A DNA stretch of 32,000 nucleotides. Source: Sphingobacterium daejeonense (lineage in GTDB: Bacteria > Bacteroidota > Bacteroidia > Sphingobacteriales > Sphingobacteriaceae). Below the pieces are notes generated by a model. The model was not told the DNA's origin. It did not search any database and saw only the letters and a program-made list of their open reading frames with translations. The DNA is taken from the NCBI RefSeq assembly GCF_042678525.1, contig NZ_JBHTKY010000007.1; one strand, written 5' to 3'. The position numbers were made by a program, and so were the translations under genes. Positions 1 through 32,000 of the stretch are shown piece after piece (the stretch's first letter is position 1; each line of letters begins with the position of its first letter).

Positions 1-1
1 A

Positions 2-2371
2 AGTTTTCGAGCGATGAATCTTCGGATAAGTTTTAGAATTGCTTTGGATTTATTTTTGAAAAGAAATTTTCTGAGTGTTTTTTTGCCTGCCGGCGGCATT
101 TCATCATTGGCCTATAGTACTTCCCAATTGAGGCGAATGAACCTGAACAAAACTCAGATTCATCAAGCCAGTATCTTATATGGATATGTTGCGATGTTTT
201 CAGTTTTTCTCATTGCAGTTCCTATCCTTATTTATACGAGTTGGAAGAGTGACCAATTTGATAATTTATTGGGTCCATTATTGATTTTAGGATTGCTATT
301 GGGATTATCATTCTATATAATTTATTGTTTCAGATATAAGACTCGATTATATTATTGGTTTGAGAAAAGGTTTCCAAAGGCTATTGGTCAGTTTTCAAAT
401 CTATTTTCAAGTCAGGTTAACAAGCGACATTTGCTGTTAGCATTGTTTTACAGTACGGTAGTTGAGTTCTGTGGTGATTTCCATATTTTGATTGCGATGT
501 ATGCCCTTGGCTTGCCGATGTCTTTTGAGGCAGCATTAGTGGGATATATCATTTCCACCTTATTGATGATTGTTTCGCCGTTTTTAAGGGGTTTGGGAGC
601 GGTGGAGCTGTCGATGTTTTTGATTTTTAAAAAGTTCGGTTATAGCCATGAGGCTGGTTTAGGGATCACTCTACTTTATCGAGTTTTTGAGTTTTGGTTA
701 CCATTGGTATTTGGCTTGATTGCTTTCAGTTTAAAAGGCGCACAACTGATTACCAGAATTGGACCCGCAGTAATGATTTTCTTATTGGGATTGGTCAATA
801 TTATTTCAGTTATCACCCCGCCATTGGCGAATCGTTTTCATCTGGAGCGATTTTATTTTCCAGCAGAAGCTCTCTCCATTTCAAAGTTATTGGTGTTGAT
901 CATTGGTGCGGGCCTTTTGGTGAGTTCAACATATCTGTTTCGGGGCTTTAGAGCCGCTTATTGGTTTGCCTGTATCTTTTGCACGATTTCCATATTAGGA
1001 CATTTAATCAAGGGATTCGATTATGAGGAATCAATTATTTCTGCAATTACATTGGGGTTTTTAATCTTTAACCGCGAAGAATATAGAGTTCAGACCAATA
1101 AGTTTTGGTTGAGAATAGGTGTGTTTACATTTTTGTTTTCATTTATTGGGGTATTGCTATTTGAAACTGTTAGTTTCTATATTATCGACAAAAGGCATTT
1201 TGGGATTGATTTCACCTGGAAGGAGTCATTCAGTTTTGCCTTAAAGGAGTTTCTTCTTTTTTCTAATGATGAATTGCTGCCACAAACGCAGTTTGGTAAG
1301 GAGTTTTTGCAGATTAGCAATGTTTTGGGATTAATCTGTTGGATTTTATTCTTCTATACGATCTTAGTTCCTAAGAAGTATACTCCGATTAACAATGGTC
1401 AGGATGAGTTGGCCATGGCGAAGACATTGTTGGATAAATTTGGAAATTCTTCTATGGACTATTTTAAGATTTCAAAGGAGAAGGAGCTTTATTTTTCCAG
1501 GAATTCTTTAGGGTTTGTTTCCTACAGGGTAGCCAATAAATATTCCGTAGTTTTGGATGAACCGGTTTGTCATTGGACAGATAAGGAAGAAATTATCAAA
1601 GAGTTTGAGTGTTATTGCCTTAAGAAGGGGATGAAGAGTATTTATTTTCGAGTTTCTGAAGATAGTTTACTGAATTTTCAAGGGTTAAAGAAAAAGAAAT
1701 TGTTGATCGGGCAGGAAGTCGTGTTGGATGTTCAGCAATTTAACCTTTCTGGGAAATCGAGAAAGTCTTTGCGTAATGGTCTCAATTATTTGGATAAGAA
1801 TGGTTATAAATCTGTAATTCATTACGGTCCCCAAACCAAGGAATTCTTAGTTAAACTCAAGTCTGTTTCTGATGAATGGTTACTGGAAAACAATCGTAAA
1901 GAGGTAGTTTTTTCACAAGGCCAGTTTGATATATCTGCCCTAAGGTCTTTGGATATTATCACGATTGAAGATGCTGCGGGACAGATTGTTGCTTTTCTGA
2001 ACGTAATTCCTGACTATGCGATGGATGAATGTACTTACGATTTATTTCGGAAAGTCTCGAATGCACCTGGATCATGTATGGATGGCTTAATTGTCAAATT
2101 GATTGAATATGCTAAAATCCATGATTATAGGTTCATTAATCTCGGTATGGTGCCGTTGATGGGACTCGATAGACCAGATAATCCGGCAGAGCATATCATG
2201 AATTTCGTGTCGACAAAAATCCCAAAATACCGTAAGTACCAGAATCAAAGAGATTTTAAAGACAAGTATTCTAATAAATGGGAAAAGAGATTTCTGTTGT
2301 TTGATCATGATTTTGATTTAATTCAATTACCCGTGGTGATGAAAAAAGTCATGAGTATCAAAAATTCCTAA
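2..2371 (+). CDS. mprF: MprF-like aminoacyl-phosphatidylglycerol synthase/flippase (polytopic LPG_synthase_TM-type N-terminal region + DUF2156-type C-terminal transferase domain); probably 5'-truncated by the window edge
   Basis: 785-aa ORF from ATG at 14, and the frame is open back to position 2. The first ~450 aa are many hydrophobic helices with two PxGGxG/GLGAVE-like motifs (FLPAGGISSLAY, SPFLRGLGAVELSMF). The soluble C-terminal ~330 aa (YFRVSEDSL...GQEVVLDVQQFNLSGKSRKSLRNGLNYLDKNGY...INLGMVPL) resembles the tRNA-dependent lysyl/alanyl-PG transferase domain. The first motif sits unusually close to the ORF start, which suggests missing N-terminal helices. Confidence 0.65.
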   Translation, partial: SFRAMNLRISFRIALDLFLKRNFLSVFLPAGGISSLAYSTSQLRRMNLNKTQIHQASILYGYVAMFSVFLIAVPILIYTSWKSDQFDNLLGPLLILGLLLGLSFYIIYCFRYKTRLYYWFEKRFPKAIGQFSNLFSSQVNKRHLLLALFYSTVVEFCGDFHILIAMYALGLPMSFEAALVGYIISTLLMIVSPFLRGLGAVELSMFLIFKKFGYSHEAGLGITLLYRVFEFWLPLVFGLIAFSLKGAQLITRIGPAVMIFLLGLVNIISVITPPLANRFHLERFYFPAEALSISKLLVLIIGAGLLVSSTYLFRGFRAAYWFACIFCTISILGHLIKGFDYEESIISAITLGFLIFNREEYRVQTNKFWLRIGVFTFLFSFIGVLLFETVSFYIIDKRHFGIDFTWKESFSFALKEFLLFSNDELLPQTQFGKEFLQISNVLGLICWILFFYTILVPKKYTPINNGQDELAMAKTLLDKFGNSSMDYFKISKEKELYFSRNSLGFVSYRVANKYSVVLDEPVCHWTDKEEIIKEFECYCLKKGMKSIYFRVSEDSLLNFQGLKKKKLLIGQEVVLDVQQFNLSGKSRKSLRNGLNYLDKNGYKSVIHYGPQTKEFLVKLKSVSDEWLLENNRKEVVFSQGQFDISALRSLDIITIEDAAGQIVAFLNVIPDYAMDECTYDLFRKVSNAPGSCMDGLIVKLIEYAKIHDYRFINLGMVPLMGLDRPDNPAEHIMNFVSTKIPKYRKYQNQRDFKDKYSNKWEKRFLLFDHDFDLIQLPVVMKKVMSIKNS

Positions 2372-2565
2372 TTATGGTTAATATAGATTATCTGTTAAAA
2401 CACCTATATTTTATCGCAAAAAACTAACCTATTTATATAGCATTTGCCCTCATAATTGTTAAAAAAAATTATATTTACTTAAATGATTGAGTTAAGTTAA
2501 ATGTTCATTTCATTAATTTAATTATTCAATCATATTCCTATGATTAACTAACTGATGGTCAGTGA

Positions 2566-4311
2566 ATGAGAAAAGATATTTCGTTTAGGTATTGCATTGT
2601 TTTATTATTCTTATTACTTCAAGGCTTTGTTACAATTGGTCAAGACCAATTAGATAGTTTGAGTAAATATTCTCATGATGAACTTTTTGACCGTGCCTTT
2701 GAGACTCGTTCAACTTTATATTTGGAATATCTTGAAAATCAGAAATTAACCCAAGAGGAAAAGAAGCAATTATACCTTTGGTTTTATTACCTGACGGCAG
2801 CTAATGGAAAATTGGATATAACACTGAATTATCTACAAAAATTAGATTCCATTTCAGCTTTGACAAAAGATCCCAAAAATCGATTTTACGCAAAATTGGG
2901 TTTAGCTGAGATCTACTACAAGAAATCGGATTATGAAAAAAGTAAACTAGCATTTGAGAGTGCTGAGCAATATATTAGGGATTTTCCAGAAGGTATAACA
3001 CGAATCTTGGCATCAGCAGAATATTCATATTTCTACTATTTAAGCGGAAATTTTGATGTTTTCAATACAGAAATGGAAAATGCCATCAAGAGCTTGAACG
3101 CTCTCAAGTCTGACAAACTTGAAGAATATGATCGCAGGTATTTGGAGAATGCTAAGGCCACGATAGCTATTAATTTGGCTTGCGGATATATCATGAAGGA
3201 GGATTTTGATCAAGCTGCTGAAGAGTTGAAATTGGTTGATCAGATTTATGAGGAGAATTTCAAGGGAGATGTGAACACCAATTCTGTTCATACGATCTTG
3301 GTTAAGGGTAAATATCATTTTTTCAAAAAGGAGTTCGAGAAAGCCATTCCATTTTTTCAGGAAGTAATAAAAATCAATGAGAGCCAGGAATTCCAAGAAG
3401 ATGCTTATATGTCTGAAGTTTTTCTTGGAATTATTTATTACCAATTAGGAGATTATAATTCCTCTTTATCCCATTTGGAAACCGCAATTAAGAGTCCAAT
3501 GGTAGTTGCTGATTATGTAAAGTATGAGATGGAATCCTACCGATATGCTTATTTGGCCAGTAAGCAATTAAATGACACAGACAAATCATTGATGTATTCA
3601 GGTTTGTATATGGAACAGGATGAGCAACTCAATGATAACGAAAGATCTAATTTTATTAATTCATTCATCAATAATCTAGAAGTCGGAAAACTTCAAAAAG
3701 ACCTTTCAGCAAAAAATAATACTAACTTTTTATTGAGATATATACTTTTTGGCTTGGCTGTATTGATTGCTGGGTTGGGGATTATCTTGTTTTATCAATT
3801 TAAAGAAAACAAGAAAAACAAGCAAAAAATTGCAGACTACCTGGATCAATTGAATTCAGACAAGAAAAAGAAAGAGGATAGTTCAAGTGCTAAGAAGGAG
3901 GCAATTGTTCAAGAAAACAATGCTATAGCACAAACTCAAGAAATGGATGAAAAGACCGTTCGCATTTTGGACAAGCTTGAGGAATTTGAAGAAGGGGATC
4001 TTTTCGTAGACAGTAAAATGAGTTTGGCATATCTAGCGAGTTATTTAGGTACGAATACGATTACACTCTCAAAAATAATCAATACCTACAAGGAGATGAA
4101 TTTCAATGATTACATTAATGGTTTGCGGATCCGTTATATCATTGAAAAAATCAAGAATGAACCGAAATTTGAACAGTACAAAATTTCCTATTTAGCGGAG
4201 GTCAGTGGATTCTCATCCCACAGTATCTTCAGTAAAGCATTCAAGAAAAGTACTGGTGTAACGCCTTCGCAATTTTTGGATTATCTGAAAGATGAGCCTG
4301 TCGGACAGTAA
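2566..4311 (+). CDS. Membrane-anchored one-component regulator: signal/anchor + TPR-like extracytoplasmic domain + single TM + cytoplasmic AraC-type HTH
   Basis: N-terminal hydrophobic leader (CIVLLFLLLQGFVTIG). The ~370-aa helical repeat region is rich in Y/L/A/E, typical of TPR. The TM segment is FLLRYILFGLAVLIAGLGIILFY, followed by a K/E-rich linker. The C-terminal ~100 aa carry the AraC HTH signature (LAYLASYLGTNTITLSKIIN...ISYLAEVSGFSSHSIFSKAFKKSTGVTPSQF). Confidence 0.75.
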   Translation: MRKDISFRYCIVLLFLLLQGFVTIGQDQLDSLSKYSHDELFDRAFETRSTLYLEYLENQKLTQEEKKQLYLWFYYLTAANGKLDITLNYLQKLDSISALTKDPKNRFYAKLGLAEIYYKKSDYEKSKLAFESAEQYIRDFPEGITRILASAEYSYFYYLSGNFDVFNTEMENAIKSLNALKSDKLEEYDRRYLENAKATIAINLACGYIMKEDFDQAAEELKLVDQIYEENFKGDVNTNSVHTILVKGKYHFFKKEFEKAIPFFQEVIKINESQEFQEDAYMSEVFLGIIYYQLGDYNSSLSHLETAIKSPMVVADYVKYEMESYRYAYLASKQLNDTDKSLMYSGLYMEQDEQLNDNERSNFINSFINNLEVGKLQKDLSAKNNTNFLLRYILFGLAVLIAGLGIILFYQFKENKKNKQKIADYLDQLNSDKKKKEDSSSAKKEAIVQENNAIAQTQEMDEKTVRILDKLEEFEEGDLFVDSKMSLAYLASYLGTNTITLSKIINTYKEMNFNDYINGLRIRYIIEKIKNEPKFEQYKISYLAEVSGFSSHSIFSKAFKKSTGVTPSQFLDYLKDEPVGQ

Positions 4312-4425
4312 TTTATGTATTTCTATCTACCGCATTTATATAATTTGACAATACCAACATTCTAATACCTTCCATTTGAGTCTTACATTTGGGTAAAACA
4401 TTTTTGTTTTACTAAATCGTAAGAG

Positions 4426-5214
4426 ATGTTCAAATCCTTGTTCAGAAAAAAAATAGAGATTCCAAGTCATGATGAGAATTGGCAGGTTTATTTTTCTCGA
4501 ATCAATAATCAAAAAGCTTCGGTAATCGTAGATCTGAATGTGGCAGATATTGCTCCAGTAAAAGACCTTCCTTTTGTTTTTTATTTGATTGTTCCTTATG
4601 ATTCTGCGGCGGAGGACGGTCTACCTACCATGGAGAGTTTTAAGCTCATCAATGAAGTTGAAGATAAGATTGCTGAACTAAAGGATAAATATACAAAGAA
4701 CCTACTGCATGTTGCAACGATAAGTATGAATGCAGAAAGGTTACAGATGTATTACTGCCATAAAATTTCTGACACTGAGGCGTTTTTACAACAGGTAGAC
4801 ATTGCATTCGGTGAACGCTTAACTTACCAGACCGATTATCGGGAAGACTTAAAATGGGATGATTTTTACGATCTAGCATATCCATTGCCTTTTCAGCTTG
4901 AAATGATCAAGAACAGAAGTGTCGTAAAAATGCTAATCGAGGCAGGGGATTCATTATCTCAAGCACGGCCGATCCACCATTATTTGAATTTTGTAGAGGA
5001 AAAAGATGTTGCTGACTTTTTGGAATTTGCAGAGAAGGAAGGGTTTGCAATACAATCCAAAGAAAAGGAACAGGACGGGTGGAAAGTGAGTATATCCCGG
5101 TCAGATTATATTTCCTATGAACATATAGATGATTTATGCTTACCCCTTTGGGAAAAAGCGGAAGCACATAACGGCCATTATGATGGATGGGAATCGCAAG
5201 TTATTTCAAATTAG
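4426..5214 (+). CDS. DUF695-like N-terminal domain fused to RraB-like (regulator of RNase E activity B / YjgD family) C-terminal domain
   Basis: The C-terminal ~85 aa (IHHYLNFVEEKDVADFLEFAEKEGFAIQSKE...WKVSISR...HIDDLCLPLWEKAEAHNGHYDGWES) follow the RraB pattern IEHHL..A...GY.V......YDGW. The N-terminal half resembles the DUF695 family that is often fused to it. Assignment from memory of the family, not from a search. Confidence 0.55.
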   Translation: MFKSLFRKKIEIPSHDENWQVYFSRINNQKASVIVDLNVADIAPVKDLPFVFYLIVPYDSAAEDGLPTMESFKLINEVEDKIAELKDKYTKNLLHVATISMNAERLQMYYCHKISDTEAFLQQVDIAFGERLTYQTDYREDLKWDDFYDLAYPLPFQLEMIKNRSVVKMLIEAGDSLSQARPIHHYLNFVEEKDVADFLEFAEKEGFAIQSKEKEQDGWKVSISRSDYISYEHIDDLCLPLWEKAEAHNGHYDGWESQVISN

Positions 5215-5244
5215 AATTATTAATCACATTAAAATAATATTACA

Positions 5245-5943
5245 ATGTTTATAAGTGTCCAAAGAGTAGAGGAGGCTTCGTTTTCGGCAGACCATCTTCA
5301 GAATCCAGTTAATCCCAATAATTTAATGGTTTTAGGTTTTTACAGGAATTATATGGGTACTGCATTCACCCAAAGTTACAATAAGAAAGCTGCGCCAATT
5401 TATTGGGATACCGTAACAGGGAAGACAATTTCAAGGAGGAAATGGACGGCAGAAATGAAATCTTATGCTGAAAAGTGTGCTACAGAAGTACCTCCTGCTC
5501 CATTTAAGTTTAAATTAACTGTAGTTGGTTATATTTTTATTGTTGCTATTATAGCTTTTTTCGCATATTTAACTTATGATTCTCTTAAACCACCTGCAAA
5601 TCCTTCTGCTATTGGTCCGACCGTATTAATGGAGAAAATGATGGCAGGAGATATTTATTATGGAAGATTTATAGAAATGGATACTAATTCCAGATTTTCG
5701 AAAAGGGCAGGATTCGGATGGTTCAAAGTCACAGATGCGGGCGACGAAATAGTGTCAATTTCGTTGAATAAAGAAATGAGTACTGCACACAAGCCTTCAG
5801 CTGAAATGAATAGCACTGATTTTGAATCTGAAACCATTCCTATGAAAATTAAAAGTCAAGAACCTTATCAGATTGACTTGGTTTCAGAAGATGGAACTAT
5901 TGAAATGAGTTTCTCGGAAAAGAAGATAAATCATGGCTCCTAA
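5245..5943 (+). CDS. Hypothetical single-pass membrane protein
   Basis: 232-aa ORF with one central hydrophobic helix (LTVVGYIFIVAIIAFFAYLTY). No recognisable motifs. The stop overlaps the next start by 11 nt (ATGGCTCCTAA, 5933-5943). Confidence 0.5.
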   Translation: MFISVQRVEEASFSADHLQNPVNPNNLMVLGFYRNYMGTAFTQSYNKKAAPIYWDTVTGKTISRRKWTAEMKSYAEKCATEVPPAPFKFKLTVVGYIFIVAIIAFFAYLTYDSLKPPANPSAIGPTVLMEKMMAGDIYYGRFIEMDTNSRFSKRAGFGWFKVTDAGDEIVSISLNKEMSTAHKPSAEMNSTDFESETIPMKIKSQEPYQIDLVSEDGTIEMSFSEKKINHGS

Positions 5944-6508
5944 AAAGGAATTATCTGCAAAGCGTGTGATAAAAATTGTTTTAACCTGTATTGTGGTTGG
6001 TTTTTTCTTGTTTGTGTTTTTCCTATTTCAAACTTGCAAGACTAAATCAACCAACATCGGAAATAAAGATCCATTCAAAGACTTGTTAGGGAAGGAGCTG
6101 GTTTTGAAACGGCCAGTGCGATTATTTATGGAGAAATATCCTACAAGGAAGTCGTTTCCTTATGTCATGGCAGATACGAATCTTTATAGTTGGCAAAGCT
6201 ATACTTCCGCATTACAAGCAACAGAACCTGAGATTAAGTTAGGCGATTCCATCCAGGAGAATTCAAAGGTTGTTTTTGAAAAGGCTACACAGTATACTAA
6301 TGGGGTATCAGGTTTTTCGAGGTCCAAATTGTTCGGAACATTAACCAGCACAGAAGGAAAGACATATCAAGTAGAGATGCAGTGGGGAGAATTGAATTCT
6401 AATCTTCCTTGGGAGGGGTCGGATAAGGCATATAGATTTGAATTGGCCCCTTGGCAGACAGAAAGAGATACGGCTTCGTATTATTTGCCAACAGCACAAT
6501 GGTGGTAG
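5933..6508 (+). CDS. Hypothetical N-terminally anchored protein; its last 13 codons lie in the left copy of the 40-bp direct repeat
   Basis: 191-aa ORF with an N-terminal anchor (IVLTCIVVGFFLFVFFLF). No recognisable domain. Overlapping start/stop with the upstream ORF suggests translational coupling. Confidence 0.5.
   Translation: MAPKKELSAKRVIKIVLTCIVVGFFLFVFFLFQTCKTKSTNIGNKDPFKDLLGKELVLKRPVRLFMEKYPTRKSFPYVMADTNLYSWQSYTSALQATEPEIKLGDSIQENSKVVFEKATQYTNGVSGFSRSKLFGTLTSTEGKTYQVEMQWGELNSNLPWEGSDKAYRFELAPWQTERDTASYYLPTAQWW
6468..6507. repeat. Left copy of perfect 40-bp direct repeat ATACGGCTTCGTATTATTTGCCAACAGCACAATGGTGGTA
   Basis: Read directly. Identical to 6950-6989. Encodes ..TASYYLPTAQWW, followed by TAG. 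Confidence 0.95.
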
Positions 6509-6511
6509 CGA

Positions 6512-6697
6512 TTAATTGACTGGAATAGATTCTCCTCTATCTTTTAATTCTTCAATATAGATTTCGATTGCTTCTTTTGCCATAGAAATTGCTTCGTCAA
6601 CATCTTGACCATAAGTGATGCAACCAGGTAAAGCTGGGACAGTAACGGTGTATCCTCCTTCCACTTCTTTATGTAAAAGTATTTTGTATGTGTACAT
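6512..6697 (-). CDS. hicB: HicB-family (UPF0150 / RNase H-like fold) type II antitoxin, short form without a DNA-binding domain; no hicA partner present
   Basis: MYTYKILLHKEVEGGYTVTVPALPGCITYGQDVDEAISMAKEAIEIYIEELKDRGESIPVN matches the HicB N-terminal domain pattern (..GGY.v..PdLPGC.t.G.t.eEA...akEAi..y.e.l...G..iP). I trimmed the track ORF (6512-6784, TTG start) to the ATG at 6695-6697 because the upstream 29 codons are AT-rich and promoter-like. Confidence 0.8.
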   Translation of the reverse strand: MYTYKILLHKEVEGGYTVTVPALPGCITYGQDVDEAISMAKEAIEIYIEELKDRGESIPVN

Positions 6698-6891
6698 TGT
6701 TTTCGAGCTGAAATTTCTATAAATAAAGCTTTTATGATTTATAAAATTAATGATTTGATTTAAGGTTAAGAAATATCCCATCAATTTTTAGCTTCGATTC
6801 TGACAAACAGGGATGGCCTTACGAACTGGCTGATATTCCCGCCAGTAACTCGTCGCGTCAATAGTGATCGGTGAGGGCACCGACGACGGAT

Positions 6892-6957
6892 TCGTGACTC
6901 TACCACGGCTAGACTACGGTCGTGATTCTAGAACGTCTTCGCGACTCTAATACGGCT
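6892..6957. repeat. Three imperfect 19-nt direct repeats, consensus TCGYGAYTCTANNACGKCT (6892-6910, 6920-6938, 6939-6957), inside a GC-rich non-coding block
   Basis: Aligned by eye: TCGTGACTCTACCACGGCT / TCGTGATTCTAGAACGTCT / TCGCGACTCTAATACGGCT. That is 3-4 mismatches pairwise. Units 2 and 3 are directly tandem, and unit 3 runs into the right 40-bp repeat copy. Confidence 0.8.
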
Positions 6958-6989
6958 TCGTATTATTTGCCAACAGCACAATGGTGGTA
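6950..6989. repeat. Right copy of perfect 40-bp direct repeat
   Basis: Identical to 6468-6507. Followed by A, giving TAA in the same frame as the duplicated peptide tail. Confidence 0.95.
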
Positions 6990-6996
6990 ATCATAC

Positions 6997-7052
6997 CTTA
7001 TGTCGTATGTCTTACGTCTTATGTCTTATGTCTACTGTCTACTGTCTACTGT
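6997..7052. repeat. Tandem heptamer array, 8 units (CTTATGT CGTATGT CTTACGT CTTATGT CTTATGT CTACTGT CTACTGT CTACTGT)
   Basis: Read directly. Exact 7-nt register. The array ends at the complement of the idi stop codon (CTA, 7053-7055), so on the minus strand AGACAGT/AGACATA units begin immediately after the idi stop. Confidence 0.9.
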
Positions 7053-7577
7053 CTAAAGAATGTCCTCAAAATCCATTTTTCCAAAAATCAGCTTAAACCA
7101 AAAGGTATAATTTTCTGGGTTTTCTTGCAGGTCTTTTTTAAGTTCATCCAGGCTGATGGATTTAATATCTTTAATTTCTTCAGGATTTAGATTGAAGTTG
7201 TTTTGGGAGAATTTTCCGATGAAAATATGGTCATACTCATTTTCCCATAGGCCATTTTCGAGTTTCTCTTCGTAACTAATCTGGAACACTTCATGAATGT
7301 CCACATGTATTCCCATTTCTTCAAAGGTCCTTCTTTTTGCAGCTTTTATAGTAGTTTCATTAGGTCTAGGGTGTCCACAGCATGCGTTTGTCCACAAGCC
7401 TGGGCTATGGTATTTTGAATCAGCTCTTTGCTGTAATATCATGTTATTATTCTCATCAAATAGAAATACCGAAAATGCTCTATGTTTTTTATTAAGTACA
7501 TGCGCTTCTTGTTTTTCCATTTCACCGATTTCTTGATCATTCTGATCAACCAATATCACAAATTCTTCTGGAGCCAT
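7053..7577 (-). CDS. idi: Isopentenyl-diphosphate delta-isomerase, type 1 (Nudix fold)
   Basis: HRAFSVFLFDENNNMILQQRADSKYHSPGLWTNACCGHPRPNETTIKAAKRRTFEEMGI parallels E. coli Idi (HLAFSSWLF...[21 protein letters not shown]...), including the catalytic Cys in TN.CCGHP and the Nudix-like E-rich helix. Confidence 0.9.
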   Translation of the reverse strand: MAPEEFVILVDQNDQEIGEMEKQEAHVLNKKHRAFSVFLFDENNNMILQQRADSKYHSPGLWTNACCGHPRPNETTIKAAKRRTFEEMGIHVDIHEVFQISYEEKLENGLWENEYDHIFIGKFSQNNFNLNPEEIKDIKSISLDELKKDLQENPENYTFWFKLIFGKMDFEDIL

Positions 7578-7633
7578 ATTATAGATTTGGGTTAATTTCT
7601 AAGATATAGATTATGGGCTATTAAACCTAAGTT

Positions 7634-8659
7634 CTATTGGATATCTTCAATAAATTGATTTATCCATGACTCTTTTGTTGCCCAAGAGGAAACTAATCTT
7701 ATAACCACATTTTGTTCATCTAGTTTTTGCCATATATAGAATTCATATTTTTCCGTTAATTTTTCTGCTAAACTTAGAGGAATTATTGGAAATATTTGGT
7801 TACTGACAGGTTCAGTCGCAAAAGAATAACCATTCTTCTTGAATGCGCTTGCTAATTTGGCAGCCATAACATTAGCATGCGTTCCTAGCTCATAAAAAAG
7901 ATTATCCTTGAACAATGCTAGGAATTGAGCCCCTAATACGCGGCCTTTAGCCATCAATGCTCCCTTTTGTTTCAAGTAATAATCGAACCCCTGAGAAAGC
8001 TTATGGTTATGGAAAACAATGGCTTCGCCTAATAGTGCTCCGTTTTTAGTACCACCAATGTAGAATACATCTGCGAGGTTTGCAATATCTTTGAGGGTTA
8101 AATCAATTGCAGAAGAGGTTAGAGCAGTTCCCAACCTTGCACCATCGATAAAAAGTAGCAAATTATTTGATTTGCAGCAATTTGATATTTCCATGAGTTC
8201 TGCTTTGCTGTAGATGCTGCCCAATTCTGTACATTGTGAAATGTAAACCATAGCTGGTTTTACCATATGATTGTCGGTATGTGCATTCACAATGGCTTGG
8301 ATCCCTTCAATATTTATTTTGCCTTCGCGATTTGGAATCAGGTTTATTTTATGTCCTGAATTTTCAATCGCTCCTGTTTCATGGACTTCAATATGTCCAG
8401 TGTCTGCTGCAATAACAGATTCATATGGTTTCAAAAGGTGACTGATAACAAGGAGGTTTGCTTGAGTTCCTCCTGAAACAAAGAATATTTGAGAATCTGG
8501 GTTGCCGGTTTCTTTGATGATATATTCCTTTGCTTGTTTGCAGATGCTATCTGCTCCATATCCTGGCTCTTGAACTAGATTTGTTTGGATTAGGGTTTCG
8601 AGGATTTTAGGGTGTGCGCCTTCGCTATAGTCGTTTTTAAAGCTGATTTTAGATTCCAT
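7634..8659 (-). CDS. ltaE: Low-specificity L-threonine aldolase (PLP-dependent, beta-eliminating lyase/threonine aldolase family)
   Basis: FKNDYSEGAHP..., GGTQANLLVI, FIDGARL and the PLP-lysine context YIGGTKNGALLGEAIVF are typical threonine aldolase motifs. Start moved to the ATG at 8657-8659 (MESKISF...) rather than the upstream ATG at 8683. Confidence 0.8.
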   Translation of the reverse strand: MESKISFKNDYSEGAHPKILETLIQTNLVQEPGYGADSICKQAKEYIIKETGNPDSQIFFVSGGTQANLLVISHLLKPYESVIAADTGHIEVHETGAIENSGHKINLIPNREGKINIEGIQAIVNAHTDNHMVKPAMVYISQCTELGSIYSKAELMEISNCCKSNNLLLFIDGARLGTALTSSAIDLTLKDIANLADVFYIGGTKNGALLGEAIVFHNHKLSQGFDYYLKQKGALMAKGRVLGAQFLALFKDNLFYELGTHANVMAAKLASAFKKNGYSFATEPVSNQIFPIIPLSLAEKLTEKYEFYIWQKLDEQNVVIRLVSSWATKESWINQFIEDIQ

Positions 8660-8759
8660 GCGTAAATATAATTGTTTTCGCACATCAACCCTATTAAAAC
8701 AAAAAAGAGGACAATTTAATCATAAACTGCCCTCTGGTTGTTGTATAAATATAGTTCAA

Positions 8760-9455
8760 TTATTTTCCAAACATACCGGCTAAGCTATCTAAGATGCTGC
8801 CTTTAGTATTTTTGTCGTTCTTTTGGTCGAAGAATTGTCCAACTAGATCACCAAGACCACCAGAGATATTCGGTTGTGAAGAATTTGCAGGAGCTTGGTC
8901 ATTTGGTTGAGATCCACCTCCCAATACACTGCCAATTAGGTCTCCAATTCCACCACCCGAAGAGCCTGCATTCGAGGATCCACCACCTAAGATATTTCCT
9001 AGTAAGTCGCCTAAACCGCCTCCAGATCCTGACTCTCCTTGAGATTGTTTTTGCTTGTTTAAATAAGCCATTACCAATGGAGCCAATAGCGCAAGGATTC
9101 CGCCAATTTTACCTACACTGATTCCTGATTTTTCAGATAGAGATTCCTTTACATTGTCCGTGTTTTTACCAAAGATATTGTTCACCATTTGATCCTCATC
9201 TTCTGTTGGACCTTGGTTAAACAGTCCAGCTAGGTTTTCCAAGATTCCACCAGAACCTTTGGTGTCAATAGCTTGTTGAATGCCTTGAGCCCTTTCAGGA
9301 CTTTTTTGTGCATTATAATTTAATGCAGACATCATTAATGGAATTGCGGCAGAAACTACCCACTGAGTTTGGTTTTTATCAATCCCCAATTTTTCTGATA
9401 TACCTTCAGTAGCTTGCGATCCGATGCTGCCTGAAATTAAGTCACTAATGTTCAT
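8760..9455 (-). CDS. DUF937-like glycine-rich protein
   Basis: The N-terminal MNISDLISGSIGSQATEGISEKLGIDKNQTQWVVSAAIPLMMSAL plus repeated GGLGDL.G..LGGG blocks match my recollection of the DUF937 family architecture. Confidence 0.55.
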   Translation of the reverse strand: MNISDLISGSIGSQATEGISEKLGIDKNQTQWVVSAAIPLMMSALNYNAQKSPERAQGIQQAIDTKGSGGILENLAGLFNQGPTEDEDQMVNNIFGKNTDNVKESLSEKSGISVGKIGGILALLAPLVMAYLNKQKQSQGESGSGGGLGDLLGNILGGGSSNAGSSGGGIGDLIGSVLGGGSQPNDQAPANSSQPNISGGLGDLVGQFFDQKNDKNTKGSILDSLAGMFGK

Positions 9456-9521
9456 TTTGTAGAATGTTTTAGTTTATAAATGTTATTTTTAGAACTCAAA
9501 TATATTGCCAAAATTTTCTGT

Positions 9522-10625
9522 ATGAATAAATTATGTTTAAACATTTTTATAGTTGTAGCGTTGTTGCTCGCAGGATGTAAAAGTGGAGATAAAACCAATG
9601 AAAAGATTAGTGTTGAGGAAATTAAGTTGGACGAAAATTTATCTAAGATTATTTTCTCGATGCCGACTCATTGTATCGAAGTGGAGTATCCAAATAAACT
9701 GGGCCAAGTATTAGGTTCGGATGCTGACCTGAAAAGTCCAAAGAGTTTAAGGCCAGTTTTTTATGGTTGTTTTGACTGGCATTCCTCCGTACATGGTTAC
9801 TGGTCGATCGTAAAATTGATGAAGCAGTTTCCAAGTCTAGACAATGACGGAAAGGTAAGAGCGGCATTGAATCAGCATATTACGCCAGAGAATGTTGCTG
9901 TGGAATTAGCCTTTTTCAATGATAAAAATAATTTGAGCTTTGAAAGGACCTATGGTTGGGCTTGGTTGTTTAAATTACAGGAAGAATTGTCTACTTGGGA
10001 GGATGCGGATGCCAAAAGATGGAAAGCCTCACTTCAACCATTGGTAGACCTGTTGGTTACTCGCTATAAAGAATATCTTCCAAAGTTGGTCTACCCGATC
10101 CGTGCAGGACAGCATGATAATTCAGCTTTCAGTCTTTCTTTATCCTTGGATTATGCCAATACAGTAGGCGATGATTCTTTTAAACAAGCATTAAAGGAAA
10201 ATTCTATTCGATTGTTCAAGGACGACAAGAATTGTAATCTAGCTTATGAACCCAGCGGTTACGACTTTTTATCACCTTGTTTGGAAGAAGCATATTTGAT
10301 GAGCAAAGTCTTGGATAAATCGGAATACATTACATGGTTGAAAGCTTTTATGCCTGATTTATTCAATGATGAATTTAAATTAGAACCTGCAATCGTGAAA
10401 GATAGGAGTGATGGTAAGTTGGTCCACTTGGATGGGTTAAATTATAGTAGAGCGGCTTGTCTTTTTGGGATTTCGAAAATGGACCCTGCATTGGAGCACT
10501 TGAAAAAAGATGCTGTTGATCATTTCAATTTCTCGATCGGCAATTTAAGTGCAAAAGATGATTATATGGGAAGTCATTGGCTTGGGACTTTCGCTTTGTA
10601 TGCTTTAGGTAGATATGAGATGTGA
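9522..10625 (+). CDS. DUF2891-like protein, predicted lipoprotein
   Basis: Lipobox LLLAGC after MNKLCLNIFIVVA. The motif FYGCFDWHSSVHGYWS is one I associate with DUF2891. Start moved to the ATG at 9522, because the track start at 9480 precedes the signal peptide. Confidence 0.55.
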   Translation: MNKLCLNIFIVVALLLAGCKSGDKTNEKISVEEIKLDENLSKIIFSMPTHCIEVEYPNKLGQVLGSDADLKSPKSLRPVFYGCFDWHSSVHGYWSIVKLMKQFPSLDNDGKVRAALNQHITPENVAVELAFFNDKNNLSFERTYGWAWLFKLQEELSTWEDADAKRWKASLQPLVDLLVTRYKEYLPKLVYPIRAGQHDNSAFSLSLSLDYANTVGDDSFKQALKENSIRLFKDDKNCNLAYEPSGYDFLSPCLEEAYLMSKVLDKSEYITWLKAFMPDLFNDEFKLEPAIVKDRSDGKLVHLDGLNYSRAACLFGISKMDPALEHLKKDAVDHFNFSIGNLSAKDDYMGSHWLGTFALYALGRYEM

Positions 10626-10877
10626 GACAATAGACATAAGACAACAACATTAGACAGGCAAAGGCAAAAGACATAAGACATAAGACAAAAAATATAATAC
10701 AATATGCTTAAGACTATTGAGCCTTAGACTGCTAAGACGAAGACAATAGACAATAGGCTAAAGACATTTACGGCGTGATGCCATTTCTTATGTCTATTGT
10801 CTTATGTCTACTGTCTACATCAAACAATAGACATTTACGGCGTCATACCATTTCTTATGTCTAATGTCTATTTCTAC
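10626..10877. repeat. Composite intergenic repeat region: AGACAnn heptamers (10626-10687), mixed TAAGAC/AGACAATAG units, two 35-nt repeats (10762-10796, 10829-10863) and TGTCT-type heptamers (10787-10821, 10854-10877)
   Basis: Read directly. Fills the whole gap between two convergent stop codons (TGA 10623-10625 on plus, CTA 10878-10880 on minus). The 35-nt units AGACATTTACGGCGT[G/C]AT[G/A]CCATTTCTTATGTCTA differ at 2 positions. The left and right halves are mutually reverse-complementary heptamers. Confidence 0.85.
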
Positions 10878-11135
10878 CTATTCCGGTATGAGTCTATTTT
10901 CTGATAATTTGACTGGTACTCTTTGTATTTGAGTAAATCCGTCTTCGGTGCTGATTATTGCGGAGAGATCAATTCCTCGTTTAGATAAGGTGCTCAACAA
11001 AGCAGTTCTGAAAGCTGTTTTATTTTTTCCCCAGTTTGATCTAACTAAGTCATTGTTTAGAATTACCAATTCATTAGTGCTGTAGTGGTGGAATTGTTCC
11101 ACTAGATGTTGTTGTAAGGGTTTTGTGTTGGACAT
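10878..11135 (-). CDS. Small hypothetical protein
   Basis: 85-aa ORF from the ATG at 11133-11135 (MSNTKPLQQHLVEQF...). No recognisable motif. Coding status is supported only by length and its position downstream of rpoN on the same strand. Confidence 0.4.
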   Translation of the reverse strand: MSNTKPLQQHLVEQFHHYSTNELVILNNDLVRSNWGKNKTAFRTALLSTLSKRGIDLSAIISTEDGFTQIQRVPVKLSENRLIPE

Positions 11136-11337
11136 ACAATTAATGTTTAAAGGGTTTAACCATAATTGCATTCAGAGAAGTCTATTTTAAGACCTTGCAA
11201 TATTCTTTTATTTTGGCTTGTCGCCCGTATCGATTTACCACCGCGGTGTCTTTCACTCGGTTGGTATTGCTCGTGCAATTCTGAATACTCTACAAACTTA
11301 GTAGATTATATTTTAATATGCAAGTGAAAATAAAATT

Positions 11338-12801
11338 TTATAATTCTTTTCTTAAACGTGCTACCGGTATGTTCATTGCTTCACGGTATTTTGCAACAGT
11401 ACGCCTCGCGATCGAATAACCTTTTTCCTTCAGGATTTCGGTTAACTTCTCATCTGCCAAAGGTTTTCTCTTGTCTTCGTTAGCAATACACTCTTCTAAG
11501 ATCTTTTTCACTTCTTTGTTAGAAACTTCCTCGCCAGATTCTGTTTGAATAGCTTCTGAGAAGAATGATTTTAATAAGAAAGTTCCGAATTCTGTTTGCA
11601 CGTATTTGGAGTTGGCAACGCGGGATACAGTTGAAATATCCATTTCGATCTTGTCGGCTATATCCTTTAAAATCATTGGTTTAAGCATTCTGTCGTCGCC
11701 AGTTAGGAAGTAGTCATATTGATATTCCATGATAGCATTCATGGTTTTCAAAAGAGTCTGTTGTCTTTGTTTGATGGCATCGATAAACCATTTTGCGGAA
11801 TCAAGTTTCTGTTTAACAAACTGAACAGCCTCACGCATTTTTTTATCGTTTTTTTCAGTTTTTTCGTAATGCTCAAACATTTCTTGATAAGACCTTGAAA
11901 CTCTTAGTTCAGGGGCGTTTCTGCCATTTAATGTCAAGTGCAGGACACCATCATTATTGGAGATATGGAAGTCAGGGATAATCTGCAATTGTTTTCCTGC
12001 AGCTGCACCTGAATCACCTGGCTTAGGATTCAACTTAAGAATTTCATTGACGATTTCTTTCAGCTCCTCAGAGTTTACGCCTAATTGCTTTTCGATTTTA
12101 TCGTAATGTTTCTTCGTAAATTCATCGAGGTAATTTTCCACGACCATCATCGCTTGTTGGATAATCGGGTTGGTGAGATCTTTCTTTCTTAACTGGATTG
12201 CCAAGCATTCCTGAAGATTCCTTGCTCCAATGCCGGCAGGGTCAAATGATTGAACAATCTTGAGTATGTCTTCGACATCTTCTTCTTCAACAATTACATT
12301 TTGTGAAAACGCAAGGTCGTCAATCAAAGATAGGATAGGTCTCCTTAGGTAACCATCGTCATCAAGAGATCCGATTATTTGTTGACCAACTATATAATCT
12401 TTATCAGATAGTGCTAGTAGATCAAGTTGGTTTTGTAGATTTTCGTAAAAAGAATCTTGTACAGCGATCGGGATTTCCTTTTTTCCGTCTTCATCATCAT
12501 GGTCATATCCACCGCCATAGTCTTTGTAGTCATCCTCTTGGATATATTCATCAACACTGAATTCATCTTCATAGCTGTTTTCTTCCATGTTGAAGTCATC
12601 ATCCGGATCTTTATCGGGATATTCTTCCACGGGGTCGTTCATGTTAGTCAAACTACCGTCCTCCAGCGCAGGGTTTTCTTCCAATTCTTCTTTGATGCGG
12701 GCGTCCAATGAAACTGTTGGCACCTGTAGCAATTTGATGAATTGAATTTGTTGCGGTGAAAGTTTTTGTAATAGTTTTTGCTGTAAAGTTTGTTTTAACA
12801 T
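11338..12801 (-). CDS. rpoN: RNA polymerase sigma-54 factor
   Basis: Region I is Gln/Leu-rich (MLKQTLQQKLLQKLSPQQIQFIKLLQ), followed by an acidic region II. The C-terminal HTH and RpoN box are present (ARRTVAKYREAMNIP). Confidence 0.95.
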   Translation of the reverse strand: MLKQTLQQKLLQKLSPQQIQFIKLLQVPTVSLDARIKEELEENPALEDGSLTNMNDPVEEYPDKDPDDDFNMEENSYEDEFSVDEYIQEDDYKDYGGGYDHDDEDGKKEIPIAVQDSFYENLQNQLDLLALSDKDYIVGQQIIGSLDDDGYLRRPILSLIDDLAFSQNVIVEEEDVEDILKIVQSFDPAGIGARNLQECLAIQLRKKDLTNPIIQQAMMVVENYLDEFTKKHYDKIEKQLGVNSEELKEIVNEILKLNPKPGDSGAAAGKQLQIIPDFHISNNDGVLHLTLNGRNAPELRVSRSYQEMFEHYEKTEKNDKKMREAVQFVKQKLDSAKWFIDAIKQRQQTLLKTMNAIMEYQYDYFLTGDDRMLKPMILKDIADKIEMDISTVSRVANSKYVQTEFGTFLLKSFFSEAIQTESGEEVSNKEVKKILEECIANEDKRKPLADEKLTEILKEKGYSIARRTVAKYREAMNIPVARLRKEL

Positions 12802-13027
12802 GTCCCCAATAATAAATCACGTAAAAATAGGTAAATATATTTAATAAGGTAAAGTTTATGGTAACAAAAACTGTTTTAGGTACAGTTTTTGCTATTATAA
12901 TAGTCGGATAAACAGCCTAGTTAAAAACCAAAAAACTCATTTGTTAAAATTCGTTAATTTTCTCGTAAAGCTTCCTTTTTAGGCGAATTGATGTAATTTT
13001 TTCCAAAGTTTTGTTCATATTTACCGT

Positions 13028-15367
13028 ATGTTTAAACGTGTTCGGAACAAATTTTTGCGCATCGCACTGATTGTTATTTACTTTGTTATTTTATTTACGT
13101 GCGCAGTTCAAATTAACTTTCTAGGCTTGTTCGGTTCTTCACCGACAAAAAAAGAAATTTTGTTACCCGAACTAAATGTTTCTTCTGAACTATATACTGC
13201 AGATTCTGTATTGATCGCTAGATATTACAAACAGGATCGGGACCCAGTTCCATTTGACAGTATTTCTCCCAATATTATTAATGCTTTGATTGCAACCGAG
13301 GATGTGCGTTTTATGAAGCATCACGGAGTTGATTTCTTGGGTTTGTTTGGTGGTATTTTTTCAACCTTAAGTGGAAGTGACCGTGGCGCCAGTACTATAA
13401 CTCAGCAACTTGCAAAAAATCTATACAGAACAAGATATCAAGATTCACAAGGTTTATTAGGTAAAATCCCTGGGATAGGTTTGATTGTCACAAAATATAA
13501 AGAGTGGATGACTGCTTTTAAATTGGAAAGCAAATATAGCAAGGAAGAAATATTGACGATGTACCTTAATACAGTTTCCTTTAGTAACAATGCTTACGGC
13601 ATCAAATCGGCATCCGTTCGTTATTTTGACAAATATCCGAGTGATATAACTGTCAATGAAGCCGCTGTTTTAGTGGGTATGCTCAAAGGTACTACTTTAT
13701 ACAATCCAATCAGAAACCCTAAAAATGCCCTGCAGCGAAGAAATGTTGTTTTGGGCCAAATGGCAAAAGAAGGTTATTTGAAACAAGACGAAGTAACAAA
13801 GTTGAGCAAGGATTCCCTAGGTCTTGATTTGAATAATCAAGAAGTGCGAAACTCCAATGATTCTTATTTAAGGAATGCTGTAGAAAAATGGTTGGAGGAC
13901 TGGGCAAAAGAAAATGAGGTTGATATTTATACCAGCGGATTGAAAATATATACTACGATTGATTCAAGAATGCAAAAAATTGCTGAGGACGTGGTAGCCG
14001 TTAAAATGAAGGAGCTTCAGCAAAGACTAGATAATGTTTGGGGTAATGATTTGCCTTGGAGAGACAAAGAAGGGAATGTAGTGCCAAACTTTTTGGAAGA
14101 TCACGCCAAGAAATTACCGAACTATGCCTCTTTAATGGAAAAATATAAAGATGAGGCCAAGGTTTTTGAGGAGCTGAATAAGAAGAAGGACATGGAAGTC
14201 TTTACGTGGGATGGAATGGAAAAGGTAAATTATTCTACCATGGATTCCTTGAAACATTACTTGACCATGTTGAATACAGGCATGATGGCCATGGACCCTT
14301 ACAATGGAGAAATCAAAGTTTGGATTGGCGGAATCCACCACAACTATTACAAATTTGATCACGTGAATCAAGCGAAGCGCCAAGCAGGTTCAACATTTAA
14401 ACCATTTGCCTATGCTGCTGCATTGGAATCAGGTATGACCCCATGTGATAAATTTGAGGATAAACCTGTTAAGATTGAATTCATCAACAACAAGGGTGAG
14501 CACGAAATATGGGAGCCTAAAAATGCGGATTGGTCATTTTCTCACAGTGAGCTGTCGCTAAGACATGCCATGGCTCGTTCATTGAATACTGTTACCGCTC
14601 AAATAACTGAGAAGGTTGGTTGGGATAAAGTTGTAGAAATGGCTCATTTATGTGGTATTGACAGTAAGTTGGAATCAGTTCCTTCAGTAGGATTGGGTTC
14701 AAATGATGTTTCGGTCTTTGAGATGGTACGTGGGTACAGTACATTTATGAATGAAGGTAAGCGAACTGAACCGGTTTTGGTTTCTAGGATTGAGGATAAA
14801 GACGGCAAAGTAATTGCTGAATTCAAGACCTCGACTAAGCAAGCTATTACAGCAGAGAATGCCTGGTTGATGGGATATATGTTGAGGGGTACAATTGAAG
14901 AATCAGGTGGAACTTCACAAGCGTTGTGGGAATGGGATCTGTTTAAGGAAGAAAACCAAATTGGTGGTAAAACTGGTACATCTTCAGATTATGTTGATGG
15001 TTGGTATATGGGTGTTACCAAAGATTTAGTTGCTGGAGTTTGGGTTGGTTGTGATGAACAGAGTATTCATTTTAAAAGTTCTGCTACCGGAGAGGGTTCG
15101 AAAACTGCATTACCTATTTATGCGTTATTTATGGAAGAACTCTATAAGCATCCTGAGCTTGGTGTTACATTGGGTAAATTTCCGGAGGCCAAGGTGGAGG
15201 TAACTAAGAAATATAACTGTCCAGGGCCAAGAATCCGTGTTCGTCAGGATAGTAGTACCGATGAAGGTTTAAATCCAGATGCTGAGATGCCTAATATTGT
15301 TTTACCAGATTTATTAAACCGAGAAGAATCTAATCAACAACAAGAGGAACAAGAGGAAACGAATTAA
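13028..15367 (+). CDS. mrcA: Class A penicillin-binding protein (PBP1A-type bifunctional glycosyltransferase/transpeptidase)
   Basis: GT51 motifs EDVRFMKHHGVD and RGASTITQQLAKN. Transpeptidase motifs STFKP (SxxK), SLN (SxN) and KTGT. N-terminal membrane anchor. Confidence 0.9.
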   Translation: MFKRVRNKFLRIALIVIYFVILFTCAVQINFLGLFGSSPTKKEILLPELNVSSELYTADSVLIARYYKQDRDPVPFDSISPNIINALIATEDVRFMKHHGVDFLGLFGGIFSTLSGSDRGASTITQQLAKNLYRTRYQDSQGLLGKIPGIGLIVTKYKEWMTAFKLESKYSKEEILTMYLNTVSFSNNAYGIKSASVRYFDKYPSDITVNEAAVLVGMLKGTTLYNPIRNPKNALQRRNVVLGQMAKEGYLKQDEVTKLSKDSLGLDLNNQEVRNSNDSYLRNAVEKWLEDWAKENEVDIYTSGLKIYTTIDSRMQKIAEDVVAVKMKELQQRLDNVWGNDLPWRDKEGNVVPNFLEDHAKKLPNYASLMEKYKDEAKVFEELNKKKDMEVFTWDGMEKVNYSTMDSLKHYLTMLNTGMMAMDPYNGEIKVWIGGIHHNYYKFDHVNQAKRQAGSTFKPFAYAAALESGMTPCDKFEDKPVKIEFINNKGEHEIWEPKNADWSFSHSELSLRHAMARSLNTVTAQITEKVGWDKVVEMAHLCGIDSKLESVPSVGLGSNDVSVFEMVRGYSTFMNEGKRTEPVLVSRIEDKDGKVIAEFKTSTKQAITAENAWLMGYMLRGTIEESGGTSQALWEWDLFKEENQIGGKTGTSSDYVDGWYMGVTKDLVAGVWVGCDEQSIHFKSSATGEGSKTALPIYALFMEELYKHPELGVTLGKFPEAKVEVTKKYNCPGPRIRVRQDSSTDEGLNPDAEMPNIVLPDLLNREESNQQQEEQEETN

Positions 15368-15416
15368 CCCTTTTAATTGAATTGATTTTACTATTTTTAT
15401 TGACTAATAATTAGTT

Positions 15417-18400
15417 ATGAGATTTAACCGTCAACTCTTTGCAAGAATATTTAGTTTAAGCCTTGTATTTACCATTTTTTGGACCTTGTTTCCGAATCAA
15501 TCGGAGGCGCAGTATTTTGGTCAGAATAAAATGAGGTACAAGAAATTGGACTTTAAGGTGTATGATACGCCGCATTTTAACATCTATTATTATTTGCAAA
15601 ACGATTCAATGATGAATTGGTTTGCTAAGGAAACAGAGGTGTGGTATGAATTGCACCAGCAAGTTTTCCAGGATACCTTTTTGAGGAAGAACCCCATTAT
15701 TTTATACAATAACCATCCTGAATTCCAACAGACTACGGCTATTTCGGGTGAGATAAGTGTTGGGACAGGTGGTGTTACCGAGGCATTCAAACAAAGGGTG
15801 GTGATGCCGATTATGCAGATCAACCAACAAACAAGGCACGTACTTGGCCACGAATTGGTGCATGCATTCCAATATAGGGTATTAATCGAGGGAGGTGATT
15901 CTACTCGGCTAGAGAATATTGCAAACCTGCCATTATGGATGGTTGAGGGGATGGCAGAATACTTTTCAATTGGTAAAAAAGATGCATTCACATCGATGTG
16001 GATGCGTGATTCATATGCTCGGAATGATCTGCCAAGCTTAAGGCAGATGACAGAGCAATCCAACAAATATTTCCCATATCGCTATGGTCAAGCATTTTGG
16101 TCGTATGTAGGATCTACTTATGGCGATACAGTGATTATGCCTTTGTTTATTGAAACGGCAAAATATGGATATGAGGCGGCAATCCGAAGAGTGTTTGGAT
16201 ATGATGCGCAAACGATGGGAACTCTATGGAAAAATAGCATGGAGAACTCCTACAGAAATCTCGGAAAAGATACGACTTCCAATCCTATCGGTAAATTATT
16301 GTTATCGACAAAGAATGCGGGTAGAATGAATGTTTCGCCGGCAATTTCTCCAGACGGTAAATATGTGGTGTTCCTATCGGAAATGGATTTGTTCAGTATA
16401 GATCTGTTTTTGGCAGATGCTGAAACGGGAAAGGTTGTTCGAAAATTGGGCAGTCGACTCACCAACAAAGATATTGATGAATTTAGTTTTATAGAGTCTG
16501 CCGGAACATTTTCTCCAGACAGCAAGAAGTTTGCATTTTCGGTCTTCAGTGAGGGTAAGAATAAATTGATGATTGTTGACATTGAAACAGGTCGAACCTT
16601 GTCAGTGGAGGCAATGGGTGATATTACTGAATTTACAAATATTACCTGGGCTCCAAATGGTAGTTTGGTAGCCTTCTCAGGTCTTAAAAATGGACGAAGT
16701 GATATCTATACCTATGATTTAGAATCGAAGAGCCTTAGTCAATTGACAGATGATAAATATTCGGACTTTCAGCCAAGTTTCTCGAGAGATGGTAAGTTTA
16801 TTGTTTTCAGTACAGACAGAATGTCTTTGGAGTCATCGAGCAGAAGTGTGGATATTCCAATGGGCTTAGCTGTAGTTGATATTGCGACAAAACAAATCCG
16901 CGAAATTCCTGTCTTTCCAGGGGCTAACAATTTGAATCCTCATTTTTCATCTTCTGGCAAGGAAATCTACTTCTTGTCAAATAGCGACGGATTCAGAAAC
17001 ATGTATAAGATTGTAATCGAAACGGCGCAAGTTGAGAGAATGACTGATTTCTTTACGGGTATCAGTGGTATTACAGAATATTCTCCAGCAATGAGTGTTT
17101 CGGCTAATGATGATATTATCTATTCCTATTTTAAGAATAATGCATTTACCATCTATAAAGCGAAAAGTTCGGAGTTTGAGTCTGTTCCTGTAGATGCAAG
17201 TACCATTGACCTTCAAGCGGCGATGTTGCCTCCGGCACAAAGTAGAGGGGTGGATGTGGTCAATACAAATTTGAATAATTTCAATGCATACGGAAGAATA
17301 TCTAATTCTCAGATTTCAGAAATCCCATATAAGCCAAAGTTCAAATTAGATTATTTGGCGAATAGTGGTGTGGGTATGTCTGTAGGATCACGTTATGGGG
17401 CTGGTATTGCTTCTGGGGTTCAAGGAATGTTTTCTGATATCCTTGGGTACAACCAGATATTTGCAGCATTGAACATCAACGGAGAGATTTATGATTTTGG
17501 AGGTCAAGTAGCTTATATCAACCAGAGGAGCCGATGGAATTGGGGTGGTTCGATTTCCCATATACCTTATCGTTTCGGGTTTTTTAACTATGACCAACGT
17601 GATTTAGGCAACGGAGTAGAACCTGTGTTAGACCAATATTTGGTTCGCTCATTTCAAACTCAGGTCGATGGATTTGTTGCATATCCTTTTAATAGGCACC
17701 ATAGGTTTGAGACAGGTGCCGCGGCATCGTATAACTCTTATCGTGTAGATAGGTTTACCCAAAGTTATTACAACTATTATGGAACACGTGAACGCGTAAA
17801 CAATGATGAGGCAGCACAAGCATTAGGGGTTTCCAACCTGGATCCATTTAACTTGATGCAAGTGAATGCTGGATTTGTGGGTGACAATGCTGTTTTCGGT
17901 ATTGCTGCGCCGCTTCAAGGATTCAGATACAGGCTAGGAGCAGAGCAATATTTTGGAACATTTAATTTTACAGCTCTAAATATCGACTTAAGGAAATATC
18001 AAAGGATAAAACCGGTTACTGTTGCTGCTCGGGTTTACTCGTATATGCGTATGGGGGATGATGCGGACAGATTGTACAATATGTATATCGGATATCCATA
18101 TATGATTCGTGGTTTTGAGGCGAACTCATTCGGCCCTAATAGTATGATTGGTTTCAATGACCTGTCAGGTTCTAAAATGGTGGTTGGGAATTTGGAATTA
18201 AGGTTGCCTTTTACAGGGCCCGAGAAATTGGCTGTCATTCCTTCAGGTTTATTGTTCTCTGATCTGAACTTGTTTATTGATGGAGGTTTGGCTTGGAGAA
18301 ATGGAAGTACGATTAGGTGGAAAAAAACAGATGCTGACAAAGTATCTGAAGTAATCGATGGAGTAACTTATACAGGATATAACCCGAATGTGACGATGCC

Positions 18401-18539
18401 GGTATTCAGTGCTGGAGTATCGCTAAGGGTTAATTTGTTCGGTGCGATGATATTAGAACCTTATTACGCTATACAATTGAATAATCCTACTAGGGATAAA
18501 TTCGGAACATTTGGATTAAACTTTGCGCCAGGATGGTAG
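15417..18539 (+). CDS. Outer-membrane multidomain protein: signal peptide + MA-clan-like HExxH domain + PD40/TolB-type beta-propeller repeats + C-terminal Omp85/surface-antigen (D15) beta-barrel
   Basis: The signal peptide ends ..NQSEA. HELVH lies at aa 145-149 (nt 15849-15863), with downstream WMVEGMAEYF (gluzincin-like third ligand). PD40 repeats are SPDGKYVVFLS, SPDSKKFAFSV, WAPNGSLVAFSG, FSRDGKFIVFSTDR and FSSSGKEIYFLSN. The C-terminal barrel has LRGF, GNLELRLPF and a terminal aromatic residue (..NFAPGW). Confidence 0.7.
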   Translation: MRFNRQLFARIFSLSLVFTIFWTLFPNQSEAQYFGQNKMRYKKLDFKVYDTPHFNIYYYLQNDSMMNWFAKETEVWYELHQQVFQDTFLRKNPIILYNNHPEFQQTTAISGEISVGTGGVTEAFKQRVVMPIMQINQQTRHVLGHELVHAFQYRVLIEGGDSTRLENIANLPLWMVEGMAEYFSIGKKDAFTSMWMRDSYARNDLPSLRQMTEQSNKYFPYRYGQAFWSYVGSTYGDTVIMPLFIETAKYGYEAAIRRVFGYDAQTMGTLWKNSMENSYRNLGKDTTSNPIGKLLLSTKNAGRMNVSPAISPDGKYVVFLSEMDLFSIDLFLADAETGKVVRKLGSRLTNKDIDEFSFIESAGTFSPDSKKFAFSVFSEGKNKLMIVDIETGRTLSVEAMGDITEFTNITWAPNGSLVAFSGLKNGRSDIYTYDLESKSLSQLTDDKYSDFQPSFSRDGKFIVFSTDRMSLESSSRSVDIPMGLAVVDIATKQIREIPVFPGANNLNPHFSSSGKEIYFLSNSDGFRNMYKIVIETAQVERMTDFFTGISGITEYSPAMSVSANDDIIYSYFKNNAFTIYKAKSSEFESVPVDASTIDLQAAMLPPAQSRGVDVVNTNLNNFNAYGRISNSQISEIPYKPKFKLDYLANSGVGMSVGSRYGAGIASGVQGMFSDILGYNQIFAALNINGEIYDFGGQVAYINQRSRWNWGGSISHIPYRFGFFNYDQRDLGNGVEPVLDQYLVRSFQTQVDGFVAYPFNRHHRFETGAAASYNSYRVDRFTQSYYNYYGTRERVNNDEAAQALGVSNLDPFNLMQVNAGFVGDNAVFGIAAPLQGFRYRLGAEQYFGTFNFTALNIDLRKYQRIKPVTVAARVYSYMRMGDDADRLYNMYIGYPYMIRGFEANSFGPNSMIGFNDLSGSKMVVGNLELRLPFTGPEKLAVIPSGLLFSDLNLFIDGGLAWRNGSTIRWKKTDADKVSEVIDGVTYTGYNPNVTMPVFSAGVSLRVNLFGAMILEPYYAIQLNNPTRDKFGTFGLNFAPGW

Positions 18540-18585
18540 TCTAAAGTTATGTGAGGGTGATTTAGTGTAGGGTAAGGTTGTTAAG

Positions 18586-18624
18586 GCCGTTGTTTATAGC
18601 TTATGCATAAACAACGGCTTTTTT
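18586..18624 (+). terminator. Rho-independent terminator after the OMP gene (12-bp stem GCCGTTGTTTAT/ATAAACAACGGC, then TTTTTT)
   Basis: Read directly. The 3' arm and T-run overlap the last codons (KKAVVYA*) of the convergent GIY-YIG ORF. Confidence 0.8.
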
Positions 18625-18924
18625 ATTAGATCTTATTTTTGGTGTATTCGGACATAAGCTCAACCAGTTAGGATTCGCTTTGCGGATCAACCTTTCTTTT
18701 ACAATTCTGCCCATTGATGACAATTCTTTTAACCTCTTTTCTGCATCAGATTGGTTAAGGAATGTTTCTACCAATACAATCCTGTTCAACATGGCATAGG
18801 AAAACAAAGCAGGTTCATGGCTATTTTGCAAGTCATGGTAAACTGAGTTTAAGTCTTGACTAATGCCGGTCTGAAGGAACCTACGGTTCGAATCTGTTGC
18901 GATGTATGTATAGTATTTATTCAT
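18601..18924 (-). CDS. GIY-YIG nuclease superfamily small protein (UPF0213/YhbQ-like)
   Basis: KYYTYIATDSNRRFLQTGISQDLNSVYHDL aligns with the GIY...YIG...R..H core (YVYILtn....LYtGvTnDLerRl.eH). RIVLVETFLNQSDAEKRLKEL....VKERLIRKANPNW aligns with the ..YfE.f....A...Ek.iK.w.r.kK..LI...NP.W tail. Confidence 0.6.
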   Translation of the reverse strand: MNKYYTYIATDSNRRFLQTGISQDLNSVYHDLQNSHEPALFSYAMLNRIVLVETFLNQSDAEKRLKELSSMGRIVKERLIRKANPNWLSLCPNTPKIRSNKKAVVYA

Positions 18925-19035
18925 TTTATTCTTGTTTTAGCTAAATTATTTGGTAATTTGCGGACGTTTTGCTAATTTTATTGGTACAATAATACTAATA
19001 AATTTAGTAATTCAAAAATATATTGAAAAAATATT

Positions 19036-19809
19036 ATGGCAAATATCTCATCAAATCTTAAGTATCTTCGCAAGAAAAAAGGTCTTACTCAGCAACAGTT
19101 TGCTGATTTAATGGAAATTAAACGTGCTTCTGTAGGGGCTTATGAAGAGGATAGGGCGGAGCCAAAATATGAACTACTAAAAAAAATAGCAGAGTTCTAT
19201 GATTTAAGTATGGACGAATTGGCTAATGATGAGATTGATGATAAGTGGAAGCCTACGCCTAAGAGCAATGCTTCAAATTTGAGGGTATTGAGTGTGACTG
19301 TTGATTCGGATGACCGAGAAAACATCGAGCTTGTTCCAGTAAAAGCTAGTGCTGGTTATTTGAATGGTTATGCTGATCCGGAGTATGTGAGTGAATTGCC
19401 GAAATTCTCTTTACCGATGTTTAATCAAGGAACGTTTAGGGCATTTGAAATCAAAGGAGATTCTATGCTGCCATTGCCATCGGGATCTTTGATTATTTCA
19501 GAGTATGTTGAGAACTGGCATGATATCAAACCTGGACAGACATACATTGTTGTGTCGTCCAATGATGGAGTTGTATATAAAAGAATAGGGCAGAAGTTTA
19601 AGGAAGATAAAGGTCTTAAATTAGTTTCTGACAATAAAACGTATGAGCCTTATTGGGTTCCGGCCTCTGAGATTTTGGAAGTCTGGAAGGCAAAGGCTTT
19701 TGTTAGCACGGAGCTTCCTGAGCCAAACCCTGAACCGACTTTAGAAGCATTGTCATCGATGATGGCTCAGATGCAAAAGACTATTAATTCTGTTGTTGAC
19801 AAAAATTAA
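19036..19809 (+). CDS. XRE-family HTH + S24 (LexA/CI-like) self-cleaving peptidase domain transcriptional repressor
   Basis: N-terminal HTH_3 (LKYLRKKKGLTQQQFADLMEIKRASVGAYEEDRAEP). C-terminal S24 core with the catalytic Ser context (FEIKGDSMLP) and Lys context (VVYKRI). Confidence 0.8.
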   Translation: MANISSNLKYLRKKKGLTQQQFADLMEIKRASVGAYEEDRAEPKYELLKKIAEFYDLSMDELANDEIDDKWKPTPKSNASNLRVLSVTVDSDDRENIELVPVKASAGYLNGYADPEYVSELPKFSLPMFNQGTFRAFEIKGDSMLPLPSGSLIISEYVENWHDIKPGQTYIVVSSNDGVVYKRIGQKFKEDKGLKLVSDNKTYEPYWVPASEILEVWKAKAFVSTELPEPNPEPTLEALSSMMAQMQKTINSVVDKN

Positions 19810-19825
19810 CGTGGATTTAATATGC

Positions 19826-19857
19826 TTTGCAATTAATAAATAATTTTTGTACCTTTG
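19826..19857 (+). promoter_or_regulatory. Candidate Bacteroidetes-type sigma-A promoter (-33 TTTG at 19826-19829; -7 TAccTTTG at 19850-19857)
   Basis: TACCTTTG matches the TAnnTTTG -7 consensus exactly, and a TTTG lies 20 nt upstream. Located between the stop of the XRE-S24 gene and rimP. Motif match only. Confidence 0.4.
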
Positions 19858-19873
19858 TACTATCTGAAAGGAA

Positions 19874-19898
19874 GGGGGCATGGTATGCCCCCTTTTTT
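19874..19898 (+). terminator. Intrinsic terminator hairpin (GGGGGCAT-GGT-ATGCCCCC + TTTTTT), 17 nt upstream of the rimP ATG
   Basis: Read directly: a perfect 8-bp GC-rich stem, a 3-nt loop and a T6 run. Confidence 0.85.
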
Positions 19899-19915
19899 AA
19901 TTCATTTTTTAAAAT

Positions 19916-20380
19916 ATGCAGGTTGAAAATCGAGTAATCGAATTAGTAGAAGAAAAAATTGCCGACAGACCGGATTTATTTATTGTTAGCGTTCGCTTCC
20001 TGAACAATGGCGTTTTAGAAATTCTTTTGGATGGTGATAATGGGATTGCGATTGAGGATTGCGTACAAGTAAGTCGTCACGTTGGTTACCACTTGGAAGA
20101 GGAGAATGTGATTGATAGAGCTTATCGTTTAGAGGTGTCGTCTCCAGGAATTGACTCTCCATTGTTGTTGAACAGACAATATGAGAAAAACGTGGGTCGT
20201 GATGTTAAGGTGAAGTTGTTGGATGGTACTAAAAAGGAAGGTCAATTACTATCGGTTACCGACTCAGCAATCAGCATCGAAGAAAAAGTAAAAGAAAAAG
20301 GAAAGAAAGCTGTTTTAGTACAGACGGAAATTCCATTAGATCAAATAAAGGAAACAAAGGTGTTAATTTCATTTAAATAA
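19916..20380 (+). CDS. rimP: Ribosome maturation factor RimP
   Basis: Conserved RLEVSSPGIDSPL motif, size, and position immediately upstream of nusA. Confidence 0.9.
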   Translation: MQVENRVIELVEEKIADRPDLFIVSVRFLNNGVLEILLDGDNGIAIEDCVQVSRHVGYHLEEENVIDRAYRLEVSSPGIDSPLLLNRQYEKNVGRDVKVKLLDGTKKEGQLLSVTDSAISIEEKVKEKGKKAVLVQTEIPLDQIKETKVLISFK

Positions 20381-20382
20381 GA

Positions 20383-21621
20383 ATGAGTACTAATATAAAC
20401 TTGATAGACTCGTTTCAGGAGTTCAAAGACTTCAAGAACATTGACCGTCCAACAGTAATTACTGTATTGGAGGAGGTGTTCCGCAGTATGATTCGTAAAC
20501 GTTTCGGTACAGATGAGAACGTGGACGTAATTGTAAACCCAGATAATGGTGACTTAGAGATTTGGCGTACGCGTGTTGTAATGGAAGATGGTTTCTCTGA
20601 GGATGATGATTTGGAAATTGAATTGGAGGAAGCTCATAAATACGATCCTGACTTAGAGGTGGGAGATGATTACATTGAGCAGATTACTTTGGAGAGTTTC
20701 GGAAGACGCGCAATTTTAGCAGCACGTCAGACATTAGTTTCTAAGATCCTTGAGCTTGAAAAAGATGAGGTATTCAAGAAGTATAAAGATCGCGAAGGCG
20801 AATTAGTTATCGGAGAGGTTTATCAGATTTGGAAAAAAGAGATTCTTGTATTGGATGAAGATGGCAACGAATTGATCCTTCCAAAAAATGAGCAAATCCC
20901 AGCTGATTATTTCAAAAAAGGAGATAGTATCCGTGCGGTTGTGGACAAGGTAGATATGATGAATAATAATCCTAAGATTATTATTTCACGTACAGCACCT
21001 GAGTTCTTGCAGAGATTATTTGAGCTTGAGGTTCCTGAGATTTTCGACGGATTGATTACAATCAAGAAAATCGTTCGTGAACCAGGAGAGCGTGCAAAGG
21101 TAGCTGTAGAGTCTTATGATGATCGTATTGATCCAGTAGGAGCATGTGTGGGTATGAAGGGTTCCCGTATTCACGGTATCGTTCGCGAGCTACGTAATGA
21201 GAATATAGATGTAATAAACTTTACGACTAACCACTCATTATATATTACTCGTGCATTGAGTCCTGCTCGTATCACATCGATCAAGATTGACGAAGACAAC
21301 AAAACTGCTGCGGTTTATTTGAAGCCGGATCAAGTATCCTTGGCTATCGGCCGTGGTGGTCACAATATTAAATTGGCTGGTAAATTGACTGGCTATGAAA
21401 TCGATGTTTACCGTGAGAGCGGAGAAGAAGAGGAGGATGTGGACATTGAAGAATTTGCAGATGAAATCGACGGATGGATTATCGACGAGTTTAAACGCGT
21501 TGGTTTAGATACAGCAAGGTCTGTATTGGCATTGTCCGAAGAAGAGCTTATAAGACGTACCGATTTAGAGGAAGACACAATTCGCGAAATCGTACGTATT
21601 TTACAAGCTGAATTCGAATAA
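20383..21621 (+). CDS. nusA: Transcription termination/antitermination factor NusA
   Basis: N-terminal RNAP-binding domain, S1 domain (GELVIGEVYQIWKKEILV) and two KH domains (VGACVGMKGSRIHGIVREL; LAIGRGGHNIKLAGKLTG). Confidence 0.95.
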   Translation: MSTNINLIDSFQEFKDFKNIDRPTVITVLEEVFRSMIRKRFGTDENVDVIVNPDNGDLEIWRTRVVMEDGFSEDDDLEIELEEAHKYDPDLEVGDDYIEQITLESFGRRAILAARQTLVSKILELEKDEVFKKYKDREGELVIGEVYQIWKKEILVLDEDGNELILPKNEQIPADYFKKGDSIRAVVDKVDMMNNNPKIIISRTAPEFLQRLFELEVPEIFDGLITIKKIVREPGERAKVAVESYDDRIDPVGACVGMKGSRIHGIVRELRNENIDVINFTTNHSLYITRALSPARITSIKIDEDNKTAAVYLKPDQVSLAIGRGGHNIKLAGKLTGYEIDVYRESGEEEEDVDIEEFADEIDGWIIDEFKRVGLDTARSVLALSEEELIRRTDLEEDTIREIVRILQAEFE

Positions 21622-21723
21622 TAAAATATTCGGGTTAGAGGGTTTAACAATTTATAATAAATTGTTAAATCCTTGTAAAAAAACATATTTTTGTAGTACG
21701 AAATTATATTTAGAAGATAGTAG

Positions 21724-24700
21724 ATGACAGAAGGTAAAAGTATAAACTTGCTTAAAGCTGCGAAAGAGCTCAACATTGGAATAGGCACAGCGGTAGAATA
21801 TTTGGTTAAGAAAGGGTTTGATGTAGACTCTAAGCCAAGTTCTAAGTTGAGCCCTGAGATGTATGGGGTTCTTTTGAAGGAATTTCAGGGTGATAAGATT
21901 GTTAAAGACGAGGCTAAACAAATAGTTATCGGCAAGATTCGCCGTGAAGAAGGTCCAGCCACAGGCACAGCAAGTTCAAACCCTGAATCTACTGAAGAAA
22001 AGGAAAGTCCTGCTGAGGTTAAAGAAATCTTAATTAAGAATAATGCATCAACAGAGTCTACACCTGTTGCTGAAGAACCGAAGAAGGAAGAGGGAGGATC
22101 ATCTCCACTTAAAGTAGTTGGGAAGATCGATTTGGATAGCTTGAAGCGAGGAAAACCTGCACCAAAAGCTGAAGAAAAAGTCGAGAAACCAACAGAACCT
22201 GCTCCAAAGGCAGAGGTTAAGAAAGAAGAAGCTCCTGTTGCGAAACCAGTAGAAGAACCGAAAAAAGAAGAAGCACCGAAAGTAGAAGAGAAGAAACCTG
22301 TAGTTCAGGAGCCTGCAAAACCTGCACAACCTGTTCAACAAGCAAAACCTGTTCAACCGGAAAAAGCTGCTCAGCCAGAGAAAACTGAGCATACTGAAAA
22401 ACCTGAGAAATCAGAAAAGACAGAAAAACAACCTGTAGAGGTGAAAAAAAATATAGAAGTTGAAAAGCCTGCTGCAAAAGCAGAACCGACTGACGATGTT
22501 ATACGCGCTCGCTCGGAAACCTTAAGTGGCCCTAAAGTAGTTGGTAAAATCCAATTACCTGTTGCAAAACCACACAAACCAGTTGCTTCATCATCGAACA
22601 ATGCTGGTGGAAATCAAGACAACAAGCGTAAGCGCAAGCGTACTAACAAACCTAATACTCCGCATGGAGGACAGGGTAACCAAGGTGGTTATGGACAAAA
22701 CCAAGGTCAAGGCCAGGGTCAAGGTCAAGGTAACAGACAAGATGGTGGAAACCGTCCTCAACACCAAGGTCAAGGTCAACAAGGCAATAGACAAGATGGT
22801 GGAAATCGTCCTCCTCACCAAGGTGGAAATAGACCAAACCGTGGTAATCACCCTAACAATGACCGCCATGGAAACAATAGAGGTCGCAACGATAGAAACA
22901 GAAAGCCTGATACCCCGAAGGAAGAACCTTCAGAAAAAGAGATCCAAGATCAAATCAAGGCAACACTTGCTCGTTTGAGTGGTGCTGGTAAATCTGGTAA
23001 ATTCGCTCAACGTGCGAAACTGCGCCGCCAAAAACGTGATGATATAGCATTGTCAGCAGAAGAGGCAGCAATGGAGCAAGAAGCACAATCTAAAGTATTG
23101 CGCGTAACAGAATTCGTTACTGCCAACGAATTGGCAAATCTAATGGATGTTCCGGTTACTCAAGTTATTGCAACTTGTATGAGCTTAGGTATGTTCGTGT
23201 CGATCAACCAACGTTTGGATGCAGAAACTTTAGCGATCGTTGCTGATGAATTTGGATTCCAAATAGAATTTATCAAACCGGAGGATGAAGAGACTACCGA
23301 ATTGGAAGAGGCAGACAATACTAGCCGTCTAGTTCCAAGAGCTCCAATCGTAACTGTAATGGGTCACGTTGACCACGGTAAAACATCATTACTAGATTAT
23401 ATCCGTAAGGCTAATGTTACCAAAGGTGAAGCGGGTGGTATTACTCAGCACATCGGTGCATATGCAGTACAATTAGAAGGTGGTAAAAAGATTACATTCT
23501 TGGATACACCAGGTCACGAAGCCTTTACGGCGATGCGTGCTCGTGGTGCTCAAGTAACAGATATCGTTATTATCGTTATCGCTGCGGATGATGCCGTGAT
23601 GCCTCAAACAAAAGAAGCAATCAACCACGCTATGGCTGCAGGAGTACCTATTGTATTCGCATTCACTAAAGTGGATAAACCAGGAGCAAATGCTGATAAG
23701 ATCCGTGAGCAATTGTCAATGATGAATATCTTGGTTGAAGATTGGGGTGGTAAATACCAAGCTCAAGAGATTTCAGCTAAAACAGGTGAGAATGTTGACC
23801 TATTGCTTGAAAAAGTATTATTAGAAGCGGAATTATTAGAATTGCATGCTGACCCTGAAAAACGTGCGGCTGGTTCTGTAATTGAAGCTGCATTAGATAA
23901 AGGTAGAGGTATTGTAACTACTGTATTAGTTCAAGGTGGTACTTTGAAAATTGGAGATCCAATTCTTGCAGGTTCATACTCTGGTAAGGTTAAAGCTTTG
24001 ACCAATGAGAGAGGTGAGCGTGTGAAAGAAGCAGGACCTTCGATGCCAGTTCAAATCTTAGGTATGTCTGGTGCTCCAACAGCGGGTGATAAACTTTACG
24101 TTATGGAAAGTGAATCTGAAGCTCGTCAAGTAGCAAACAAACGTCTGCAACTTCAGCGTGAGCAAGGTATGCGTGCTACGAAACACATCACATTGGATGA
24201 AATCGGAAGACGTCTTGCAATCGGAAACTTTAAAGAACTTAATATTATCGTTAAAGGTGATGTGGATGGTTCTATCGAGGCATTGTCAGATTCATTATTG
24301 AAACTTTCAACTGATGAGATTCAGGTTAATATCATTCACAAATCAGTTGGTGCGATTTCAGAATCCGACGTATTGTTAGCTTCAGCATCTGATGCGATCA
24401 TTATCGGTTTCCAAGTACGTCCTACTCAAAATGCTCGTAAGCTTGCTGAGAACGAACAAATCGATATACGTCTGTACTCAATCATCTATGATGCGATTGA
24501 AGAGATCAAATCAGCGATGGAAGGTATGTTGGCTCCGAAACTTGAAGAGAAAATCGTTGCGGAAGTTGAAATCCGTGAGGTGTTCAAGATTTCCAAAGTT
24601 GGCTCAATTGCAGGATGTATGGTATTGGATGGTAAAATCAACCGTAACAATGAGATCCGTATTATCAGGGATGGCGTTGTTATCCATACAGGTAAGTTAG

Positions 24701-24843
24701 CTTCATTGAAACGTTTCAAAGATGACGTAAAAGAAGTATCTCAAGGTTATGAGTGTGGTTTGAGTATTGAAAGATTCAATGATATCCAAGAAAAAGATAT
24801 CGTGGAAGCATTCGAACAAGTAGAAGTAAAACGTAAGCTTTAA
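21724..24843 (+). CDS. infB: Translation initiation factor IF-2, with a long low-complexity K/E/P/A- and G/N/Q/R-rich N-terminal extension
   Basis: G domain motifs [20 protein letters not shown] and TKVDK, plus the conserved C-terminal domains. A nearly exact 36-nt duplication at 22735-22770 and 22789-22824 encodes [11 protein letters not shown]. Confidence 0.95.
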
Positions 24844-24866
24844 TTAGTTTACAACAAAATAAATAC

Positions 24867-24899
24867 AGAGGTTTAGTCTATGGCTAAACCTCTTTTTAT
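24867..24899 (+). terminator. Rho-independent terminator after infB (AGAGGTTTAG-loop-CTAAACCTCT + TTTTTATT)
   Basis: Read directly: a perfect 10-bp stem, a 7-nt loop and a T-run. Confidence 0.85.
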
Positions 24900-24971
24900 T
24901 ATCCTTAATTTTAATATCCTATCAACTCTTTCTATTTGAAAAATCTCTTTGAAGGTGGTATCTTTAGAACC

Positions 24972-26015
24972 ATGTTTACATTCAGGATATCCGAGATTAT
25001 TCAACAACCTAATCATAATATTTCCATTCGCTTTAAGGATGAATCAGGAAATTTTCCAGCCTATAAGGCTGGTCAGTTTCTGACCTTGGCTTTTGAGTTT
25101 GGTGATCGTGAAGTGAGACGGTCGTACTCGTTTTCGAGTTCACCATTTATTGATGAACCATATGAGATTACAGTAAAAAGAGTGGACAATGGTGAAATCT
25201 CGAGATTACTCCACCACAGAACTGAGGTAGGAGCAGAAATTCAAGTAATGGATCCACAAGGAATTTTTACTTACGAACCATCGGAGAATAATACAAATAC
25301 AATATTTTTATTTGGCGCTGGAGTCGGTGTAACGCCTCTCTATTCTATTTTGAAATCGGCGTTGGTTGCTGAAAGCAATAGTAAAGTTGTTTTGGTCTAT
25401 AGTAATAGTTCTAAAGAACAGACAATTTTCTATGAGGAGCTATTAAAGTGGCAAGAGAAATATCCAGATAGGTTACATATTGAGTTTATTTGGTCAAATA
25501 CCAAAAATCTTATGAAAGCAAGATTGAATAGGGAATATATCATCGATCTTGTGAAAGCGCAATTGAATGGTTCTACGGATGCTGTTTTTTATACCTGTGG
25601 GCCTTTGTTCTATATGGACTTGGTGCGATTTACCTTGTTGGGTATGGGCTTTCCGGAAGATACTATCAAAAGAGAAACCTTCCATTTTCCAGAAGAGGAA
25701 GAAGACGACGATGAAAAGGAAGAGGAACCTGTAGACATGACCAGCTATGATATTGTATTGAAATTCCAAGGCAATGAATATCCGCTAACCATTCCATATA
25801 ATAAAACGGTATTGGATGTAGGCTTAGAACATAATTTGAAACTTCCATATTCTTGTAAATCAGGAATGTGTAGTACTTGTATTTCGCAAGTTACCAAAGG
25901 TGCCGTGCGAATGGATTATAATGAAGTTTTGACAGATAGGGAAGTGGATAATGGTAGATGTTTGATTTGTACCTCACATCCGCTTGAGAATGGGACAACT
26001 ATAGAAGTATTTTAG
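24972..26015 (+). CDS. Flavodoxin/ferredoxin-NADP reductase-family oxidoreductase with C-terminal plant-type [2Fe-2S] ferredoxin domain (PaaE/phthalate dioxygenase reductase-like)
   Basis: FAD motif RSYSFSS, NAD(P) motif FLFGAGVGVTPLYS, acidic linker EEEEDDDEKEEE and [2Fe-2S] ligands CKSGMCSTC...C(LIC). Start set at the ATG at 24972, because the track start at 24936 is TTG. Confidence 0.8.
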   Translation: MFTFRISEIIQQPNHNISIRFKDESGNFPAYKAGQFLTLAFEFGDREVRRSYSFSSSPFIDEPYEITVKRVDNGEISRLLHHRTEVGAEIQVMDPQGIFTYEPSENNTNTIFLFGAGVGVTPLYSILKSALVAESNSKVVLVYSNSSKEQTIFYEELLKWQEKYPDRLHIEFIWSNTKNLMKARLNREYIIDLVKAQLNGSTDAVFYTCGPLFYMDLVRFTLLGMGFPEDTIKRETFHFPEEEEDDDEKEEEPVDMTSYDIVLKFQGNEYPLTIPYNKTVLDVGLEHNLKLPYSCKSGMCSTCISQVTKGAVRMDYNEVLTDREVDNGRCLICTSHPLENGTTIEVF

Positions 26016-26018
26016 AAA

Positions 26019-27680
26019 ATGATCAGAGTTTTAATTTGTTTATTGATTTTATGCTTGGGCAATTCAAGTTTTGCACAAGAAACATATAAGATCACTTACC
26101 ATTATTTCAGAGATGGTGCAATGATCAAGCAAGACCCTATAGTGGTGTTTGCAACACGAGGTAAATCCATTGTAACTCGTGAAAGTCAAGTTTCAGGTCA
26201 ACCAAGATATCCCTTAGAAGTCTCTAGTTATGATTATACGAAGGATCTGGTTTATAGAATTTCTTATTTGTCTGATTCCAAGATGATCAGCACAGTTGAC
26301 AGTAATACGTTAAAAAAGTATAAGTATGAAGATGAAGGTCAAGGAAAAGAGATTCTGAAACACAAAACTAAGAAGGCAGTGACTTCGGTTAATTCTAACA
26401 AGATTGAATTATTATATACGGATGAATTGAAGATCAATGCTGCTCCAAACGATCTAGGTCAAACCATGGGGTTGGTTTTAGAGTATCGCCGAAATGGCAA
26501 TTCTGGCTTAGTCGCCGCTTCAATTGAAAAGTTAAAATCATGGCCAAAGGATCTTCCTCAAATTAATGAGAGTAACCTTTTGGATGAGTTAAGTTATCGG
26601 GATGTATTATGGAAGAGCAAATTTATTCAGATTCCTATTTTTCAGGATGCACAGATTTGTTTCCAACCGGGTATTAAGTCAGATTCTATTCTGCGATTTG
26701 CTGAAGGAACCGTCATCATGAAAAAGGTAAAAGTTCCTTCGGTTGAGAATGGAGCTCAAGCATTTATTCAGCTGATTGAAAAATCTAATGGAGATGCTTA
26801 TGATAGGACGGGTTCTGTTTTCCTAATATCCGAGGATCAAAAGACCACATTTTTAGATGGCATGAAAAACGGTATGGAAACTTTGCCAGCTTATATAGAT
26901 TCTGCAGGTACGAAATATCCTGGAATGGTACGGACAGATGGTTTTTCGCCGGTTTTGGAACTGATGAGATTTTTTACGCCTTTTGGAGTTTCACATTTCA
27001 ATGATAGGCTGAAATTAAAAGGGAAAACTTGGCAAGATAGCGTGATTTATAGACAAGATGTATCTGAGTTTTTATCGGTTATGGCTGGTAAAGAAATCTA
27101 CATAGGTACATACATAGGGAACTATGACAAAGGTGGACATAAAGTAAGTTTAGAGTTAACCATACATCCCGGAGGTTCGAATTATGCAGATGGCATGAAA
27201 ATCCTTCCACTTTTCAATACTACAAATGTTATGGAAATGGGAGGTCAGACTTATCCAACAATGTTTGCATTTGAGAAAGGATTGGAACTGAAATTCAATG
27301 TGCCAAATGATATAAAAGGAGCTAAATTACGATATATCACTACTGGCCATGGAGGTTGGGGCAATGGAGATGAGTTTGTACCAAAACCTAACCGCATATT
27401 TCTGGATGGTACTTTAAAAACGCAATTTACTCCTTGGAGGCTGGATTGTGGAAGCTATAGGTTGTACAATCCTGTAAGCGGGAATTTTGACGATGGTTTA
27501 TCTTCTTCAGACTTGAGCCGTTCGAATTGGTGCCCGGGAACCATTACAAACCCAGTATTTATAGAATTGGGAGATTTGGCCGCTGGAGAGCATACCATTC
27601 GAATTCAAATTCCTCAGGGACCTAAAGAAGGAGAGAGCAGCAGTTTCTGGAATGTCAGTGGCGCACTGGTCTATCAATAA
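26019..27680 (+). CDS. Secreted PNGase F-like (peptide-N-glycosidase F type II-like) protein
   Basis: Signal peptide MIRVLICLLILCLGNSSFA. The C-terminal region LRYITTGHGGWGNGDEF....DCGSYRLYNP......SRSNWCPGTITNPVFIEL parallels PNGase F (RTTISGWGHA..GCAEW...GCSANPINNQ...RAGWCPGMAVPTRIDVL). At 553 aa it fits the larger type II forms. Confidence 0.6.
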   Translation: MIRVLICLLILCLGNSSFAQETYKITYHYFRDGAMIKQDPIVVFATRGKSIVTRESQVSGQPRYPLEVSSYDYTKDLVYRISYLSDSKMISTVDSNTLKKYKYEDEGQGKEILKHKTKKAVTSVNSNKIELLYTDELKINAAPNDLGQTMGLVLEYRRNGNSGLVAASIEKLKSWPKDLPQINESNLLDELSYRDVLWKSKFIQIPIFQDAQICFQPGIKSDSILRFAEGTVIMKKVKVPSVENGAQAFIQLIEKSNGDAYDRTGSVFLISEDQKTTFLDGMKNGMETLPAYIDSAGTKYPGMVRTDGFSPVLELMRFFTPFGVSHFNDRLKLKGKTWQDSVIYRQDVSEFLSVMAGKEIYIGTYIGNYDKGGHKVSLELTIHPGGSNYADGMKILPLFNTTNVMEMGGQTYPTMFAFEKGLELKFNVPNDIKGAKLRYITTGHGGWGNGDEFVPKPNRIFLDGTLKTQFTPWRLDCGSYRLYNPVSGNFDDGLSSSDLSRSNWCPGTITNPVFIELGDLAAGEHTIRIQIPQGPKEGESSSFWNVSGALVYQ

Positions 27681-27705
27681 AATTTCGAAAATGTAATAGG
27701 CGTTT

Positions 27706-28581
27706 TTAAAGCGCCTTTTTTTGTGCTATTGGGAGTTTGCATCCCAATTGTTCATTCAGTTCTTTTACAAATTCAGTAGAAAGAAAAGGCGTTTCGGGGT
27801 CAATCTTTTGGTGTACAAAAAAATAAACTTGCTTTAAACCTGCTTCTTTCCATTCCTTTATTTTAGTAACCCATTCAGATAATCTAAGCTTATCGATTAC
27901 ATCAGTTGAAGAAACAAACCTAATAAAAGCAACAGGTGTTGTCAATTGGAAATTTAACATATCTCGGCGACCCGGTGTGTCAACAATAATGTTCGTGGTA
28001 TTCGTTTTCTTTAAGAGCTTAAGGTATTTGTTTAATGTTTGTTCGTCATTGTACCACTCCTCATGCCTTACTTCAAATGCTAGAGGATAACCTTTGGGAA
28101 ATCTATTCAAGAAACCTTCAAGTCTGTCAAATGCTTTAGGTCTAAAGTTTTCTGGCATTTGAATAAATCCCATGCCTAATTTCTCTTCAAATAAGACCGT
28201 TGAATCTACAAATGCAGCCACTTTTTCAACCGTATTATTTAATCGGGAATAATGACTGATACTGTTTGTGAATTTAGGACAAAACTTAAAATCATCTGAA
28301 GTTCTGTTTTTCCAAATCAGAACCTGCTCCTTACTCGGAGACCTGTAAAACGTACCATTGAATTCTACGGAATTAAATTCTTCAGAATAATACCGCAATT
28401 CGTCTTTAGTTCCTCTTGGGTAGAAACCTTTAAGGTCGGCTTTAGACCATTTGGGATAGCCAATATTTATTTCGAAACCTTCATCACTTTTATATTGATT
28501 CAAGAATTGAATAGTTTCTTTTGGAGTTTCAGGCAAAGAAAAATCTATTTGACTTGGGTCTTCTACTTTTCCGAATTTCAT
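27706..28581 (-). CDS. DUF72 (YecE/UPF0759) family protein
   Basis: GYPKWSKADLKGFYPRGTKDELRYYSEEFNSVEFNGTFYRSP....W...TSDDFKFCPKF...ISH matches the DUF72 N-terminal signature. Confidence 0.75.
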   Translation of the reverse strand: MKFGKVEDPSQIDFSLPETPKETIQFLNQYKSDEGFEINIGYPKWSKADLKGFYPRGTKDELRYYSEEFNSVEFNGTFYRSPSKEQVLIWKNRTSDDFKFCPKFTNSISHYSRLNNTVEKVAAFVDSTVLFEEKLGMGFIQMPENFRPKAFDRLEGFLNRFPKGYPLAFEVRHEEWYNDEQTLNKYLKLLKKTNTTNIIVDTPGRRDMLNFQLTTPVAFIRFVSSTDVIDKLRLSEWVTKIKEWKEAGLKQVYFFVHQKIDPETPFLSTEFVKELNEQLGCKLPIAQKKAL

Positions 28582-28614
28582 AAGCTATTTGTTGAGCAGC
28601 TAATATAAGGTATT

Positions 28615-28653
28615 TAAAAAGAAAGCCATTTCTGAGCTTCAGAAATGGCTTTC
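28615..28653 (-). terminator. Rho-independent terminator downstream of the GH43 gene (15-bp stem GAAAGCCATTTCTGA/TCAGAAATGGCTTTC; T-run on the minus strand)
   Basis: Read directly. On the minus strand the hairpin is followed by CTTTTTAAA. Confidence 0.75.
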
Positions 28654-28671
28654 TTATGGATATCATTCTGT

Positions 28672-29631
28672 TTATTTTAAAACATGCTTAACGCCTTCAA
28701 AAGTCATTTTTACAGGCTTTATATGTCCATTTTCATCAAAAATCATTTCATCTATACAGGTTTCTCGTTCAAACGATTTTTCTTTGTCAAGAGGTCTTCT
28801 GTGGTAGACAATATAATATTTATCTTCATTGGGGATCTTAATCACTGAATGATGACCAGCGCCTTTAGCAACATTTGGGTCTTTTTCTAGAATTGTACCT
28901 ATTCTATTAAAAGGTCCCAGGGGATTGTCGGCAATAGCATAGGCAACTTTATAATCTGGACCAGTCCATCCCCCTTCTGACCACATGAAGTAGTATTTTC
29001 CATCTTTAATAAACATCGTTGGCCCTTCTACATAGTTTTCGGGAGTAACTTCCTTATAAATAGTTCCATCCTCAAATGGTACTAAGCTTTTAAAATCATC
29101 AGCTAATTTCACCACATTACAATGACCCCAGCCGCCATAAAACATATAATGCTGACCATCCTTGTCTCTAAATACATACTGGTCTATGGGTTGAGCACCA
29201 TGTACGATATCATTTATCAGGGGTTTTCCCAATAAATCCTTGTATGGTCCTTCTGGTCTATCAGCAACAGCTACACCAATACCACCTATTTCACCTTCGT
29301 GAACATCATTGGCTGCAAAAAAGAAATAATATTTTCCACCTTTTTCAATTACACTTGGTGCCCACATTGCTTTTTCAGCCCATTTCACTTCCTTATTGTC
29401 AATAATACTTGGATGTTTCTTCCAGTTTACCAAATCTTTTGATGAAAAGGCATCAAAATGAGTCTGTTGCTCATAAGGAGCTGAATATGTTGGGAAAATC
29501 CAATATTCATTATTATAAATTATAGCTTCAGGATCAGCGTACCATCCTTTGAATACAGGATTCTGTTGAGCCTCACAATTACTGGTGAACAACAAGCCGA
29601 TAGTCGTGAAAGAAAATAATATGTTTTTCAT
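28672..29631 (-). CDS. Glycoside hydrolase family 43 protein (secreted; arabinanase/xylosidase-type 5-bladed propeller)
   Basis: Signal peptide, then NPVFKGWYADPEAIIYNNEYWIFPT (the GH43 catalytic Asp context), followed by WAPSVIEKGGKYYFFF, YVEGPTMFIKDGKYYFMWS (catalytic Glu context) and HHSVI. Confidence 0.85.
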   Translation of the reverse strand: MKNILFSFTTIGLLFTSNCEAQQNPVFKGWYADPEAIIYNNEYWIFPTYSAPYEQQTHFDAFSSKDLVNWKKHPSIIDNKEVKWAEKAMWAPSVIEKGGKYYFFFAANDVHEGEIGGIGVAVADRPEGPYKDLLGKPLINDIVHGAQPIDQYVFRDKDGQHYMFYGGWGHCNVVKLADDFKSLVPFEDGTIYKEVTPENYVEGPTMFIKDGKYYFMWSEGGWTGPDYKVAYAIADNPLGPFNRIGTILEKDPNVAKGAGHHSVIKIPNEDKYYIVYHRRPLDKEKSFERETCIDEMIFDENGHIKPVKMTFEGVKHVLK

Positions 29632-29721
29632 TTAAAGTAACAGGTTTATGAAGCTTGAAATTAAGAATAATTATTGAAATAATATCCTATCCTAATTGGT
29701 TTTAGCAAGAATGTTACGAAT

Positions 29722-29750
29722 TAAAAAAGGTATAACTCCTCGTTATACCT
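29722..29750 (-). terminator. Rho-independent terminator downstream of the NTF2-like gene (AGGTATAAC/GTTATACCT stem; TTTTTT on the minus strand)
   Basis: Read directly: a 9-bp stem, a 5-nt loop and an A6 run on plus, which is T6 on minus after the hairpin. Confidence 0.75.
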
Positions 29751-29787
29751 TCAGATAAAAAACTATTAAACTAAACTTATGAAATAT

Positions 29788-30225
29788 CTATTTTCCAGGA
29801 TAAGTAACCGTTACATTACTGATTTTCCAACCATCTTTGCTGTTGCAAAGAGTGACGTAATCAAACCTTTGAAATTGTCCGAAATCGGTTGTAATTTTTA
29901 CTATACTGCACTCTTCGTTTTTTTCAACAAAAGCATATTCTGTTTCAGCATTTAACTTAACACCTTTATTTTTCTTTAAATATTCGATCAATGCTGTGCG
30001 ACCGATCATTTCACGTTGACCATTGTTTGGAGTTGCATATTTAAAATCATCGGTAAAAAGATGCTTAAGCAAAGCGGTCTCACCGTTATTAGTAGCATCG
30101 ATGTAATGGTCGATAATAGTTTCTACCTTAATGAATTTTACCGGTTCTGGTTTTGTATTTGCGAATACAAATGAACTTAAAAGAGTAAAAATTGTAGTTG
30201 CGATTAGAGTGATTAGCGTTTTCAT
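29788..30225 (-). CDS. Secreted NTF2-like (SnoaL/lumazine-binding-like) small protein
   Basis: Signal peptide MKTLITLIATTIFTLLSSFVFA. It is ~120 aa mature, with IDHYIDATNNGETALLKHLFTDDF... and a C-terminal ..DGWKISNVTVTY, typical of NTF2-fold proteins. Family-level guess. Confidence 0.45.
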   Translation of the reverse strand: MKTLITLIATTIFTLLSSFVFANTKPEPVKFIKVETIIDHYIDATNNGETALLKHLFTDDFKYATPNNGQREMIGRTALIEYLKKNKGVKLNAETEYAFVEKNEECSIVKITTDFGQFQRFDYVTLCNSKDGWKISNVTVTYPGK

Positions 30226-30473
30226 GACTTATAATTTTTTTGTGATTGATTATGTTAATTGTTTGATTCAAAGGTATATGTAATATCAAATCGCGAACAT
30301 AGAGACTAGGCAAGTCTCTTTTATAACTCGGTAAAGACCAATATTAATTCGGTGAAAACTTGTGGAATTATTAATCTTCGGTGAAAAAAAATAATTTTTG
30401 AAAATTATAGTATCTGTGGAACACAAAATACTGTGTAGACAAAGAACTTGTTTTTGCAATGGTTAAGAATATC

Positions 30474-30508
30474 TAAAAAAGAAAAGCTGCCAGAAATTCC
30501 GGCAGCTT
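30474..30508 (-). terminator. Rho-independent terminator downstream of the ygiD-like gene (AAGCTGCC/GGCAGCTT stem; TTTTCTTTTTT on the minus strand)
   Basis: Read directly: an 8-bp stem, a 9-nt loop and a T-rich tail on the minus strand. Confidence 0.75.
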
Positions 30509-30537
30509 AGGTAAAAGTAATAGGTAGTGTGATATCT

Positions 30538-31431
30538 TTATCCGATTTTAAATGATGTCATCGTCAATGCACCAGCTACTGCTGCATCATTGAAAATCAT
30601 CAAATCTTCGTTTTTTTCTTGTAAAGCCAATGCATATATCATGGGTAAATAATGCTCTGGGGTAGGAATCGCCATATCAAAGGCATGACCTTGTTTATCG
30701 AAATCTATTAAAGGTTGGTGATTACCATCCAAAATATAACCTTTCATTTTTTCGTTTGCTTCCTGAGCCCAATCAAATGCATAGCCTACAGTATTCAAAT
30801 GTTTCCATGACACCATTCTTAAGTTGTGGACATTATTACCAGAACCAATGATCAAAACTCCTTTTTTACGCAATGCTGCTAATTCCTTGGCCAAAGCATA
30901 ATGATGTGAAGCAGGCATGCTATAATCAATACTCATTTGGATAATGGGAACATCTGCATGAGGATACAAATGTTTCACAACAGACCATGAGCCATGATCT
31001 AAACCCCACTTGTCATCCAAATGAACATCTTTGCTCGTAACGATATCCTGGACAGCAGCCGCTAATTCTGGAGATCCTGGTGCTGGATATTGAACATCAA
31101 ATAGTTCTTGTGGAAACCCTCCAAAGTCATGGATGGTAACCGGATTTTCCATAGCTGTAACAAAGGTACCTTTGGTTTCCCAATGAGCTGAAATAACCAA
31201 TATTGCCGTAGGTTTTTCAATTTCCTTACTTATGTTCTTAAATCCCTGTACAAATTCGTTATCCTCGATGGCATTCATAGGGCTTCCATGCCCAAGGAAT
31301 AAAACCGGCATATTGCTCGTATTATTCAAACCATCAATAAATTTATTTAATGATTTCAGTTTAACGGCAGCTCCTGCCAATGGCAATGTCGCTGCTGCTG
31401 CTAAAAATTGTTTTCTAGTCATATCATCCAT
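30538..31431 (-). CDS. ygiD: 4,5-DOPA dioxygenase extradiol-like (YgiD; class III extradiol dioxygenase, LigB family) with an N-terminal Tat-like signal
   Basis: MPVLFLGHGSPMNAIEDNEF, ILVISAHW, DHG.WSV and VLIIGSGNNVHNL are YgiD-family motifs. The N-terminal MTRKQFLAAAATLPLAGAAV resembles a twin-arginine-type leader (RK variant). Confidence 0.8.
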   Translation of the reverse strand: MDDMTRKQFLAAAATLPLAGAAVKLKSLNKFIDGLNNTSNMPVLFLGHGSPMNAIEDNEFVQGFKNISKEIEKPTAILVISAHWETKGTFVTAMENPVTIHDFGGFPQELFDVQYPAPGSPELAAAVQDIVTSKDVHLDDKWGLDHGSWSVVKHLYPHADVPIIQMSIDYSMPASHHYALAKELAALRKKGVLIIGSGNNVHNLRMVSWKHLNTVGYAFDWAQEANEKMKGYILDGNHQPLIDFDKQGHAFDMAIPTPEHYLPMIYALALQEKNEDLMIFNDAAVAGALTMTSFKIG

Positions 31432-31519
31432 AATGATAAACTCCTTTCCAGTTTATAATACAAATATCGGAAGGAAAGGAGAGTAGGAGGTATGAAAATT
31501 TGGAAGAAAAGTATAAAAA

Positions 31520-32000
31520 TTAGGAAATGAGTTTTCCCATTTCCTCCCTAAACTCTGTTGGGGTTTGGCCAGATTTCTTTTTGAAAACACTTGTGAAGTA
31601 TGCCTTGTCAGAATAACCAAGTTCAAAGCCTATCTCGGATATAGTTTTATTGGTGCTAATCAACAAATTCTTTGCTTCTATAAGTTTTCTTGTTTCAATA
31701 ATTTCGGAAACTGTTTGTTGCAAGATGCTTTGCGTGATGCTGTTTAAATTTCTGGCGCTCATAAACAATTTTTCAGCATAATAATTTACACCTTCCGGAC
31801 GCTTGTAATTCTCTTCAAGAATATTCAAAAAGTTCTTAAAGGTGATATCCTGATTTTTATAGAGGTTTTGATAGTCTGGGAATTGTTTTTGCCTTTCAGA
31901 TTCTATCATGGCAAATAATGTTGTTAATAGTTCCCTGACAACCGCCAACTCAGGTTTTGCCTGCGTCATTTCCTCTTGGATAATACTGCATAGTAAGTTT
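31520..32000 (-). CDS. AraC-family transcriptional regulator, C-terminal HTH part; N-terminus lies beyond the window
   Basis: HTH_18 signature (YYAEKLFMSARNLNSITQ....TVSEIIETRKLIEAKNLL..TNKTISEIGFELGYSDKAYFTSVFKKKSGQTPTEF). The reading frame stays open from 31969 to the window end. Confidence 0.8.
   Translation of the reverse strand, partial: NLLCSIIQEEMTQAKPELAVVRELLTTLFAMIESERQKQFPDYQNLYKNQDITFKNFLNILEENYKRPEGVNYYAEKLFMSARNLNSITQSILQQTVSEIIETRKLIEAKNLLISTNKTISEIGFELGYSDKAYFTSVFKKKSGQTPTEFREEMGKLIS

Follow-up and report, generated by a model that had tools for sequence, protein, structure and literature searches.

How solitary toxin-antitoxin operons come to be scattered among housekeeping genes, far from mobile elements, is to our knowledge poorly documented. 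Toxin-antitoxin pairs are carried by gene cassettes in the chromosomal integrons of Vibrio, and the transposon IS1549 of Mycobacterium smegmatis makes target duplications that are unusually long and variable. Experiments in E. coli showed that DNA whose homology was confined to one end mostly recircularised and then integrated by a single crossover, which duplicated the homologous segment over 109-950 bp (PMC3240628). For the Rhs, CDI and T6SS effector-immunity arrays, C-terminal displacement has been proposed to occur via homology-facilitated illegitimate recombination (PMC5361080), and a cis-mobilizable element (CIME) is a decayed element that has kept attL and attR and lost its integrase (PMC5704250). 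The locus described here lies in a 32-kb stretch of DNA (the window; Table 1) and consists of a 442-bp insert, the remains of a hicBA toxin-antitoxin operon, placed precisely at the stop codon of a gene for a 191-aa protein. We tentatively read the 482 bp involved as the footprint of one old insertion-duplication by general recombination without a dedicated recombinase, a reading to which we give somewhat less than an even chance.

The insert is flanked by a 40-bp direct repeat, ATACGGCTTCGTATTATTTGCCAACAGCACAATGGTGGTA, whose two copies have the coordinates claimed in the first-pass annotation and differ at no position. No third copy was found in the window, even with up to three mismatches allowed, and a repeat of this kind was matched in none of 100 dinucleotide-preserving shuffles. 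The left copy comprises 2 nt of an Asp codon, 12 full codons (TASYYLPTAQWW) and the TA of the stop, and the next base, G, completes TAG; its role as the tail of the gene had been recognized correctly, and the 13 codons counted earlier are 12 full ones and a partial one. As had also been described, the right copy is followed by an A that yields TAA, then by TCATACC and by the array of 7-nt repeats at 6997-7055; the convergent idi-type gene stops at 7053. This right copy is identical to the single copy at the empty site of four relatives (L002-L005), and the spacer behind it has the same length, 62 nt, as in the empty site; the NUDIX gene is the downstream neighbour also in L002, L006 and L010. 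The 191-aa protein belongs to no Pfam family, and an exact-protein look-up returned no database record for it or for the Idi protein of the window. Its C-terminus is complete, because the 15 homologous protein clusters span 170-192 aa.

Table 1. Features of the filled site and its surroundings, with positions in the window.
Feature	Position	Strand	Description
Target gene	5933-6508	+	Intact 191-aa CDS, stop TAG; basis: ORF list
Left repeat copy	6468-6507		Functional 3' end of the 191-aa gene
Junction stretch, 13 nt	6508-6520		G of TAG plus 12 nt without homology to full-length hicB
Truncated hicB	6512-6697	-	61-codon ORF; residues 1-59 of a 74-aa HicB, then VN and stop
hicB leader, probable promoter region	6698-6789	-	AT-rich, 22-25% GC; part of the insert
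GC-rich block	6790-6949		55% GC, non-coding; part of the insert
Three direct units ACGG(N)TTCGYGAYTCTA	6886-6902, 6916-6930, 6933-6949	+	Abut the right repeat
Right repeat copy	6950-6989		Orphan gene end, runs into native downstream DNA
ACGGCTTCGT	6952-6961		Start of the repeat, equal to the first 10 nt of a would-be fourth unit
Native intergenic spacer	6990-7052		7-nt repeat array CTTATGT / TGTCTAC
Convergent downstream gene	7053-7577	-	174-aa NUDIX protein (idi-type); Pfam NUDIX E=4e-21

The empty site predicted by the first-pass annotation is present, exactly as foretold, in L002-L005, in which ...CAATGGTGGTAA is followed by TCATACC; the 191-aa gene of these genomes shares 92-93% nucleotide identity with that of the window, and the surrounding 10 kb about 95%. 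Two more distant relatives (L006 and L010) are likewise without hicB. We have here a real insertion that close relatives lack, and the filled form is reproduced in two independent metagenome assemblies: an ENA contig (L093; 898 nt, 97.8% identical) runs from the left repeat through hicB and the GC-rich block into the right repeat, of which it has 34 nt, and a JGI contig (L001) covers the left junction. That the duplication and the insert are a mis-join, a cause the earlier annotation had considered, hardly deserves credence. The ENA contig falls 6 nt short of a complete right repeat, and the full right junction (into TAATCATACC) is seen in the window alone, as an artefact might have it; however, the left junction occurs in both assemblies from other samples, each with its own SNPs, one of the two also has the whole cargo and the junction between GC-rich block and repeat, and sequencing reads exceed the 40 bp of the repeat in length. 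The three carriers share the same site and belong to one lineage, and the insert has been found at this site only, with no second copy. Filled and empty sites are probably a polymorphism in the population, in which the insert would today be inherited vertically as an immobile relic. L005 joins a window-like upstream region to an empty-type allele of the gene, which argues that homologous recombination shuffles the locus. Divergence from L002 reaches 11.6% just left of the insert; a divergent import tract beside the insert is nevertheless indistinct, comparable peaks being present at other positions.

The insert had been described as a micro-cassette that contains a 61-aa HicB-type antitoxin on the minus strand and a GC-rich block; the minus-strand 61-codon hicB ORF and the block are there, but the ORF is a gene truncated at its 3' end, not a complete antitoxin, and the cassette is a fragment from which hicA is gone. 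The ORF matches Pfam HicB_lk_antitox (PF15919; E=1.4e-15; 58 bits, with the cutoff at 27), and its product is 75-90% identical to about 850 HicB proteins of Bacteroidota, the hicBA family as delimited here comprising at least 846 proteins and 305 genome loci. Similarity to the relatives ends at residue 59, where they go on with DDSNTLEYSLNLExV; the relatives examined have 71-77 aa, mostly 74, and the window protein is without the last 15 residues. At the DNA level, homology to full-length hicB genes stops at 6520-6521, and the junction stretch encodes, on the minus strand, the Val-Asn-stop of the truncated HicB. Most relatives examined have a 65-69-aa hicA ORF that overlaps the hicB stop and is HicA_toxin wherever Pfam hits were recorded, whereas the window has a gap of just 4 nt between the hicB stop and the left repeat. 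Deletion of this sort is the usual decay route of a toxin-antitoxin pair, and the hicB of the window is a toxin-less, pseudogene-like remnant rather than an active mobile cassette. The 12 nt of the junction stretch may represent the last hicA codon, its stop and a 3-nt spacer; among hicA 3' ends, 2 of 67 tails match the residual junction at 8 of 9 nt, a weak signal.

Homology to other hicBA loci extends just 3-50 nt upstream of the hicB start codon. The GC-rich block stands out from a background of about 35% GC. Protein coding was rejected for it, since all six frames contain stops, and a structured RNA was rejected as well, since no Rfam family reached its gathering score (the best, L13 leader, had E=0.06 and 20.5 bits against 38); its fold z-scores (-0.23 and +0.92) are no better than those of shuffles. 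Towards the right repeat the block contains three exact matches to TCGYGAYTCTA within 58 nt, and none was found elsewhere in the window even with one mismatch. In register with these units, 19 nt after unit 3, the beginning of the right repeat would open a fourth one: ACGGCTTCGT agrees with unit 1 at 9 of the first 10 nt and at 1-2 of the remaining 7, and it is likely a microhomology at an illegitimate right junction. For the source of the insert beyond the hicB coding sequence, no match was found in 118 fetched loci, PLSDB plasmids, phages and viral contigs, and the recurrence of the insert with other flanks, which had been envisaged, was not seen among them. Two metagenome pattern scans, which included the left junction, returned nothing from a collection without the carrier samples. 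The upstream region of the window showed no significant relation to a ~140-nt repeat element of L094 and L120.

That recombinase, hicA and other cargo are lacking, as first noticed, is borne out: the window contains no recombinase, no tRNA, no ORF of reverse-transcriptase size, and neither an attC site nor an integron integrase, the repeat being host coding sequence without inverted-repeat structure. Terminal inverted repeats were not detected in the window and seven other cassettes, end-to-end local alignments being no better than those of shuffles. Adenine mutagenesis of the DGR type was rejected, as the copies in the window are identical and other loci show mostly synonymous transitions that are not adenine-specific. 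The hicBA family is absent from viral contigs, and integrases are not among the families matched by at least two of the 135 proteins that neighbour it, these neighbours being housekeeping genes. In the collections searched by limited genome and metagenome scans, there was no other occurrence of the 40-mer or of the GC-rich block. The proposal that the repeats are att sites of a site-specific element has found nothing to link them, no element with the repeat or the GC-rich block having come to light in the collections searched, and of mobility there is no sign in three carriers that share one site and one lineage.

These results bear on the possibility, which we regard as unlikely, that the locus is a decayed, CIME-like integrative element. 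A tyrosine-integrase island would have entered the 191-aa gene within its 3' end, with an attP that supplied a replacement gene end and with attL and attR sharing the 40 bp, and internal deletions would have spared only the attR-side part and some of hicB. Such elements produce, by design, direct repeats that restore a gene end and have one boundary at the stop codon; the empty site is a plausible attB, the three direct motif copies beside the right repeat could be a set of recombinase-binding arm sites, and loss of the integration genes with retention of attL and attR has been described as a category of its own (PMC5704250). Direct repeats of 40 bp around the insert and a single copy in the empty site are expected for a CIME and its rivals alike. 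However, no integrase is present in the window and none recurs near the hicBA family, none of the collections searched yielded a related element, the GC-rich block or another use of the 40-mer, and the left deletion endpoint would have to lie within 12 nt of attL.

Other hicBA loci in Bacteroidota provide a wider frame, as about 10 of some 80 related loci are flanked by duplications of neighbouring DNA, 44-141 bp long. Flanking direct repeats were detected at 15 of 79 hicBA loci versus 6 of 203 control positions (Fisher p=2e-5), and at 10 of 74 (p=0.002) after removal of L094-L099, whose flanking repeats proved to be copies of a dispersed repeat element and which were therefore not counted as target duplications; L094-L099 and L120 are the closest full-length hicB relatives and stand in arrays parted by the ~140-nt repeat. 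At four loci (the window, L068, L063 and L053) the repeat ends within 3 nt of the stop of a real gene, for which the chance expectation is ~2e-7. The older repeat pairs (L063, L068 and L053) differ by 12 synonymous versus 4 non-synonymous codon changes (p<=0.01), which suggests two functional alleles, one imported and one native, in each; the bias could also stem from later homologous replacement of the gene-side copy. The adjacency of hicBA and gene at L053 is common to L088 at ~73% identity, and L088 has no orphan copy, whereas the orphan copy of L053 is still 91% identical; the adjacency is older, and a later import therefore made the orphan copy. Other repeat-flanked units occupy unrelated targets (pdxA, a sigma-factor-like gene, a gene for a secreted protein) and contain hicBA alone, and the content between repeat and operon varies among cassettes, whose ends are not conserved. 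A second empty site was sought at the pdxA locus (L068), and the candidate was dropped, since contigs with an identical PdxA are all filled and an 82% relative has a different downstream region and is hence uninformative. An unusually tight spacing between hicA and its convergent neighbour was rejected too, with 12 of 35 pairs versus 14 of 55 control convergent pairs at 42 nt or less.

For the CIME-like explanation, hicBA alone at unrelated targets means that each target needs its own integrase family and an identical decay, and the orphan copy of L053 is younger than the adjacency of hicBA and gene. The same loci weigh on a two-ended illegitimate capture, which seems rather improbable to us: a random fragment, comprising part of hicB and upstream DNA, would have been taken up without a homology anchor, by ligation into a staggered break or by sister-chromatid bridging 40 bp apart, and fill-in would have made the duplication. 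The arbitrary look of the cargo (a gene cut internally, joined to unrelated GC-rich DNA), the microhomology at the right junction, the perfect identity of the repeat copies and the lack of any machinery all agree with such a capture, yet it does not explain why the junction falls inside the stop codon in the window and no more than 3 nt from a stop at three other loci, nor does it account for the synonymous-biased divergence of older pairs or for the age discrepancy between L053 and L088.

A mobile micro-cassette without a recombinase of its own, placed at gene ends by an unknown enzyme acting in trans that makes long, variable duplications by one fixed nick at the stop codon and a second at variable distance, is in our estimate very improbable. 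It would be in keeping with the same architecture at about ten independent hicBA loci with duplications of 44-141 bp, with junctions at stop codons, and with the homology of hicBA operons from different orders, which amounts to 87-93% at the nucleotide level and breaks off no more than a few nt from the coding region. Against it, there are no conserved ends and no inverted repeats, cassette content varies, and the cargo of the window has no second copy. Every exact HicB examined, even on many contigs, stays at a single site: a HicB present on 72 contig blocks occupied one site in all 10 places shown, and the identical HicB proteins of L119 and L120, which are found in two contexts, have just 90% nucleotide identity. 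The synonymous bias and the L053/L088 comparison moreover point to a duplicated copy that was imported, not created on the spot. Of the undescribed shuffling of toxin-antitoxin genes that the first-pass annotation had offered as one possibility, the part that holds is that other hicBA loci share the architecture; general recombination fits them better than a new enzyme.

In the insertion-duplication that we tentatively favour, a small fragment would have come from a related bacterium in which hicBA stood convergent against the stop of the same 191-aa gene, and it would also have included no less than the gene's final 40 bp. The fragment might have been circularised by an illegitimate join between the repeated motif upstream of hicB and the gene, at a microhomology of about 10 nt (ACGGCTTCGT), and the circle might then have integrated via a single crossover within the 40-bp homology, in a Campbell-type event related to homology-facilitated illegitimate recombination. 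The product would be the gene with a working end, hicBA, an orphan gene end and native downstream DNA. A later deletion of ~240 bp would have taken away hicA together with the final 15 hicB codons, or else the fragment was perhaps truncated already on arrival, and from then on the insert would have moved among strains solely by homologous recombination of its flanks. Under this model the repeat would end at the stop codon because the homology between donor and recipient would end there. The model is supported by the position of the right junction, which sits where a fourth unit of the local motif would begin, and by the variability of both repeat length (44-141 bp) and cassette content across hicBA loci. 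In its favour we also count the documented empty and filled sites, the truncated hicB without hicA, the lack of a recombinase, of terminal inverted repeats and of a second copy, the mosaic allele of L005, the excess of flanking repeats at hicBA loci, their ends at stop codons, the synonymous bias, the L053/L088 comparison, the housekeeping character of the hicBA neighbours and the precedent from E. coli. The model predicts that donor sequence past the right junction would hold a fourth ACGGNTTCGTGAYTCTA unit; loop-out, if it occurs, would yield a 482-bp circle in which the GC-rich block is joined to one repeat and then to GCGATTAATTG.

A donor arrangement, the 191-aa gene followed by hicBA without an orphan, was not found in the contexts of three relatives; for L053 a donor-type arrangement is seen in L088, with the same gene and hicBA and no orphan copy. 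A homology of 40 bp is near the minimum for a RecA-mediated crossover, which counts against the favoured model. The model also does not explain why hicBA abuts the donor's stop codon in several independent cases, a problem merely softened by the fact that compact convergent junctions are common in these genomes.

The locus is a clean natural example in which both filled and empty alleles are at hand, and, taken with the roughly ten loci related to it, suggests a simple route, namely an operon that arrives with a piece of its neighbouring gene, one crossover, and an orphan gene end left behind. If confirmed, this route would account for part of the patchy distribution of toxin-antitoxin systems without new enzymes, and annotators could then recognise such imports by an orphan 3' gene fragment next to a small operon. 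A bolder and, in our judgement, rather doubtful extension is that the hicBA units of Bacteroidota are recombinase-less hitch-hiking cassettes, each with a short copy of a host gene's 3' end that serves it as a portable homology arm, or that an unknown trans-acting activity targets gene ends. In hitch-hiking, the unit would loop out through the repeats on either side and enter related genomes at the stop of the same gene; if either were true, the element of the window would be a decayed member of a widespread and undescribed form of toxin-antitoxin spread among core genes.

Compared with known systems, the insert shares with the HicAB type II toxin-antitoxin family (PF15919 / PF07927) the N-terminal fold signature of HicB, and differs in the loss of the last 15 residues and of the toxin partner. 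Long direct repeats of target DNA with variable length recall IS1549, which, however, has a transposase and terminal inverted repeats, neither of which is present in the window. Integron cassettes are likewise small, promoter-bearing toxin-antitoxin units bounded tightly after the stop codon, but the window is without an attC-like element or an integrase, and its repeat is host coding sequence that is single in the empty site. With a CIME (PMC5704250) the locus has in common a short unit, free of recombination genes, between direct repeats that take in the target gene's 3' end, whereas no parent element, matching integrase or accretion partner was found, the cargo shows no conserved ends, and the targets of related hicBA units are unrelated. 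In the Rhs, CDI and T6SS arrays (PMC5361080), as in our tentative reading of the window, a homologous stretch of the resident gene arrives with cargo and the resident 3' part is displaced downstream as an orphan, yet there a new C-terminal toxin domain alters the protein, whereas in the hicBA case the new end is identical or synonymous and the cargo is a separate operon. Unlike the E. coli experiments (PMC3240628), the window would record a natural and old event with an anchor of 40 bp, a toxin-antitoxin cargo and a circle that we infer, but it would resemble the Campbell-type insertion-duplications seen there (PMC3240628) in an anchor duplicated around the insert over a variable length, one illegitimate junction, and independence from a site-specific recombinase.

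The 40-mer ATACGGCTTCGTATTATTTGCCAACAGCACAATGGTGGTA occurs twice in the window with zero mismatches between the copies, which bears out the perfect direct repeat described in the first-pass annotation at the end of the 191-aa gene; the left copy does supply this gene end, but with 12 full codons rather than the 13 counted there. The window holds no further copy, even at ≤3 mismatches, and 0 of 100 shuffled sequences gave a match.

Features of the filled site, of other repeats and of the hicBA loci compared with it
Locus	Feature	Coordinates	Strand	Remarks
Window	191-aa ORF, function unknown	5933-6508		Stop TAG; target gene, repeat boundary inside stop codon
Window	Left repeat copy	6468-6507		Last 12 full codons and first two stop bases of the 191-aa ORF
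Window	HicB-domain ORF	6512-6697	minus	PF15919, E=1.4e-15; between repeat copies
Window	AT-rich leader			Between repeat copies, beside hicB ORF
Window	GC block, 160 bp			55% GC (genome ~35% GC); between repeat copies
Window	Right repeat copy	6950-6989		Followed by A (giving TAA), then TCATACC
Window	7-nt repeat array	6997-7055		3' of TCATACC
Window	174-aa NUDIX/idi-type gene			Convergent; stop adjoins 7-nt array
Window	7-nt-unit array	10600-10870
L002	7-nt-unit array	5590-5640
L010	7-nt-unit array	5577-5800
Window	CAAGG-rich repeats	22691-22824		12, 39 and 54 nt, imperfect; within 1039-aa ORF 21724-24843
L068	Repeat, 141 bp			96% identity; target pdxA, repeat takes in stop codon
L063	Repeat, 91 bp			93% identity; target sigma-factor-like gene, boundary at stop codon + 1 nt
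L053	Repeat, 76 bp			91% identity; target secreted protein gene, boundary one codon before native stop, TAG from cassette side
L016	Repeat, 65 bp			97% identity
L028	Repeat, 63 bp			89% identity
L038	Repeat, 62 bp			95% identity
L081	Repeat, 62 bp			92% identity
L094	~140-nt element	1141-1265, 1900-2007, 2584-2722		L095 likewise
L120	~140-nt element	~100-190
L068/L110	hicBA locus beside pdxA	5054-9053
L013	hicB with degenerate hicA	6001-8230		2.6-kb unit, 103-bp repeat of 93% identity

The arrays of 7-nt units (TGTCTTA, TGTCTAC or CTTATGT) occupy spacers between convergent genes, recur on both strands ~3.6 kb away, and are the stretch most divergent between the window and the empty-site relative L002 (21% at 10686-10935). 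The CAAGG-rich repeats are probably a low-complexity Gln/Gly-rich protein segment.

A genome scan with the hicB ORF gave 305 relatives, from which 80 loci, all of Bacteroidota, were fetched, and a protein search returned at least 846 HicB relatives at E≤1e-20. HicB in the examined loci has 71-77 aa (mostly 74), and the hicB stop is overlapped, in the majority of these loci, by the start of a 65-69-aa ORF, assigned to HicA_toxin wherever recorded Pfam hits were available. The window's HicB matches its relatives over residues 1-59 and then reads Val-Asn-stop, and DNA homology to full-length hicB ends at ~6520, 13 nt from the left repeat, which indicates a 3'-truncated gene that has lost its toxin partner. 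The first-pass annotation had taken it for an orphan antitoxin; the HicB domain and the absence of hicA stand, but the gene is cut short at residue 59. The 12 residual bases might conceivably be the last hicA codon, the stop and a 3-nt spacer, which would imply a ~240-bp internal deletion in a once complete operon of ~680 bp. The family was absent from viral contigs; the best plasmid match (66% identical; NC_014750.1, 2366-2542) lies on a 4.9-kb plasmid of Marivirga tractuosa, so the family also occurs on plasmids. Among the fetched loci, hicBA operons from different orders are 87-93% identical in nucleotides, and this identity breaks off a few to ~50 nt from the hicB start and the hicA stop, indicating that wide exchange has involved the bare operon.

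No frame of the GC block is free of stops, and the block shows no significant folding, no Rfam match above threshold and no homologs among the fetched loci, plasmids, phages and viral contigs or in limited genome and metagenome scans. Within 64 nt it carries the unit ACGG(N)TTCGYGAYTCTA three times in direct orientation, the last finishing exactly at the right repeat, and this repeat opens with ACGGCTTCGT, the first 10 nt of a would-be fourth unit, in register. Neither terminal inverted repeats nor an attC-like structure were found in the insert, nor a second copy of it in the collections searched; the 32-kb window contains no tRNA gene and, as the first-pass annotation had stated, no recombinase, its ORFs being core genes. 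The att-bounded mobile micro-cassette proposed there finds support only in part: the insertion at a stop codon with duplication and an empty site holds, but there is no sign of current mobility. The element is a truncated, toxin-less hicBA remnant, and we consider a genuinely mobile cassette moved by some undescribed enzyme very improbable.

Homologues of the 191-aa protein form 15 clusters, all of 170-192 aa. The closest (94% protein identity) is encoded on a 4.39-Mb metagenome contig and three shorter ones (L002-L005), which show the empty site that had been predicted: a single 40-mer runs directly into ATCATACC, after which come the heptamer array and idi, the spacer being 62 nt long as in the window. 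The window and L002 are collinear (95.8% identical over 5.6 kb and 94.6% over 5.1 kb on the two sides), and in relatives at 74% and 65% protein identity the gene is likewise followed directly by idi. The filled site was also found in an ENA assembly (L093; 898 nt, 97.8% identical) that runs from the gene end through left repeat, hicB and GC block to 34 nt into the right repeat, and in a JGI assembly (L001) that covers the left junction and hicB. Within the 191-aa gene, 7-17 positions separate the three carriers from one another and 25-44 separate them from the empty-site strains; the insert has 2-3 SNPs. This pattern points to a single insertion event inherited within one lineage at a polymorphic site and makes an assembly artefact very unlikely. 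L005 combines an empty site and an L002-type allele of the 191-aa gene with sequence upstream of ~5700 almost identical to the window (compared over 5020-6507), which indicates that homologous recombination shifts filled and empty alleles between backgrounds. L093 has a ~70-bp patch of L002-type alleles (6184-6250), and the mosaic and the patch show that short recombination tracts are frequent in this population.

Direct repeats flanking other hicBA operons were sought in the 1.2 kb to either side (blastn, E<1e-3), with mock cassettes elsewhere in the same loci as controls. They were present at 15 of 79 hicBA loci, whereas only 6 of 203 mock cassettes had them (p=2e-5). A single site, seen in L094-L099, accounts for five of the 15; its repeats are copies of a dispersed ~140-nt element that separates parDE and hicBA cassettes. 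Without these loci, 10 of 74 are flanked by direct duplications of adjoining DNA (p=0.002), namely L068, L063, L053, L016, L028, L038 and L081 and the weaker cases L019, L020 and L090. The bracketed units measure 0.59-1.3 kb and contain hicBA alone, sometimes with an HTH gene, and the stretch between repeat and operon has no homology from locus to locus. At four loci, what is duplicated is the 3' end of a real gene, one boundary lying at its stop codon, a coincidence for which chance is estimated at ~2e-7. Gene and operon converge in the window, L068 and L053, where the orphan copy of the gene end lies on the promoter side; in L063 the two are co-directional. A decayed integrative element that keeps attL and attR (a CIME) would explain by design why hicBA abuts a stop codon, and retains some weight for that reason; however, the targets are unrelated, the unit ends are not conserved, and no integrase is among the families matched by at least two of the 135 proteins encoded within 5 kb of hicBA operons, which makes a family of such elements unparsimonious and this origin rather unlikely.

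The ~140-nt element has internal hairpins, and its three copies in L094, in the order R1-parDE-R2-hicBA-R3, give a layout resembling an integron or CALIN array, with no integrase in view and no Rfam match. Among full-length relatives, the hicB genes beside the element come closest to the window's hicB (90% aa). At L068/L110 hicA is a frameshifted pseudogene, and the stretch past the orphan pdxA end encodes an SMC_N-like ATPase (576 aa) and an MmeI-type restriction-modification enzyme (1217 aa), neither of which occurs in L115 (82% identical PdxA), so that the region resembles a small defence islet beside pdxA. After hicB and its degenerate hicA, L013 carries an orphan Rhs-type C-terminal toxin tip of 415 aa and a 174-aa ORF. 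A reading of the repeat pairs as template and variable repeats of a diversity-generating retroelement was rejected on comparison of the copies.

In the three older pairs (L068, L063, L053), 12 synonymous and 4 non-synonymous codon changes separate the copy forming the functional gene end from the orphan copy, a synonymous excess at p=9e-5 against the neutral expectation, or p=0.01 if only the orphan drifts. The adjacency of hicBA and its neighbour in L053 is common to L088 at ~73% identity throughout, whereas the L053 orphan copy is 91% identical to the gene copy and so arose long after the adjacency. The repeat also ends where homology would stop between a donor in which hicBA follows the gene and a recipient lacking hicBA. 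These comparisons argue that the inserted DNA carried its own copy of the gene end and that the target was not duplicated by a staggered cut; capture without homology at a staggered break seems distinctly unlikely.

The window element is best explained by general recombination, and we tentatively favour homology-anchored insertion-duplication with later loss of the toxin gene, given the apparently imported gene end, the experimental precedent and the ACGGCTTCGT junction. Incoming DNA with hicBA and a copy of the gene's 3' end would have closed into a circle through microhomology, with which the in-register ACGGCTTCGT is consistent; the circle would have integrated by a single crossover at the homologous gene end, thereby duplicating it, and hicA would have been lost afterwards, the circle, the anchor and this order of events being what we infer. 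Closely spaced convergent genes are nothing unusual in these genomes (14 of 55 convergent control gene pairs lie ≤~40 nt apart), and the homology-anchored model gives no reason why hicBA abuts the donor stop codon in several independent cases. Among the relatives' contexts read, none has the 191-aa gene followed directly by hicBA. What is new is less the window element than the signature that recurs, a solitary hicBA operon with an orphan gene end and a junction at the stop codon; to our knowledge this signature is undescribed for toxin-antitoxin genes, and it merits a systematic survey.

In E. coli, DNA that entered with one-sided homology mostly closed into a circle and then integrated through a single crossover, so that 109-950 bp of the homologous segment were left duplicated (PMC3240628), a documented product that matches the insert with its duplicated homologous segment. 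For Rhs and T6SS arrays a related idea, displacement of the resident 3' end, has been put forward (PMC5361080).

Follow-up and report, generated by a model that had tools for sequence, protein, structure and literature searches.

The non-canonical LexA proteins of Bacteroidetes, described by Sanchez-Osuna et al. (NAR 2021; PMC8565304), join an HTH_3 DNA-binding domain to a Peptidase_S24 domain with an Ala-Gly cleavage site and a Ser/Lys catalytic pair, and have an extra terminal helix. Members of the family fall into two groups, binding either GGA-N5-TCC or CTAA-N5-TTAG, with motif divergence accompanying paralogy, and a phage origin has been proposed for the family as a whole (PMC8565304). 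Representatives of the CTAA-N5-TTAG group include the Pontibacter actiniarum protein WP_025606010.1 and the Sphingobacterium entries given below; in P. actiniarum, EMSA that included mutants of the arms and the spacer demonstrated binding to CTAA-N5-TTAG, and RT-qPCR demonstrated induction by mitomycin C. Regulons of the family average about 9 operons, Sphingobacteriaceae are named for their large CTAA-N5-TTAG regulons, and the exonuclease-GIY-YIG protein COG0847 is among the genes mentioned (PMC8565304). Table S5 of that paper gives three sites, CTAATAAATTTAG, CTAATTTTATTGG, and CTAAATTATTTGG, 23 and 31 bp apart, at the regulator gene in Sphingobacterium sp. DR205, and its Table S9 includes the proteins WP_093097901.1 and WP_149525614.1. 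The paper discusses neither the fixed 23/31-bp operator spacing nor the small gene divergent from the regulator, which is not among the regulated genes of Table S5. The initial annotation of the locus studied here was not aware of a well-characterized canonical LexA regulon for Bacteroidota, a view superseded by the SOS regulator and CTAA-N5-TTAG box published in 2021 (PMC8565304).

Phage lambda resembles the present locus in architecture. Its CI repressor has the same combination of a CI-like multi-helical HTH and a self-cleaving S24 domain, and its three dyad operators, OR1-OR2-OR3, likewise occupy a short control region that lies between the repressor gene and a small divergent gene. The spacing of the lambda OR operators is comparable to the ~23 to 31 bp between the boxes described below. 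However, the strongest site in lambda lies next to cro, whereas here it lies next to the repressor gene, and the lambda partner is a Cro-type HTH protein, whereas the partner here is GIY-YIG-like and the repressor appears to be chromosomal and global rather than part of a prophage. Canonical LexA (COG1974) has in common with this repressor the very probable role in SOS repression, the S24 autocleavage chemistry, and autoregulation, but it uses a winged-helix LexA_DNA_bind domain, which the present protein does not have, and another operator.

The window, a 32,000-nucleotide stretch of a Sphingobacterium daejeonense contig (NZ_JBHTKY010000007.1), contains a 111-bp AT-rich gap between a 107-aa open reading frame (ORF) on the minus strand and a 257-aa ORF on the plus strand. 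The features of the locus are the following.

13028-15367: PBP1A gene
15417-18539, plus strand: gene for a 1040-aa peptidase/propeller protein
18601-18924, minus strand: degenerate GIY-YIG (UPF0213/COG2827-like) gene, 107 aa, divergent from lexA, predicted from its family profile and hhalign
18925-19035, no strand: shared divergent control region, 111 bp, 86 to 89% identical to the closest species
18939-18955, no strand: O3, weaker box AGCTAA-ATTAT-TTGGTA, core 18941-18953, one core mismatch
18970-18986, no strand: O2, weaker box TGCTAA-TTTTA-TTGGTA, core 18972-18984, one core mismatch, 23 bp upstream of O1
18993-19009, no strand: O1, perfect SOS box TACTAA-TAAAT-TTAGTA, core CTAA-N5-TTAG at 18995-19007, 26 bp before the lexA ATG
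19036-19809 (stop included), plus strand: very probable non-canonical LexA gene, 257 aa (Pfam HTH_3 and Peptidase_S24)
19057-19221, plus strand: HTH_3 domain, aa 8-62 (Pfam, 2.8e-15)
19345-19668, plus strand: Peptidase_S24 domain, aa 104-211 (Pfam, 5.9e-8, 32.9 bits against a cut-off of 23.3)
19351-19356, plus strand: Ala106-Gly107 codons, predicted autocleavage bond (K-A-S-A-G-Y invariant)
19462-19464, plus strand: Ser143 codon (G-D-S-M), predicted nucleophile (G141-D142-S143-M144 invariant)
19579-19581, plus strand: Lys182 codon (V-Y-K-R), predicted general base (Y181-K182-R183 invariant)
19693-19806, plus strand: C-terminal extension beyond S24 (aa 220-257, P-E-P-x-P-E-P...M-A-Q-M-Q-K), highly conserved in the alignment
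downstream of the 257-aa ORF, within the window: rimP, nusA, and infB

The plus-strand gene had been read initially as an XRE-S24 repressor, and both Pfam domains bear this out. In place of the LexA winged helix, the N terminus has a multi-helical XRE/CI-type HTH (PF01381), and the winged-helix LexA_DNA_bind domain (PF01726) was not among the Pfam matches of the protein. Across 30 orthologues (72 to 95% identity), the K-A-S-A106-G107-Y, G-D-S143-M, and Y-K182-R motifs were invariant, and the catalytic Ser and Lys expected by the initial annotation are predicted to be Ser143 and Lys182. Searches of PDB sequences with the whole protein, the family profile, and the C-terminal part returned only HTH proteins or noise and no S24 structure; because no S24 structure (LexA, CI, or UmuD) was reached by sequence, the Ala-Gly/Ser/Lys assignment draws on motif and invariance. 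The 38-aa C-terminal extension was strongly conserved in the same 30 orthologues and may correspond to the extra terminal segment described in PMC8565304, whose description it fits. The repressor is the sole Peptidase_S24 match in the 4.07-Mb genome, and with only one S24 protein present, the genome has no UmuD. The closest named orthologue, WP_093097901.1 of S. mizutaii DSM 11724 (locus L008), is 95% identical to the window's repressor and carries the NCBI name "LexA family transcriptional regulator," and WP_149525614.1 belongs to the same 90% cluster. Elsewhere in the genome, an ORF at G000:C13:17056-17256 (225-aa frame) matched the LexA-like profile over its N-terminal HTH part only (E value of 1.6e-12) and is probably an unrelated XRE regulator.

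Taken with the published system, these features make it very likely that the product of the plus-strand gene belongs to the CTAA-N5-TTAG class of non-canonical LexA proteins of Bacteroidetes, with a lambda-CI-like HTH and a self-cleaving S24 domain, and that it is the global SOS repressor of the cell. In common with that group, it has the HTH_3-S24 architecture, the predicted Ala-Gly/Ser/Lys residues, probably the C-terminal segment, and a box in its own promoter. There is no material difference between the two; the window's strain lies outside those assayed in PMC8565304.

On rereading the control region, the coordinates recorded initially for the gap (18925-19035), for TACTAA-TAAAT-TTAGTA (18993-19009), and for an 8-bp palindrome, TTAGCTAA (18937-18944), were exact. 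The 17-mer occurs just once in the window, where 0.09 chance matches would be expected at one mismatch or fewer. The palindrome, which had been listed alongside it, is not above chance: 0.87 matches to TTAGCTAA are expected, and it was found in 56 of 100 shuffles. It overlaps the left half of O3, and only its CTAA, which is the left arm of O3, was kept among relatives; as an 8-bp palindrome, it was not conserved. The related half-sites noted initially are parts of two further boxes of CTAA-N5-TTGG form, O2 and O3. O3 starts 14 bp (core, 16 bp) from the start codon of the small gene. Three CTAA-N5-TTRG sites occur inside 67 bp, compared to 2.7 expected in the whole 32 kb. The sites listed for strain DR205 are letter-for-letter those of O1 (from 18995), O2 (from 18972), and O3 (from 18941), at the same offsets.

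To compare this region among relatives, 80 orthologous loci were collected from Sphingobacterium, Parapedobacter, Olivibacter, Pedobacter, and Daejeonella, giving 81 upstream regions with that of the window. A perfect CTAA-N5-TTAG preceded the repressor ATG in 81/81, always with conserved arms and with variation in the five spacer bases, and in all but one of these regions (L040), the box lay at −34 to −51. As the same motif was validated by EMSA in PMC8565304, O1 is the predicted self-regulating operator of the non-canonical LexA, which agrees with the operator role suggested by the initial annotation for TACTAA-N5-TTAGTA. The distance from O1 to O2 (consensus tTaCTAA.TTTATtgGcACAA) was 23 bp in 80/80 intergenic regions, and that from O2 to O3 was 31 bp in 56/80. 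Three boxes were found in 59 of the 80 and two in 19, mostly from Parapedobacter; it is O3 that is absent in Parapedobacter and some others (19/80). Compared with the closest species, both flanking genes show saturation at synonymous sites (pS of 0.74 to 0.86), and yet the intergenic DNA remains 86 to 89% identical, which indicates strong constraint on the control region.

The exception, L040 (Sphingobacterium sp. FBM7-1, upstream of 2501), is the only orthologue with its perfect box at −123, versus about −40 elsewhere. Its intergenic region, at 195 bp, seems to have gained ~85 bases between the box and the start of lexA.

Searching the genome for the extended box, with gene calls outside the window made by a greedy-ORF heuristic, placed the repressor in a wider network. 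The 17-mer TACTAA-N5-TTAGTA had seven copies at a spacer of 5, versus zero to two at the other spacers from 2 to 9, and all seven were intergenic, 27 to 155 bp before a start codon. Four of the genes that follow encode polymerase or repair proteins: a DnaE2-like Pol III alpha subunit, a Y-family polymerase, a radical-SAM+HHH repair protein, and an RNase_T+GIY-YIG exonuclease. The other three encode a phage-type integrase, an uncharacterized 240-aa protein, and the repressor. The box at the radical-SAM+HHH gene is common to a divergent ligase-associated exonuclease gene. Near-perfect or core boxes precede a PA0069-family radical-SAM gene and recA (TIGR02012, 570 bits), the latter with its box 59 bp away. 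In PMC8565304, the CTAA-N5-TTAG group likewise has its box at recA, dinB/umuC-type, dnaE2, radical-SAM repair, and exonuclease-GIY-YIG genes. The bare core CTAA-N5-TTAG was not overrepresented genome-wide (59 sites, versus 18 to 106 at other spacers), but 20 of the 59 core sites were intergenic versus 6.4 expected; the signal is therefore carried by location and flanks, that is, by the extended 17-mer and intergenic DNA. The presence of the 17-mer at polymerase and repair genes, and of the core box at recA, points to a global SOS regulator rather than a minimal two-gene module.

Two of the perfect 17-bp SOS boxes, at G000:C6:84653-86831 (L003:2654-4832), precede the phage-type integrase gene (407 aa) and the 240-aa gene, and a terminase-small-subunit-like gene comes next; this region resembles an integrated phage-like element that is coupled to the host non-canonical LexA. 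A 946-aa ORF (G000:C10:29554-32412; L006:2555-5412) has a near-perfect box, TGCTAA-AAATA-TTAGTA, right at its predicted start and matched nothing in Pfam, NCBIfam, or PHROG, and it is a candidate SOS gene. The Y-family and DnaE2-like polymerase genes are preceded by separate SOS boxes, and neither has an ImuA-like gene beside it, the upstream neighbors being esterase-like and Exo_endo_phos genes.

Three other accounts of the repressor and its boxes were weighed against these data. The initial annotation had proposed a minimal damage-inducible module, in which the repressor would control only itself and the divergent nuclease-like gene. The divergent pair does stay together across Sphingobacteriaceae where flanking genes change, and three boxes are concentrated in the shared region, but the 17-bp box also stands before error-prone polymerase and repair genes and the core box before recA, published regulons reach about 9 operons on average (PMC8565304), and the repressor family occurs in 72/101 genomes of the class while the small gene was absent in 38/38 loci from other families, within ~1.5 kb upstream. 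A purely local module is very unlikely given this distribution. Still less probable is that the gene is the CI-type immunity repressor of a prophage or mobile element, with a partner in the Cro position and no relation to host SOS. Such an origin would suit the CI/XRE-like N-terminal domain, the best NCBIfam match, which is to the phage RstR repressor family but does not reach the cut-off, the resemblance of the tripartite operator and its divergent setting to lambda OR, and the phage origin proposed for the family in PMC8565304. What speaks against it is the setting: there are no phage genes at the flanks, where genes for PBP1A and a large peptidase lie on one side and rimP-nusA-infB on the other; gene order is stable across 80 species, with rimP 3′ of the repressor gene in 64/80; the repressor is 72 to 95% identical across genera and the only S24 protein of the genome; and its box lies at chromosomal repair genes.

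The remaining account, that the palindromes arose by chance or are simply promoter elements in AT-rich intergenic DNA, is scarcely credible. The region is indeed very AT-rich, about one match to TTAGCTAA is expected by chance, and the short core is common in the genome; judged by eye, the right arms of O1 and O2 in some relatives could overlap TAnnTTTG-like and TTG-like elements. When the Bacteroidetes −33 (TTTG) and −7 (TAnnTTTG) promoter boxes were placed by eye against O1 and O2, the spacings fit poorly in this strain. Neither chance nor promoter function agrees with invariant dyad arms around a variable 5-bp spacer in 81/81 regions, with fixed distances between boxes, with enrichment of the 17-mer at spacer 5 only, or with validation of the motif by EMSA in relatives (PMC8565304).

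Under the preferred reading, that of a non-canonical LexA acting as global SOS repressor, a repressor dimer would bind O1 just upstream of its own start codon and probably also O2 and O3, at the fixed 23- and 31-bp offsets. So bound, the repressor would silence the promoter of its own gene and probably also the promoter of the small gene opposite. Upon DNA damage, RecA filaments would trigger cleavage at Ala106-Gly107 by Ser143/Lys182, and the cleaved repressor would leave its boxes here and at recA, the error-prone polymerase genes, and the repair genes. DNA binding and mitomycin C induction in this scheme are taken from the relatives studied in PMC8565304, and we infer the occupancy of O2 and O3, any cooperativity, the promoter positions, and SOS control of the small gene.

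The small gene lies on the other side of the control region. The window's 107-aa protein had no match in Pfam or NCBIfam. A profile built from 80 orthologues matched the UPF0213 protein BH0048 of Bacillus halodurans (PDB 1zg2) over nearly its full length with an E value of 1.6e-4, and PF01541 was matched by 36/80 family members (best, 3.4e-5), most members being below Pfam thresholds. In hhalign, the family aligned to the genome's canonical GIY-YIG paralogue (G000:C24:240-533) with 98.3% probability and an E value of 2e-14. Compared to UPF0213/COG2827 proteins such as BH0048 and this paralogue, the small family has in common its length, motif order, Y-x-Y-I-L start, Glu, and C-terminal N-P-x-W. 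The resemblance to a GIY-YIG nuclease noted initially therefore stands as homology, but two of the catalytic residues by which the superfamily is defined are missing. In the alignment to the canonical paralogue, the first Tyr (GIY) was present in 76/80 members and the catalytic Glu in 77/80, whereas the second Tyr (YIG) was present in 0/80, the position being occupied by E, H, Q, K, N, or R, and the catalytic Arg was present in 7/80, the position otherwise being T, A, K, Q, or V. Of the features of UPF0213/COG2827 proteins, the YIG Tyr is thus replaced, and the catalytic Arg and the His after it are not conserved, in a family that is fixed beside lexA and has near-invariant motifs of its own, T-D-x-N-R and T-R-M-Q-K-E-R-L-I-R-x-x-N-P-N-W. 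These new motifs suggest that the fold has been retained and the function altered.

Substitution patterns show that this is a real gene under purifying selection, since its pN of 0.12 to 0.37 stands against saturated pS. It evolves 4 to 5 times faster than the repressor, for which pN is 0.03 to 0.09. Public names for relatives of the small protein are mostly "GIY-YIG nuclease family protein" or "hypothetical," and all named relatives are from Sphingobacteriaceae. The product is a predicted catalytically degenerate GIY-YIG protein specific to this family.

Some features around the GIY-YIG genes were recorded separately. The canonical small GIY-YIG (COG2827-type) paralogue (L094), with all catalytic motifs intact, is located close to the end of a contig, with a long GC-rich inverted repeat (L094:45-175) next to it. 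In the window, a hairpin followed by T6 at 18583-18625 (−22.5 kcal/mol, z = −6.9) reads as the terminator of the plus-strand gene for the 1040-aa protein, and it overlaps the 3′ end of the convergent small gene, covering the stop codon and the seven codons before it (K-K-A-V-V-Y-A). This tail is kept in many Sphingobacterium orthologues, and its conservation may reflect the terminator rather than the protein. A paper on Ssn GIY-YIG proteins (PMC11893778) was considered as a comparison for the small gene and rejected as not relevant.

The small gene was divergent from and adjacent to lexA in 79/80 loci, and the 80th locus ends without upstream DNA. The pair also occurs in Mucilaginibacter and Pedobacter, where the other neighbors differ. 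In the class-wide sample, the repressor family was present in 72/101 genomes, including this one (G000). The small gene was adjacent to the repressor gene in 2/2 of the same-family genomes sampled, and in the 38 loci sampled from other families, where the small gene was not found upstream, an exact CTAA-N5-TTAG occurred within 200 bp upstream of 8/38 repressor homologues, with start-codon estimates that are rough. In the loci sampled, the pairing of the small gene with lexA extends throughout Sphingobacteriaceae and is limited to that family. Of the initial suggestion that the two genes are conserved housekeeping neighbors, conservation of the pair was upheld, but only within this family.

In most three-box regions, the core of O3 starts 4 to 30 bp from the start codon of the small gene, which makes SOS control of this gene plausible; because O3 is missing in 19/80 intergenic regions, such control may not be universal. 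The alternative is that the gene is an unregulated neighbor that merely has the intergenic region in common with lexA and still encodes an ordinary nuclease. Consistent with this are its frequent NCBI name, the retained first Tyr and Glu, the regions that lack O3, and its absence from the regulated genes of Table S5 (PMC8565304). It fits poorly with a second Tyr that is never present and an Arg that rarely is, with most members falling below Pfam thresholds, with the closeness of O3 to the start codon, and with a pairing that survives changes in flanking genes. We regard an unregulated nuclease as a serious possibility, if one with the odds somewhat against it, and our best guess is that the protein is induced in the SOS response and has an accessory role, without being an active nuclease.

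Roles as co-regulators or damage-checkpoint effectors are common among the small genes found divergent from lexA in Firmicutes and Actinobacteria. A further analogy, useful as a lead only, is found in Acinetobacter, where the non-LexA S24 repressor UmuDAb controls DNA-damage genes together with a small lineage-specific co-repressor, DdrR (PMC11332147); DdrR is unrelated in sequence to GIY-YIG proteins, unlike the small protein of the window. A more specific proposal, which we put forward tentatively and consider rather unlikely as it stands, is that this small degenerate protein serves LexA as a partner that is under SOS control and confined to Sphingobacteriaceae, being expressed from the O3/O2 side and acting without nuclease chemistry, e.g., as a DdrR-like co-regulator or a damage-checkpoint effector.

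The repressor family, its operator, and its regulon have been known since 2021, down to the three sites in this genus (PMC8565304), and orthologues are already annotated "LexA family transcriptional regulator," so the value of the locus as a discovery is small. Its value lies in an independently checked annotation of the SOS system of this genome, comprising the regulator, three operators, and about ten target operons. Beyond that, the fixed operator spacing is a small remaining lead, and a modest one is the fast-evolving degenerate GIY-YIG protein that is tied to lexA by a three-box region across Sphingobacteriaceae and may be a lineage-specific component of the SOS response.
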